64,000 nt of DNA, taken from Desulfatiglandales bacterium (GTDB taxonomy: Bacteria > Desulfobacterota > DSM-4660 > Desulfatiglandales > Desulfatiglandaceae). The stretch covers positions 5,728,001-5,792,000 of the forward strand of contig OY759599.1 in assembly GCA_963662465.1 (NCBI GenBank), given 5' to 3'. Positions within the stretch are counted from its first letter, which is position 1. Every line of letters begins with the position of its first letter. Positions 1 through 64,000 of the stretch are shown one piece after another. The translations under genes and the position numbers were made by a program. The notes beneath the pieces are model-generated. The model was not told the origin of the DNA, did no database searches, and saw only the letters and a program-made list of their open reading frames with translations.

Positions 1-4
1 AGAG

Positions 5-1234
5 GTGGCCATGCTCTACTGGGATGATGCCTGCTGGTTTATCATGGGCAGTCTCATGTTTGCCGCCGCCTTCGTCAAAACGGGGGTGGACAAGCGTATG
101 TGTCTCATGATGTTTAAAAAGCTGGCGGCCCCCAGCACCCGGTGGGTTACCCTCATCTTTTTTATCATCATTACGCCATTGGCCGCTTTTATTTCCGACC
201 ATGCCCTGGCCGCCATGTTCCTGCCCATCGGTATGCTGCTCTACCAGAACAGCCTCACCGACGAGATTCCCGAAGACAAGGAACTGGCCAAAATGCTCAT
301 GATCGCCATTGCCATGGCCTGCAACATCGGGGGTCCGGGTGCGCCGTCAGGCGGCGCGCGTAACGTCATCATGATGACCTACTTAAACGATATGTTCGGT
401 TTCGACATCGGCTACTTTCAGTGGGTGACTTATTGCTTTCCATTTCTCCTGCTGATGATTCCGGTGACCTGGTTCACGGTGAACTGGCGGTTCAAACCGC
501 GCATCACCTCCCTGGCGCCGGCCATGAATCACCTGAAGAACGAGATCGGACGCATGGGGGGCTGGAACCGGAAACAAATATGGGCGCTGATCATCTTTGT
601 GATCATGGTCTACGGCTGGTTCACGGAAAAGGCGTTTTTCGATTTGGGCATTTACCCGGTCCGCCTTGGGATCGGCGTTATCGCGGTGGCAGGGGCCGTA
701 GCCTATCTCCTGGCGGGCGTCGTCAACTGGCGGGATTACCAAGAACGGGTGGACTGGGGCGTGGTGTGGCTCTATGCCGGCGCCATCATTTTCGGGCGAA
801 CCCTTGACGCCACCGGCGCCGCCTACTGGATGGCCCGATCGGTCATTGACGGCCTGGCGCCCCTGGGAATGGACTCTGGGATAGCCCTGATGGCCACCTC
901 AAACGGATTGACGGCCATACTTACCAACCTCATGGCGGATGGACCGGCCGCCGCGGCCGTGGGTCCCATCGCCCTCAATATGGCGGGTCTGGTTCACCCG
1001 GGCACCACTTTTCTGCCCTTCATGGCCATGAGTACGGCCATCGCCAGTTCCTTTGCCTATTGCCTGATCATCGGCACGCCGCCCAATGCCATTGTGTACG
1101 CCAGCGGGTATCTGGAACCCAAGGATTATCTCAGGGTGGGCGTTCCCATGTGGTTCTTTGCAAACATTCTCATTGTTCTTCTGACAGCCCTATACTGGAG
1201 CTTGAGGGGGTTTGGGGGATTGCCGGGGTTCTAA
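5..1234 (+). CDS. SLC13/DASS family Na+:anion (sulfate/dicarboxylate) permease, 5'-truncated by the window edge
   Basis: Highly hydrophobic multi-TM protein with DASS-type motifs (NIGGPGAPSGGARN, GTPPNAIVYASG); frame is open to the window edge. Confidence 0.85.
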   Translation: MAMLYWDDACWFIMGSLMFAAAFVKTGVDKRMCLMMFKKLAAPSTRWVTLIFFIIITPLAAFISDHALAAMFLPIGMLLYQNSLTDEIPEDKELAKMLMIAIAMACNIGGPGAPSGGARNVIMMTYLNDMFGFDIGYFQWVTYCFPFLLLMIPVTWFTVNWRFKPRITSLAPAMNHLKNEIGRMGGWNRKQIWALIIFVIMVYGWFTEKAFFDLGIYPVRLGIGVIAVAGAVAYLLAGVVNWRDYQERVDWGVVWLYAGAIIFGRTLDATGAAYWMARSVIDGLAPLGMDSGIALMATSNGLTAILTNLMADGPAAAAVGPIALNMAGLVHPGTTFLPFMAMSTAIASSFAYCLIIGTPPNAIVYASGYLEPKDYLRVGVPMWFFANILIVLLTALYWSLRGFGGLPGF

Positions 1235-1286
1235 AAAAGTTATTAGCTGTTAGCCGTTAGCTAACAGCTAACAAGAGGAGTACACT

Positions 1287-1439
1287 ATGAAAGAGAGCAA
1301 TGCGGGTATCACCAAAAAAAAACTGTTTGTCCATGCCGGAGGCGTGACCCGGTTCGACAAGCAAACGGAACGGCGTATTTTTTTCATCCTGACCCTGATC
1401 ATGCTGGTTTGGGGAATCGTAACAAAAATCGGGTTCTAA
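1287..1439 (+). CDS. Small 50-aa single-TM membrane protein (below the ORF-track cutoff)
   Basis: GAGGAG SD at 1275-1280, ATG 1287, MKESNAGITKKKLFVHAGGVTRFDKQTERRIFFILTLIMLVWGIVTKIGF*; fills the gap within a co-directional cluster. Confidence 0.65.
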   Translation: MKESNAGITKKKLFVHAGGVTRFDKQTERRIFFILTLIMLVWGIVTKIGF

Positions 1440-1470
1440 GGTATCCGATAGAATAAGGAAAAAGTGGACC

Positions 1471-2040
1471 ATGGAATTAGAAGCCTGTAATCAAAGAGAA
1501 GACCGGATTGAATCGGAGAACACCTGGAAATTTTCTTTAATGTTTTATTTTCAGACACTCACCCGACTTTTGAGTTCGTCGGGGAGATTCTTTACCGAAC
1601 TTCCGGATAATGTATCCATGAGACCGGCCCTGGGGTGCCTGCTGATTTCCAGTCTCTTTTTCGTGGGCGCCGATCTGACCCAGCCCCATGACCGCCCCCT
1701 GTTAATGGCCATTATAGGATTCACCAATGCCCTGGTCATGTGTTTTATTTCCGCGGCTGTGGGTTTTGGCGCCATGACCATGACCCTGGGGCGGCGCGTC
1801 TCTTTTCAAAAGTTCTTTTCCGTTTATGCCTTTGCCGCAAGCGTTACCCTGCTGGCCGCCTGGATACCCTTGTTTGTATGGCTTACGGAACCCTGGAAAT
1901 GGGTGCTGATTGCCGTTGGGTTAGTTAAGGGGTGTGGATTACGCTGGTTTCAAGCCGTTATGGTGATCGGCATTTCCATTTTTGTTCTGGTTCTGTTTTT
2001 CTGGTCACTCGGCCCCGTTATCGTGTATATCCGGGGCTAA
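1471..2040 (+). CDS. YIP1-family membrane protein
   Basis: About 5 hydrophobic segments, N-terminal 'LLSSSGRFFTEL' resembling the YIP1 'P..FF' start, 'FSVYAFA' segment. Confidence 0.6.
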   Translation: MELEACNQREDRIESENTWKFSLMFYFQTLTRLLSSSGRFFTELPDNVSMRPALGCLLISSLFFVGADLTQPHDRPLLMAIIGFTNALVMCFISAAVGFGAMTMTLGRRVSFQKFFSVYAFAASVTLLAAWIPLFVWLTEPWKWVLIAVGLVKGCGLRWFQAVMVIGISIFVLVLFFWSLGPVIVYIRG

Positions 2041-2069
2041 AGTGAAAATAAGATAAGGAGGAATTCATC

Positions 2070-2747
2070 ATGTTAGTCAAAAACTGGATGAGTAAAACAG
2101 TGATCACCGCAGACATCAACGACAGTATGCAGGATGCCGTGAAGCTGTTGAAGCAGAATAACATCTCCATGCTGCCGGTGATGAAAAACGGCAAACTCGT
2201 GGGTATCGTGACGGATCGGGACCTGAAAAGGGCCTCCGCATCCGATGCCACCACCCTTGAAGTGCATGAACTTCTTTTTTTGATATCAAAGATCAAGGTC
2301 AAGGAGATCATGACGGAAAATCCTGTGAGTATCCCCATTGATTTTACCGTGGAGGAAGCCGCCGAGGTTCTCCTGGAGAAAAACATTTCCGGCGCGCCGG
2401 TGGTGGATAAGACAGGCAAAGTCGTCGGAACCATCACCAAGGGGGATATGTTCCGGGTGCTGATCGCCCTGACGGGTGTGGGGAAGCGGGGCATACAGTT
2501 TGCCTTCGAGGTGGAGGATCGCCCGGGCTCCATTCAAGAACTGACCGACGTGATACGGCATTATGGCGGCCGCATGGTCAGCATTCTAAGTACCTACGAA
2601 CACGTTCGAAAAGGCTATCGAAAGGTGTTTATCCGCATGTATGGGGTCGATAGGGACAAGCTCCCCCAACTGGAAAAAGATCTGGGAGAAAAGGCGAAAT
2701 ATCTCTATCTGGTGGATCATCGTGAAAACCGGCGGGAAATTTTTTAG
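2070..2747 (+). CDS. CBS-pair + ACT domain protein (AcuB-like)
   Basis: Two CBS repeats (LVGIVTDRDL, VVGTITKGD) then ACT motif EDRPGSI; SD AAGGAGG. Confidence 0.9.
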   Translation: MLVKNWMSKTVITADINDSMQDAVKLLKQNNISMLPVMKNGKLVGIVTDRDLKRASASDATTLEVHELLFLISKIKVKEIMTENPVSIPIDFTVEEAAEVLLEKNISGAPVVDKTGKVVGTITKGDMFRVLIALTGVGKRGIQFAFEVEDRPGSIQELTDVIRHYGGRMVSILSTYEHVRKGYRKVFIRMYGVDRDKLPQLEKDLGEKAKYLYLVDHRENRREIF

Positions 2748-2842
2748 GGTGTTTGGACAATTCCCCTGCTTTTTTTAGGGAATGGGTCTGTTATTTCGGG
2801 CTCATCCCTGAAGCAGGGAATCTTCCTGTTGGGGGGTGTCCT

Positions 2843-3244
2843 TTGGAAAAGGGAAATGAATTTACCATTCTGATTGCCGATAGAAACCCCCATGTCAGGG
2901 CGTTTTTACAGCGTGAAATGATGGCTGAAGGCTATCGGGTCTACCTGGCAAAAAACGGCCGGGAGGTGTTGGAGTGGATCTATCATCACGGGCCTCTGGA
3001 CCTGGTTGTTCTCGACGTGGATTTGCCGGATGCCGACGAGATAGCCTTGCTGGAAAACCTCAACGATCGAATACCCCTGTTGCCCGTGGTGGTGCATGCG
3101 TTTCCCACGGATTTTTGCCCTCACGCCACGTCTCTGAATAAGGTTTCCTTTGTGGAAAAGCGCGGCAACAGTATTGAACCCCTCAAGAAAACCGTATCCG
3201 CTTTACTGAAAAATATGCACTATGAAGAAAAGGAGCAGACTTAA
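2843..3244 (+). CDS. Single-domain response regulator (receiver), atypical acidic pocket
   Basis: ILIADRN...DLVVLDVDLPD...VEK receiver pattern; TTG start at 2843 chosen after a G-rich SD (track start 2753). Confidence 0.75.
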   Translation: MEKGNEFTILIADRNPHVRAFLQREMMAEGYRVYLAKNGREVLEWIYHHGPLDLVVLDVDLPDADEIALLENLNDRIPLLPVVVHAFPTDFCPHATSLNKVSFVEKRGNSIEPLKKTVSALLKNMHYEEKEQT

Positions 3245-4645
3245 ATGAAAATAAAATGGTTATTGTGGATTTTAATGCTGTTGGTCCTGTGTTTGGGTAT
3301 CTCTCATACGGCATTTTCGGCCGTTGACAATGAAGAACTGCTTAAAAAGCTCAATAACCTGACGAGTACCCTGCAAAAGCAGCAACAGGAAATTGAGAAT
3401 TTGAAAAGGGCACTCCGGGAACAACAAAAGAGTACGGAGCAAGTGGGAGAAGCACAGAAAAAAATGATTGAGACGGCAGTCAAAACCGAAACCGAAAAAA
3501 CAGAAAAATCCTGGACCGCTCGCCTACCCAAATGGACCCGGAAAATCAAGCTGTCGGGGGACCTGCGACTTCGCTATGAAAGGCTCTGGGATCGCGAAAT
3601 GTTGAATGCAAATGGAACCCCGGGAAAACAGGATCCCCGAGACCGAGGGAGAATCAGGGTAAGGCTTTTTCTGGATGCACCCATTACCGATGAAATCAGC
3701 ACCCATGTTATGGTCACCACCAATATGTCAACGCATCAGGAGGCGACCACCACCAACGTCACCTTTGGGGAAGACTTCAACGACAAGGGAATATATCTGG
3801 CCAGAGCCTACGCCGAATATGCGCCTAACTGGTTGAAAGGCCTAAAGTTGGGAGGTGGCAAGTTTAAAAAGAATTTCGTCCAGACCGACATCATGTGGGA
3901 TACGGACGTAAACCCGGATGGCGCGTATGAATTATACCGCTATACAGGCTCGGACATCATTCAGCCGTTCGTTTATCTGGGGCAGATGGTACTCAATGAA
4001 AACAATCGCACCCCGGATGCCATGCTCTATTTGCAGCAGGCCGGTTTTGACTGGAACGCGGGTCCGGTGAAGGTGCTTTTGGCAGGCAGTTACTATAGCT
4101 GGAGCAACCTGAATGGGACTAAATGGATGTATTCGGGAGATTACAACAGTGGTGGGGGCAATTCCTTTGTGGTGGACCCAGCCACGGGCGATACCCAATT
4201 CGAATATGGCTATAAGCTCTGGGAAGCCATCAGTTATATTCGCTTCAATGCCGGGCCTTATCCCGCTGAAATTTATCTGGATTATGTATACAACGCGGCC
4301 GACGGAGTGCCCAACAATGAGAATAAAGCCTACAATTTCTCTTTCAAAATTGGAAACGAATGGAAAAAAGGCGCCTACTCCTTCTATTATAAATACGCTT
4401 ACATTGAACAGAATGCCGTTCTGGGCTCTCTGAACGACCAGGATTTTTATGGGGCAAACCGGAAAGGCCACAAGGTGGCCGTTCATTTCTGGCCCTGGAG
4501 TTCAGTACTCTTGAGAGCTGCATTTTTCTACACCGGTCCGGTCAGCGACTGGAAAACCGCGGCGGAAGGGAATCCCCTTTGGAATACGGACCGCTACCGG
4601 GAACACGAAGATCGACTTCAGGTGGATTTTATCTTCAAGTTTTAA
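3245..4645 (+). CDS. Putative outer-membrane porin with N-terminal coiled coil
   Basis: Signal peptide, coiled coil, KLSGDLRLRYE barrel start, C-terminal aromatic DFIFKF beta-signal. Confidence 0.8.
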   Translation: MKIKWLLWILMLLVLCLGISHTAFSAVDNEELLKKLNNLTSTLQKQQQEIENLKRALREQQKSTEQVGEAQKKMIETAVKTETEKTEKSWTARLPKWTRKIKLSGDLRLRYERLWDREMLNANGTPGKQDPRDRGRIRVRLFLDAPITDEISTHVMVTTNMSTHQEATTTNVTFGEDFNDKGIYLARAYAEYAPNWLKGLKLGGGKFKKNFVQTDIMWDTDVNPDGAYELYRYTGSDIIQPFVYLGQMVLNENNRTPDAMLYLQQAGFDWNAGPVKVLLAGSYYSWSNLNGTKWMYSGDYNSGGGNSFVVDPATGDTQFEYGYKLWEAISYIRFNAGPYPAEIYLDYVYNAADGVPNNENKAYNFSFKIGNEWKKGAYSFYYKYAYIEQNAVLGSLNDQDFYGANRKGHKVAVHFWPWSSVLLRAAFFYTGPVSDWKTAAEGNPLWNTDRYREHEDRLQVDFIFKF

Positions 4646-4658
4646 CGTATACCCCTTA

Positions 4659-4679
4659 TTCCTACGCTCTGCGTGGGAA
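4659..4679. repeat. REP-like palindrome, TTCCCACGC...GCGTGGGAA family
   Basis: TTCCTACGC-TCT-GCGTGGGAA; related copies at 13749-13778 and 49846-49871. Confidence 0.6.
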
Positions 4680-4749
4680 CGGATTGAAATAAACAGCTCT
4701 GAATTTTATCGACCGATAAAACAAAAAAATCGACATCCTTTATTTTCAG

Positions 4750-4777
4750 GTAGAGACAAGGCATGCCTTGTCTCTAC
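4750..4777. repeat. GTAG-type REP palindrome
   Basis: Perfect 28-nt palindrome GTAGAGACAAGGCATGCCTTGTCTCTAC. Confidence 0.75.
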
Positions 4778-4834
4778 AGATTTGGGGACACCTTTTATTG
4801 ATATCGCAGTTTCATGCTAAAACATATACATAAA

Positions 4835-4956
4835 GGCTCATCGTGGATTTGCGTGAGATTTGGCTTCTGAGCCGATTGTAGGTGCGACTTTAGTCGCACC
4901 TACAGCCCGAACCAAAACAACCCAAAGCGCGATTTCACGTTAATCCGCAATGAACC
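4835..4956. mobile_element. 122-bp MITE, ISL3-like ends, with an internal GTAG REP hairpin
   Basis: Imperfect TIRs GGCTCATCGTGGATT / AATCCGCAATGAACC; 8-bp direct repeat TACATAAA at 4827-4834 and 4957-4964; hairpin TGTAGGTGCGACT-TT-AGTCGCACCTACA at 4877-4904. Confidence 0.75.
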
Positions 4957-5056
4957 TACATAAATAAGGGATCTCATTATGACAGCAGAATTAACACAAA
5001 CAAAAGGCTGATCTTGACATTTACGAGATCTGTTTGCCAATGAATCTGGAGGACTC

Positions 5057-5390
5057 CTTACTTATTTTTTGAGTATATTTCCGAAATTAAGTGGGGTGTC
5101 TTAGAATCGAACGAATTTGTTACAGTTATTATTTTTTTTTAATTATATAAAATTAATCATAATAATAAAGAATTTAAAGTTTGTTTAAAAATAAAATAAC
5201 CACTTGATTTTATAAACTATATTTTCTTAACTTGGCTATAAAACAGTAATCTGCTTCTTTCAGAAAACAGTTTTTAGTATTACCTTTTTTGATTTTTTGA
5301 CAAAGTTTGATATGAAATAAACAGCTATAAATTTTATCGGTAGTCTCAAGCCAGGATAAAATGTTTGGGCTTGGTCCTAACTTCGTCCAC
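5057..5390 (-). repeat. AT-rich origin-like repeat, copy A (core about 5125-5336)
   Basis: Colinear with 8107-8420 (direct) and with 39808-40020 and 41483-41675 (inverted). Confidence 0.85.
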
Positions 5391-5397
5391 TCGCACC

Positions 5398-5564
5398 TCG
5401 CGACTGAATTGGCAAGCCTCTGATGCAGAGCCCTGTAAAAGCGTAAATCATATTATTCCTGTTGCTTATTCATATTATGTCATGCCCTTTCAGGGCTCAA
5501 CGATTCTCGCAACCTGTTCCCAGGGCGTTGCCCTGGGCTAGTATGTCACGGCCCTTTAGGCCTG
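5398..5564. repeat. GCCCTGAAAGGGC / CCCAGGGCGTTGCCCTGGG palindromic repeat module
   Basis: Inverted copy at 8499-8665 and partial copy at 6384-6428; resembles the hairpin arrays that flank Y1/IS200-type transposases. Confidence 0.7.
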
Positions 5565-5606
5565 ATCAATCTCCGTGTAATCGAACATAGCCCCTATCTT
5601 CCTTCG

Positions 5607-5712
5607 TCCTTCATTAAAATTGGAAAAACGATTTATCAAGAAAGTATAAATTTGTATGAAGGAAACCCATAATTCATTGAAAAACCGTAAACCGGCAACT
5701 GTGAACGCTTAC
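5607..5712. mobile_element. Right-half remnant of the MITE seen intact at 58518-58758
   Basis: Near-identical to 58640-58758 (e.g. TGTATGAAGGAAACCCATAATTCATTGAAAAACCGT), ending TGAACGCTTAC. Confidence 0.85.
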
Positions 5713-6354
5713 CAATTGCCGAACTATATCCTTTGCCCTGATGGAAGCCCGATAGATCTCCTTCAAAGATTCGCTTGCGGGATTTGAATCGGGAACGTCA
5801 TCAAATACCAGTTCAGCATTTCCGAGAATAATGGCCAAGATATTATTGAAATCATGGGCAATCCCCCCGGCCAGGGTCCCGATGGCTTCCATTTTCTGGG
5901 ACTGCTGGAGCTGGGATTGAAGTCTTACTTTTTCTTCTTCCGCCCGCTTGCGCTCGGTGATGTCACGACAAATGCACATCATCGCAGGCCGGCCATCCCA
6001 GATGACCTTCTGCGCACTCACTTCAGTCGGCAGGTGATCTCCGGATATTGCCACCCGGGCGGTATGAGGGCCATTGTGTCCCGAGCTATCTCTTCAAATG
6101 AGACCCCGGGTCTTTCAATAAGTTTGGAGATGGCATAAAGACAGCTCAGGTCTTTGACACGCTCAGCCAGGACATGGGCCTGTTTTCTCATCTCCAGATC
6201 CAGGCGCTTTAACTCGGTGAAATCACGGATCGATGCAAAAACGGATACGGTGCGCCTCTTCAATATCCGGCGAGGGTCCATTGTCGTTCCAATCCGCCCC
6301 CGCAGCTAACAGGGCCTCTGCGCGGCGTCGGAGGGTCTATTTCGCATCATCCAT
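5713..6354 (-). pseudogene. Fragmented PAS/GAF-type sensor histidine kinase
   Basis: ATG at 6354 then TAG at codon 6 (MDDAK*TLRRRAEALL); frame changes between track ORFs 6018-6281 and 5674-6054; HisKA motif QKMEAIGTLAGGIAHDFNNIL; cut after 'IVRQL' by the MITE end, with no HATPase. Confidence 0.85.
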
Positions 6355-6383
6355 CTTGTACTCAATCCTCACATCTCTTATCT

Positions 6384-6428
6384 CAGCCCTGAAAGGGCGT
6401 GACATATTAGCCCAGAGCAACGCTCTGG
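6384..6428. repeat. Partial copy of the GCCCTGAAAGGGC repeat module
   Basis: CAGCCCTGAAAGGGCGTGACATATTAGCCCAGAGCAACGCTCTGG matches 8499-8545. Confidence 0.65.
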
Positions 6429-6477
6429 ATATTATGGACCTACGGTGAAAATTTGCACCATTGCCTGAACAATGTTG

Positions 6478-7947
6478 TCAAGTCCCCGTTCTCCATTCCG
6501 AGCGTTGCACTGGAAGAGAAAGGGTCAGCACCAGATGCTCCCGTTCCTGAACCAGACTCAACAGCCCGCCCATCTGTTTCAAAATTCGGAAGGAGAGGGG
6601 AAGGCCCATATTTTCATCCGAATCCTCCAGGGGCATGAAATAATGAACCGGGTCCTTTAATCCGGCCCGGGAAACAGGGGCTTTGAGTTCCAGGTGGAGA
6701 TGGGCGTCACTCTCAAAAGTTTTCAAATGGATCGTACCGCCTTCCGGCATCCGGGCCGCCGTATTGCGAAGCAGTTGGGTAATGACCCTTTCCAACACGT
6801 TTTGATCGGTGTACAGGTCGGAAAGATCCGCTCCCACTTCCACTTGAAAACCTACCCCCGCTTCTTTCATGTCGGTTGCCAGTTCAGCCACGACCTTCTT
6901 CACAAGGGTGTTGATGGAAGCGGGCGCCCGGGTGAGTTTCACGGGTTGGAGATAGACCATAATTTTGGCCAGGATTTCCTCCAGCCGCTTGACTTCGCGG
7001 ACAATGATGTCGCCTTCCCGCAGTTGCGGATGGGATTTCCGCAGGCGTCGGGCAAACCCGCCGATGGCCACCAGCGGGTTTCTGATCTCATGGGCTACCT
7101 CACCCAGCACGGCCCCCAGAATTTCGATCTTTTCTTTCTGCACCGCGGATTGCTCCAAAATCACCCGGTCGGTGATGTCCACCGCCAGACCCTGAATCAG
7201 GTTCGGCGACCCCATGTTCCCAACCGTGGGCAGGGGGATGGATTTGATCATGGCGTGAATCAGATGGTCGGTCCTGTGCCTGAGCCGGCATTCCACGGAA
7301 AAATGGGATGTGGCGGATCGGAAAGCCGATAAAAAAGCGTTTTTAACCCGGTTCAGATCCTCGGGGTGAATTCGCGCAAGAAACCAGTCCGGTTCCCCAA
7401 GGGCCTCCTCGGGGGTATATCCCAGCATGGACTTCGAGGCCTGGTTGACAAACGCCAGCTGAAAATCACCGCGCACCACTACGATCAGGGACGGCAGGTT
7501 CTGGACCAGGCGGAAATACCGCTGCTCGTTCACGCGAACCTGCTCCCGGAGCTCCCGACGCTCTGAAAACCGCTTCAGACACCACTTGAGGTCATGTCTT
7601 TCAATGGGTTTTTGAAGATAGTCGCAGGCCCCCACCCGAAGGGCCTGGATGGCATTTTCAACATTACCGAAGCCGGTGACAAAGACGATCTCCAGGTTTT
7701 CATCCTGCTTTTTGAGAAGGGCGGCCAGATCCAAGCCGCTCATTTCCGGCAATTGAATGTCCACGAAGGCCAGCGCAAACCGTTCTTTTTCCGCTATCCG
7801 CAGGGCCTTGCGAGGATGATCGCAGACCAGGGCTTTAAAGCCCTCCCGTTCCAGCAGCACCGCCATAAGGTGGCCTATGGCAGGGTCGTCGTCCACCACC
7901 AAAATCTTATTGCTTTTGTTTTGCGGATTTCTGATTTCCGATTGCAT
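6478..7947 (-). CDS. Receiver-PAS-HisKA-HATPase-like hybrid sensor with a degenerate ATP-binding domain
   Basis: ILVVDDD...FVDIQLP receiver; PAS (IHPEDL); H-box VAHEIRNPL; G1/G2 boxes not recognisable. Confidence 0.85.
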   Translation of the reverse strand: MQSEIRNPQNKSNKILVVDDDPAIGHLMAVLLEREGFKALVCDHPRKALRIAEKERFALAFVDIQLPEMSGLDLAALLKKQDENLEIVFVTGFGNVENAIQALRVGACDYLQKPIERHDLKWCLKRFSERRELREQVRVNEQRYFRLVQNLPSLIVVVRGDFQLAFVNQASKSMLGYTPEEALGEPDWFLARIHPEDLNRVKNAFLSAFRSATSHFSVECRLRHRTDHLIHAMIKSIPLPTVGNMGSPNLIQGLAVDITDRVILEQSAVQKEKIEILGAVLGEVAHEIRNPLVAIGGFARRLRKSHPQLREGDIIVREVKRLEEILAKIMVYLQPVKLTRAPASINTLVKKVVAELATDMKEAGVGFQVEVGADLSDLYTDQNVLERVITQLLRNTAARMPEGGTIHLKTFESDAHLHLELKAPVSRAGLKDPVHYFMPLEDSDENMGLPLSFRILKQMGGLLSLVQEREHLVLTLSLPVQRSEWRTGT

Positions 7948-8106
7948 GTGATGCTCCTAACCGTCTTAAAGGTTTCGAGCTGTGCGGTCAGCCGTTTTTT
8001 ATCGGGTACACGGGAAGGGTCACACCTGAGTAGGGTTTAATTGATCAAGATCTTGCCAGAAAAAGAAAGAAAGGGCAATAGAATCTTTGTGTAAATATGG
8101 GAACAT

Positions 8107-8420
8107 CTTACTTATTTTTTGAGTATATTTTCGGAATTAAGCAGAGCAAAATTCGAATTTGTTACAACTGTTATTTTTTTCAATTATAAAAAATTAATCA
8201 TAATAATAAAGAAGTGAAAGTTTGTTTAAAAGTCAAATAACCAACTGATTTTGTAAATTATATTTTCGGAATTCGGTTATAAAACAATAACCTGGTTCTT
8301 TCAGAAAACAGCTTTCAGCATCATCTTTTTTGGTTTTTTGACAAAGTTTGACATAAAATAAACAGCTCTAAATTTTATCGACTAATAAAACGCAAAAGGC
8401 TTGGTTCTAACTTCGGCCAC
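8107..8420 (-). repeat. AT-rich origin-like repeat, copy B
   Basis: 8334-8364 (31 nt) is the exact reverse complement of 39821-39851; colinear with copy A. Confidence 0.85.
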
Positions 8421-8498
8421 ACTTTATAGGGAGGAATGAAAAATATTCAATTTGAAAAAGTGCGGGATATTTCAAATCGCCGGGGGGCTGATATATCC

Positions 8499-8665
8499 CA
8501 GGCCTGAAGAGCCGTGACATACCAGCCCAGGGCAACGCCCTAGGAACAAGTTGTGAGGATCATTGACCCCTGTAAGGTCTTGACATTATACAAATAAGCT
8601 ATAGCCTAGCGTCTTATGTACCGCCTTTTCAGGGCTGGATCAGAAAGGTATCAATTCAGTCGCGA
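8499..8665. repeat. GCCCTGAAAGGGC repeat module, inverted relative to 5398-5564
   Basis: Shares TCGCGACTGAATTG and CCCAGGGCAACGCCCT in reverse complement. Confidence 0.7.
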
Positions 8666-8801
8666 AGCACTAATTGATCAGAGCTGCAATAACCAAATTC
8701 AAGTTCCAATTAAATGTGATGTTCCCCAATCGTCTTAAAAGTTTTGAGCCGTGCGGTTAACTCTCAAATTCCCGTTGGCAACAGGGACCAAATGATCCCA
8801 T

Positions 8802-10457
8802 TTATGCCCCGCCCCTTTCCTTAAGTACCGATGCCAACCGCGGCACCACCTGCTTTTTGCGGCTCATGACCCCCGGCAGGGACAGCAGGCCGGCATCATC
8901 AACCGACACATTGAAGGCAAGGGCCGCCAGAGCCAGCCCTTTTTCACTATTGGTCAATAAGAGACTCCGTTCCTCTAGAATATCGGTCAGCACCAGTACG
9001 GCCATGGACAACCCGGATTCCTTTGTCGCTTTCCGGAGTTCATACCGCAATGCTTCCACCGACGGCATGGATTTTTCGATCTCCGTCAGCTCGGTCTGGC
9101 CGATACCGATCTCGTGACCCCCGAATCGATAGATTTTCCAGTCGTGATGTACCCACCAGCGGGGTGGCGGCGGGGGCGTGGGGAGGCGTGCGCGAAACAG
9201 GGCACGGGCCAGCTTTCCCATATCCTCTCCGGCCTTTTCCGCCAGCCATCGGGCGGCCTTTTTATCCCGCTCCGTTGTGGTGGGAGAACGAAATTCCACA
9301 GTATCGCTCAAAATGGCCCCCAGCATGGCCCCGGCCATGGGGATAGAAAGCGGTGTATGATGCCGCCGGTAGAGTTCAGCAATCAGGGTGCAGGTACATC
9401 CCAGGGGTTCCACCAGCATTTGAAGGGGCGCCAGGGTTCGCAGACCCCCGAGGTTGTGATGGTCAATAATAGCCAGGATTTCACTTTCCAAAATCCCCGC
9501 GGCCGCCTGGTCCGGATGGTTGTGGTCCGTGAGAATCACGCGCCTGCGGTGCTGTCCCGCCAGGTGACGCCGCAGCAGAAGACCTTTCAGCATCCCATTC
9601 TTGTCCACCGCCGGCACGGCGGCCAGGCGATGTTGGCGAATCCGGTCAAACCCATCCGTCAACAGGTCTTCCTCGCGAACCATTGGGGGTTTTGGGTCCA
9701 TGGCGCAGGTCAACGGAAGGCTCTGCTGAATAAGCTGCGCCACGGCAAAAGCGGCTTTCCGGGTACGGAGAATCACCACCCCACTGGATTCAGCTTTTGT
9801 CAGAGCGTCATGAGAGATGGGGGCGTCGTCGGTCGCCACGAGACAGCCCGCTCCAGCGCATATGGCGGCATATTGAACATCCGGTTGATTCCCCACAATC
9901 ACCAGGTCGCCCAGGTCCACCCGCTTGGGCACATGACTTTTGGAAAAAGTGGCAATGCACACACGGCCGCGAACCACCACGGAATCCCGGCCGGCAACCA
10001 GCTCCGCTTCAAGAGTGCGGCGCAACAGGGCAAGGGGAAGTTCCACCCGCCTGGGCAACTGTAACTCAGCCAGATACCGGTCCGCCAGTTTCTCATGGGC
10101 CAGCAATCCGGTCAATCGACCTTCAGAATTCACCACCGGCAAGGCGCCCAGTCCATTAGCCTGCATGAGCAACCCCCCTTCCCGCAGGGTTTGATCGGTA
10201 CGAAGCGTGGGCGCATCGATTACCATGGCATCCCCCACCCGCAGATAGACATCCTCGATGGTTCGGGGAGCCGGCAGCGCCAGGTGATCCAGCAGCCAGG
10301 CCGTTTCCCGGTTCAGTTCATCCAGGTGACAGGCAACCGTCTTTTCTCCGGTCTGCCAGGCATAAAAAGCGGCATAGGCCATGGCGGAACAGACCGCGTC
10401 CGTATCCGGGTCATGGTGCCCCACTACCAATACTTCGTCAATCATGGACGGTATCAT
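8802..10457 (-). CDS. ppaC: Family II Mn-dependent inorganic pyrophosphatase with CBS and DRTGG insert (CBS-PPase)
   Basis: GHHDPDTDAVCSA, TDHN, IDHH, ILSDT, MSRKKQ motifs; CBS-DRTGG-CBS insertion. Confidence 0.9.
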   Translation of the reverse strand: MIPSMIDEVLVVGHHDPDTDAVCSAMAYAAFYAWQTGEKTVACHLDELNRETAWLLDHLALPAPRTIEDVYLRVGDAMVIDAPTLRTDQTLREGGLLMQANGLGALPVVNSEGRLTGLLAHEKLADRYLAELQLPRRVELPLALLRRTLEAELVAGRDSVVVRGRVCIATFSKSHVPKRVDLGDLVIVGNQPDVQYAAICAGAGCLVATDDAPISHDALTKAESSGVVILRTRKAAFAVAQLIQQSLPLTCAMDPKPPMVREEDLLTDGFDRIRQHRLAAVPAVDKNGMLKGLLLRRHLAGQHRRRVILTDHNHPDQAAAGILESEILAIIDHHNLGGLRTLAPLQMLVEPLGCTCTLIAELYRRHHTPLSIPMAGAMLGAILSDTVEFRSPTTTERDKKAARWLAEKAGEDMGKLARALFRARLPTPPPPPRWWVHHDWKIYRFGGHEIGIGQTELTEIEKSMPSVEALRYELRKATKESGLSMAVLVLTDILEERSLLLTNSEKGLALAALAFNVSVDDAGLLSLPGVMSRKKQVVPRLASVLKERGGA

Positions 10458-10489
10458 TCGGTTTCCTTCAAAGGGGATTGGGTTACGGT

Positions 10490-11035
10490 TCAGCCGCCGT
10501 AATCGTGATCATCGGGCAATGCGGCATTGTCTTCACAATCAAGGAGCGGATCATCGGGATCCGGCTTGCTATGGTATGCCAACCGAATAATACTTCCCTT
10601 TGGAGGAACGCAGGACAAGCGTGCTTCGAAGTGAGATGGGCGATGTTTTCGAGCCCCAGGGGTCTTGGGCAGGATTTTGGGGATATAGGGGGCATTGGTC
10701 TGGTTAATGACCGCCCCGGAAGGCGAAACCACGGCCACATCCACATGACCCATGCCGGAAAACGCGGTGTTGCGGCGCCGCACTTCCCCCGCAATCAACA
10801 GTTCATCGCCTTCCTGTTTTGCTGTGATATTCGACAGAAGCACCCGTGAAGAGGGGATGGGTTCGACAAACAGGTTCCCCATAGGGGCAAGGGAAGAGTA
10901 CCGTGATGCGCATCCTGCCATACTGACGCCGACGGCAAGCCAGAGCAGCAACGGAAAAAGTGGGCATTTTCCGCCAATCGCGGGTACAATCCTGTGTAAC
11001 GATGTTTTTCTAAAGTGTAAAATAGGCTTTTTCAA
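10490..11035 (-). CDS. Hypothetical lipoprotein
   Basis: GAGGAG SD before TTG at 11035; hydrophobic stretch ending in lipobox-like MAGC; overlaps no other credible gene. Confidence 0.6.
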   Translation of the reverse strand: MKKPILHFRKTSLHRIVPAIGGKCPLFPLLLWLAVGVSMAGCASRYSSLAPMGNLFVEPIPSSRVLLSNITAKQEGDELLIAGEVRRRNTAFSGMGHVDVAVVSPSGAVINQTNAPYIPKILPKTPGARKHRPSHFEARLSCVPPKGSIIRLAYHSKPDPDDPLLDCEDNAALPDDHDYGG

Positions 11036-11208
11036 GGCTTGCTCCTCTTTTTCCGGTGTGTCCGCTGGGAACGATATTAAAGAAAAATGATCAGTTGCTT
11101 TTCCATATGAAAAAAAATATAAAAAAATACCCCTGTGCGTCAAGGGAAAAGGTTCCCTGCGCAGACCTGGCGAAATCAATCCCTCGGTTCATAGCTAAGG
11201 AGAAAACC

Positions 11209-12009
11209 GTGCCATTTGAAATGATTAACGGACGAAAGCTTTATTATGAAACCCATGGTGAAGGTGAACCCATTGTTCTGCTTCACCACGGCTTTGGCTG
11301 CACCAAAATCTGGAAGGAAATTTTTCCATCATTGGTAAAAGCGGGTCACCGGGTTTTAATGTTCGATCGAAGAGGATACGGACGTTCCGAGGGGGGGGCC
11401 GATTTTCCGGACTTTTTTGTGAGCGAAGCATTTCGAAAAGAGAATGTGAACGACATGCTGCTGCTCCTGGATCGCCTGGGATTTGATGCTTTCCATCTGG
11501 TGGGGCAATGCGAGGGAGGCGTTATTGCCCTTGATTTTACGGCCCGATACCCGGAAAAGGTCAAAACCATCGCCATTTCAAGCACCCTCTGCTACAGCGT
11601 GGAGACGATTCCCGAAAGAAACAAGGTGGATTTCCCCAAACCCTTTAATGAACTGGACCCGGCTCTCCAAAAAAAGCTCATGGACTGGCATGGCGAGGAT
11701 TATGCAGCATCCTTTTTCAATCAATTTCGTTATGCCGGCGGCGCCTATGGAACGGGCATTTTTGACATCCGGCCCCTGTTGCCTGCGGTCAAATGTCCGG
11801 CCCTGGTACTCTATCCCGACCGCAGCAAGCTTTTTGACGTAGAACAGGGTGTCGCCTTTTACCGACATCTGCCGGCGGGCGAACTTTCGGTGCTTCCCAT
11901 GTGCGGGCATAATACCTACGAACATCAGCCCGAAGAATATGTGCATGTACTTTTGGGGTTTTTAGCGCGACACGGGATGAAACGCGCAAAACCCATTGAA
12001 AAACCGTAA
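11209..12009 (+). CDS. Alpha/beta hydrolase with Cys in the nucleophile elbow
   Basis: LLHHGFG oxyanion loop, FDRRGYGRS, GQCEGG elbow, CGHN His; SD AAGGAG then GTG 11209. Confidence 0.85.
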   Translation: MPFEMINGRKLYYETHGEGEPIVLLHHGFGCTKIWKEIFPSLVKAGHRVLMFDRRGYGRSEGGADFPDFFVSEAFRKENVNDMLLLLDRLGFDAFHLVGQCEGGVIALDFTARYPEKVKTIAISSTLCYSVETIPERNKVDFPKPFNELDPALQKKLMDWHGEDYAASFFNQFRYAGGAYGTGIFDIRPLLPAVKCPALVLYPDRSKLFDVEQGVAFYRHLPAGELSVLPMCGHNTYEHQPEEYVHVLLGFLARHGMKRAKPIEKP

Positions 12010-12038
12010 ACCGGTTTATAAAAAAAGGAGATTTTCAA

Positions 12039-12731
12039 ATGAATATGACATCGGAAGTGGAGGGGATGGTCTGTGTGGCCAAGGGACCGAAAAACGGTCC
12101 GGCGCCCATTCCCGAGGAAGGCAAATGGGTTCAAGCCAAACAAATTAATGACATTTCGGGTTTGACCCATGGGGTCGGCTGGTGCGCCCCCCAGCAGGGG
12201 GCCAGCAAACTGACCCTGAATGTGAAAAACGGCATTATCGAAGAGGCACTGGTGGAAACCCTCGGGTGTACGGGCATGACGCACTCCGCCGCCATGGCCG
12301 CGGAAATCCTTCCGGGAAAAACCATCTTGGAGGCCCTTAATACGGACCTGGTGTGCGACGCCATCAACGTGGCCATGCGGGAACTCTTTCTACAGATCGT
12401 TTACGGTCGGACCCAAACCGCCTTTTCCGAAGGGGGGCTTCCCATCGGCGCCGGGCTGGAAGATCTGGGAAAAGGGTTTCGAAGCGTCGTCGGCACCATG
12501 TACGGCACGAATGCCAAGGGAGCCCGATACCTCGAAATGGCGGAAGGATACGTCAAAAGAATCGCGCTCGATGAAAACCAGGAGATCATCGGATATGAAT
12601 TTGTTCAACTGGGTATCATGATGGACCTCATTGAAAAGGGTATGGATGCGAATGATGCCCTTAAAAAGGCCACAGGAACCTACGGCCGGTTTCAGGACGC
12701 CGTCACAACCATCAATCCGAGACACCAATAA
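12039..12731 (+). CDS. IscU/NifU-N-like Fe-S scaffold-type protein, partner of the GGGtGRT protein
   Basis: GWCAPQQG, ETLGCTGMTHS, LVCDAIN Cys spacing resembles U-type scaffolds; adjacent to the GGGtGRT gene. Confidence 0.75.
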   Translation: MNMTSEVEGMVCVAKGPKNGPAPIPEEGKWVQAKQINDISGLTHGVGWCAPQQGASKLTLNVKNGIIEEALVETLGCTGMTHSAAMAAEILPGKTILEALNTDLVCDAINVAMRELFLQIVYGRTQTAFSEGGLPIGAGLEDLGKGFRSVVGTMYGTNAKGARYLEMAEGYVKRIALDENQEIIGYEFVQLGIMMDLIEKGMDANDALKKATGTYGRFQDAVTTINPRHQ

Positions 12732-12743
12732 GGGGATCAATCA

Positions 12744-13742
12744 ATGGCACTTTTTGAAGGATATGACAGACGCATCAAACAAGTCTCCTCTGCCCTGGAA
12801 CAATACGGCATTGCCTCCCTGGAAGAGGCCGAGACCATCTGCAAGGAAAAAGGGTTGAATATATACGAAATCGTGAGGGATGTTCAACCCATCTGCTTTG
12901 AAAACGCCTGCTGGGCCTATCTGGTGGGAGCGGCTATCGCCATCAAGAAAGGACAGACCGGGGCTTCGGATATCGCGGAAACCCTTGGGATTGGATTGCA
13001 AGCCTTTTGCATTCCCGGTTCCGTCGCGGACGACCGGAAGGTGGGTCTCGGGCACGGCAACCTGGCCGCCATGCTGCTGAAAGAAGAAACCCATTGTTTT
13101 GCCTTCGTGGCGGGACATGAGTCCTTTGCCGCAGCCGAAGGGGCCATCGGCCTGGCCAAATCCGCCAACAAAGCCCGCAAAGATCCCTTAAGGGTCATTT
13201 TGAACGGCCTGGGGAAAGATGCGGCCCACATCATCTCGCGTATCAACGGGTTTACCCATGTGATCACAAAATTCGATTATAAAACCGGCATTTTGGAAAT
13301 CGTCAAGGAGACCCCCTATTCAAAGGGGGACCGGGCCAGGGTGAAGTGCTACGGCGCCGACGACGTGCGGGAAGGGGTGGCCATCAACCACCACGAAGGG
13401 GTGGATGTGTCCATTACGGGAAATTCCACCAACCCCACCCGTTTTCAGCACCCGGTGGCCGGCACCTACAAGAAAGAATGTCAATTGAAAGGGAAAAAGT
13501 ATTTTTCCGTGGCCTCCGGCGGCGGTACGGGAAGGACCCTTCATCCCGACAACATGGCCGCCGGCCCCGCTTCCTACGGCATGACCGACACCATGGGAAG
13601 GATGCATTCGGACGCCCAGTTTGCCGGCTCCTCGTCGGTTCCCGCCCATGTGGAAATGATGGGGTTCATCGGCATGGGAAACAACCCCATGGTGGGGGCT
13701 TCAGTTGCCGTGGCCGTGGCTGTGGAACAGGCCATGAAATAA
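12744..13742 (+). CDS. GGGtGRT family protein
   Basis: Signature VASGGGTGRTLHPDN; MALFEGYDRR N-terminus. Confidence 0.9.
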   Translation: MALFEGYDRRIKQVSSALEQYGIASLEEAETICKEKGLNIYEIVRDVQPICFENACWAYLVGAAIAIKKGQTGASDIAETLGIGLQAFCIPGSVADDRKVGLGHGNLAAMLLKEETHCFAFVAGHESFAAAEGAIGLAKSANKARKDPLRVILNGLGKDAAHIISRINGFTHVITKFDYKTGILEIVKETPYSKGDRARVKCYGADDVREGVAINHHEGVDVSITGNSTNPTRFQHPVAGTYKKECQLKGKKYFSVASGGGTGRTLHPDNMAAGPASYGMTDTMGRMHSDAQFAGSSSVPAHVEMMGFIGMGNNPMVGASVAVAVAVEQAMK

Positions 13743-13748
13743 AGTTTT

Positions 13749-13778
13749 CCCGTTCCCACACCGGCGCGTGGGAACGGG
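13749..13778. repeat. REP-like palindrome
   Basis: CCCGTTCCCAC-N8-GTGGGAACGGG directly after the stop codon. Confidence 0.6.
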
Positions 13779-13806
13779 CGCAGATTCCCAGCATAGGAAC
13801 GAAAGA

Positions 13807-14658
13807 ATGGAAAACAGCATCTATCAAATCAAAACCATGACCCGGGAACAGGTGGATCTGGCCGTCGACTGGGCCGCCGACGAGGCGTGGAATCCGGGGC
13901 TTCATGATGGGGATTCATTTTATGCCGCCGACCCCGAGGGATTTTTCATGGGATTCCTGGACGGGGAACCTGTCGCCTCTATTTCCGCGGTTCGCTACGG
14001 TGAAACCTTCGGGTTTATCGGCTTTTTCATGGTGAAATCAAAATACCGGGGCAGGGGCTATGGATTTGAGATCGGGCAGCGGGCACTGGTGCACCTGAGA
14101 GGACGCCTGATTGGCCTGGATGGCGTTGTGGCACAGCAGGAAAATTATAAAAAAGCGGGCTTCACCCTGGCCTGTCGAAACATTCGCTACCAGGGCATTG
14201 GGGTTGGCAAACAGATTGACTATCCAGAAATCGTCTCGTTATCGAGCATCCCCCTTGGAGAAATCCATGCCTGTGATCGAAGGTTCTTTCCCGATGAAAG
14301 GGATGTTTTTGTGAAAAGCTGGATCAACCAACCCGGCAGCCGGGCCCTCGGCATTTGTCGTAAAGGAAATTTGGCGGGCTACGGGGTACTTCGCCCCTGC
14401 CAATCAGGTTACAAAATCGGCCCCCTCTTTGCACCGGATGCCGGATCGGCAAAAGCCCTCTTTACGGTTCTTTCGGGCCATGCTGAAAAAGGCGCCCCGA
14501 TTTATCTGGATGTTCCCGAGATCAATCCATCGGCCGTGGCGCTTGCCGAGGAAAACCGCATGGCGGCGGTTTTTGAAACAGCCCGTATGTATAACGGCAA
14601 ACCACCCCGGCTTCCGGTAAACGAGATCTTCGGGGTTACAACCTTTGAATTGGGTTAA
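13807..14658 (+). CDS. GNAT N-acetyltransferase (YitH-like two-domain type)
   Basis: EAWNPG, YRGRGYG acetyl-CoA loop, KIGPLFA, VFETARMY, C-terminal TTFELG. Confidence 0.85.
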   Translation: MENSIYQIKTMTREQVDLAVDWAADEAWNPGLHDGDSFYAADPEGFFMGFLDGEPVASISAVRYGETFGFIGFFMVKSKYRGRGYGFEIGQRALVHLRGRLIGLDGVVAQQENYKKAGFTLACRNIRYQGIGVGKQIDYPEIVSLSSIPLGEIHACDRRFFPDERDVFVKSWINQPGSRALGICRKGNLAGYGVLRPCQSGYKIGPLFAPDAGSAKALFTVLSGHAEKGAPIYLDVPEINPSAVALAEENRMAAVFETARMYNGKPPRLPVNEIFGVTTFELG

Positions 14659-14702
14659 AGTTCCGGAATCCGAACCCGCAATAGTCGGGTTATCCGTTGG
14701 TT

Positions 14703-15950
14703 TCACCTGGCGGCGCCCTTAAATCCCTGAATGCTGCGTATCCGTTCCAGGACCGGCGGATGACTGTAAGACAAAAAAACCTTGAGAGGATGAGGGGTCA
14801 GGTTGGAGAGGTTGTCCACGCTAAGCTTTTTGAGGGCCGCAATCATGGACTGGGGCCGCTTGTAGGTCCTGACCGCGTAGGCATCGGCTTCGTATTCATG
14901 CCCGCGGGACAGCATGTTGCCAAAAATAGACAGAACCATCTCAATGGGGGTATAAAGAAAGCCAAAAAAGAACAGGCTGGCGTAAATGGAGATATGATCC
15001 ATTCGAAAAGCCTCAAACAGGGCAGGGTTGTTCATGAAGATGGACAAAATATAAAACATGAGTCCCATGGAAAAAATGGAAATCAGGATGGACTTCAGGA
15101 TGTGCTTCTTTTTGTAATGCCCCATTTCGTGAGCCAGAATTGAAACCAGTTCCTCCTTGGTATGCTTTGAAATGAGGGTGTCAAACAGCACAATCCGCCT
15201 GAAACGGCCAAAACCCGTAAAAAAAGCATTGGACTTGGTGGAGCGCTTGGACCCGTCCATGGTATAGATCCCTTTCATTTTGAATCCCTGCTTTTTAGCG
15301 TAGTCCTCAATGGCCTCCTTCAACTCTCCCTGTTCCAGGGGAATGAATTTATTGAAAATGGGCATGATCACCACGGGTGCGATGAACATCAGAAAGACTT
15401 GAATGACCGTGAGCGCCGCCCAGCAATAAAACCATGCCAGAGGGCCGGTTTGTTCAAAAAACCACAAAATGGCTGAAAACACGGGGGCGCCGATGACAAC
15501 GGCCAGCAACCATCCCTTAAGGATGTCGGTCACAAAGGTTTTTGGCGTCGTCTTGTTAAACCCATATTTTCCCTCGATGACAAAAGTGCCGTAGATGGAA
15601 AAGGGAAGGCTCAAGATCTGCGACCCGAACAGGAGGATCGCGGCAAAAATGAGCCCCGTGGCAATAGGCCCCCATTCCAGACTTCGCGCCCACAGGTCCA
15701 CCCGGTTAAATCCCCCCAACAGAATAAAAGCAATGATCGCGGGTGTCGCGATGGAACCGGTGATCAATCCAAATTGGGTGTTTTCCTTGAGATATTCCTG
15801 TGATTTTTTGTACTTTTCCGCATCATAATAGCCGGAGAAAGCTTCGGGTAATTGTGTTTTAAGATGCTTGACATTTAGGATATCCACAATCATCCCAAGT
15901 ACATAATCCCCCACGAGGATAACCAGAATAATAATCAGGAACGCATTCAT
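14703..15950 (-). CDS. M48 family (Ste24/CAAX-like) membrane zinc metalloprotease
   Basis: DGSKRSTKSNAFFTG, HEMGH, EYEADAYA, SHPPVLERI; several TM helices. Confidence 0.93.
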   Translation of the reverse strand: MNAFLIIILVILVGDYVLGMIVDILNVKHLKTQLPEAFSGYYDAEKYKKSQEYLKENTQFGLITGSIATPAIIAFILLGGFNRVDLWARSLEWGPIATGLIFAAILLFGSQILSLPFSIYGTFVIEGKYGFNKTTPKTFVTDILKGWLLAVVIGAPVFSAILWFFEQTGPLAWFYCWAALTVIQVFLMFIAPVVIMPIFNKFIPLEQGELKEAIEDYAKKQGFKMKGIYTMDGSKRSTKSNAFFTGFGRFRRIVLFDTLISKHTKEELVSILAHEMGHYKKKHILKSILISIFSMGLMFYILSIFMNNPALFEAFRMDHISIYASLFFFGFLYTPIEMVLSIFGNMLSRGHEYEADAYAVRTYKRPQSMIAALKKLSVDNLSNLTPHPLKVFLSYSHPPVLERIRSIQGFKGAAR

Positions 15951-15974
15951 GAACGACTCTCCCAGCCCTTTTTC

Positions 15975-16361
15975 TTACAGGCTTCCTTCACTGCAGGTGG
16001 TGTCGAATCCGCCCCTTGTGTTGTAAATGGTGGTGATTTTTAACCGGCTCGTTTTTAAAATCCGGCTCAAATCATCATATATCCGTTTGGTGACCCCCTC
16101 CTGAAAAAGGCCCACATTTTTAAAACTGACCACATAATATTTTAAGGATTTCAGTTCGATGCATAAGCCCCCTTTCGGATAATATTCAATGATCAATCGC
16201 CCCACATCGGGGAGGCCGCTGAAGGGGCAGCAGGCGATGAATTCCCGGGTTTCGGTTTTGATGTATTGATGAGGACTGTCAAACGCAAAGGTCTCCAGAA
16301 AATCGGTTCTGATGTTGTCGGGACTTTCCCACTGGAAAATCTTTCCTTCCGCCTCGATCAT
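15975..16361 (-). CDS. queF: NADPH-dependent preQ0 reductase QueF (type I)
   Basis: CPFSGLPD catalytic motif, QueF motif [18 protein letters not shown] before ATG 16361. Confidence 0.88.
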
Positions 16362-16414
16362 ATGGCTAAATCTCCTTTTTCGGATGCACGGGCAAGGCAT
16401 CCGGTTTTTTCAAT

Positions 16415-16438
16415 GGACAGACACATGGGTCTGCCCCC
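16415..16438. repeat. GTAG-family-like REP hairpin
   Basis: Minus strand GGGGCAGACCCATGTGTCTGTCC. Confidence 0.5.
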
Positions 16439-16623
16439 TTCGTATAAGGGCACGCCCGCTATCCATACCCTATCCTCATGGAAAAGCCAATGCGAATTAG
16501 CAGAAAAAAAACCTTGAATTGTTTTTAAAAGCATGTCATAAGCAAATTTCAATCTAACGAATTCTAAAGATTCTAAAGGAATTTAGCGGCGTGTCTTCTT
16601 TTCGTAGCCAGCGAACCATCGGT

Positions 16624-16710
16624 ATGTTTCACATGTTAAACGAGGCGGCAGCATTAATCGCGGCAGCCGCGGACGTGCCCGTGGCTCTGGGAGAGGCGTC
16701 GATGGCATAA
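16624..16710 (+). CDS. Putative Ala-rich attenuator leader peptide (28 aa; alternative start 16633)
   Basis: MFHMLNEAAALIAAAADVPVALGEASMA*: 10 Ala codons including runs of 3 and 4, followed by a terminator; SD is weak. Confidence 0.65.
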   Translation: MFHMLNEAAALIAAAADVPVALGEASMA

Positions 16711-16761
16711 ACCATCAACAAAACCAACCAGGGCCGCGGGCGTTTTCGCGGCCGTTTTTTT
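16677..16761 (+). promoter_or_regulatory. Attenuator: alternative antiterminator and intrinsic terminator
   Basis: Terminator GGCCGCG(16732-38)/CGCGGCC(16747-53) + T7; antiterminator 16677-16690 pairs with 16728-16741 (12 WC + 2 GU). Confidence 0.7.
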
Positions 16762-16762
16762 G

Positions 16763-16792
16763 AGGGGCTGCTTGAATTTGCAGCCCCTTTTT
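16763..16792 (+). terminator. Second terminator-like hairpin in the aminotransferase leader
   Basis: AGGGGCTGC-TTGAATTT-GCAGCCCCT followed by TTTT. Confidence 0.5.
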
Positions 16793-16831
16793 CGTGGATA
16801 CAAGGGATTTTTAAAGAGGGAGGGAAAACTT

Positions 16832-18142
16832 ATGCGAACCGAGATTGTTCACATCGGCGCCAGCGAATTGACCTATGAAATCAGAGAGATCATGCAGGTG
16901 GTGGAAAAATTGACGGACATGGGTCTTAAGGTCACCCTGGAGAACATCGGGGACCCCGTGGCCAAGGGTGAAAGAATTCCCAAATGGTTAAAAGGGATTA
17001 TCGCGGATCTGGCCATGGAAGACGACTCCTACGCTTACAGTGCTACCTTGGGCGTATTGGAAACGCGGGAGTATCTGGCGGCCAAAACCAACCGTAAAAA
17101 CGGGGTCCATGTGGACCGGAAAGATATCCTTTTTTTTAATGGTCTCGGGGATGCCATCACCAAGGTGTACGGCTTCCTGCGCCGTACCGCCAGGGTCATT
17201 ACCCCGACACCCACCTACACGACCCATTCGTCCTCGGAAGCCGCCCATGCGGGGCTCCCCCCCGTGTGCTATCCACTCAATCCCCGGAATCAGTGGTATC
17301 CGGACGTGGTGGAATTGCGGCGGCGGGTCAAATACAATCCCGCCGTGTCCGCCATCCTGATCATCAATCCGGACAACCCCACGGGAATGGTCTACCCGGA
17401 GAACATCCTGGCGGAAATCGTTTCCATTGCCCGAGATTTCGATCTGTTTATCATCGCGGACGAAATTTACCAGAATCTCATTTATAACGGCCATCAAAGC
17501 AAATCTCTGTCCGAAGTGATCGGAGATGTGCCGGGCATTTCCATGAAAGGCATTTCAAAGGAGGTTCCCTGGCCGGGAGGTCGTTGCGGATGGATGGAAG
17601 TCTACAATGCGGACAAGGACCCCATGTTTGCCGACTACATCAAAAGCATCGTCAATGCGAAAATGGTGGAGGTCTGTTCCACGACACTCCCGCAAAAGGC
17701 CATCCCCAGGATTTTTGAACATCCCGCCTACGCGGACCATCTCGTGAAACGCCGCGGGCGCTATGAACATTTTTCAGAAATTGCTTATGAAAAACTGAAA
17801 GGCATCCCCGGCATTATGGTCAACCGGACCAATGGCGCTTTCTATATGACCGTGGTTTTCGAAGAAGGGAGGATAAACCAACACCAGACCCTGCCCATTG
17901 CCGATGTCAAAGTTCGGGAACTGATCGAAAATTTAACCACCACCGGTAAAAAGATGCAGCCGGACAAGCGCTTTGTCTATTACCTGCTGGGGGCAACGGG
18001 TATTTGCTTGGTTCCACTGACCTCTTTCAGTTCTGATTTGCAGGGATTTCGGATAACCCTGCTGGAAACCGACGAAGCCAAATTTACCAAAACCTTTGAT
18101 ATCCTTTCGGAGAACATCAAACGATATCTGGCATCGGAATAA
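16832..18142 (+). CDS. alaA: PLP-dependent class I/II aminotransferase, AlaA (alanine transaminase)-like
   Basis: TYEIRE, ENIGDP, INPDNPTG, ADEIY, GISKEVPWPGGRCGW; SD GGAGG before ATG 16832; substrate is inferred. Confidence 0.8.
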   Translation: MRTEIVHIGASELTYEIREIMQVVEKLTDMGLKVTLENIGDPVAKGERIPKWLKGIIADLAMEDDSYAYSATLGVLETREYLAAKTNRKNGVHVDRKDILFFNGLGDAITKVYGFLRRTARVITPTPTYTTHSSSEAAHAGLPPVCYPLNPRNQWYPDVVELRRRVKYNPAVSAILIINPDNPTGMVYPENILAEIVSIARDFDLFIIADEIYQNLIYNGHQSKSLSEVIGDVPGISMKGISKEVPWPGGRCGWMEVYNADKDPMFADYIKSIVNAKMVEVCSTTLPQKAIPRIFEHPAYADHLVKRRGRYEHFSEIAYEKLKGIPGIMVNRTNGAFYMTVVFEEGRINQHQTLPIADVKVRELIENLTTTGKKMQPDKRFVYYLLGATGICLVPLTSFSSDLQGFRITLLETDEAKFTKTFDILSENIKRYLASE

Positions 18143-18157
18143 TGCCCAAGGACACCA

Positions 18158-18697
18158 TCAGGGCACGTAGAGGATGACCAGCAGCTCGGCATCCACTTCG
18201 CCGGGGTTGGAAAGATGATGATCAACGTTGGCATTAAAACGATAGGACTCTTTTTGACTCAGGCGGTGTTTTTCCTTGTCCACGAGAAGCGTGACTTCTC
18301 CTGAAACCACATACACAAACTCCTCGCCCTCATGCTGATAGCCGACCCCTTCGTGTTCTGTTCTGGGGGGAATGGTCACGGAAAAAGCCATCAAGTGCTT
18401 ATCGGCTTCGGCCGGTGTGAGGGTTCTGTATGAATAGGCCTGGGTCCGTTTGGCGGCTTCCTTCAGGCGTCTTTCGGGCGAATCATCCATCAAGAGGAAC
18501 GCCCCGGCATCAAGGTTCATGGTTTTGGCGATCTGGAGCAGAAGGGCAACAGGGGGTTCCACCTGCCCATTCTCAACCCATTCCAGATACTCGTCCGAGC
18601 AACCCACCCGGCCGGCCAGTTCGGATAGGTCAATGCCTCTTTCCTGACGCGCCGTTTTAATCCGCCCTCCCACGGGCATGATATCTTCGTTTGTCAT
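18158..18697 (-). CDS. XRE-family HTH + cupin transcriptional regulator
   Basis: N-terminal HTH (LSELAGRVGCS..YLEWVENG), cupin HEGEEFVYVVSG...DHHLSN. Confidence 0.9.
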   Translation of the reverse strand: MTNEDIMPVGGRIKTARQERGIDLSELAGRVGCSDEYLEWVENGQVEPPVALLLQIAKTMNLDAGAFLLMDDSPERRLKEAAKRTQAYSYRTLTPAEADKHLMAFSVTIPPRTEHEGVGYQHEGEEFVYVVSGEVTLLVDKEKHRLSQKESYRFNANVDHHLSNPGEVDAELLVILYVP

Positions 18698-18716
18698 TTC
18701 CTGATATCCTTATCTA

Positions 18717-18745
18717 GTGCCTGAACGAAAACCTTGTTCAGGCAC
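18717..18745. terminator. Hairpin downstream of glgB
   Basis: GTGCCTGAAC-N9-GTTCAGGCAC; no clear U-tract on the minus strand. Confidence 0.35.
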
Positions 18746-18785
18746 GGTTTTAAGTTTTAAGTAAAAAAACGAAACCATATCATCG

Positions 18786-20858
18786 CTACCGCTCTTCATT
18801 TCCAGAATTATAGGGCCCAGGTTCTTCGGTGTCAATGGCCTTTGCAAGCACCAGCACCGTGCGCGTGGGAAGATAGAGGCTCAAAGCGTGCCTGTTTTCC
18901 CCCGTTGTTTCGAAAGCGGTAAAATGCCGCTGACCCCGGCGCAACCGGCCGTGACCGCCGTATTCCAGTGCGTCGCTATCCATGATCATCCGATATTCGC
19001 CCGGGGCCATTTCAATGGGATAATCCTTATGGGAACAGGTGGGATGAAAATTGAAGACAAACACCAGCCCGCCCCGCTCAAATGCCAGGACCTTGTGATC
19101 GGAATGTTCGAGCAAAAGGTGTGGCCCCGTCGAACCCAGAAGACGGAAAGCCTTGGCCAGCGCAATCATATGACGATCAAATCGCCCCAAAACCCCATAT
19201 CTCAAATCCGGATTGTCCACGAGGCCCCATTGCCGTCTGGCATGTTCGTAGGACCACCCATTTCCCTCCCGGGGAAAATCAATCCAATCCGGATGTCCGA
19301 ACTCATTGCCCATGAAATTGAGATAACCGTTACCGGCGGTCACAAGCGTAATGAATCTCAGCAACTTGTGAAGGGCCATTCCCCTGTCCACAACCAGGCT
19401 ATCGCCGCCCACCTGCATGTGGTCATAAAGGGCCGATCCCATAAGCCGCAATATCAGGGTCTTATCCCCCACCAGGGCCTGATCATGACTCTCGGCATAA
19501 CCGATGGTTTTTTCATCCATCCTTCGATTGGTCAACTCGTACCACATCTCTCCCAGGGGCCAGTCTTCATCCAGCCGTTCTTTCAGGATTTTGATCCAGA
19601 AATCCGGGACGCCCATGGCCAGTCGATAATCAAATCCCATACCGCCCGCTTCCCTGGGCGCGGCCAGGCCCGGCATGCCGCTGATATCCTCGGCGATGGT
19701 GACGGCACTGGGTCGGATATTATGAATCAGTTCATTAGCCAGGGTCAGATAGGTGAGGGCGTCCTCGTCCACGGCGTCGTTAAAATAATCGGCATAGGAG
19801 ATGAAGGCTTTTCCCAACCCATGATGACGGTAAAGCATACTGGTAATGCCGTCAAAACGGAACCCGTCAAAATGATATTCATCCAGCCAGAATCGGCAGT
19901 TGGAAAGGAGAAAGTGGATCACCTGGGGTTTCGCGTAATTAAAACAGCGGGACCCCCAGGCCTCATGGGTTCCCCGCGCCCCTTCATGAAAATACTGGTA
20001 CGATGTTCCGTCGAAACGACTCAACCCCTCCACTTCATTAGCCACTGCATGGGAATGAACCAGGTCCATAATCACGGACAGACCTAAATCATGGGCGTGG
20101 TCAATCAGGGCCTTCAGGTCTTCCGGAGAACCAAATCGGGATGATGCGGCAAAAAAGCTGGAGACATGATAGCCGAAGGAAGCATAATAGGGATGCTCCT
20201 GAATGCCCATCAGTTGCAGGGCATTATATCCCGCCTCAACAACCCTCGGCAGGATGTACTCGGTAAATTCACGATATGAGCCGACTTTTTTTTCTTCCTG
20301 GGCCATGCCCACATGGGCCTCATAGATAAAAACAGGCCCCGGAGCGGGAACAAAATCATTGGCCGCCCACCGGTAGGATTCAGGTGGAAACCACACCTGG
20401 GCATTGAAGATGAGGGACTCCGGATCCTGCACCACCCGCCTGGCATAGGCGGGAATACGGTCCCCTTCCCCGCCTTTCCAGTGCATGCGAAGCCTGTAAT
20501 GCATTTTGTGAACAAGAATTTCAGCCGGAAACCTAATTTCCCAAACGCCTTCTTGATCAATTCTTTCAAGTTCGAAGGTCTTTGTTTCCCGCCAATCCGT
20601 CATGTCGCCCACAAAAAAGAGAGCCGTTGCATTGGGCGCCCATTCCCGAAAGACCCAGTGGTCCCCGCGAAAATGAAGCCCGAAGAATTCGTGACCCGAT
20701 GCAAAATCCCCCAGACCGATCTTTCCCCCCCGGGTCAGGCGGAGAGCTGCCAGATCCACATGCCGCATTCGCGTCTGAATAATTTCCTCGTAAGGCCGCA
20801 GATACGGATCATTCCGCAATTCGCAATCCGCAATTCGCAATGTCTTTTTTTCAGTCAT
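18786..20858 (-). CDS. glgB: 1,4-alpha-glucan branching enzyme (GH13_8-like)
   Basis: FREWAPNA, IYEAHVGM, FDGFRFDGITSM, IAEDISG, YAESHDQALVGDKT, FMGNEFGHPDWIDFPR. Confidence 0.93.
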   Translation of the reverse strand: MTEKKTLRIADCELRNDPYLRPYEEIIQTRMRHVDLAALRLTRGGKIGLGDFASGHEFFGLHFRGDHWVFREWAPNATALFFVGDMTDWRETKTFELERIDQEGVWEIRFPAEILVHKMHYRLRMHWKGGEGDRIPAYARRVVQDPESLIFNAQVWFPPESYRWAANDFVPAPGPVFIYEAHVGMAQEEKKVGSYREFTEYILPRVVEAGYNALQLMGIQEHPYYASFGYHVSSFFAASSRFGSPEDLKALIDHAHDLGLSVIMDLVHSHAVANEVEGLSRFDGTSYQYFHEGARGTHEAWGSRCFNYAKPQVIHFLLSNCRFWLDEYHFDGFRFDGITSMLYRHHGLGKAFISYADYFNDAVDEDALTYLTLANELIHNIRPSAVTIAEDISGMPGLAAPREAGGMGFDYRLAMGVPDFWIKILKERLDEDWPLGEMWYELTNRRMDEKTIGYAESHDQALVGDKTLILRLMGSALYDHMQVGGDSLVVDRGMALHKLLRFITLVTAGNGYLNFMGNEFGHPDWIDFPREGNGWSYEHARRQWGLVDNPDLRYGVLGRFDRHMIALAKAFRLLGSTGPHLLLEHSDHKVLAFERGGLVFVFNFHPTCSHKDYPIEMAPGEYRMIMDSDALEYGGHGRLRRGQRHFTAFETTGENRHALSLYLPTRTVLVLAKAIDTEEPGPYNSGNEER

Positions 20859-22365
20859 TGATCAAGGGCCGCTCCAGCATCCGTTCGTAAAGATCCATAT
20901 ACCGGCGCGCGGTAACGGAATGATTAAAGGTGGCCATACCCTCTCTCATCACCCGGGCGATTTCCCTGTTTTTCACATCCCCGGGGAGATTATGGAACGA
21001 AACCGCCTGGTCAATGGCCCACGACAAACCGTTGGGGTCGAAGGTCTCAAACAAAAAACCGTTTCCCGTTCCACGATCCACATTCATGTGAACCACGGTG
21101 TCGTGAATGCCGCCCGTATCATGGGCAACCGGCAGGGATCCGTAAATGGGGCCGATCATCTGGGGAAGACCACACGGTTCAAACAATGACGGCATCAGCA
21201 CAAAATCAGACGCGCCATAGGCCAGACGGGAAAGCGTTTCATCAAAATCGCAAATGGCCACCCGGTCCGGCAGATGATGATGCCAGCTGATCTCACGAAA
21301 AATATTTTTAGACTCACCGTCCGCCACAAATACGATCTGCAAGTGTCGATCCCAGTACCGATTCACCACATCATACAAAATATGGGCCAGGAGCCCACAG
21401 CCTTTTTGAACCGTGTCCAACCGCGACGGCCAGAAAAAGAGGGGGGCATCATCGTCCTCAAAAAGTCCCAGGGCCCTCTGGAGCGCCCTTTTGTTTTCCC
21501 TCTTCCCCACCCCATGGGTGTTTGCATCATATTTGCAGTTTAATCTTCTGTCCAGTTTGGGATCGAAGGTCGGATCCGGGGCATTGGTAATCCCCGCGGC
21601 GCATCCTGCTTCATATTTGGCGGTCAGTTCTTTTCGAAGGGATTCTTTGACAAAATCATGCTGTCCGCCGACAATTTCAGCCAAAAATGTCTCGCTCACG
21701 GTGTTGACAAAATGCGCGGCAAAAACACCGCTCGCCAGAAAATCCACCTGATTATGTCGACGCACCTGCTCGTAATCGGAAGGGTAACCATCATAGAAAA
21801 GGTGTTTCCAGAAAGATGCCGCATCAATACCCTGATCTTCAATGTAATGCATCGGACGCTGTAGGGTATGGATGTTGTGAATGGTAAAAAGACAGGGTAT
21901 TTCCTGCTGCCTGGCCATGGCTGGAATCAGGCCGGTCATCCAGTCGTTGCAGTGAATCAGGTCAGGTTGCACTCGCGGAACAATGTTGTTGATCACTTCC
22001 CGTTGAAACGCCAGCGAAATTTTTGCGTTTTCATCCCCGTAATCGGAATATACCCGGTTCAGATAAAAAAAAGCGCGGTCTTCGGCCAGGTGAATTCGTT
22101 CAGCGGGCATTTTCCGCCGAATGGCATCCAGCTTCTTGATTTGAAGAGGCGCAATGCCGGCGCCGAACATACTTCGATAATCGGGCAACGCCACGTGAAT
22201 ATCGGCCCCCTCTTCAAACAGAGCGCTGATAAGGGTGGCTGAGACATCGGCGAGTCCCCCCGCCTTGGCCGAAAGATTATCCGCAATATCCCCCATCCCC
22301 TTGGGGAGGTACGTCACTTCAGGTGTAACCAGGAGAATGGTGGGGTTGGCCTGAAACGTACTCAT
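20851..22365 (-). CDS. glgA: Glycogen/starch synthase (GT5)
   Basis: KAGGLADV, HCNDW, TIHN, PSLFEPCGLPQM, DTGGIHDTV; SD AGGAG before ATG 22365. Confidence 0.9.
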   Translation of the reverse strand: MSTFQANPTILLVTPEVTYLPKGMGDIADNLSAKAGGLADVSATLISALFEEGADIHVALPDYRSMFGAGIAPLQIKKLDAIRRKMPAERIHLAEDRAFFYLNRVYSDYGDENAKISLAFQREVINNIVPRVQPDLIHCNDWMTGLIPAMARQQEIPCLFTIHNIHTLQRPMHYIEDQGIDAASFWKHLFYDGYPSDYEQVRRHNQVDFLASGVFAAHFVNTVSETFLAEIVGGQHDFVKESLRKELTAKYEAGCAAGITNAPDPTFDPKLDRRLNCKYDANTHGVGKRENKRALQRALGLFEDDDAPLFFWPSRLDTVQKGCGLLAHILYDVVNRYWDRHLQIVFVADGESKNIFREISWHHHLPDRVAICDFDETLSRLAYGASDFVLMPSLFEPCGLPQMIGPIYGSLPVAHDTGGIHDTVVHMNVDRGTGNGFLFETFDPNGLSWAIDQAVSFHNLPGDVKNREIARVMREGMATFNHSVTARRYMDLYERMLERPLIND

Positions 22366-22369
22366 AAGC

Positions 22370-24946
22370 CTATGGCTCCTTTTCAAACCGTGCCCAGGTG
22401 GTAAAGCCGGGCGTATTTTTGATGAGATCATCGCCTTGGGGCGTTACCCGGGCCGAAAAACCATATTGGCCCGACGACTGGCAGGTTAAATCACAGGTGT
22501 ACAGGTATGACCCATTGCCTTTGTTTTCTCTCACCGTCATCAATTCGGTGCGACTTTCTGAAATATGGTCAAGGGATTGAACGCTTCCATGATAGAGTTC
22601 CACATGGACCTCATCGGGGGTCAACTCCCCAAGATGCACCAGGGCTGTAACGGGAAACACGTCCCCCACACGGATGGGATTGGTACTAGTCCTCTCGCAC
22701 ACGGGCGGTGAAATTACAATATCGCCCCATTTGGAACGATACCGCTCACGAAGGTCCGCCATTTTTTGTGCCCCCGCCGCATTCTGATCCAACAGCTCGC
22801 CATATCTCCGGGAGGCCCTGGCATAGAATCTTTTCTCATACTCTTCCACCATCCGAAGGCTTGAAAAATCGGACAAAATCATTTTCATGGATGCCTTCAT
22901 CATCTTGACCCACCGAAAGGGCACCGAACCGCCCTCTCTGTCGTAAAAACATGGAATCACTTCGTTTTCCAAGACGTTGTAGAGGGCATGGCTGTCCACC
23001 AGATCCGTATCGGAATGTTCTTCATAATCCTCGCCCTTTCCGATGGCCCAGCCGGTCTCCTTTGTGTATCCTTCGCACCACCAGCCGTCCAGAATGCTCA
23101 CATTCAAAACACCGTTTACCGCCGCTTTCATGCCGGACGTACCGCAGGCCTCAAAGGGCCGCCTCGGCGTATTCAGCCAGATATCGGCCCCCTGGACCAG
23201 GAGCCTGGCAATATGAATGTCATAGTCTTCCAAAAAAACAATTTTACGGCGTAACCGCTCATCGGATGCATGCTTGAAGATGTGTCGAATGATCGCTTTA
23301 CCCTCTTCATCCATGGGATGCGCCTTTCCCGCATAAATAATCTGTACCGGACGGTTCTTGTTGTCGAGAATTTCGCTCAGGCGATCCAGATCACGAAGGA
23401 AAAGATTGGCCCGTTTGTAGGTGGCAAAACGGCGGGCAAAGGCAATGGTCAACACATCCTCGTCCAAAACCGTTTCAGCCGCTTCCACCACATTCCTCGG
23501 CGCATTTCTCCGCTCACACTGTTTTTTGAGCAAAACCCTGCAATTCTCAATCAAACGATTTCGGTATCGTTTGTGCGCTTCCCATAGATCCACATCACTA
23601 ATGCCGTCAATTTCATTCAAGCTCTGCCCCTTCCAAGAATAGCGGTGCCAGTTCATCCCCAGTCGCTCTTGAAAAAGCATGGCGTTGTCCCGGGATATGA
23701 AAGAAGGAATATGGATGCCGTTTGTGACATGCCCGATGGGGATCTCCGCTTCGGGCCGTTCGGGCCAGACATTCCGCCACATGCGTCTCGCTACCTGACC
23801 ATGGAGTTCGCTGACGCCATTCATGTACTGGCTCATCCGCAAGCCCAAAATAAACATGGAGAGCTTGCTCTCTTTCCCAGCCCCTTCGTGCTGTCCCCAG
23901 AACAGAATTTCATCCGTGGAAACGCCCAATCGTGCCTCAAATTGATGCAGATAGGGTCTGACCATCTCCGGTGCAAACTCATCATGTCCCGCGGGAACCG
24001 GCGTGTGGGTGGTAAAGACCGTGGTGCGGGGAATAATTTCCCTGGCCGTTCGAAGGTCAACGCCTGAAACCTCCCTCATCTGCGCCAGCCGTTCCAGGGA
24101 GGAAAATACCGGATGCCCCTCATTCATATGAAAAGCCCTGGGTCGAATCCCCATGGCCTTCAAGGCCTGAACGCCGCCGATTCCCAGCAGAATCTCCTGG
24201 GCAAGGCGAACCGATGAGTCCGCGACATACAGCCTGGCGGTAATATCCCGAATATGGGGGGGATTCTCGCGCAAATTGGTGTCCAGCAGATAAAGGGGAA
24301 TGCGGCCCACGGAAACTTTCCAGACCACGGCCCGGATATCCTCCGTCGGCCCGGGAATCGTGATGAGTATTTCATGACCCTGTTCATCACGAATTTTTTC
24401 CAGGGGAAGATGGTACAGATCCGTGTCGAGATACTCCTCAAGCTGCCACCCGTCCTTGTTGATGCGCTGATGAAAGTATCCCTGCCGATAAAAAAGGCCT
24501 ACCCCCACAAGGGGTAAATTCAGGACGGAAGCCGCCTTGAGGTGGTCGCCGGCGAGAATCCCCAGCCCCCCCGCAAAAATGGGAATGGTTTCGTGAATGC
24601 CGAACTCCATGGAAAAGTAGGCAATATCGCCTTCCCGTTCATATGCCGCTCCGGGTTCAGCTGTAAATGGCGTTTTTACCCTTGTCTCAAAAAGCGCCTT
24701 TACGCGGGCCTGGTGGTCCAGAAATCCGGGATCCGTTGCCAGGGCCTCGAGTCGTCTTTGCGGTACATTGGCCAGGAGTAGAACCGGATTCCGGCCGGAA
24801 TTTTCCCAGAGCTCCCAACCGATGCGGCGAAACAACTCTTTGGCATCCTGCTCCCAGCTCCACCAGTAATTTCGGGACAGGGTCTCAAGAAAAGAAAGGG
24901 GCTCGGGAATATTCGGCAACACCTGAAAAGTTTCAAAATGGTCCAT
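22370..24946 (-). CDS. glgP: Alpha-glucan phosphorylase (GT35)
   Basis: YFSMEFG, GGLGILAGD, HMNEGH, ARRFATYKRA, EACGTSGMK. Confidence 0.95.
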   Translation of the reverse strand: MDHFETFQVLPNIPEPLSFLETLSRNYWWSWEQDAKELFRRIGWELWENSGRNPVLLLANVPQRRLEALATDPGFLDHQARVKALFETRVKTPFTAEPGAAYEREGDIAYFSMEFGIHETIPIFAGGLGILAGDHLKAASVLNLPLVGVGLFYRQGYFHQRINKDGWQLEEYLDTDLYHLPLEKIRDEQGHEILITIPGPTEDIRAVVWKVSVGRIPLYLLDTNLRENPPHIRDITARLYVADSSVRLAQEILLGIGGVQALKAMGIRPRAFHMNEGHPVFSSLERLAQMREVSGVDLRTAREIIPRTTVFTTHTPVPAGHDEFAPEMVRPYLHQFEARLGVSTDEILFWGQHEGAGKESKLSMFILGLRMSQYMNGVSELHGQVARRMWRNVWPERPEAEIPIGHVTNGIHIPSFISRDNAMLFQERLGMNWHRYSWKGQSLNEIDGISDVDLWEAHKRYRNRLIENCRVLLKKQCERRNAPRNVVEAAETVLDEDVLTIAFARRFATYKRANLFLRDLDRLSEILDNKNRPVQIIYAGKAHPMDEEGKAIIRHIFKHASDERLRRKIVFLEDYDIHIARLLVQGADIWLNTPRRPFEACGTSGMKAAVNGVLNVSILDGWWCEGYTKETGWAIGKGEDYEEHSDTDLVDSHALYNVLENEVIPCFYDREGGSVPFRWVKMMKASMKMILSDFSSLRMVEEYEKRFYARASRRYGELLDQNAAGAQKMADLRERYRSKWGDIVISPPVCERTSTNPIRVGDVFPVTALVHLGELTPDEVHVELYHGSVQSLDHISESRTELMTVRENKGNGSYLYTCDLTCQSSGQYGFSARVTPQGDDLIKNTPGFTTWARFEKEP

Positions 24947-24986
24947 CTCTGTTTTACCTCATAAAAGGTTTTTTTTAATAAAGGAA

Positions 24987-27900
24987 TTACCGTTCCAGTT
25001 TTTTCCACACACGCAGCAATTCGCTGACGCCCCATGCCTGAGCGTCGCAGCCCCGTTGCACATGGGGAAAATCCCCATCCACAATTTCGGGAACCTGCCC
25101 CAGGCAGCCGCTGTTGATGAGCCCGATACTGCTGGAAAGCCATGACAGGGCTGTTTCCCGGGACGCGTCACCATAGGTTTCGGCCCATGCCTCGCAAAAG
25201 GAGGGAAAGGGCCATGTCCAGGCCGTGCCATTATGATATGCCGGCTTTCGACGGGTATCTTCATCACCCGCGTAAGTCCCCCAGTAAGGTCGGCTCGGAT
25301 CATTTAAAAGTTTGCCGGCGTGAACAACGGGAATGGGATAATTTACAGGACGATCGGCAAGGCTTCTGATGGCCCCCGGAACCAGGAGTTCTTCACAGGC
25401 CCTCAAGACTTGCCGGCAGAGGGTCGGGTCGCAAACGGCGCCCAGGGTAATGGTCAGTAATTGATTGGGCCTCAGGGCGTCATCCGGGGTTGCCGCCCTT
25501 GCGGGTACTCCCGGCGCCGCGTGAAGACAATCAGACAAATACCCCCCATCCACCCAAAACAGCTCCGAAATGGACTTGGAAACCCGGTTCGCCAAAGCCT
25601 GCCAGTCATGTTCCCCTTTTTCGCCATCTATCTCAAACAGGATTCTCAGGGCACGATACCAGAGGGCCTGAATCTCAATGGGATAACCCTCCCGGGGCGT
25701 TCCTGTTGGAAAATTGGTGTCCATCCAGGTAAAATGCGCGGGGCTGAAGATCAGTCCTGATTCAGGGTCCATTCGAACACCGTTTTGTGTGCCCCGAATC
25801 ATAAAACCACCGATGGATCGTAACACCTCACCGATGGTGCGTCCGCCTGCCTTGGCTTCCAGGAACGTATCACCGTCTTTTTCCAACAGATCGCCGCATG
25901 CCGTAAAAAACCAGAGGGCCGCGTCGGACGTATCCCGGTTCCCGGCATCCTCGCCATGAATCATGTTGGGCAGGGTGCCGTCTTTTTCAAATCGTCCAAA
26001 TTGCGTCAATACGGCCCTTGCATCCTCTGTTTTTCCCGCCGCCACAAGGCCCCTGACAAAAATCAGGGAATCCCGCCCCCAATCCAGAAACCATGGGTAT
26101 CCGGCAATGACCGTCTTCATGTCCCCACGCTTGACCACATAGTGATCGAGTGCCTCATGAAGAGATTGCGCCAATGATATGGGCTTTCTCCGGCCGACAA
26201 ATTCTTTCAAAACATCATGGTCGACCCGGTTTTCCTCCCAACAATCGGAATCGCCGTCATTTGAAACCCGCGCCATCAATTCAACCCATTGACCCCCTTC
26301 AAGAAATGAGGAAAAATAGCCCGGACTGAACAGGTCCGAATCCGGATCAAACCCCCGTTCCCCATCCATAATATGATGCACCATATATTGCCATTCCGAC
26401 GCCGGCTCAAAAATCCCCTTTGAGATGCAAACCGCAAGTTTTTGTTGGGGTCCGTTGGGCGAAAACCAAAAACCGTTTTTCCCGGACATGAGGGATACGG
26501 ACGCTGGAAAATGGGCGCCCGACCCCAAATAAGCCTTGGTGGATTCATGAAAGCTTCGCCACTCAACATCCGGCCTCAAAATAACCTCAACAGCCCTGTC
26601 ATCGGGAAGCCGCCCTTCCTCTTCTCCGGCGGATTCCCGATAAACAATCATTCGAATCTCATTTTTCTGAGCCGTCATTTCAAGGGACACACGGAGAAGC
26701 ACATGTCGTCCCTGACCGGTGGGGGTTCTAAAACGCCAGCATCCCCTGGAATGGCCGTCAAAACAAAAGGATTCAATGCTGGGGTCAAGCATGTCCTGGG
26801 AATGCCCCTGAAACTTCACCCAACCCCGACAACGGGTCAAAACAATCAATCGATCTTCAGGACAATTTGGATCCACGTTGGCGGCCAACAGGGCGTCATA
26901 ACGGCTGGGAAGCTGACCCCACCGGATGGGAGCGTGGATCATGGCGCCCCGGCCGTTTGTGCCCAGGAAAAGCAGGGGGCCGGAAGGCCACATGGCACGA
27001 TCAAGGCTCATTTCGACCAGCGCTTTTTCGGAGGGACACAGAAAAAGCAACGGGGCTGCGGCATGTCGGGTTTTTCCGGGACTGTAAACCGTTAGTTCAA
27101 GGGTTCGGGCCGTATGCTTCAAAGGCGTGGGTTGGGGCCTGAACAAAACGCAAAAGCGGCCGTCGTCCAGATTCAGAGATGTTTCCCAGGCCAGCACACG
27201 AGTGTTTTTCGGATCGACAATACGCGCCCGAAAAGCCGTATGGGATTCCACCAGCAGAAAATGACCCGGGGGAATCATGACCTCCCGGCGCTCGTCCGTG
27301 GGCCACATCCATCGAATAACCCGAGACGCATCACTTTGTGGGTTCAGTTGGCGGCAGAAATCCTCAGTATCCCGGGAAAATCGGGCAACCCATGCATCGA
27401 TGTCGAAGTCATTCAGATCCGAATTTTCATGATAATATAAATACGCATCCAGAACCTTGGCGCGTAATGCCTGTCGTTTGATTCTTTCAGGAATAGCAAA
27501 AGGCGGGTAGGCGCCCGGGTCGAGCAGTTCCATGTCCTTCTCAGTGGGTGTAAGACAAAAAACCCGGCCGGGTTTCAGCACAACACTATTGCCTCCATCC
27601 GTCCGGTTGATGGGCACTTTTTGGCCACTCAACAGATCCGTCAAGATCTCCCCCTGCCAGGGAATTTCTTCGGAATGCCAGGTAACGGATGTTTCCCTTT
27701 CATCGTCAAGATTTACCGCCACCAGAAGCCACTTTTCGGTCGGGTAATGATACCGCAGCATCACCACATAATTGCCCTGCTTGTGCTGTATCATTTTAAG
27801 CCGGGTTTGGTCATGAAATGCGGGATGTTTTTTCAGAAGAAGATTCAGCCGCGCAATAAAAGAAACCTGATTTCTTTCGGCCCCCCAGTTAAGCGAGGGG

Positions 27901-29309
27901 GCGCCATGTACATTAATCTTTTCAGTAGCATACCATTCCACCCCATTGGCAAAACCAAAGGCGCCATTTTGGGAAAAAAGTGCGCACAGGGCCGTTCGCA
28001 TGCGCGCCCAGGTCTCGGACCGGGCTGCTAATCGAAGATTGTCATGAGTTTCGGAAAAATGGACCGTCAGACCCTCGGAACTGGAAATCTCCATGGCTTC
28101 CGGAAGATAGTGTTCGATTTGTTCACGACTGAAATTCTGGAACAGTTCCGAATAGGCCCAGTTGAAGTTGGCGTGATTTAAAAGATCCCGGGTAACGGAA
28201 ATCTTTCCGCCAAGACCTTCATTGAAAAAAATCGTATCCGGATACTGTTCCCGTACCGCGGCAATAATGTATTGCCAGGCTGCCGCCGGAATCATGTAAC
28301 CCGCGTCGCACCTGAACCCATCCACCCCTCGGTGGCACCAGGTGAGAAAAACCTCTGCCATATATTTCCAAAGATCTTTTTGGGTGTAATCCAGTTTGGT
28401 GAGGTCTTCCCACTTGACGCCCCAGGCCCCGGGCACCTGTATCGCCCCGTCTTGATCGCGAACAAGCCACGACGGATGCTTTTCATGAAGCCGTGCGGCC
28501 CATCCCGTGTGATTGATGGCAATGTCGATCAGCAACAGGGCGTTTCGCTCATGAACCGCATCCACCAGTTCAATGAATTGTTCCAGGGGTGTTGCTCTGG
28601 GGTCAAATTCAGCCAATGCCGGATCAACCGACAAAAACCCCAGCGCCGCATACGGACTTCCGAACTGGCCCATCCGTCCATAGGTGGTGGGGGTGGGATG
28701 AACCGGAAGCAGCTGAATCACCCTGCATCCCAGCTCTGAAATAATAAAATCCAATTTTCCGATAAGGTCTCGAAAGGTTCCGGACGGTGGTATGACCGTA
28801 TAGCCGGTCTTATCCAGCATTTCCATGGCTTCGCCCATGGCGGGGGTGGGCGTTGCCCGGCCGGCGATATTGGGACCGAACTGACGTACAAAGGCATTGT
28901 AAATAATATTGGCGCAGCAGGTATTTGCGGGAGCAACATTTACAACCGCGTTCAATCCGGGAGGCCAGAGGGGGGTCGTTTCGCCTTCACTCAGAAAATA
29001 ACATTTGGCTTCAAAATGCCCCACCTCGCAAAGGGGTAACCGAACGCGAAACGCCAGGGATGAAACCCTTTGCATGGGAATGTCAAACCAGTCTTTTTCC
29101 AGGCGCGGTTTATCGCACCGCACTTCATCGATAATCTCGGTCCTGGTGATGGACGCATGGCCTAGATTGGTCCGAATATAGGCGGTTCCCGGCAGTTCCC
29201 GGGAAAGGGACAGGGTGAAAACCAGGGCATCCCCCCTGAAATGCAGTTGTTTTGTTCCAGGCGCCGGTTTCTGGTCCAATTGAAGTTCATGGTCCATGAT
29301 GGTTCCCAT
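24987..29309 (-). CDS. Glycogen debranching enzyme: N-terminal GH13 domain fused to amylo-alpha-1,6-glucosidase (GH133-type)
   Basis: GH13 triad GFRCDAG / FFNEGLG / SETHDN; C-terminal AGYPWFLDWGRD, TWMDT, YHNGTAW, QAW. Confidence 0.88.
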   Translation of the reverse strand: MGTIMDHELQLDQKPAPGTKQLHFRGDALVFTLSLSRELPGTAYIRTNLGHASITRTEIIDEVRCDKPRLEKDWFDIPMQRVSSLAFRVRLPLCEVGHFEAKCYFLSEGETTPLWPPGLNAVVNVAPANTCCANIIYNAFVRQFGPNIAGRATPTPAMGEAMEMLDKTGYTVIPPSGTFRDLIGKLDFIISELGCRVIQLLPVHPTPTTYGRMGQFGSPYAALGFLSVDPALAEFDPRATPLEQFIELVDAVHERNALLLIDIAINHTGWAARLHEKHPSWLVRDQDGAIQVPGAWGVKWEDLTKLDYTQKDLWKYMAEVFLTWCHRGVDGFRCDAGYMIPAAAWQYIIAAVREQYPDTIFFNEGLGGKISVTRDLLNHANFNWAYSELFQNFSREQIEHYLPEAMEISSSEGLTVHFSETHDNLRLAARSETWARMRTALCALFSQNGAFGFANGVEWYATEKINVHGAPSLNWGAERNQVSFIARLNLLLKKHPAFHDQTRLKMIQHKQGNYVVMLRYHYPTEKWLLVAVNLDDERETSVTWHSEEIPWQGEILTDLLSGQKVPINRTDGGNSVVLKPGRVFCLTPTEKDMELLDPGAYPPFAIPERIKRQALRAKVLDAYLYYHENSDLNDFDIDAWVARFSRDTEDFCRQLNPQSDASRVIRWMWPTDERREVMIPPGHFLLVESHTAFRARIVDPKNTRVLAWETSLNLDDGRFCVLFRPQPTPLKHTARTLELTVYSPGKTRHAAAPLLFLCPSEKALVEMSLDRAMWPSGPLLFLGTNGRGAMIHAPIRWGQLPSRYDALLAANVDPNCPEDRLIVLTRCRGWVKFQGHSQDMLDPSIESFCFDGHSRGCWRFRTPTGQGRHVLLRVSLEMTAQKNEIRMIVYRESAGEEEGRLPDDRAVEVILRPDVEWRSFHESTKAYLGSGAHFPASVSLMSGKNGFWFSPNGPQQKLAVCISKGIFEPASEWQYMVHHIMDGERGFDPDSDLFSPGYFSSFLEGGQWVELMARVSNDGDSDCWEENRVDHDVLKEFVGRRKPISLAQSLHEALDHYVVKRGDMKTVIAGYPWFLDWGRDSLIFVRGLVAAGKTEDARAVLTQFGRFEKDGTLPNMIHGEDAGNRDTSDAALWFFTACGDLLEKDGDTFLEAKAGGRTIGEVLRSIGGFMIRGTQNGVRMDPESGLIFSPAHFTWMDTNFPTGTPREGYPIEIQALWYRALRILFEIDGEKGEHDWQALANRVSKSISELFWVDGGYLSDCLHAAPGVPARAATPDDALRPNQLLTITLGAVCDPTLCRQVLRACEELLVPGAIRSLADRPVNYPIPVVHAGKLLNDPSRPYWGTYAGDEDTRRKPAYHNGTAWTWPFPSFCEAWAETYGDASRETALSWLSSSIGLINSGCLGQVPEIVDGDFPHVQRGCDAQAWGVSELLRVWKKLER

Positions 29310-29387
29310 CTTTCTGAGTCTTTAATATTCGAAAACACTGCTGCAAAACCAATATTGTGTCAAGAAAAAAACAGCGTTTTCCGAACG

Positions 29388-30236
29388 TTACCCGGCTAAA
29401 ACGGCCTTTAAAATATTGTCATAAGCGATATTTATACCGAGATCCGCATCTTTCATCAGTTCTTCAAGATCTCCCGCGTCCCCCGCAACGACCATTTTCC
29501 CGTCAGCGGGAATTTGCCCCAGTAACGGCACTCCCATATCCTCGGCCATTTTTTTCCCACCGCCCTGTCCAAACAGCGGTACTTGTTGACCGCAGTGAGG
29601 ACAAAGCTGTCCGCTCATATTTTCAATCACTCCCAATATTTTCATTTCCACCTGACGGCAAAAATTGATGGACTTTCTGACATCCGCCAAGCTGAGTTCC
29701 TGGGGTGTGGTCACAATGAGGGCTTCGGCATCAGGAATGGTCTGGGCTACGGTCAGGGGTTCATCACCGGTTCCGGGAGGAGAATCCACCACTAGAAAGT
29801 CCAGGTCCCCCCACTCAATATCCGAGATAAACTGCCGAATGGCGCTGATTTTCATGGGGCCCCGCCAGATCACGGCCATATCCTTTTCACCCATCATCAT
29901 TTCAATGCTTACAATACTGAGTTGTTCCGAAAAAGCATAGGGCTTAACAACCCCTTCCTCGCTCATATCGAAACCACTCTGTATATTCATGAGTTTTGCC
30001 ACGCTGGGACCATGCAGATCCACATCCAGCAGTCCCACTTTTTTTCCCTTTTTGCTTAAGAGAATGGCCAGATAGCTGGCCACGGTACTCTTGCCGACCC
30101 CCCCTTTTCCACTCATCACGAGGATTTTTCGACCTACATGAGCCAAACGGTCCTCAATCATTTTATCTTGCAGTTTACGCTCAAAGTCACCGGGCGTCAT
30201 CTTTTCTTGTTGGGTTTCCAAAATATTTTTCCTCAA
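29388..30236 (-). CDS. apbC: Mrp/NBP35 (ApbC) Fe-S cluster carrier ATPase
   Basis: SGKGGVGKST, VIWRGP, DSPPGTGDE, ENMS..CPHC. Confidence 0.9.
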   Translation of the reverse strand: MRKNILETQQEKMTPGDFERKLQDKMIEDRLAHVGRKILVMSGKGGVGKSTVASYLAILLSKKGKKVGLLDVDLHGPSVAKLMNIQSGFDMSEEGVVKPYAFSEQLSIVSIEMMMGEKDMAVIWRGPMKISAIRQFISDIEWGDLDFLVVDSPPGTGDEPLTVAQTIPDAEALIVTTPQELSLADVRKSINFCRQVEMKILGVIENMSGQLCPHCGQQVPLFGQGGGKKMAEDMGVPLLGQIPADGKMVVAGDAGDLEELMKDADLGINIAYDNILKAVLAG

Positions 30237-30298
30237 AAAAAAAGAGACCCCCCATTTTACTGGAAGAGTCCCTTTTGGGGTTTCAATCTAAATTTTAT

Positions 30299-31183
30299 TT
30301 ACAGTTCAAGCCAAGAGTCGGAATAGAGGGACTGGCCCAGAATTACCCTGGCCGTTTTAACATAGTCCTGCAATTCCTTTGACAGCGCGCCCATGTCAAT
30401 CTGTTCCTCATCCATTACCTTATGAATGGCTTCCACCACGTCCGGTCTTTTTCCCCGGGCAATGGCGGTCAACTGATCATCATAGGCATCGGAAATCACG
30501 GAATACATCCCCTTCCGCTCCAGCATCACCATATAAGTCTGGTTGAGAATGGGACGCAGATGGTCCGGGGGACCATTGGAAATATTGGAAAGACCGCAGG
30601 TGGATTTCACGCCGGGAAACATCTCCCCCACCATTTCCTGATAAGCCATGAGGCTCATGAGTTGGGGCTGCTGAATATTGACGGGCGTCACAATGCCGTC
30701 CACAAAGATGTCCTCGTTGGGAACGCCCGCTTCATTAGCAGCGTACAGCAGTTCAGCCGACAGGGCCATGCGCTCATTTTCATCCCTGGGAAGACCATCC
30801 GGCCCCCACATAAGAGCGATCATGTTGGCTTTATATTTCACCGCAAGCGGAATCATCTTCTCATAACGCTCGGGTCTGCACATGATGGAATTGATAATGG
30901 CTTTCCCCTTACACGTTGCCAGCCCCGCCTCCATGGCATCGACATTGGACGTATCAAGACAAAGGGGAATCTCGGTTCCAATCGCGTCCTGAACCGTATT
31001 GACAACAAACTCCATCAACTCCGGGCCGCCTTTTCTGGCGGGTCCAAGGTTGATGTCGATCCAGTCCATGGCTTTTTCCTTCTGGCGTTTGGCTTCCGCG
31101 GCAATGGGACCCGGGTCCTTTTCCTTAAACGCCCTGCCAATAATCGTGTTGATTACATTTAAATTTTCACCAATCAAGAACAT
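30299..31183 (-). CDS. acsE: Methyltetrahydrofolate:corrinoid Fe-S protein methyltransferase
   Basis: IGENLN, IDINLG, LDTSN, INS, CGLSNISNG pterin-binding barrel motifs; acs operon context. Confidence 0.88.
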   Translation of the reverse strand: MFLIGENLNVINTIIGRAFKEKDPGPIAAEAKRQKEKAMDWIDINLGPARKGGPELMEFVVNTVQDAIGTEIPLCLDTSNVDAMEAGLATCKGKAIINSIMCRPERYEKMIPLAVKYKANMIALMWGPDGLPRDENERMALSAELLYAANEAGVPNEDIFVDGIVTPVNIQQPQLMSLMAYQEMVGEMFPGVKSTCGLSNISNGPPDHLRPILNQTYMVMLERKGMYSVISDAYDDQLTAIARGKRPDVVEAIHKVMDEEQIDMGALSKELQDYVKTARVILGQSLYSDSWLEL

Positions 31184-31286
31184 GGGCACACTCCCTTTTT
31201 TTTCTAAATGGTCACGACAATAAATCTGTTGTGTCCCTGGCGCCAGTCGGGCCAGGGCACAACAAACTCAAAAACCGCCTAGTTTT

Positions 31287-32630
31287 TTACTGCATATCCT
31301 TCAAGAACTTGGGAATAAGAGAGGCGTCTCTTGGCCCGATCTTGACGTCCCAATCCGGAAGATCCTCTTCCATTTCCCCACTGATGGCCGCAGCGTAGCC
31401 CGGAATAATAATTTCCTTATGGGCAACCTTGTCGGCAATGCCGCACTTCTTGACAAACACGGCCACGGCATCGCCCGAGAATTTACCCGCCGCCCAGGCG
31501 GTCATCACGGACAAACCTTCCGTATCCATAACCAGCAGCCAGCTGGGAATCCGGCTTCCTTCGATCTCGCCGCTGACAATAAAGTAAGTCAGCGAAAAAT
31601 TGGTGGTAATCAATATTGGTGAATTTTCATCGGGCGTACCAATCTCATAGATACCCTCGGTCACGGTCATTGGGCGTTGCGGGTCGGTAAAAATGTTGAG
31701 GCGCTCAAGAAGGAGAGGAAATAGACTCTCACCCTCAAAGTCGGAAAGCACCACAATGCCCGCGTATTTGGCGATCAGCAGGGACGAGATAAGGGTTTCC
31801 ACGGCCAGGTTGTCCGCCATTTCACAGGGAAAGGTGATGGTGGGAAAACCCAAAAGTTTATTGGCCGCCTTAAGGGGCGCCCTTCGAATCACCACCTGAT
31901 CCTGGAACAGCGCTTTGATTTCCCGTGCGCCGGAATCAAGTACCAGGTCTTTCAAGCCCATGCCCGTCAATTTTTCACTGAGGGCAAGGAGATCGTCCAT
32001 GTTTTCCGCTTTGATCGCCAGAGGAAGGCCACTTTCCTTGGCCAGATTCCCCATATCATCGACATTATCCTTGGTAGCGGCATAAATCAGCGGTTTCTTG
32101 AAAGCGCAACCCGCGAGAGCCGCCTTGATCACATCCGGCTTTTCGCTCATAAGAACCAGACCGAATTCCGATTCTTCAGCGATTTTCTTAGCAACGGCAG
32201 CGAAAGCGACGGCATCGCCGCTGACATCTTTTACAGCCACCAGTTCAGGCCGCAGGTTCAGCCCCACCCTTTCGAACTGAAAGGCGTTCCAGGTTTTTAA
32301 TTTTGTATCAAGGGCGGCTGCATCCACATCGGATGGCATCAAAGCCGCCAGCGCGGTGGGGCTGTAAAAAGTTTTTTCATGCCTGAACATGACGGTTTCA
32401 CCGCCCACCTTGAAGGCCCTTACGCCCGCACCAATAGCCACAGGACGAATGGGCGGGGCCGAAGCCTCAGCCAATTGATCCCTGGCTTCATCGGAAACGT
32501 AGGGGCAACTATCCAATTCCGCCTTGCCGGCGGCAAGATTCATGGCAAAAGCCAGACATGTGGGAACCCCACACTCGCCGCAATTGGTTTTGGGTAATAA
32601 TTTAAATATCTGAATTCCAGTTAATCCCAT
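31287..32630 (-). CDS. acsC: Corrinoid Fe-S protein large subunit
   Basis: LPKTNCGECGVPTCLAFA...CP cluster motif, TTNFSLTY, AWAAGKF. Confidence 0.95.
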   Translation of the reverse strand: MGLTGIQIFKLLPKTNCGECGVPTCLAFAMNLAAGKAELDSCPYVSDEARDQLAEASAPPIRPVAIGAGVRAFKVGGETVMFRHEKTFYSPTALAALMPSDVDAAALDTKLKTWNAFQFERVGLNLRPELVAVKDVSGDAVAFAAVAKKIAEESEFGLVLMSEKPDVIKAALAGCAFKKPLIYAATKDNVDDMGNLAKESGLPLAIKAENMDDLLALSEKLTGMGLKDLVLDSGAREIKALFQDQVVIRRAPLKAANKLLGFPTITFPCEMADNLAVETLISSLLIAKYAGIVVLSDFEGESLFPLLLERLNIFTDPQRPMTVTEGIYEIGTPDENSPILITTNFSLTYFIVSGEIEGSRIPSWLLVMDTEGLSVMTAWAAGKFSGDAVAVFVKKCGIADKVAHKEIIIPGYAAAISGEMEEDLPDWDVKIGPRDASLIPKFLKDMQ

Positions 32631-32711
32631 AGCAAACTCCTAACTCAGAATATAATGGTAAAAGCCGAAGTGCGGCCACACGGGTCCGCACCCCGGCTCA
32701 TGTTTACATCC

Positions 32712-34925
32712 TTACCCCACAATTGGGTCCATCTTCAGGGCGGGGTGGTCCTTTTCCTTAAGAAATGCCAGAACGGTTTCCTCATCCGTTCCCACGGTCT
32801 CATCGGCAATCCGGTCAACGAAATCGGGCATGCCCAGTTCCTCTCCACGAGCGACTAGGCGGTCCCTAAGCTCTTCTTTCAAAGATTTGGGTATCCACAC
32901 AATTCTAAAAAGGCCGCCATCTCCGGATATGAACTTTCGCTGGGTCAGGTTAAACTTACCGTGACCCACAAACCCGGGTGAGGACTGACCGCCGCCCATG
33001 ACGCCGGCAAGGGTCGTGAACTTCATACCGCACGGGGTCGGACCGCTGTAATCTCGATGGACGCTCATGACGCCGTTACAACCGGGCAACACCGCCGCAA
33101 TGGCTTCACAGCAACCGCAGGTGGTCATTGGATCTTGAACGATAGAGTACAAATTGTAATGATCAATGGTCTGTCGGGACGCCTTGAAAACAAAATCATT
33201 GACGCCCTTAAACTGGCCCAGAACCGGATCCAGAACCTCGCCCTTTTCCACGGGCTGGTTGGGCCCGGTGGGATTGATTTCATAGGAGGCCTTGCAATCC
33301 ATCCAGTTGTAGGCGCCGCAAAGACCGGTCCGCTCGGGGCTGACCATGCAAACATGGCTGGGCGCAAAAGACTGACACAGGGTGCAGGAATAGAACGTCT
33401 CCACGCTTTCATCGGTCATATTCTCAACACGGTTGTCCCGAGTTTTGTACTCTGCCCTGGCAGTTTCGGTTAATTTATCCACATCTTCTTTATTGGTATA
33501 CAGGGTTACCTGAACCTTATCAAGGATGCTTCCGAAATCCTGGTGCATTTTCGCATGCAGAATCACACCGATATCCTTAAGGGTAAACCCTTTTTCGATG
33601 GCATTATCGCTCACGCGGATCCAGGAGATATCCCGCTGCCCGATATGCATGATATATTGGGCATAGTTGATGAGATGATGAACCTGACGTTCCAGAATAG
33701 GCTCAAAGTCGGGCTGCATTTCACGGCCGGCCACCTGCATGAAGATACCGAGGGGAAGTCGTTCCCCCTTCTTGACATCGCCTACGTCCGGGCCAATCAC
33801 TTCGACCTTGCCGTCTTCGATCTCGTTCATCTCGGCCATTTTACACAGCTCGGTACATTGGGTCTTGCCGCCGCCCATCTCCATGTAGAGATCGTCTTTA
33901 CGGACTCGTTCGCCCTCAAATGCCGGACCGTAGGCCAGGGGAATCTTAATTTCCGAAACCGTAACTTTAAGACCGCGGATTTCAACGGACTTCTGGCAGA
34001 TTTCATTGTGGGGCACATTGGCCACCACGTGTTCGTAGGTACAGATACCCGTGGGCAGAATCTCCGGAATGTCCGTATCCGCCAGAGTTGGAAAGCCCCA
34101 GTTCACGCAACCTGCGGCAGCCACAGCCCACTCGGTCCCCACATCGCCAAAGGCGTTGACAAAAGCGAAAATACGGTCCTTGTTGTAAAGAAGGATTTTC
34201 TTGTAGTCGCCGGGCTGCACCCCGCCGAACGACATGGCGGCACGATTGGCAAAACCGAGAGCGAATACGGCGGAGCTGATGTCCGGTCCAAAGGGTACGA
34301 TTCGGGTATTCCACCCTATCTGCATGCCGGCTTCCAGACATTGCTCAATAATGGTGGTGCCGTTATGGTTGGCGGCACAAAAAATATAAAGACTCTTTTT
34401 CTGATAGTCTTCCACAATCATCTTGGCGGTTTCCGCATCGGGCAGGGCGCCCACGCATGCGGCAAATCCGGGGGCGGAACCATCCACGAATTCCACACCA
34501 CGCTTTCTTAAAATGGCGTCGTCCGCCGGTCCCACCCAAATTTTACCCGCGTCAATATCCGGATCTTCCTGTGCAATATAAAAATCAGGCTCCCTCAAAA
34601 TTCTAAGGGCTTCAATGATTTCATAACAGAAAATCGCCGCCATGCCCGCGTCCAGCAGGGGACCCAGGTATGGAAGGTAATTTTTCAGTTTGATATGGGG
34701 CGGTAAAAGTGACCGTGCAAATTCAAGGGGCGCCTTCAAATCTTCCAGCGTCTCCACCTTCAAACCGGTAAGCGAATAAATTACCGGAAGATAGTAAGCC
34801 GTGTTGGGAAATCCGATTTTCGTACTGGCATCGTAGGTCTGTAGGGCTTTTCGGTATTCACCCTCGGCCTGTGAAACAACTTTATATCCACCCTGAATGG
34901 CTGCAAATGCTACTAATTTAGACAT
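32712..34925 (-). CDS. acsB: Acetyl-CoA synthase (ACS) subunit
   Basis: FPNTAYYLP, CTLCQSFAPSHVC...LCGA, TTCGCCE A-cluster ligands. Confidence 0.96.
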   Translation of the reverse strand: MSKLVAFAAIQGGYKVVSQAEGEYRKALQTYDASTKIGFPNTAYYLPVIYSLTGLKVETLEDLKAPLEFARSLLPPHIKLKNYLPYLGPLLDAGMAAIFCYEIIEALRILREPDFYIAQEDPDIDAGKIWVGPADDAILRKRGVEFVDGSAPGFAACVGALPDAETAKMIVEDYQKKSLYIFCAANHNGTTIIEQCLEAGMQIGWNTRIVPFGPDISSAVFALGFANRAAMSFGGVQPGDYKKILLYNKDRIFAFVNAFGDVGTEWAVAAAGCVNWGFPTLADTDIPEILPTGICTYEHVVANVPHNEICQKSVEIRGLKVTVSEIKIPLAYGPAFEGERVRKDDLYMEMGGGKTQCTELCKMAEMNEIEDGKVEVIGPDVGDVKKGERLPLGIFMQVAGREMQPDFEPILERQVHHLINYAQYIMHIGQRDISWIRVSDNAIEKGFTLKDIGVILHAKMHQDFGSILDKVQVTLYTNKEDVDKLTETARAEYKTRDNRVENMTDESVETFYSCTLCQSFAPSHVCMVSPERTGLCGAYNWMDCKASYEINPTGPNQPVEKGEVLDPVLGQFKGVNDFVFKASRQTIDHYNLYSIVQDPMTTCGCCEAIAAVLPGCNGVMSVHRDYSGPTPCGMKFTTLAGVMGGGQSSPGFVGHGKFNLTQRKFISGDGGLFRIVWIPKSLKEELRDRLVARGEELGMPDFVDRIADETVGTDEETVLAFLKEKDHPALKMDPIVG

Positions 34926-34996
34926 GTTTTCCTCCTTCGTTGAGGATTTATTCTAATCCGAAAATTTTGAAAATTATGGTTAACGACAAATCAGTT

Positions 34997-37030
34997 CTAA
35001 GCCTGAAGGGCCTGACGATCGGCCATATCCATCAAAACACGCTCTCTTGCTCTATCGATACCCAGTTCTTTTCGTTTTTTGTCGATATGGGCAATCATCA
35101 GGGCCGCATGTTTAATGGGATCAACCTCCAGGTCCCACATGCCGCCGTAGATTTCTTCAAATTCCTTACAGATATAATCGTTAAATACCGGCGCACCGCT
35201 CGTGGGCAGCGTGACACCAAACACCGTGTACACACCCGATACCACAAAATAATGGCCAATGCTGATGGCCTTTTCACTCATCCACTCAGGCGCACTTCCC
35301 GCCACCGGCAAATCACTGATATCTTTTCCCAATCCGCCTGCCTTCACCACCTCTGTTGCGGCAAGGAGAATACGGCTGTTATCCACACAGGAACCTAAGT
35401 GCAGAACGGGCGGAATACCCACAGTTTCGCAAACCTCGGCCAAGCCAGGTCCGCAGAAGGTAGCCGCGGATTCGGGCGTCAACAAACCTTCCATGGCGCA
35501 GGCAATCGCGTTGCATCCGGTCGTCAGGACGAGAACGTCATTCTTGATCAGTTCCTTGACAACGGTGAGGTGACCTTCATTGTGTCGGGTTCGCGCATTG
35601 TTGCATCCCACCACGCCGGCCACGCCGCGAATGCGGCCATTGATGATATTGTCGTTGAGGGTATAGTAGGAACCGCGAAAGCTGCCGCCAAGATGATACT
35701 CAATGGATTCCACGCCAAACCCCGCCACGCACGGCATTTTATGTTTTGGAATCATGACTTCGCTACTGCGGTTTTCATAGTTATCAATGGCCATTTTGAC
35801 GATCCGTGTGGCATCTTCCATGGCGTGATGTTCATCAAATTCAATATGGATCACATTCTCCTGCTCCATCTTGGCGATGGGATGAGTCGTGATCAGTTTG
35901 GTATGAAAACAAGCCGCCACATTGGCCAGATTCTGCATGATGCACTGAATGTCCACCACCATGGCGTCGCAGGCGCCGGTAATGATCGCCAGTTCCTGCT
36001 GCAGAAATGTCCCCGCCAGAGGTATGCCATGACGCTGCAGCATTTCGTTTGCCGTACAGCAGATGCCGCTCAGCTGAATGCCCTTGGCGCCTTTACTTTT
36101 GGCGTAATCAATCATCTCCTGGGTCTCAGACACGGCAATGATAAGTTCGGACAGAATCGGTTCATGACCGTGAACAACGAGGTTCACATGGTCTTCCCTC
36201 ATGACGCCCAGGTTGGCTTCGGACTGAATGGGAAATGGGGTGCCGAACAGGATGTCCTGCAGATCGGTGGCCAGCATGGAACCACCCCATCCATCCGCGA
36301 TGGCGGCCCGGGTTCCCTGTTTGATCAAATTTTTGTAATCCTGATCCACACCGATATGGGTGCGGTGCATGATTTCCACGATTTCCCGGTCGATGTTCCG
36401 GGGAAGTACGCCCTGTTTTTTCCAGACATTATAACGCGCTTCAGGGGCCTTCTTCAAATTGAGGAGTTCGCCTTCGGGTTTGCCCCATTCATTCATGGCG
36501 GCTTCGCCCACTTCAACGGCGATCTCATCCAGATCCCGATCCATTTCTTCGCCGTCCACTTCAACGGTTGTGGCAACATTCAGATCCTTGGCCACCGCTA
36601 GGAGCTTCACGGTGTCTTTAATCTTATAAACATCCGTCTCTTTCCGGGCAGCGGCAAGAAATACCGCCGCCACGCCGCGTCCATGGTCGGAGTGAGCCGC
36701 CGCGCCGCCGGCGATCATACGGATAAAGTTACGGGCTGCTATGGTGTTGGCTGTAGCGCCGCAAAGACCCTTTCGATCATCTTTACCTTGAATACCACCT
36801 TTGGGAAGCGGCAGCCGGCAAGGCCCCATGGAACAATTCTTACAACATGTACCCTGAACGCCGATATTACAGGGCTTCATGTTCTCAGCCCGGTCAAAAA
36901 CCGTTTCCACGCCCAATTCATGGGCGCGGGCGATCATTTCCTGTGTTGCCACGTCAATGGATGCCTTGATTGGGTCAGCCAACTTTTTTTCCTTTGCAAC
37001 CTTAGCAACCTTTACTTTTTCTTCTGCCAT
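34997..37030 (-). CDS. cooS: Anaerobic Ni-CO dehydrogenase catalytic subunit (AcsA/CooS)
   Basis: PCNIGVQGTCCKNCSMGPC, HSDHGR, VHGH, ICCTANE, VVGCNN, TTGC, GSCVDN, WMSEKA; SD GAGGAGG before ATG 37030. Confidence 0.96.
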   Translation of the reverse strand: MAEEKVKVAKVAKEKKLADPIKASIDVATQEMIARAHELGVETVFDRAENMKPCNIGVQGTCCKNCSMGPCRLPLPKGGIQGKDDRKGLCGATANTIAARNFIRMIAGGAAAHSDHGRGVAAVFLAAARKETDVYKIKDTVKLLAVAKDLNVATTVEVDGEEMDRDLDEIAVEVGEAAMNEWGKPEGELLNLKKAPEARYNVWKKQGVLPRNIDREIVEIMHRTHIGVDQDYKNLIKQGTRAAIADGWGGSMLATDLQDILFGTPFPIQSEANLGVMREDHVNLVVHGHEPILSELIIAVSETQEMIDYAKSKGAKGIQLSGICCTANEMLQRHGIPLAGTFLQQELAIITGACDAMVVDIQCIMQNLANVAACFHTKLITTHPIAKMEQENVIHIEFDEHHAMEDATRIVKMAIDNYENRSSEVMIPKHKMPCVAGFGVESIEYHLGGSFRGSYYTLNDNIINGRIRGVAGVVGCNNARTRHNEGHLTVVKELIKNDVLVLTTGCNAIACAMEGLLTPESAATFCGPGLAEVCETVGIPPVLHLGSCVDNSRILLAATEVVKAGGLGKDISDLPVAGSAPEWMSEKAISIGHYFVVSGVYTVFGVTLPTSGAPVFNDYICKEFEEIYGGMWDLEVDPIKHAALMIAHIDKKRKELGIDRARERVLMDMADRQALQA

Positions 37031-37112
37031 TTTGAGGTTCCTCCTCATATTGAAATAAAATGTGATATGTTCGCAAAATTAAACAAACCATTTTTAAAAA
37101 ATAAAAGCGTAT

Positions 37113-38657
37113 TTATCTCATTCGTTTGAGATTATTCAGAAGCTTATTGGTTTTGGTGGTTTTTGTTTTTGCGGCCGTCATGGTTTTTTCTTTCTTACCG
37201 GCAGCAGCCCTTTCTTCAAGACGCTTTCGGTTTTCCGCTGCGCGTGCTTCTCTCACTGCAGCTTCCTCGGCCTCTCTTTTGGCCACTTCGGCGGCTTTGG
37301 CCTTCGCTTCCGCATCCGCTTTGGCCTTTGCCTCTGCTTCGGCTTTGGCTGCGGCATCCGCTTTGGCCTTCGCTTCCGCATCCGCTTTGGCTGCCGCTTT
37401 GGCTTTCTCTTCCGCTTCAGCTTTAACCTTGGCTTCCGCTTCCGCCTTGGCTTCGGGATCTTCTTTTGGCACTGCCTTCACTTCGGCTTTAACTTCCGGT
37501 TTGGCCTCAACTTTGGGCGCCGGAGCTGCTTTAGGCGCTTCCTTAACCGGGGCTTTGGCTTCCGGCTTTTTGGCTGCTTTGGCCGCGGCAGGTTTTTTCT
37601 CTGCTTCAGCTGTAGCGAAATTCAAATCCGGTTCAGGCGAAACGGCCAAAAGATCCGCTGTTTTAAGGTCAAGAATCTTGGAAACATCGGCTACACCGGA
37701 GGCTGTTCCACCATTAGAAAGCAATTCAATGAAAGACTTGGTTAAACGGACGCTTTCCGGATGGCGAAGAATCACCACGGACGCACCGGCCATCAAATAA
37801 CAGACAGCCGCCGTCGATTCCATCATGATGCCCCGTTTTTCAGGATCGCCCAGGGTAGGCGCTTCCTCGATGCTCAGTTTGGCTTCCTTACATTTCCATA
37901 TTTCGTTGCCAAGATTGGAAATCATGGGAATCTGGAGTTTATCATCTTCCTGGGTCAGAGCCGCCATCATGATCCGTTCCATGACCGAGTATGAATATTC
38001 CATACCGTATCCCAAACCGCCGGTGGTGGGGTCAATAACAATCTTTTCGCCCTTGACGCCCAGATTTCCCAACAGAATGTTAAGCTGTTTGGCCAGGTTT
38101 ACATCGATAGGGGAAGATGAAACAATGGTTTGACCATAACCGAGAGCGCTGGCGCCCACACCCTTGTGGTTTGCCTCTTCCACCGGTCCAAGAGCAACAT
38201 TCTTTCCCTGACAGATTTCAGATATCTTCTTCAATACCATTTCATCCTTTGCGTTATTGGCAGTTCCCCACAGAACCAGGGGAACATCCACCGCATCGGC
38301 AACTTTCTTGGCGATTTCAGCGGTTTCTTCTGCGCCACGATCCATTCCATTCGGATCCGTACCCTTCAACTGCAATATGATTAAATCCGCTCCGTATTCG
38401 TCAACACATTTTTTTGCCCATGCATCGGGTGAAGCAATCACATCTTTAAAAGGTGCAACCGCCGCTTCAGGCCATTCTTCTGAAGGATCATAATCCCAGA
38501 CTTCCATTGCAACTTTTGGAACATTAGGCATACTGCCTTCAAAAAGATGGAAAGGGTATGAGTCTCCTCCACCCAGTTTTACGGCGCCGTCTCCAACGCC
38601 AAGTGTCGTTTCCCCTATTTTTCCGGAATAGGGCTGTTGTGGAATCTCAAAGGCCAA
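37113..38657 (-). CDS. acsD: Corrinoid Fe-S protein small subunit with a long Ala/Lys/Glu-rich C-terminal extension
   Basis: SPIDVNLAKQLN, DPTTGGLGYGMEYSYSVMERI, LRHP; TTG start after GGAGG; ~160-aa low-complexity tail. Confidence 0.93.
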   Translation of the reverse strand: MAFEIPQQPYSGKIGETTLGVGDGAVKLGGGDSYPFHLFEGSMPNVPKVAMEVWDYDPSEEWPEAAVAPFKDVIASPDAWAKKCVDEYGADLIILQLKGTDPNGMDRGAEETAEIAKKVADAVDVPLVLWGTANNAKDEMVLKKISEICQGKNVALGPVEEANHKGVGASALGYGQTIVSSSPIDVNLAKQLNILLGNLGVKGEKIVIDPTTGGLGYGMEYSYSVMERIMMAALTQEDDKLQIPMISNLGNEIWKCKEAKLSIEEAPTLGDPEKRGIMMESTAAVCYLMAGASVVILRHPESVRLTKSFIELLSNGGTASGVADVSKILDLKTADLLAVSPEPDLNFATAEAEKKPAAAKAAKKPEAKAPVKEAPKAAPAPKVEAKPEVKAEVKAVPKEDPEAKAEAEAKVKAEAEEKAKAAAKADAEAKAKADAAAKAEAEAKAKADAEAKAKAAEVAKREAEEAAVREARAAENRKRLEERAAAGKKEKTMTAAKTKTTKTNKLLNNLKRMR

Positions 38658-38809
38658 TTTATGTCCCTCCTTCTTGGATTCTTTGTTTGTTCACAATTTG
38701 CGGCTTATGGCCGCTGTTAATATTTAAAAAATGTAAAAAAAAACCACTTGTGAAAAATTATACATAGCCGGCACAAAAAAATACCTCTGCTTTTGAGGTC
38801 ATTGCGCGT

Positions 38810-38838
38810 AAATTAGAAGATTATTGAAACGTTGTCAA
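38810..38838 (-). promoter_or_regulatory. Putative sigma70 promoter for acsD-cooS-acsB-acsC-acsE
   Basis: Minus strand TTGACA-N17-TAATTT. Confidence 0.5.
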
Positions 38839-38932
38839 GGGGTTTTTGCCTGTAATTTAAAAGGGTTTTATAATTTATTAACAACCCAACATATTGTGTA
38901 AAGCAAAAAGATCATACAAGATACAGGGATAT

Positions 38933-39679
38933 CTATGGAACAATCTGATCAAAAATACGATATGCAGCCTTCATGGCTTCATTTTCGTTTGGTAATTCCA
39001 CAGTTGGCTTTCCTTCCAGATCAAACTGTTGCAACACTGAATCTTCGGGAACCGTACCGATAAAATCCAATTTGTATTGGTTAAGGGCCTCATCTAAAGC
39101 CTCTGTTTGTCCCTCCTTGGCACGGTTGACCATGACGACTTTTCGGTTAATATTCAATTTAAGGGCATTGGTTAATTCCACAATACGATTCGCCGCCTGC
39201 AAACCTCGTCTTGTGGCGTCGGATACCACCAGAAGTACATCAATGTTATTGGTGGTAAGCCGGCTGATATGTTCCATGCCCGCTTCATTGTCCACGACCA
39301 GATAATTATAGTTGTCAATCAATTTTTCCAGGTATTGCGTTAAAAGCGAATTGGCCGCGCAGTAGCATCCGGCGCCTTCGGGACGTCCCATGGTAATCAG
39401 GTCAAATCCCTTGGACTCCACAATGGCTTCCTGAAGTTTCATTTCCATGTAGACATCTTTTGTCATGCCCGGCGATACACCTGTTTTCATGTCTTCCCTG
39501 GCATCCCCAAGGGTTTCCCCCGCCTCGAGTCCCAATACTTCATTAAAATTCGCATTGGCGTCGGCATCCACGGCCAAAACGGGTGTTTTTCCTTTCTCCA
39601 CCAGATACTTGATAAGCATACCCGCGGTTGTGGTTTTCCCGGTTCCACCTTTTCCCGCTAAGGCAATCGAATACGTCAT
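38933..39679 (-). CDS. cooC: CooC/AcsF-type Ni-insertion ATPase
   Basis: GKGGTGKTT, DADAN, GCYC, DNEAGMEH; SD GGAGG before ATG 39679. Confidence 0.92.
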   Translation of the reverse strand: MTYSIALAGKGGTGKTTTAGMLIKYLVEKGKTPVLAVDADANANFNEVLGLEAGETLGDAREDMKTGVSPGMTKDVYMEMKLQEAIVESKGFDLITMGRPEGAGCYCAANSLLTQYLEKLIDNYNYLVVDNEAGMEHISRLTTNNIDVLLVVSDATRRGLQAANRIVELTNALKLNINRKVVMVNRAKEGQTEALDEALNQYKLDFIGTVPEDSVLQQFDLEGKPTVELPNENEAMKAAYRIFDQIVP

Positions 39680-39807
39680 ACGTTCCTCCCTATTATTAAA
39701 ATAGCAAAATTTAATGGATATCTTTTTCAAAAATGTCAAAAATTCAATGCTCGTAAAAAAGTCTATCTATTACCCCACAACACATGGCTTATTCAACCTT
39801 TTTCCAA

Positions 39808-40020
39808 AAAATTTTAGAGTTGTTTATTTTATGTCAAACTTTGTCAAAAAATCGGAAAAGATGATGCTAAAGGTTGTTTTCTGAAAGAACCGGGTTATTG
39901 GTTTATAACCAAATTAAGAAAGTATAATTTATAAAATAAGATAGTTATCTTGCTTTTAAACAAATTTTAAATTCTTTATTGTTATGATTAATTTTATATA
40001 TTTAAAAAAATAATAATTTG
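39808..40020 (+). repeat. AT-rich origin-like element, copy C (upstream of dnaA; candidate oriC part)
   Basis: Reverse complement of copies A and B; same orientation as copy D; lies at the point where gene strand switches. Confidence 0.8.
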
Positions 40021-40142
40021 AAATTTATGGGAACGGTATACCGTACAAATTCAATTTCAGATTTCGATTGCTATCTTTTTTAAAACTCTCTATAATTTAA
40101 TGTTTCTAAAAAAACCTTTTTCCTAACCCACAACTATTTTCC

Positions 40143-41465
40143 ATGATAACAAAAAATGAAATATGGGACCAAATAAAAGAGAATATTAAAGGTGATATTC
40201 CCAAATCCGAGTTCAAAACGTGGCTATCCCAAACATCGTTGCTGGAGATCAGCTCGGAACTAGCAGTTATTGAGGTTCCAAATAAATTTATTGCGGCTTG
40301 GCTTTCCGACAATTACAGTGATCGTATAAGACGATTGCTGCAAGATCACGTCCGTACCCACCCGGCAATCCAATTTTCTTACAAAACCCTCGATAGTAGA
40401 AAAACAGGAAAAAAGAAAAGTGTTAATAAAAGATCAAAAGCGTTTTTTTCGCATGGACTGAATCCATCTCATACCTTCTCTGATTTTGTTAAAGCAGGGT
40501 CCAATGGCCTTGCCTGCTCTTCAGCACTTGATGTTGCGAACAATCCATTTTGCAAGTATAATCCCCTTTACATTTTCAGCAAACAGAGTTTGGGGAAAAC
40601 TCATCTTTTGCATGCTATCGGCAATGAGGTCATAAAAAGAGACCGCGAAAAAAAAGCCATTTATTTGTCAGCTGAATGTGTTGTTTCTCAATTTGAAAAA
40701 CTTGTTCCCGACATATTTGAATGTTTTTGGGAAGAAGAAAAACCTCCTCAAGTTTTATTGCTCGACGACATTCAAATTATTACAAATCATCGAGAATCAC
40801 AAAAAGAATTGCTTTCTCTTTGTAGTTTTTTCCTGGAATCAAACCGCCAGTTGGTAGTTGCCGCTACCGCTCCTCCAAATCAGATTAAAAACCTTTTGCC
40901 ACAACTGCGCTCACGCCTTGAATGGGGTTTAATTACAGAAATAAAAGTACCCAGTCAAAAAACAAAAATGAAAGTGATCAACCAAAAAGCAAAATATGAA
41001 GGTATTCAGTTTCCAGAGGACGCACAATTTTTACTGGCAAGTTCAACCAATGATTTTAAAAAACTGGTTAACCAAGTTAAAAAGATCAAAGCTCATACAA
41101 ACCTTTACGGAACCAAAACAAATGTTTTCACCGTTCAATCCGTTCTTGAAAATAAACCGCATTTTCATATCAGACCTGAGCGTATTCAAGAAATTACGGC
41201 TAAATATTTTCAAATTTCAATATCAGATCTTTTAAGCCGAAAAAAAGAACGAAAAATTTCCTATCCCAGGCAGGTAGCCATCTACCTTACCAGAAAATAC
41301 ACGGATATGTCTTTAAAGGAAATTGGAAGCGCTTTCGGTAATAAACATCATTCATCAATAATATATTCAATCAACAATATCGAAAAAAGTATAAAATCAA
41401 AAATAGAGATTATAAACGATATAAATAAATTAAAAGCGTTTCTTTCAAATAGCTCAGTTTTGTAA
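40143..41465 (+). CDS. dnaA: Chromosomal replication initiator DnaA, divergent
   Basis: Domain I (FKTWL, VPNKF), LNPSHTFSDFV, YNPLYI..LGKTHL, LLLDDIQ, LRSRLEWGL, domain IV PRQVAIYL; precedes dnaN-gyrB. Confidence 0.9.
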   Translation: MITKNEIWDQIKENIKGDIPKSEFKTWLSQTSLLEISSELAVIEVPNKFIAAWLSDNYSDRIRRLLQDHVRTHPAIQFSYKTLDSRKTGKKKSVNKRSKAFFSHGLNPSHTFSDFVKAGSNGLACSSALDVANNPFCKYNPLYIFSKQSLGKTHLLHAIGNEVIKRDREKKAIYLSAECVVSQFEKLVPDIFECFWEEEKPPQVLLLDDIQIITNHRESQKELLSLCSFFLESNRQLVVAATAPPNQIKNLLPQLRSRLEWGLITEIKVPSQKTKMKVINQKAKYEGIQFPEDAQFLLASSTNDFKKLVNQVKKIKAHTNLYGTKTNVFTVQSVLENKPHFHIRPERIQEITAKYFQISISDLLSRKKERKISYPRQVAIYLTRKYTDMSLKEIGSAFGNKHHSSIIYSINNIEKSIKSKIEIINDINKLKAFLSNSSVL

Positions 41466-41482
41466 AATTGAAAAAGCTTTTA

Positions 41483-41675
41483 ATTTTATGTCAGACTTTG
41501 TTTGAAAGAAGAAAAAACGACCTCAAAAGCTACTTTATTGAAAGGAAATACCTTATTCGTTGTTAACGAATTCATAAAATAAAAACAAAAAAATCAAATG
41601 GTTTTTCTATTTTTTAACAAACTTTCAACCCTGTTATTATTGTGATTAATTTTATATATCTAAAAAAACAATAAA
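41483..41675 (+). other. dnaA-dnaN intergenic region, candidate oriC (copy D of the AT-rich element)
   Basis: Canonical origin position; CCTG followed by TTA-TTA-TTG-TGA-TTA trio-like run and an AT-rich tract; both ends match copy C (ATTTTATGTCARACTTTGT; TGATTAATTTTATATAT). Confidence 0.65.
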
Positions 41676-41694
41676 ATCACCAACGGAGGAAATA

Positions 41695-45199
<3,505 letters not shown>

Positions 45200-45202
45200 G
45201 GG

Positions 45203-45251
45203 AGTGAAAAGTGAAAAGTGAAAAGTAGGGGCTGGCCCCAGTGCCTGCCCT
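45203..45251. repeat. (AGTGAAA)x3 heptamer run followed by a GTAG-type REP
   Basis: AGTGAAAAGTGAAAAGTGAAA then GTAGGGGCTGGCCCCAGTGCCTGCCCT in the gyrB-gyrA spacer. Confidence 0.6.
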
Positions 45252-45286
45252 TTGAAATATAAGATATTTGGAGAAACCATAATATT

Positions 45287-47710
45287 ATGATTCAGGATGT
45301 AGAACCCGAATTTGTTAATATCGAAGATGAGATGAAAAAGTCTTATCTCGAATACTCCATGAGCGTTATTGTGGGTCGAGCGCTTCCGGACATCAGGGAC
45401 GGTCTGAAACCGGTTCATAGACGTGTATTGTTCGCCATGAATGACCTGAAGAATTTTTTCAACAGGCCATATAAAAAATCGGCAAGGGTCGTGGGCGATG
45501 TCATTGGTAAATATCACCCCCATGGGGATAGCGCAGTATATGATACCATCGTTCGTATGGCTCAGGATTTCTCTCTAAGATACTGTCTTATTGATGGTCA
45601 GGGAAACTTTGGAAGCGTGGATGGCGATCCGCCGGCCGCAATGCGGTACACCGAAGTGAGGATGACGCGAACGACGCAGGATTTTTTATCCGACCTTGAT
45701 AAGGAAACGGTCGATTTCGTACCCACCTATGATGGAAGTCTCCTGGAACCCCTGGTTCTTCCAACCAAAGTACCGAATTTATTGATTAATGGATCTTCCG
45801 GAATCGCCGTGGGCATGGCCACTAACATCCCCCCCCATAACCTTTCGGAAATTTGCGCCGGCATTGAAAAGGTTATGGACAATCCCGACGTGTCCTTGAG
45901 GGAATTGATGACTGCTATCCCTGGACCCGATTTTCCAACGGCTGGATTTATTCTCGGGAAAAAAGGAATTGTGGAGGCCTATGGTACGGGAAGGGGCATC
46001 ATCAAGGTCAGGGCGAGAGCCTTTGTGGAACAATATGGCCACAATAAAGAGAGGATCGTTGTTTCTGAAATTCCTTATCAGGTCAATAAAGGAAAATTGC
46101 TGGAAAAGATGGCGGCCCAGGTAAGGGATAAGAAAATTGAAGGCATTTCCGAAATTCGCGATGAATCGGACCGGGACGGCATGCGCATTGTCGTTGAAAT
46201 TAAACGAGATGCGCATGCGCTGGTTATACTGAACCAGCTCTATAAATATACCCAAATGAAAGTTTCTTTTGGCATTATCCTGCTGGCAATTGTCAATGGA
46301 CGGCCCGAAATTTTGACGCTCAAGGGAATGATTCAGCATTTTATCAAACATCGCCACGAAGTGATCGTGCGCAGAACCATCTTTGATTTGAAGAAAGCGG
46401 AAGCGCGGGCTCATATTCTCGAGGGCCTCAAAAAAGCCCTTGATTTTTTAGACGAAATCATTGAATTGATCCGATCTTCCGCTGATGCAAAAGAAGCGAA
46501 GGAAAGACTGATTTCAGAGTTTCAATTTTCAGAAATACAGGCCCAGGCCATTCTGGATATGAGACTGCAACGGCTGACGGGACTTGAAAGAGAAAAAATT
46601 CATTCGGAATATGAAGCGTTGCTAAAAGATATCGCCTATTATAAGGCCATCCTGGCGACGCCTTCCATGATTCTGGATATCATTAAGGAAGAACTGAAAG
46701 AGATTAAAGCGGCTTACGGCGATGACCGGCGGACGGAGATTGTGGAAGATGCCGGGGAAATTGATATGGAGGATCTCATCGCCGAAGAAGATATGGTGGT
46801 GACCGTCAGTCATACAGGATACATTAAACGAAACCCCATCAGTCTATATCGGGCACAGCGCCGAGGCGGAAAAGGGATGACCGGCGCTAAAACCAAGGAA
46901 GAGGATTTTGTTGAGCATCTGTTTGTGGCTTCTTCACATGACCATTTTCTTTTTTTCAGCAACAAAGGACGGGTTTACTGGAAAAAAGTCCATGAAATTC
47001 CGGAGGGCGGAAGAACATCTAGGGGAAAGGCCATTGTCAATCTTCTGGACCTGAAAAAAGGGGAACGGCTGGCCACTATACTTCCCGTCAGAGATTATGA
47101 AGAAGGCAAATACGTGGTGATGGCCACCAAAATGGGACTGGTGAAAAAAACAGAGCTTACAGCATACAGCCATCCCAGGTCCGTTGGCACCATCGGGCTG
47201 AAAATTAAAGAAAATGATGAATTGATTGGCGTTAGGGTTTCCAGCGGCGAACAGAGTATTTTTCTAACCACCAGGGAAGGAAAATCCATCCGGTTCAAAG
47301 AATCCGACCTGAGAAGCATGGGCAGAGTGGCTTCTGGGAATATTGGGATAAAAATGGAACCGGGCAATGAGGTTGTGGGGATGGAAACCCTTGGTGAAGA
47401 CGCAACCATCTTGACGGTTACGGAAAACGGGTTTGGAAAACGGACGAAAACCGATGAATATCCGATTCAGGCAAGGTCCGGTAAAGGCGTCATTACCATC
47501 AAAACCAGTGAAAGAAACGGCGCCGTGGTCTACGCTTATGAAGTAACGGACCAGGATGAGTTGATGATTATTACGGGCCATGGAAAAATAATTCGATTAC
47601 GGGTCGCGGATATTTCAGTTATCGGAAGAAACACCCAGGGGGTAAAACTCATTAATTTGGGAGAAGGGGAAAAGGTTGTGGGTGTTGCCAAGATTATGGA
47701 AGAAGACTGA
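45287..47710 (+). CDS. gyrA: DNA gyrase subunit A
   Basis: [23 protein letters not shown], GyrA box QRRGGKG. Confidence 0.98.
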
Positions 47711-47742
47711 GTATAAATTTAACCTTGAAAGGAAAGTAATCC

Positions 47743-48768
47743 GTGGGGTTAGTTGAATTAACAAAAATCGCGGTGATTGGGGCAGGGAGCTGGGGAACCG
47801 CATTGGCCAATCTTCTGGCGGGGAAACCGGGCTTGGAGGTTGATCTATGGGTTCGTGAGAAAGAGGTGTTCAGGGAGATCAGAGAGCACCATACGAATCA
47901 TCTGTTTTTGCCGGGTGTTCAACTGGCTCCCGGTCTAAAACCGGTTTCGTCTTTCCAGGAGGCTCTGCATGAAAAACAACTGATTCTTATGGCGGCGCCT
48001 TCCCATGTGTTCCGAGAGGTCCTGGAGGGATTGCGTTCTTATCTTAAACCGGACATAAGCCTGATGATGGCGACAAAAGGGATTGAGAATGATACATTGA
48101 TGATCATGAGCCAGGTGGCTGAAGCGGTTTTGGGTCCTCGGATATTGACAAATTTTGCATGCCTTGCGGGACCCAGTTTTGCAAAAGAGGTGAGCCGGGA
48201 ATTTCCCACGGCGGTCACCATTGCCTGTGAAGATCCGATCCATGGGGAGAACCTCCAGCGGCTTTTTTTTACGGACTTTTTCCGCGTATACCTCAGCAGC
48301 GATGTGGTGGGAACTCAGTTGGGAGGGGCACTCAAAAATGTGGTGGCCATTGCGGCGGGAGTTTCCGATGGACTCAATTTCGGACATAACGCACGTGCGG
48401 CGCTGATTACGAGAGGACTGGCGGAGATCACGCGGCTGGGGGTCCGTATGGGGTCTAATCCCCACACCTTTGCGGGGCTTGCGGGCATGGGGGACCTGGT
48501 CCTTACCTGCACGGGCGATTTGAGTCGGAACAGGACGGTGGGACTTGCGGTGGGGAAAGGGAAAACCATCGAAGAAATCACATCCCACATGAATATGGTG
48601 GCTGAAGGGATTAAAACGGCGAAGTCCGCTTATCAGCTCGCTGGAAAAATGAATGTGATTATGCCCATCGTGGATCAGGTTTACGAAATTTTGTATGAAA
48701 AAAAGGATCCCCGACAAGCGGTTAGAGAACTCATGACAAGGGATTTAAAAGTTGAGCTTGAACACTGA
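47743..48768 (+). CDS. gpsA: NAD(P)H-dependent glycerol-3-phosphate dehydrogenase
   Basis: GAGSWGTALA, TKGIE, GALKNV, GDLVLTC..LSRN. Confidence 0.95.
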   Translation: MGLVELTKIAVIGAGSWGTALANLLAGKPGLEVDLWVREKEVFREIREHHTNHLFLPGVQLAPGLKPVSSFQEALHEKQLILMAAPSHVFREVLEGLRSYLKPDISLMMATKGIENDTLMIMSQVAEAVLGPRILTNFACLAGPSFAKEVSREFPTAVTIACEDPIHGENLQRLFFTDFFRVYLSSDVVGTQLGGALKNVVAIAAGVSDGLNFGHNARAALITRGLAEITRLGVRMGSNPHTFAGLAGMGDLVLTCTGDLSRNRTVGLAVGKGKTIEEITSHMNMVAEGIKTAKSAYQLAGKMNVIMPIVDQVYEILYEKKDPRQAVRELMTRDLKVELEH

Positions 48769-48772
48769 AGTG

Positions 48773-49612
48773 ATGGAAAAACAAAACATTAAAACAAATG
48801 GCGCCGAAAATTCAGAACCTTTTCATCCGGGCGTTGTCTCCCATGGGTTGAAGGAATGTATTTTTGGACAAAATATGATTTACAGGGATACTATTGGTTC
48901 CACCAATGCTGAGTTAAAAAAACTTGCTCAGGAAGGAGCGCCCGAGGGAACGGTGGTGGTTGCTGATGAACAGAGGGCCGGTTGTGGAAGACTGGGAAGA
49001 CAGTGGGTTTCAAAAAAAAGAGAAAATCTACTTTTTTCGGTTCTGTTGCGGCCGAATTTACCGCCTGAGAAGATTTTTGTTTTAACCATGATTTTTGCGT
49101 TGGCGGGTATTGATGCAGTGGAGACCGTGAGTGGTTTGCGGGCCATGATCAAATGGCCCAATGACATCTATGTGGGCGTAAAAAAGCTCGGGGGTATTTT
49201 AACGGAATTCGCCATTAGCCAAAGGACTGTTCAATACACGGTTTTAGGGATGGGACTGAATGTGAATTGGAATCCATCCAGGGTCGTGACCCTGTTGTAT
49301 CCGTCTTCAAGCATTTTTTCGGAAACACGAAAAAAAATCTCCAGAGAGGAACTGTTGACCCTGATATTAAGCCGGTTTGAACTTTTTTATCAAAGGGTTC
49401 TTGGGGATAAGAATGACCATGACGTGTTTTACAAAAGGTGGAATGAAAGATCCGCTATACTGGGAAAACAGGTGGTCATCGAAACGGGCAATGAGTGCGT
49501 ACAAGGAGAGGCCGCGGGGATCGATCATGATGGGACGTTGACCTTGATTACCGGTGACGGGCAACGAAGGAAATTTCTCTGTGGCGATGTTTCAGTTAAA
49601 ACGACGTTCTGA
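48773..49612 (+). CDS. birA: Biotin-[acetyl-CoA-carboxylase] ligase without an N-terminal HTH
   Basis: STN, QRAGCGRLGRQW, KWPND, KLGGIL. Confidence 0.9.
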   Translation: MEKQNIKTNGAENSEPFHPGVVSHGLKECIFGQNMIYRDTIGSTNAELKKLAQEGAPEGTVVVADEQRAGCGRLGRQWVSKKRENLLFSVLLRPNLPPEKIFVLTMIFALAGIDAVETVSGLRAMIKWPNDIYVGVKKLGGILTEFAISQRTVQYTVLGMGLNVNWNPSRVVTLLYPSSSIFSETRKKISREELLTLILSRFELFYQRVLGDKNDHDVFYKRWNERSAILGKQVVIETGNECVQGEAAGIDHDGTLTLITGDGQRRKFLCGDVSVKTTF

Positions 49613-49626
49613 AAGGAAAATTGAAT

Positions 49627-49797
49627 ATGGCGACCCTTCAACCCAAAGGTGAAAAAGTCAAACAGGCCATTAAGTGGATTTCAGAAAACTTAAAGGAAGA
49701 CGAGGCCCGGAGTATCGTGAAACTCATTGAAGAAGCGGGAGCGAGATTTAACCTGTCGCCAAAGGATGAGGATTTTTTGAGATCTTTTTATCGCTAA
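49627..49797 (+). CDS. Small 56-aa hypothetical helical protein (below the ORF-track cutoff)
   Basis: AAGGA SD; MATLQPKGEKVKQAIKWISENLKEDEARSIVKLIEEAGARFNLSPKDEDFLRSFYR*. Confidence 0.75.
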   Translation: MATLQPKGEKVKQAIKWISENLKEDEARSIVKLIEEAGARFNLSPKDEDFLRSFYR

Positions 49798-49845
49798 TAT
49801 CATCCCCGTGATTTCCGTTTTTTCCTACCCAGAAACCATCCAATA

Positions 49846-49871
49846 GGCTCCCACGCGGGAGCGTGAGAACC
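49846..49871. repeat. REP-like palindrome
   Basis: GGCTCCCACGC-GGGA-GCGTGAGAACC, same family as 4659 and 13749. Confidence 0.55.
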
Positions 49872-49913
49872 AGATGAGATCTCATATTAGATCAACCCAA
49901 AAAGGAGGACACC

Positions 49914-50855
49914 TTGGGCAATAAAACACGGATTGCCGTTCTTTCCGGAGGGTGGTCCAAAGAAAGAAGCATTTCCCTTAAAAGTGGAAAAGCGGTTCTG
50001 ATGGCCCTTGACCCGGAAAAATACGATATTGCGTCCTATGATCCACAGGAGGATCTGGAGGCGTTGTGGAAAAATAGGAATGAAGTGGATTTGGCTTTTG
50101 TCCTGTTACACGGAAAATATGGGGAGGATGGGCGGATTCAGGGGCTCTTGGATCTTTTCCAAATACCCTTTGTGGGTTCCGGCGTTTTGGCCGGCGCCAT
50201 GGCTATGAACAAAAGGGTGACAAAGGATGTTTACAGAAGTGTGGGCCTGCCTGTCCCAAAGGATGTGGTCTTAAGAAAAACCGAAAGCTTTTCATTGGAG
50301 AACATAAAAGAGCGTTTGGGGTTGCCCATTGTCATAAAACCGGTTTGCGAGGGGTCCAGCTTGGGCATTTCCATCATGGAGGGGGATGCTGATATTCTGG
50401 CGGGAATTGAAAAGGCATTCACATTTGATGCCGAGGTCCTGTTGGAGGAGTACGTGGCGGGACGGGAAATTACGTGTGCCGTACTGGGCCGACAACATCT
50501 TGAAACCCTGCCGCTGGTGGAAATTGTGCCCAGGAGCGGCCATCGGTTTTTCGATTTTGACGCAAAATATAAGGTGGGGGAGACCACGGAAATTTGCCCC
50601 GCGCAAATTGATTCGCATCTTCGAAATGAAGCCTTTGAACTGGCAAAAAATGCGCATCAGGCCCTTCATTGCCGGGATTGGAGCAGAACGGATATGATTG
50701 TGCGGGATGATAAAATTTTTCTACTGGAAACCAACACCATTCCCGGCATGACCGAGACCAGTTTGGTTCCCCTGGCTGCACGGGGAAAGGGATGGAAATT
50801 GGGGCGGTTGCTGGATCATATGATCGAAAAATGTTTGGCGGAACCGGATTTTTGA
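49914..50855 (+). CDS. ddl: D-alanine-D-alanine ligase
   Basis: GGWSKERSISLKSG, LHGKYGEDG, GSSLG, LETNTIPGMT. Confidence 0.95.
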   Translation: MGNKTRIAVLSGGWSKERSISLKSGKAVLMALDPEKYDIASYDPQEDLEALWKNRNEVDLAFVLLHGKYGEDGRIQGLLDLFQIPFVGSGVLAGAMAMNKRVTKDVYRSVGLPVPKDVVLRKTESFSLENIKERLGLPIVIKPVCEGSSLGISIMEGDADILAGIEKAFTFDAEVLLEEYVAGREITCAVLGRQHLETLPLVEIVPRSGHRFFDFDAKYKVGETTEICPAQIDSHLRNEAFELAKNAHQALHCRDWSRTDMIVRDDKIFLLETNTIPGMTETSLVPLAARGKGWKLGRLLDHMIEKCLAEPDF

Positions 50856-50955
50856 AGAAATTACCATGAATTTATCGTACAATCACCGGGCGATAATTTT
50901 TGTGCGCCATTGTATGATGGGGCTCTGTGCATAGGGCAAAGGGAGGCAGACCAGT

Positions 50956-53016
50956 ATGGAAAGCAGAGAAATTTATTCCTTACCGTATCATTTGAAGGCT
51001 GTCAAAGAGGGTAAAAGATGTTTTGAAAATGCGTTTCAATCCGTTTCAAGAATGATCCTTGAAGGCGACATTGAAAAAGTGACGGTAACCGGTAAAACCA
51101 CTTATGATTTCAGTATTTTTCGTTCCGGAAAAAAGCATATTGTGGGTCTTTATGATGAATTAAACAGTTTTGTATCCTATGTAAAAGACGCTGCTGAAGG
51201 GGGTTCGTCCAAGGAAATGGCCTTTGTCCTCGTGGGAGAGCCGGGGAATGGAAAAACATTTCTGGTGGATTTTCTTTGTGCCAAGTACCGGGAATTTTTG
51301 GCAATCGAAAAAAACCGAAAATTTACCTTTCAGTTTGTGAATATGGACCAACTGGGGGATTTTGGGAATATCAAGGTTATTGAGTCGCAAACCTATGAAG
51401 ATCCGATGATCTTGGCAATGAATCTTTTTGAAGATCCTGACCAGAACAGGGCTTTTCTCGGAAAAGAGGCGGGTTTTTCCGACGGTGAAATCGAAAAAGC
51501 CTATGAAAATTTTCGTCCGCTGGGCGCCTGCAGTGCCTATATATGGGATAAAATTCGTAGTCAGGTAGACGGCAAAATTGAAAAAATGCTCGATTTTATA
51601 AAAATTGTTCCGGTTCCGTTGACGGAAAGTCTTGGCACGGTTACCGGAAAATATCCGGCAAAAGATAAAATCACCTCATCGGCTGTTGATCTGTTGGGGG
51701 AAGAATCCATTCAGCGTCTGTTACACATTACCGACACCAATAATCCTTATCGTTTCGATCTGAGACGAGGCGCACTGGCGCGTGTGGCGGGCGGGGGCAT
51801 TCATTTCAGCGATGAAATTTTCAAGAACAAAAGAGATTTGGTTCAGGTGTACCTGGGGGTGATTCAGAATCGGAGCATCGAAATTGACGGTTTCAAATGG
51901 CCTATCGACACCTTGATTGTCGCCACCAGCAATAACTCGGAATTTTATAAGTTTCTTTCGGAGAAGGAGGAGGCGCCCATTGTTGATCGATGTCGTATTT
52001 GTTATGTTTCCCATAACACCAACTATCGGCTGCAAAGTGATCTGACAGCCTATGCCATCGGGAGCGAAAGCCGGACGACCCTCATGCGGGAGATCCTGCA
52101 TCAGGACCCCAATTTGAATTATGCCGCATCCGTCGCCATTGTTCTGTCTCGATTGCCCAGAAGCGAAAAACTGACGCCCATTGAAACCATGAAACTGGCA
52201 GCCGGTGAAGTTGCCGGGGAAAAGAGCATCAAAACCCTTTCCGAAGTGATTGATACCCTCAATCAGGATCCGAATATTACCAATCGGTTCGGTCAAAAGG
52301 GATTGGGGCAGAGAAACCTGGGGCGGGCCATACAGCTCCTTGTGGAAAGTTCGGAGACCAATGAAGGGCAATGCATGTTCGCCCATGATATTTTCAAGGT
52401 CATCGAACGGGTTATCCTGGATTATGTGAATGACAGTAATGACAGAAGCAAATATCTGGAAGACCTGAAAACCGCAAAAGGGCTGTACCGTGAACGGATC
52501 ATGACGGAAATGTTTAATGCCTATATGGATGAACCGTTCGCTATTCGCAAGGACGTCATGAATTACGTGAACATGATCATCGGGATAGATGCTGAAAATC
52601 TGGGTCAGGACATGATGTGGAAATACAAAGACCCCCAGACCGGCGAACTCAAGGCGTTGAAGGTTGATGAACGGTTTATCAACAGCGTTGAAGAACGATT
52701 GGGACTCAAGACCGAAGAGCAACGGGATTCTTTTAGAACCTCCATTCGAAAGATTTATGGTCAGAAAATTTCAGTGAATCCTGAATACGATTTTATGGAT
52801 AATCTGGAACTGGTAAAGGCGGTGACCGATGTTCGTTTAAAATCGGATATTTCCGGGGCCGGCAGCCTCATCGGGGCCTTGGCCAATCGGACCAACGAAG
52901 AAAATCAAAAGCTCTATGACCGAATGGTGGATACCATGCTCAACAAGCTCAAGTACTGTAAAACATGCGCTCAGAAAACCCTCGAGTATTTCTGTACCCA
53001 GGAGGATGATAAATAG
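50956..53016 (+). CDS. prkA: PrkA/YeaG family AAA+ protein
   Basis: Walker A GEPGNGKT, Walker B IHFSDEIFK, IVDR; adjacent to yeaH and spoVR. Confidence 0.88.
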   Translation: MESREIYSLPYHLKAVKEGKRCFENAFQSVSRMILEGDIEKVTVTGKTTYDFSIFRSGKKHIVGLYDELNSFVSYVKDAAEGGSSKEMAFVLVGEPGNGKTFLVDFLCAKYREFLAIEKNRKFTFQFVNMDQLGDFGNIKVIESQTYEDPMILAMNLFEDPDQNRAFLGKEAGFSDGEIEKAYENFRPLGACSAYIWDKIRSQVDGKIEKMLDFIKIVPVPLTESLGTVTGKYPAKDKITSSAVDLLGEESIQRLLHITDTNNPYRFDLRRGALARVAGGGIHFSDEIFKNKRDLVQVYLGVIQNRSIEIDGFKWPIDTLIVATSNNSEFYKFLSEKEEAPIVDRCRICYVSHNTNYRLQSDLTAYAIGSESRTTLMREILHQDPNLNYAASVAIVLSRLPRSEKLTPIETMKLAAGEVAGEKSIKTLSEVIDTLNQDPNITNRFGQKGLGQRNLGRAIQLLVESSETNEGQCMFAHDIFKVIERVILDYVNDSNDRSKYLEDLKTAKGLYRERIMTEMFNAYMDEPFAIRKDVMNYVNMIIGIDAENLGQDMMWKYKDPQTGELKALKVDERFINSVEERLGLKTEEQRDSFRTSIRKIYGQKISVNPEYDFMDNLELVKAVTDVRLKSDISGAGSLIGALANRTNEENQKLYDRMVDTMLNKLKYCKTCAQKTLEYFCTQEDDK

Positions 53017-53063
53017 CGAACCTTGTAGGCACAAGACGAGTAACATTACCTGTTGCGGAGCAA

Positions 53064-54446
53064 GTGATGAACAAAGAAATGCCTGAACATGGGAACGAAA
53101 CAAAAGGGGTGAAAATATCCCCGGAAACTGAGGAGCGGGGGATCTGTGAGCAGTATGGACTCTTTTCCCACGAATCCGTCGATGATGGATTGGACTCTCG
53201 TATGGGACCCTGGCATTGTTTTCCGGAAGGACAACCTTTGTACGGGCACAATGATCTGTTTTTGTTAAACGCGTTGACAGCCTTGCACCCGAGTTATAAC
53301 GCGGGCCTTCATTCCATTGATGATCTTTTGGAACGGGATAAGCAAAGAGAAAAGGATGGGTTTCCCCGAAAAATCCGGGTGGGTCGAATGATTAAGCCGG
53401 GAAAGGGGGGGAAAGACAAGATCGTTGTGGTACCCACCACCGTCGAAGAAAAATTTATTCACGACAGATCCTTGCGTCCATCCGAGGAAGAACCCTCAGG
53501 CGGATCGGGCGAAGGCGAAGAAGGCGAGGTCGTCGGTGAAGAACCCATCCGCGGCGAGTCCGGGCAGGGAGGCGCCGGAGAGGGGAGCGAAGGCCCCCAC
53601 GAAATGGAATCCAGCGCCTATGACCTGGGAAGGCTTTTGACGGAACAATTCCAATTGCCTAACTTGAAAGACAAAGGGAAAAAAAGGGCACTTGCCCGTT
53701 ATACCTATGAAATGAGCGATAAAAACCGAGGGTTTGGCCAGTTTCTGGACAAAAAGGCAACGCTCAAAAAAATTGTGGAAACCAATATTGCCCTCGGAAA
53801 TCTCTCTGACAGGGAACATATTGATCCCACCGGATTTATCATCTCTCCTCATGACCGGATTTATCGCATTCTTTCCCGGGAAATTGATTACGAATCCCAG
53901 GCCCTTGTATTTTTTCTAAGGGATTATTCCGGTTCAATGATGGGAAAACCGACCGAACTGGTGGTATCCCAGCATGTTCTAATCTACAGTTGGCTGCTGT
54001 TCCAGTATGCCAGGCAGGTGGAAAGCCGATTTATCCTTCATGACACAGAGGCTAAGGAAGTACCTGATTTTTATACCTATTATAACTCAAAAGTGGCTGG
54101 GGGAACCCGGGTGGCATCTGCTTTTCGGTTGGTCAATGAAATTGTTCAAAAGGAACGGCTTTCGGATGATTACAATATTTACGTGTTTCACGGCACCGAT
54201 GGGGATGACTGGGATACCAATGGAAAGGAGGCTGTTCCGGAACTCAAGAAGATGATGGGGTATTGCAATCGCATGGGAATTACCATTATTGAGCGCAGCG
54301 GGGTCAGGAATAAGACGGAAGTTGAGAGTTATATCCGAAATTCAAAGCTTTTGACGGAGAAACCCGATTTACTGCGGTTGGACGTGATGGATGAAACCGC
54401 GGATGAACCGCGGTTGATTGAAGGCATTAAAACCCTCATTAGCTGA
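53064..54446 (+). CDS. yeaH: YeaH/YhbH (DUF444) VWA-domain protein
   Basis: Gly/Glu-rich linker, LPNLKDKG, MIDAS RDYSGSM, GGT, TDGDDW; true start may lie downstream of 53064. Confidence 0.88.
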   Translation: MMNKEMPEHGNETKGVKISPETEERGICEQYGLFSHESVDDGLDSRMGPWHCFPEGQPLYGHNDLFLLNALTALHPSYNAGLHSIDDLLERDKQREKDGFPRKIRVGRMIKPGKGGKDKIVVVPTTVEEKFIHDRSLRPSEEEPSGGSGEGEEGEVVGEEPIRGESGQGGAGEGSEGPHEMESSAYDLGRLLTEQFQLPNLKDKGKKRALARYTYEMSDKNRGFGQFLDKKATLKKIVETNIALGNLSDREHIDPTGFIISPHDRIYRILSREIDYESQALVFFLRDYSGSMMGKPTELVVSQHVLIYSWLLFQYARQVESRFILHDTEAKEVPDFYTYYNSKVAGGTRVASAFRLVNEIVQKERLSDDYNIYVFHGTDGDDWDTNGKEAVPELKKMMGYCNRMGITIIERSGVRNKTEVESYIRNSKLLTEKPDLLRLDVMDETADEPRLIEGIKTLIS

Positions 54447-54470
54447 GGAAGGCAAACGAGGCGCAAAAAA

Positions 54471-56126
54471 ATGGAACTGATCAACCAGCACACCAAAACC
54501 ATCATGGAAGGGTGTAAAGAACGTGCGCGCACCGCGGGATTGAAATTTCAGGATGAAACCCTGGAATATATCGTGACGAACCGCGACCTTCTGGAACTCT
54601 CTCCAAAGGTGATGATTCCAACGCTTTATGATTACTGGGTCCACGATGTGGAGGTGTTAAAAGAAAAAGGGCGATATGAATTATACCCGAATAATCCCTA
54701 TGAGACGGTGATTAATACACGCCCCGCCATTTCATTTTATAATGACAACAATCCGGACTGGTTGAATGTCATGATTTTTTACCATGTGCTGGCGCATATT
54801 GATTTTTTTCAGAACAATTTCTTTTTTCAAAATACCTGGGACTATGATTTTACCGGGCGTGCCCTTTCGGATAAACGCGGTATTGCCAAATTAAGATCCG
54901 AAAAGGGGCGTTGGGTGGATTACATTATCGAATTTTCACGGGGCATTGATAATCTCGTGGGGTACTTCGATGCGTTGTGCTGTATTGATGGGTCTTCCGG
55001 GACTCATCAAATCAGCCGATTTGATTATTATTTCGATGTGTTTTTACAGTCTGAAAAAAAGGTGAACGTCAGTGACTATATCAAAGAAGTGAAGCGATAC
55101 AATGACAATACAGAAGAATATGGGCGGGGCGGGGAGGCTCATTTTTTCGCGGATGTGAAGCGAGACCACCCGGAATTTGAAGCCCTGTATAAAAAACACC
55201 GGGAAGAAAAGCCTGAGGGAAAAAAAGATTTGCTTCAATTCCTGATGGTCCATTCGGCGTTTCTGAAGAAAAATGAAAATCAATGGATGAAATCCATCAT
55301 GGAGGTGGTTCGAAATACATCCCTTTTTTTTCAGCCGCAAATTCGAACCAAGATCATGAATGAAGGTTGGGCCAGCTACTGGCATGAGACCCTTTTTTTA
55401 AAAGATGATCGGATTGGGGGTCATGAGGTTGATTTTGCCAGGGTTAATGCAAAGGTGACCGCCATGCCTCGGGTGGGCTTGAATCCTTACGCCATGGGCA
55501 TGCGGCTTTTCCATTATATCGAAGAAAAGGGGGATAAAGGTAAATTTTCCATTGAATTTGAGAGAATTTTGAACGCTGAAAAGCGGAAGGAATATGATGG
55601 AAAAGTCGGGTTGGGGCGTGGTCTGATTTTCAAGATTCGTAAAGATTTATGCGATTTTACCTTTATTAATTCTTTCCTGGATGAAGATTTTGTCACCCAG
55701 AACAAATTGTTTGTTACCGGCAGGCGATTGAACAGGGGTAAAGGGGTTTGGGAATATTATGTGAAAAGCCGGAAACCGGAAGATTATCGTCAAATGGTTC
55801 TGGAATCCCTTTACCACCCGCCGCAGATTCAGGTGGATTTGAAGAAAACCGTGGATGGGAATCTTTATCTGAATCATAAATTTGAGGGGAAACCCCTGGT
55901 TAAGGATTTCATTGCCAATACCATGATGGGCATCGAGTACCTCTGGGGGGGGCCGGTTCATCTGGAAACCAGTGAGGTGATCGCAATCCCCCGGGAAATA
56001 TCTATGCTTCCGGTTCCCCTGCTTAAAAAACCACCCATGGAAGAAGGCCCTGAAAAAGAGACGGAGTGGAAACGGGTACGGTACACCATGAAAGATCGAA
56101 AACTGGCAAAGGAAATTATTTCGTAA
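54471..56126 (+). CDS. spoVR: SpoVR/YcgB family protein
   Basis: YETVINTRP, HVLAHIDFFQNN, PQIRTKIMNEGWASYWH, LNPY. Confidence 0.92.
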   Translation: MELINQHTKTIMEGCKERARTAGLKFQDETLEYIVTNRDLLELSPKVMIPTLYDYWVHDVEVLKEKGRYELYPNNPYETVINTRPAISFYNDNNPDWLNVMIFYHVLAHIDFFQNNFFFQNTWDYDFTGRALSDKRGIAKLRSEKGRWVDYIIEFSRGIDNLVGYFDALCCIDGSSGTHQISRFDYYFDVFLQSEKKVNVSDYIKEVKRYNDNTEEYGRGGEAHFFADVKRDHPEFEALYKKHREEKPEGKKDLLQFLMVHSAFLKKNENQWMKSIMEVVRNTSLFFQPQIRTKIMNEGWASYWHETLFLKDDRIGGHEVDFARVNAKVTAMPRVGLNPYAMGMRLFHYIEEKGDKGKFSIEFERILNAEKRKEYDGKVGLGRGLIFKIRKDLCDFTFINSFLDEDFVTQNKLFVTGRRLNRGKGVWEYYVKSRKPEDYRQMVLESLYHPPQIQVDLKKTVDGNLYLNHKFEGKPLVKDFIANTMMGIEYLWGGPVHLETSEVIAIPREISMLPVPLLKKPPMEEGPEKETEWKRVRYTMKDRKLAKEIIS

Positions 56127-56129
56127 CAT

Positions 56130-58496
56130 TTGATGGGAATTGCCATGAAAAAGTCGACCGGCGCAATGGATATACTGGATGGGTGCATCAAAAGAAAGAA
56201 CGAGCAGACGCCTATTCTTTTTGAGGAATTTTTAGCCCTTATGCTGGAAAGCCCCGGGGTTGTTCTTCGGAATATATTTCAGGTGTTTCATGATATGGTG
56301 AAAGCCTACGTTGTTGAAGGAAAGGATGAATATGGCGAAGATCCGGAATCCATCCGTTTCTTGAACATCGATTGCAGCGGACTTTTTGTGGAAGGCGCCG
56401 ATTCGCCTTTTTTTGCGGATAGACTCTTTGCCAACCGGCTGATCAAACTGGTGGAGGCCTTGAGACGCGGCACCCAACAGAATAAGATCTATATCTTTGA
56501 TGGGCCGCCCGGGTGCGGCAAGAGTACCTTTTTAAATAATCTTCTACAAAAATTTCAGGAATACGCCAATGGAAAAGCAGGGATGCGGTTTGAGACGGTT
56601 TGGCGCCTGGACAGAAAGATATTGGGTGAATTTTCCACCGAGATCCGGAATCCTTTGTTGAAAAAACTGGAACATCTGTTGAATGTTTCTCCTGGAGAGG
56701 AGGGCCTCATAACGACAGAAGAGGGGGAATGCGGTTCAAGAGAAGACAACGAAATTTTGGAAGAGGACCTGGGTGTAAAAAGGTCTATGAAGCGTTATCT
56801 TGAAATCCCATGCCCTTGCCACGACCACCCCATTTTAATGATTCCAAAGGAATCCCGGTCAATTTTTCTGGAGCAATTGTTTAAAGAAAGCCCTTTTTTA
56901 GAGAAACTGTTTCGAGAGAAAGAATACCAGTGGATATTTACGGACAGTGCCTGCACGATTTGCGGTTCCCTGTTTGAAATACTTCTGGAGCGGTTGAAAA
57001 ACCCACTGGATGTCTTCAGAATGATTTACGCCAGGCCCTACCGGGTTAATCGTCGGTTGGGGGAAGGCGTCAGTGTTTTTACGCCCGGGGATGAGCCCAT
57101 GCGTAGCCGCGCTTTAAGCAACCGTAATTTACAGATGCGCATCAATGCCTTGTTTGGGGACCAGCAGCTCATGAAATATGTTTTTTCACGATATGCCAAG
57201 ACCAACAACGGGATTTATGCGTTGATGGATGTTAAAAATAATAATGTGAAAAGACTCATCAGACTGCATAACATCATCAGTGAAGGGGTGCATAAAGTTG
57301 AAGATTTAGAGGAAAATATTTATTCTCTTTTTCTCGCGGTCATGAACCCGGAAGATAAAAAAGAGGTCAAGGACATTCAATCCCTTTCAGACCGGATTGA
57401 ATATATCAATATTACCTATGTGATGGATTGGCGTACCGAGGTTGAGATTTATCGAGCGGTATTCGGCGGTGGCATTATCAAGAATTTTTTACCCAGGGTA
57501 CTCAATAATTTTGCCAGGGTGATCATTTCGGCCCGTTTAAACGTCAAATCGGATGCACTACTGGAGTGGATTGGTGATCCGGCCAGGTATAGTGCCTATT
57601 GCGACAAAAATCTGCAATTGCTGAAAATGGAGCTTTATGCGGGAAATATTCCCTCATGGCTTTCCGAGGAGGATCGCAAGGAATTTACGGCCAAAAGACG
57701 ACGAAAGGTCATATCCGAGTCGGAGATGGAAGGTCGAAACGGGTTTTCAGGGAGGGATTCCATCAAGATTTTTAATGAGTTTTATTCTACCTATGCCAAA
57801 GAGGATAAGTTGATCAATATGAATATGTTGGTCAATTATTTTAAAAAAATCAGAATTGATCTGGGATCTTCCATACCCGATGGATTTTTGGATGCGCTCG
57901 TGCACATGTATGATTATACGGTTTTGGAGGAGGTTAAGGAATCTCTGTATTATTACAATGAAGAAAAGATTTCGAATCAGATTCAGAATTATCTTTTTTC
58001 GCTGAACTTTGAAATCGGTACGGTTGAGGTGTGTAAATTTACCAATGAAAAAATCGAGATATCGGAAGAATTCTTGAAGGGGATTGAACGATACTTGTTG
58101 GACGGCAATGTTACGGATGAAAAGCGAAAATCTTTTCGAAAGGGGACCCAACGGGAATATACTTCCCGAACTTTAACTTTTGAGATGATGGTTGAAGGCA
58201 AAGGCCTACCGGAGACAACCCTTTATCACACTTTGCAGGATCGGTACGTACATAATCTGAAAGAACGGGTTTTGGACCCATTTCAGGCCAATGAGAATTT
58301 CAGGCGGGCCATCAAAGATTATGGTGAGGAAGATTTTAAGGCTTATGAGAAAAAAATCAGGGATGATGTAAGTTATCTTATTAAAAATCTGGGAGAAAAA
58401 TACGGGTATACGGAAAAGGGCGCGAAAGAAGTCTGTATTTACGTGGTGGATGGTAAACTGACTGAAAAATTTTCCGAGAAATATAGTTTCAAATAG
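56130..58496 (+). CDS. Second PrkA/YeaG family AAA+ paralogue
   Basis: Walker A GPPGCGKST, CPCHDHP, SDRI, GFSGRDS; the Walker B equivalent reads IYALMDV. Confidence 0.82.
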   Translation: MMGIAMKKSTGAMDILDGCIKRKNEQTPILFEEFLALMLESPGVVLRNIFQVFHDMVKAYVVEGKDEYGEDPESIRFLNIDCSGLFVEGADSPFFADRLFANRLIKLVEALRRGTQQNKIYIFDGPPGCGKSTFLNNLLQKFQEYANGKAGMRFETVWRLDRKILGEFSTEIRNPLLKKLEHLLNVSPGEEGLITTEEGECGSREDNEILEEDLGVKRSMKRYLEIPCPCHDHPILMIPKESRSIFLEQLFKESPFLEKLFREKEYQWIFTDSACTICGSLFEILLERLKNPLDVFRMIYARPYRVNRRLGEGVSVFTPGDEPMRSRALSNRNLQMRINALFGDQQLMKYVFSRYAKTNNGIYALMDVKNNNVKRLIRLHNIISEGVHKVEDLEENIYSLFLAVMNPEDKKEVKDIQSLSDRIEYINITYVMDWRTEVEIYRAVFGGGIIKNFLPRVLNNFARVIISARLNVKSDALLEWIGDPARYSAYCDKNLQLLKMELYAGNIPSWLSEEDRKEFTAKRRRKVISESEMEGRNGFSGRDSIKIFNEFYSTYAKEDKLINMNMLVNYFKKIRIDLGSSIPDGFLDALVHMYDYTVLEEVKESLYYYNEEKISNQIQNYLFSLNFEIGTVEVCKFTNEKIEISEEFLKGIERYLLDGNVTDEKRKSFRKGTQREYTSRTLTFEMMVEGKGLPETTLYHTLQDRYVHNLKERVLDPFQANENFRRAIKDYGEEDFKAYEKKIRDDVSYLIKNLGEKYGYTEKGAKEVCIYVVDGKLTEKFSEKYSFK

Positions 58497-58517
58497 CGGT
58501 TCACAGTTTAAAAAATG

Positions 58518-58758
58518 GTAACCGTTCACGGTTCACGGTTACCGGTTTACGGTTGAAAAACAGAGGATAACGGAAGATTATGGGGTCCTCTTGTGAAGAT
58601 TTAAAAAATTGCGGTTATCAATCCCAACATAATTCCGCATCCTTCATTAAAATTGAAAAACGATTCATCAAGAAAGTGTAAATCTGTATGAAGGAAACCC
58701 ATAATTCATTGAAAAACCGTGAACCGGCAACTGTAAACCGGTAACCGTGAACGGTTAC
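58518..58758. mobile_element. 241-bp non-autonomous element (MITE)
   Basis: Perfect 16-bp TIR GTAACCGTTCACGGTT / AACCGTGAACGGTTAC; 8-bp direct repeat AAAAAATG at 58510-58517 and 58759-58766; sub-terminal 7-nt repeats; partial copy at 5607-5712. Confidence 0.88.
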
Positions 58759-58764
58759 AAAAAA

Positions 58765-58780
58765 TGTTTCACGTGAAACA
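58765..58780. promoter_or_regulatory. parS centromere-like site
   Basis: Perfect TGTTTCACGTGAAACA consensus, intergenic, about 17 kb from dnaA. Confidence 0.9.
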
Positions 58781-58818
58781 TTGAAATTCCTTTATCAGTA
58801 TTTTTCAGGGGTGTTTTT

Positions 58819-59994
58819 GTGAAGAATTCTTTTCCCAGGATTGAGACAAAGGATTGGATGAAATCCATGGATGCCCTTCCCGTTGCCGTTTTTGCGGTAA
58901 ACAAGATGGCGTGTCCTGTTTACCTCAATCATAAAGCCCATGCTTTACTTTTAGAACCCCTTGATGCATCCAGTCCCCGGTTGTATGAACAAGATCTTCT
59001 GGATCTCTTGAATGTCAAAACTGCTGAATCAAACCGCCCTTATCCCCCGGATCGCTTTCCTATTCTTTCCGCGCTACGTGGTGAAAACGCCTCCGTCGAT
59101 GATATTGCCCTTCAACGGGGGGGCGATACGCGATACTTCCAGGTTTCGGCGGCCCCCATTTTTGACGATGATGGAAAACCTGCTTTTGCCGTTGCCACAT
59201 TTATGGATATCAGTGCCCGCAAAAAAATAGAAACCCAGCTGAAATGGCGGAATCTGGAGCTGGAATCTCTTTTTGATCAGGTATCCAGGGGAAAAGAAGA
59301 ATTACGGATACTTTCCAAACGATTGCTGACCGTACAGGAGGAAGAACGCCGCCATATCTCCAGGGAACTCCACGATGAAATCGGCCAGGCCTTGACCATA
59401 CTCAAAATAAAACTTCAAACCTTGCCCAATTCGCAAACCGACGTTCACGGAGCGCTGATTCTATCCCCCGAAAATGTGCAAGAGATGGTACGCTCCATTG
59501 ACGACACCCTTCAGCAGGTCCGCAACCTCTCCGTTGACCTCCGCCCATCGGTGCTGGATGACCTGGGATTGCCGGCGGCCCTTCGATGGTATGTGGACCG
59601 CCAGGCGCAGCTCTCCGGGATCGAAATAAAATTTCAATCCCTATCGAATATTGACCGAATCGCTTCGGAAATTGAAACCGCCTGTTTTCGCCTAGTTCAA
59701 GAGGCCATTACCAATATCATTCGCCATTCCGGGGCAACCGGGGCCAGGGTGCTGCTTGAACGGGACCAAACAGGCATCCATCTGCGGATAGTGGATGACG
59801 GCCGCGGGTTCGATGTTTCAAAAGCCTATGAAGAGGCCAGACTGGGCCGTAGTTCCGGCATTTTGGGTATGAAGGAGCGGGTGCATCTGTTGGAAGGCAA
59901 AATTGAGATTTTGGCCAATTCAGGGAAGGGCGTTCAAATTCAAGCATTTTTTCCTTTTCCATCCCCTGAAAATAACAACAGAGCCGCCAAATGA
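58819..59994 (+). CDS. PAS + HisKA_3 (NarX/UhpB-type) sensor histidine kinase, cytoplasmic
   Basis: QEEERRHISRELHDEIGQ, QEAITNIIRHS, DDGRGF, GILGMKER. Confidence 0.92.
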   Translation: MKNSFPRIETKDWMKSMDALPVAVFAVNKMACPVYLNHKAHALLLEPLDASSPRLYEQDLLDLLNVKTAESNRPYPPDRFPILSALRGENASVDDIALQRGGDTRYFQVSAAPIFDDDGKPAFAVATFMDISARKKIETQLKWRNLELESLFDQVSRGKEELRILSKRLLTVQEEERRHISRELHDEIGQALTILKIKLQTLPNSQTDVHGALILSPENVQEMVRSIDDTLQQVRNLSVDLRPSVLDDLGLPAALRWYVDRQAQLSGIEIKFQSLSNIDRIASEIETACFRLVQEAITNIIRHSGATGARVLLERDQTGIHLRIVDDGRGFDVSKAYEEARLGRSSGILGMKERVHLLEGKIEILANSGKGVQIQAFFPFPSPENNNRAAK

Positions 59995-60647
59995 GAAAAA
60001 ATTTGCGCATATTGCTGGCCGAAGACCACGCCCTGGTTCGTGCGGGTTTTCGAGTACTGCTCCAATCTCTGGACGGCATACAGGTGGTGGCGGAAGCTGA
60101 AAACGGCGCCGAAGCCCTTGAACTCATAGATCGTCACCGCCCGGACGTCGTACTCATGGATATTGCCATGCCGGGCCTCAATGGCCTGGAAGCAGCATCT
60201 CGTGCGGCTAAAATTGCCCCCGAGGTCAAAATTATTATTCTGTCCATGCATGCCAACGAAGAGTATGTCCTTCAGTCCCTTAAAGCAGGGGCGAAAGGCT
60301 ATCTTCTCAAGGATGCGGGCCTGTCGGAACTGGAATTGGCCCTGGAAGCCGTCGCTTCGGGAAAAACATTTCTGAGCCCGGCCATTTCCAAACACCTCAT
60401 CGACGCCTATGTTGGAAGAACCTCACCGTCCCATGAAATGGAACCGTTTTCCCTGCTCACCTCCAGGCAACGGGAAATTCTTCAGCTCATCGCCGAAGGA
60501 TGCACCACCAAGGAGATTGCCCGGAAACTCGATGTGGGCGTCAAAACCGTGGAAACCCACCGTACCCAACTCATGCAGCGTCTGGATATTCATGATTTAG
60601 CGGGGCTTGTCCGCTATGCCATTCGCTGTGGGTTGGCGATACCGTGA
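59991..60647 (+). CDS. NarL/FixJ-family response regulator
   Basis: LAEDHALVR, LMDIAMP, LuxR HTH LTSRQREIL...KTVETHR; overlaps the kinase stop (ATGA). Confidence 0.95.
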   Translation: MRKNLRILLAEDHALVRAGFRVLLQSLDGIQVVAEAENGAEALELIDRHRPDVVLMDIAMPGLNGLEAASRAAKIAPEVKIIILSMHANEEYVLQSLKAGAKGYLLKDAGLSELELALEAVASGKTFLSPAISKHLIDAYVGRTSPSHEMEPFSLLTSRQREILQLIAEGCTTKEIARKLDVGVKTVETHRTQLMQRLDIHDLAGLVRYAIRCGLAIP

Positions 60648-60786
60648 GATATCCTATAGAACAGGTTCTGTTTCTTTATTTCTAAGGGTATCTATTTTCA
60701 ATTCTAGGGGTTTCACCCGATTTTAATCCTTCCCCTTATACGTCATAATGACCCTCAAAGCAGTCCAAAGGAAATAAAAGAGAAAA

Positions 60787-61581
60787 ATGATCAAATCATC
60801 ATTTGATATGCAATTAAAGGTCCTACTGGTCGACGATAACCCGCAGTTTCTCGCTGCCGCACAGCGTTTGCTGTCCAATGATCCGGACATCCGTATCGTG
60901 GGAAAGGCGTCATCAGGAGAACAAGCCCTTAAGATGTTAGACGAACAGCGTCCCGATCTGGTGTTGCTGGATATTGCCATGCCGGGACTTAACGGTCTCG
61001 AGACGGCTCAAAAAATCAAAGAAGGGCCGACCGTACCCAAAATTATCATTCTCACCCTTTACGAAAATGCCGAATACCGTGAGGTTGCGAAAACCCTTCA
61101 CGTGGATGGCTTTATCTCCAAAACAGATTTCGGAACAAAGCTTTACCCCCTTGTTCAGAAATTTAAATTGGAAAAACAGGCCTACGGCCGAAACAAGGAG
61201 AAGAGCATGAAAACGATCCTGCTCGTAGATGATTCATCTACCATGCGCCGAATGGTCAAAGCCTCTTTACAAAGCATACCCCAGACGGACTTCATAGAGG
61301 CGGCCAACGGCCTGGAGGCCATTGAAAAGGTAGCCATTGAATCCGTGAGCCTGATGGTCCTGGATCTCAATATGCCCGATATGCATGGATTGGAGGTCCT
61401 TAAATTTTTGAGGGGCCATGAAAGATATCAATCCCTGCCCGTCATTGTGTTGACCACCCGCGGGGATGAAATAAGCCGTGAGGCAGCCCTGGCAGCCGGC
61501 GCTACCCTGTATTGGACCAAACCCTTTAATCCCGGTGAATTCAACGCCCGGGTGAGGCAACTCCTGGGAGGTCTGAAATGA
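60787..61581 (+). CDS. Tandem receiver protein; the C-terminal CheY-like domain has its own SD and ATG (61207)
   Basis: LLVDDN...LLDIAMP and ILLVDDS...VLDLNMP...TKPF; AAGGAG at 61195-61200. Confidence 0.82.
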   Translation: MIKSSFDMQLKVLLVDDNPQFLAAAQRLLSNDPDIRIVGKASSGEQALKMLDEQRPDLVLLDIAMPGLNGLETAQKIKEGPTVPKIIILTLYENAEYREVAKTLHVDGFISKTDFGTKLYPLVQKFKLEKQAYGRNKEKSMKTILLVDDSSTMRRMVKASLQSIPQTDFIEAANGLEAIEKVAIESVSLMVLDLNMPDMHGLEVLKFLRGHERYQSLPVIVLTTRGDEISREAALAAGATLYWTKPFNPGEFNARVRQLLGGLK

Positions 61582-63635
61582 CGGATACCAACGGGAATTT
61601 TCCTTTTGAAGCATTTCTCGACGATTATTATGCCGAGGCCGACGAACACCTGACCCTGATTCGCCAAACCCTCATGTCGGTTGAGTCTCACCTGCAGGAA
61701 ACGGCAATGACGCCTGAAAAGCCAATGGCGCCGGCCCTGATCAACGATCTTTTTCGCAGTTTTCATACCCTCAAGGGTCTTTCCGCAATGGTCGGTTTGA
61801 AAACCGCAGAAACCATCGCACACCATGTGGAAAATTTTCTACGAATCCTTTCCCAGGAAAAAATTCCCCTCACCCGTGAAAATCTGAGTACCCTGGTCCA
61901 GGGCACCCGAATGCTGGAAACCGTTATTGCCGCAAAACGCGAAGGAACAGCATTGCCCAATATGGAGGCATCCATTGAAAATCTTCGGGAACAACTGCCC
62001 CTGAAATCCATCGATCCCAAAAAAGACCCTGGAACCGGCATTGAAACCCACGAAACCCTGCCGAAAACGGAACACCAGCAGGAATCCCAGGAAGAAAAAC
62101 CCCTCTGGCGCTTTACCTTTTTTCCCACCCAGGAGTTGTCCAAAAAGGGGATTGACGTCAACCATATTCGCGACCGCATTGAAAAAAACGGTCGCCTCAT
62201 TCAGGCAACCCCTCAGATCGCCGTCGATGGAAAAGTCTTTTTTGAATTCCTCGTTGCGACGGATCAGGATTCATCAGCTTTTGAACCCTGGACAAAGGAA
62301 GGCGTAAGGTTTGAACCCTATGAAAACCCCACGAAACCTGAAAGATCAGAAACCGGAAAAGTCGCACTGTCTTTACCGGGAGATACGGAAAAACCCAATG
62401 CCACCGAGGAAACGTTCCCTGAATCGATTTCCGTGGGTCCCTCCAACGTGGTTCGGGTACATCTCAACCACCTGGATGCCATCATGCAACGGGTGGGAGA
62501 CCTGGTGATCAGTCGCTCCCGACTGGAAAACGGAATTCGAGCGCTGGAAAACCGTCTTCCCGGAATGGAATACAACCTGCTTCAGGAAACTCACCTGGCC
62601 ATGGAAAGGCAACTTCGGGATCTGCGGGAGGGGATCATGCGGCTCAGGCTGGTTCCCGTGTCCGATATTTTTACCCGTATGCAGTTTGTCATCCATGATC
62701 TGGCCCCGAAATATGAGAAAAAAGTTCACTTGGAAATGGTGGGTAAAGACACGGAAATTGATAAATTTGTGGTGGAGCGTATGATGGATCCACTGCTGCA
62801 CCTGGTGCGAAACGCCATCACTCACGGGCTGGAACCGGAGACGGAAAGAATTCAAAAGGGGAAATCCCCCCAGGGAAAAATCACCCTGCGTGCGTCCACT
62901 GAGGGTGATGCGGTCTTGGTGGAGGTTGCGGATGACGGCCGAGGCATAGACTTAGATGCGGTGGGAAAGCGGGCCATGGAACTGGGACTTCAGGAAACAG
63001 CCGCGGCGCCCGACATGCAGCACCTGTTGCGTCATATTTGTTCCCCAGGCTTTTCCACCCAACAGGAGGCGGATCTGGGCAGTGGCAGGGGCGTCGGCAT
63101 GGCCGTGGTATTTAAGGCGGTTCAGGATCTGGGTGGTTTTTTGAGCGTACAGACAACCGCAAATCACGGGACCCGGTTCCGTATTCGCCTGCCCCTTACC
63201 CTGGCAATTGTGGATGCTCTGATTGTCAAAAGTGCTGACCAGATTTTCGCCGTACCCCAGCCATCCATTCGCGAAGTGGTGGAACTTAATCCGGGGAAAG
63301 TGACGGAGATGGAAAACAATGAGTTACTTCCCCATCGTGGGGGGGTCATTCCCCTGTTGCGGCTTTCAAGCCTGTTTGGTTTACCCACCATGGCGGAAAA
63401 TGAGCGAGTGGTTCTGGTGGTGGGGGAAGGAACGGAAATGATGGGCATTGCGGTGGATCGTGTTTTGAGCAAGCGGGAGATTGTTGTGCGGGCCCTGGAT
63501 GATCCATTGGTCATGGTTCCCGGTATTGTGGGGGCAACGGAGCTGGGGGACGGCCGAGCCGTCATGATCCTGGATACCGTCGGACTGGTTTACGGGTCCT
63601 CCGGAACTTCATCCATAACCCCATTGAAGCAGTAA
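61578..63635 (+). CDS. cheA: Chemotaxis histidine kinase CheA
   Basis: HPt FRSFHTLKG, HLVRNAITHG, DDGRG, GFST, SGRGVGM, LPLTLAI, C-terminal CheW-like domain. Confidence 0.95.
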   Translation: MTDTNGNFPFEAFLDDYYAEADEHLTLIRQTLMSVESHLQETAMTPEKPMAPALINDLFRSFHTLKGLSAMVGLKTAETIAHHVENFLRILSQEKIPLTRENLSTLVQGTRMLETVIAAKREGTALPNMEASIENLREQLPLKSIDPKKDPGTGIETHETLPKTEHQQESQEEKPLWRFTFFPTQELSKKGIDVNHIRDRIEKNGRLIQATPQIAVDGKVFFEFLVATDQDSSAFEPWTKEGVRFEPYENPTKPERSETGKVALSLPGDTEKPNATEETFPESISVGPSNVVRVHLNHLDAIMQRVGDLVISRSRLENGIRALENRLPGMEYNLLQETHLAMERQLRDLREGIMRLRLVPVSDIFTRMQFVIHDLAPKYEKKVHLEMVGKDTEIDKFVVERMMDPLLHLVRNAITHGLEPETERIQKGKSPQGKITLRASTEGDAVLVEVADDGRGIDLDAVGKRAMELGLQETAAAPDMQHLLRHICSPGFSTQQEADLGSGRGVGMAVVFKAVQDLGGFLSVQTTANHGTRFRIRLPLTLAIVDALIVKSADQIFAVPQPSIREVVELNPGKVTEMENNELLPHRGGVIPLLRLSSLFGLPTMAENERVVLVVGEGTEMMGIAVDRVLSKREIVVRALDDPLVMVPGIVGATELGDGRAVMILDTVGLVYGSSGTSSITPLKQ

Positions 63636-63675
63636 AACCGCTAATGAAATGCCAGGTTACAAGGAGGTGAAGCCC

Positions 63676-64000
63676 ATGTCGGATTCACAAGAAAACAGAG
63701 AGCCATACATCCTGTTCCAGCTCAAAAAAACCACCTATGCCATTCCCAGTCGGCTGGTGGAACAGATGGAGATGGTGGAAGAATTTACGCCGGTTCCCAA
63801 TTCGCCCCCCTATGTGGAAGGTCTCGCATTTGTTCGCGGTCGGGTTATTCCCGCCATCAATCTGCGGGTGCGTTTTGGATTTCCCAAGATTGCCTATGAC
63901 CTGGCCACGCGCCTGGTGGTGGTTCGATCGGGCCAGCGAAGCGTTGGACTGATTGTGGATGCGGCCCGGGAATTTCTATCCATTGGAGAGGACGTCATAC
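63676..64000 (+). CDS. cheW: CheW coupling protein, 3'-truncated by the window edge
   Basis: AAGGAGG SD, ATG 63676; TPVPNSPPYVEGLAFVRGRVIPAINLR...VGLIVD. Confidence 0.9.
   Translation, partial: MSDSQENREPYILFQLKKTTYAIPSRLVEQMEMVEEFTPVPNSPPYVEGLAFVRGRVIPAINLRVRFGFPKIAYDLATRLVVVRSGQRSVGLIVDAAREFLSIGEDVI

Follow-up and report, generated by a model that had tools for sequence, protein, structure and literature searches.

In enterobacterial attenuators such as hisL, a short translated ORF, in which codons for a single amino acid are clustered in a run, is followed by an intrinsic terminator that precedes a biosynthetic gene. The his leader folds as a chain of mutually exclusive stems, in which the pairings 1:2, 3:4 and 5:6 stand against 2:3 and 4:5. 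The closest system described for alanine is the mycobacterial whiB7 upstream ORF (uORF), which is enriched in Ala codons, has been named the 'Ala leader' and senses alanine starvation; slow translation of this uORF favours an antiterminator over a Rho-independent terminator, and WhiB7 induces the alanine aminotransferase AspC (PMC10274678, from the part of the paper available to us). A literature search, with its sources available in part, returned no direct alanine attenuator; apart from these whiB7 studies it listed only a preprint from 2025 that concerns alanine and trans-translation. The first-pass annotation knew of no established alanine equivalent of the classical attenuators, which agrees with this for direct control, but needs qualifying for the whiB7 uORF, which is tuned to alanine although it controls a transcription factor and no enzyme gene (PMC10274678, same part).

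Here we describe a leader that is probably a ribosome-mediated (leader-peptide) transcription attenuator tuned to alanine and controlling read-through into a PRK06855-type aminotransferase gene. It lies in a stretch of 64,000 nucleotides from a Desulfatiglandales bacterium, the whole of which is referred to below as the window and supplies all coordinates. Searches with Rfam 15 gave no match at gathering score anywhere in the window, and relaxing the threshold to E values up to 10 over 16300-16900 produced six matches, all weak and unrelated; four of the models concerned, which lay over the leader, describe miRNAs or small RNAs.

Architecture of the leader in the window

The leader is situated in the intergenic region 16400-16832, between the divergent queF gene (minus strand) and the aminotransferase gene (plus strand). 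The features of this region and its flanks are the following:

15975-16400, minus strand: queF (QueF-II model; 91.2 bits, cut-off 86.9)
16514-16542, plus strand: promoter-like block read by eye, TTGAAT (16514-16519), a 17-nt spacer and CATAAG (16537-16542)
16575-16581, plus strand: Shine-Dalgarno-like AAAGGAA, 10 nt before GTG 16591
16591-16710, plus strand: leader ORF, the longest open frame, 39 codons from GTG with 10 Ala, stop TAA at 16708-16710
16645-16653, 16660-16671, 16684, 16696 and 16705, plus strand: Ala codons, read from the sequence
16645-16653 (GCG GCA GCA) and 16660-16671 (GCG GCA GCC GCG), plus strand: proposed stall codons
16677-16690, plus strand: segment 2, antiterminator 5' arm inside the ORF (codons Pro-Val-Ala-Leu), from folds
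16701-16716, plus strand: small hairpin GATGG/CCATC inside the antiterminator loop, with the leader stop codon in its own loop, from folds
16728-16741, plus strand: segment 3, antiterminator 3' arm, overlapping the 5' arm of T1, from folds
16732-16761, plus strand: terminator T1, stem 16732-16753 (9 pairs), then G and T7 (16755-16761), from the terminator scan
16762-16793, plus strand: terminator T2, stem 16762-16771/16780-16789 with a T run (T5), from the minimum-free-energy fold
16817-16825, plus strand: aminotransferase Shine-Dalgarno sequence GAGGGAGGG
16832-18142, plus strand: PLP-dependent aminotransferase of 436 aa, the proposed regulated gene (NCBIfam PRK06855; 710.5 bits, cut-off 443)

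An ORF of 28 codons with 10 Ala codons, running from ATG 16624 to TAA 16708-16710, had been reported from the first inspection; it is present in the sequence and constitutes the 3' part of the 39-codon ORF. Among the 10 genomes of the genus, GTG 16591 is kept in all 10, as is ATG 16633, and ATG 16624 is kept in two, while AAGGA, AGGGA or GAAGG occupies the position of AAAGGAA in nine members (the tenth has N there). GTG 16591 is more likely than ATG 16624 to be the leader start, and with this start and the conserved motif upstream of it the earlier caveat of a weak leader Shine-Dalgarno sequence falls away. The peptide preceding the Ala run is poorly conserved (6, 10 and 11 variable sites at the three codon positions across the 10 genus genomes), and its frame contains no stop and no indel in any of them.

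Downstream of the Ala run the RNA can adopt alternative stems. The complementarity between segments 2 and 3 comprises 12 Watson-Crick and two G-U pairs, and the T1 stem begins 21 nt after the leader stop and is followed by a T7 tract, both just as the first-pass annotation had it. The antiterminator constitutes the minimum-free-energy fold of 16590-16800 (-90.6 kcal/mol; z -4.48; 0/200 shuffles as good), where it is lengthened by pairing of 16665-16672 with the 3' arm of T1. A second hairpin had also been noticed further downstream, and this hairpin (16762-16789 plus T5), our T2, is formed in the same fold. The terminator scan listed T1 and not T2; its count of terminator-like sites in the region (two) was no higher than in shuffles (mean 1.7), so a single sequence proves little by itself, and the evidence for more than chance comes from conservation and not from the window alone.

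The behaviour of these stems in the presence of a ribosome was followed in masked folds, a check proposed at the outset. The antiterminator kept 14 pairs with the A site at 16645-16663, and 12 and 8 pairs with the A site at 16666 and 16669 respectively; once the ribosome lay over 16684-16696, the antiterminator was gone and T1 appeared. A mask placed at the leader stop codon left the antiterminator unbroken in the equilibrium fold; on steric grounds, a ribosome occupying the 37-nt loop of the antiterminator would be expected to keep the helix from closing.

The promoter-like block at 16514-16542 is almost identical within the genus and has variable flanks in the upstream regions compared; it could be the leader promoter, and a promoter scan of the region did not include it in its list. 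Between this block and queF lies another stretch of about 40 nt (16459-16500, minus strand) that is near-identical in the genus with variable flanks and, read on the minus strand as TTGGCT, 17 nt and TATGGA, looks like the queF promoter. The queF 5' UTR (16362-16455, minus strand) holds three hairpins, the last of them followed by an A-rich stretch and a Shine-Dalgarno motif, in a layout that we take to be reminiscent of small preQ1 riboswitches; no Rfam model matched this UTR. The longest queF ORF, which starts at 16400, probably overshoots the true start: the match to the family model begins only at residue 32, and at about 16361 there is an ATG behind AAAGGAGA.

On the other side of the leader, T2 is separated from the aminotransferase start codon by only 40 nt. 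Within 16786-16825, the 3' arm of T2 together with its T run (CCCCTTTTT) is complementary, by eye, to AAAGAGGG of the aminotransferase ribosome-binding region, so that an open T2 could mask the Shine-Dalgarno sequence of the gene. An HTH-cupin regulator (18158-18697, minus strand) that is weakly PuuR-like (44 bits, below the cut-off) follows directly 3' of the aminotransferase and is convergent with it. Four sequencing runs compared with the window all consist of contigs and carry no ends or levels; the contigs of the metatranscriptome (5% of the sampled words) cover parts of the aminotransferase gene and the queF side and not the leader.

A leader family attached to one aminotransferase gene

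A first sample of 101 genomes of the GTDB family included 22 with an orthologue of the aminotransferase (E up to 1e-100). Upstream DNA was available for 21 loci, and a homologous leader was present in 17 of these and absent from four (L023, L025, L026 and L028). A degenerate pattern made up of segment 2, segment 3, the 3' arm of T1 and four T, from which the Ala run and T2 were excluded, recovers 15 of the 17 known leaders and gave 65 matches in species genomes. Forty-six of these lie 65-386 nt upstream of an aminotransferase orthologue (61-94% identical), and all 46 carry an Ala-rich leader ORF, with an Ala run of at least three in 45; the remaining gene-linked leader (L058) has 7 Ala in 39 codons and a longest run of two. 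Two further matches have the Ala run on contigs that end before any gene is visible. The other 17 were rejected as false, coming from unrelated, mostly GC-rich genomes with neither the gene nor a leader ORF; 16 of them have no Ala run, and one (L042) has a run of three in a GC-rich frame. Three of the 48 real matches derive from one assembly, and two pairs are identical. Carriers of the leader are Desulfobacterales/Desulfobacteraceae, Syntrophobacter-type and Desulfatiglandales bacteria, and strain NaphS2 (L092).

A covariance model found exactly one match in the 8.16-Mb genome to which the window belongs. When 151 genomes of the class were searched, 18 gave a single match each, with 17 directly upstream of the aminotransferase and one at a contig end; a sample of 151 genomes from the phylum gave matches in five. 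The latter included weak matches to two diverged loci from another family of the phylum (L125 and L127), which have an Ala-rich ORF and a single terminator before the same gene. At these loci (L125, 1380-1610; L127, reverse strand, about 1500-1610) the ORF measures 27-28 codons, the core is similar and the aminotransferase follows about 45-60 nt further on; they could represent an ancestral one-terminator form. One other covariance-model match (L126) was discarded as false, since it falls on the Ala/Pro-rich end of a protein-coding gene that has a terminator after it.

The aminotransferase gene occurs in 37 of 201 genomes of the order, and some orthologues have no leader, namely the four mentioned above and L103-L106; in one genus, the orthologues without leader are 49% identical. 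Three of four loci examined (L103, L105 and L106) have the orthologue adjoining a tRNA-like gene, and the place of the leader is taken there by a conserved block of AT-rich sequence. The queF gene is adjacent in only seven loci, all within the genus; for this reason, and because the T runs and the Shine-Dalgarno motif with its ORF are on the plus strand, a minus-strand element belonging to queF was rejected. The element travels with the aminotransferase, and was never found without that gene where the contig permits a check. The Ala run and the reading frame are likewise kept in orthologue leaders across several genera and orders as labelled, which is the outcome of the conservation check that had been suggested for this locus.

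Codons and pairings were counted in 50 non-identical leaders, the sequences of which are mutually related. The Ala-rich frame enters segment 2 in the same register in all 50, and a Shine-Dalgarno motif with a start codon was present in 47 (one of the others is N-masked and two have no motif by the rule used). Leader ORFs are 29-39 codons long (one of 50) and contain 8-17 Ala codons (one has 4), mostly with runs of 4-9 consecutive Ala codons and with other residues not conserved; the stop follows segment 2 by 0-21 nt, most often 12 nt. Gaps within the Ala-run region measure 3 or 6 nt, and one genus member (L012) has a deletion of 15 nt, all of these being multiples of three. When codons are numbered from the invariant Pro, positions -9 to -3 are 83-100% Ala; the entropy is 0-0.6 bit for the first two bases of these codons and 1.1-1.9 bit for the third. 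The Ala codons thus vary mainly at the third base, the synonymous variation that the first-pass annotation had proposed to look for, and all four codons are in use (GCT 139, GCG 127, GCC 119 and GCA 86). The pattern is reversed in segment 2 (codons 0 to +3), where third bases hardly vary and codon +1 has either T or C in second position (Val 23, Ala 23), both of which pair with the same G. From this periodicity the Ala run behaves as coding sequence, and from its reversal segment 2 behaves as RNA. We infer that the leader ORF is translated and that ribosomes stall on its Ala codons.

Part of the conservation of the Ala run is nevertheless structural, since GCN repeats are self-complementary and allow the run to form a hairpin of its own (about -21 kcal/mol, median) with covarying bases; one pair, between the third base of an Ala codon and the codon before Pro, covaries strongly (CG 17, UA 14, UG 10 and AU 7). 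This hairpin may be a pause site. A nascent-peptide arrest motif (Pro-Ala/Val-Val-Leu) was also considered as the main constraint and rejected, because the residues change while the RNA pairs are kept and third bases are conserved.

All three main helices stay paired among the 50 leaders, with some compensatory changes, so that the proposed covariation check also came out in favour of the antiterminator and the terminators. The antiterminator (13 pairs) is paired in 98.6% of alignment cells, with few changes, mostly through G-U, and with T-A to C-G in two leaders. T1 is paired in 96.9%, with U-A to C-G in six leaders, the same column still pairing with G in the antiterminator, and T2 in 97.2%, with compensatory change in four of its eight pairs; slid controls gave 35-70%. 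Several antiterminator and T1 positions are fixed by the search pattern, and the test is carried by the free positions 63-66, 125, 127 and 128, which show 0-3 unpaired cells of 50. Conservation of pairing is strong, and the support from covariation moderate owing to the pattern-fixed positions and the relatedness of the sequences.

T2 has arms like those of T1 in 48 of the 50 leaders, even though T2 was no part of the search pattern; as a consequence of this resemblance, the 3' arm of T1 is complementary to the 5' arm of T2, and the resulting T1-3'/T2-5' helix is 97.7% paired. Median energies are -32.7 kcal/mol for the antiterminator, -18.4 for T1, -14.0 for the T1-3'/T2-5' helix and -14.6 for T2. 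The best fold from segment 2 to T2 consists, in several leaders, of the antiterminator and the T1-3'/T2-5' helix with T2 open. A hairpin between the antiterminator arms, as in the window, is folded by other leaders too. The diverged variants L125 and L127 have no T2.

An earlier segment 1 may compete for segment 2. In folds of the leader ORF alone, segment 2 has at least six bases paired to the part of the ORF that encodes the N-terminus in 40 of 47 leaders, and 20 of 47 of these 1:2 duplexes are significant against shuffles (p<0.05). Counted in fixed columns, the 1:2 helix is 71.3% paired with no covariation beyond shuffles, so the register evidently differs between lineages, and the helix was retained as a per-sequence prediction only. 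It is predicted neither in the window (0 arm pairs, p 0.34) nor in its closest relative.

Proposed mechanism and rival explanations

The comparison across leaders, in which Ala codons, frame and helices are conserved, and the masked folds together support the alanine attenuator first put forward from the window sequence. Transcription would start upstream of the leader and a ribosome would translate the 39-codon ORF. With ample Ala-tRNA, the ribosome would pass over segment 2 to the stop codon inside the antiterminator loop, where its presence would keep segment 2 from reaching segment 3; T1 would then fold and transcription would end, and polymerases escaping T1 would meet T2. With scarce Ala-tRNA, the ribosome would halt on the Ala codons at 16645-16668, leaving segment 2 free to pair with 16728-16741 and thereby blocking T1. 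The 3' arm of T1, once freed, may take the 5' arm of T2, so that a single stall may disarm both terminators and let the polymerase read into the gene. The termination state would thus correspond to the pairings 1:2, 3:4 and 5:6, and the read-through state to 2:3 and 4:5. Segment 1:2 pairing in most relatives would bring about termination without translation there; the window is predicted to have no such pairing.

The relay from T1 to T2 is suggested by the cross-pairing of their arms. In the window, the T2 hairpin (-17.5 kcal/mol) is stronger than the relay helix (-12.5 kcal/mol) and forms in every ribosome state of the equilibrium folds, so a relay there would have to be kinetic; alternatively, T2 in the window would merely lower output, with no kinetic relay.

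Like the whiB7 uORF, the leader might also report general translation stress or the supply of more than one amino acid, instead of alanine specifically. The ribosome-free state of the window is the antiterminator, so that the gene would be turned on by whatever prevents translation of the leader, and the ORF also holds non-Ala codons; many starvations likewise elicit a response from whiB7 (PMC10274678, in the part available to us). Against this, most leaders concentrate on runs of 4-9 Ala codons (at least three in 45 of the 46 gene-linked ones) and do not keep other residues, a 1:2 helix, which would bring transcription to an end when the leader is not translated, is predicted in most relatives, and the target is a single aminotransferase gene and no stress regulator. 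We regard such a general sensor as unlikely.

Two other explanations would dispense with stalling altogether. A conserved RNA switch controlled by a ligand or protein, with the ORF as an incidental by-product of GC-rich GCN helices, is quite improbable: it would account for the Ala-run hairpin of about -21 kcal/mol (median) with its covarying pair and for the constraint on segment 2 as RNA, but not for a Shine-Dalgarno motif with start codon in 47/50 leaders, a common frame in 50/50, Ala-run indels in multiples of three and the use of all four Ala codons. Moreover, G-C to A-U exchanges, which do occur in the terminator stems, are absent from the first two bases of the core Ala codons, and Rfam contains no match. 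That the ORF and the two terminators form a separate gene for a small protein or small RNA, the aminotransferase having its own promoter, seems very improbable. Such a gene could explain why two strong terminators follow the ORF, why 140-386 nt separate them from the aminotransferase in some genera and why T2 is present in all equilibrium folds of the window. The distance from T2 to the start codon is, however, only about 40-80 nt in the window and several genera, the peptide is not conserved outside the Ala run and the arm constrained as RNA, an antiterminator overlapping T1 would be useless to such a gene, and the element is always found with the aminotransferase where the contig permits a check. 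Alanine-tuned attenuation of the aminotransferase gene is the reading that we retain.

The aminotransferase and comparison with known systems

The downstream gene had been described as AlaA-type, a label that has to be replaced: its product belongs to the PRK06855 type (710.5 bits against 443) and is not AlaA proper. The alanine aminotransferase model PRK08363 gave 183.9 bits with this protein, below its cut-off of 534. The two best solved relatives are 1xi9 (E 8.9e-39), which we take to be the alanine aminotransferase of Pyrococcus furiosus although its entry is titled 'putative transaminase', and E. coli AlaA 4cvq (E 1.6e-35); the NPxNPTG and SK motifs and the region of the PLP-lysine align with both. 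Among 14 control genomes, a PRK06855 member was found only in Methanocaldococcus jannaschii. The genome containing the window encodes six paralogous aminotransferases, none above the cut-off for alanine transaminase, and one alanine dehydrogenase. This dehydrogenase, the low PRK08363 score and the orthologues that have no leader count against the attenuator reading. A full-text literature search for 'PRK06855' returned no paper. From the logic of the attenuator, the codon content of the leader and the two best solved relatives, the PRK06855-type enzyme is predicted to form alanine from pyruvate.

Taken together, a first direct cis-acting alanine attenuator, a two-terminator relay and a role for PRK06855 as the alanine-forming transaminase of these anaerobes are a combination that we put forward tentatively, as possible rather than probable. 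Leader-peptide attenuation would gain alanine, otherwise found only indirectly via the whiB7 uORF, and PRK06855, a widespread aminotransferase family for which we found no literature, would gain a testable function. The leaders form a well-defined candidate for a new RNA family, with about 50 sequences and one copy per genome, and would bring classical attenuation to Desulfobacterota-type anaerobes, for which regulatory maps are sparse. That the arms of the tandem terminators are interchangeable suggests that one stall could gate two terminators; if the relay is true, one event would switch two consecutive terminators, so that leak would be low and induction full.

The known systems resemble this locus to differing degrees. 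AlaA 4cvq and 1xi9 are the best solved relatives of the protein and yet distant from it, the protein being a PRK06855 member. The whiB7 system is similar in having an Ala-enriched uORF and an antiterminator opposed to a terminator, and its final output is more of the alanine aminotransferase AspC (PMC10274678, as far as the available part describes it). As described there, however, the whiB7 uORF controls a transcription factor that activates aspC, whereas the attenuator proposed here lies directly before the enzyme gene; and the whiB7 uORF, which is longer and of mixed codon content, also responds to antibiotics and to other starvations, whereas the leader described here has consecutive Ala codons. 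The placement also differs from that of whiB7, as the downstream gene is an aminotransferase and the carriers are Desulfobacterales, Syntrophobacter-type and Desulfatiglandales bacteria.

The mechanism would be a textbook one; as far as we found, what appears to be new is that alanine is the signal, that an aminotransferase gene is coupled to the attenuator directly and that two terminators in tandem have cross-pairing arms. The hisL-type attenuators share with this locus the short ORF, the codon run for a single amino acid, the alternating stems and the terminator before a biosynthetic gene. They have no sequence or Rfam relation to the leader, which occurs in Desulfobacterota-type genomes, and they differ from the arrangement proposed here, in which alanine would be sensed, only one gene, for an aminotransferase, is the target, one complete terminator is followed by another, and segment 2 and the stop codon are placed so that the terminating ribosome would sit inside the antiterminator loop.
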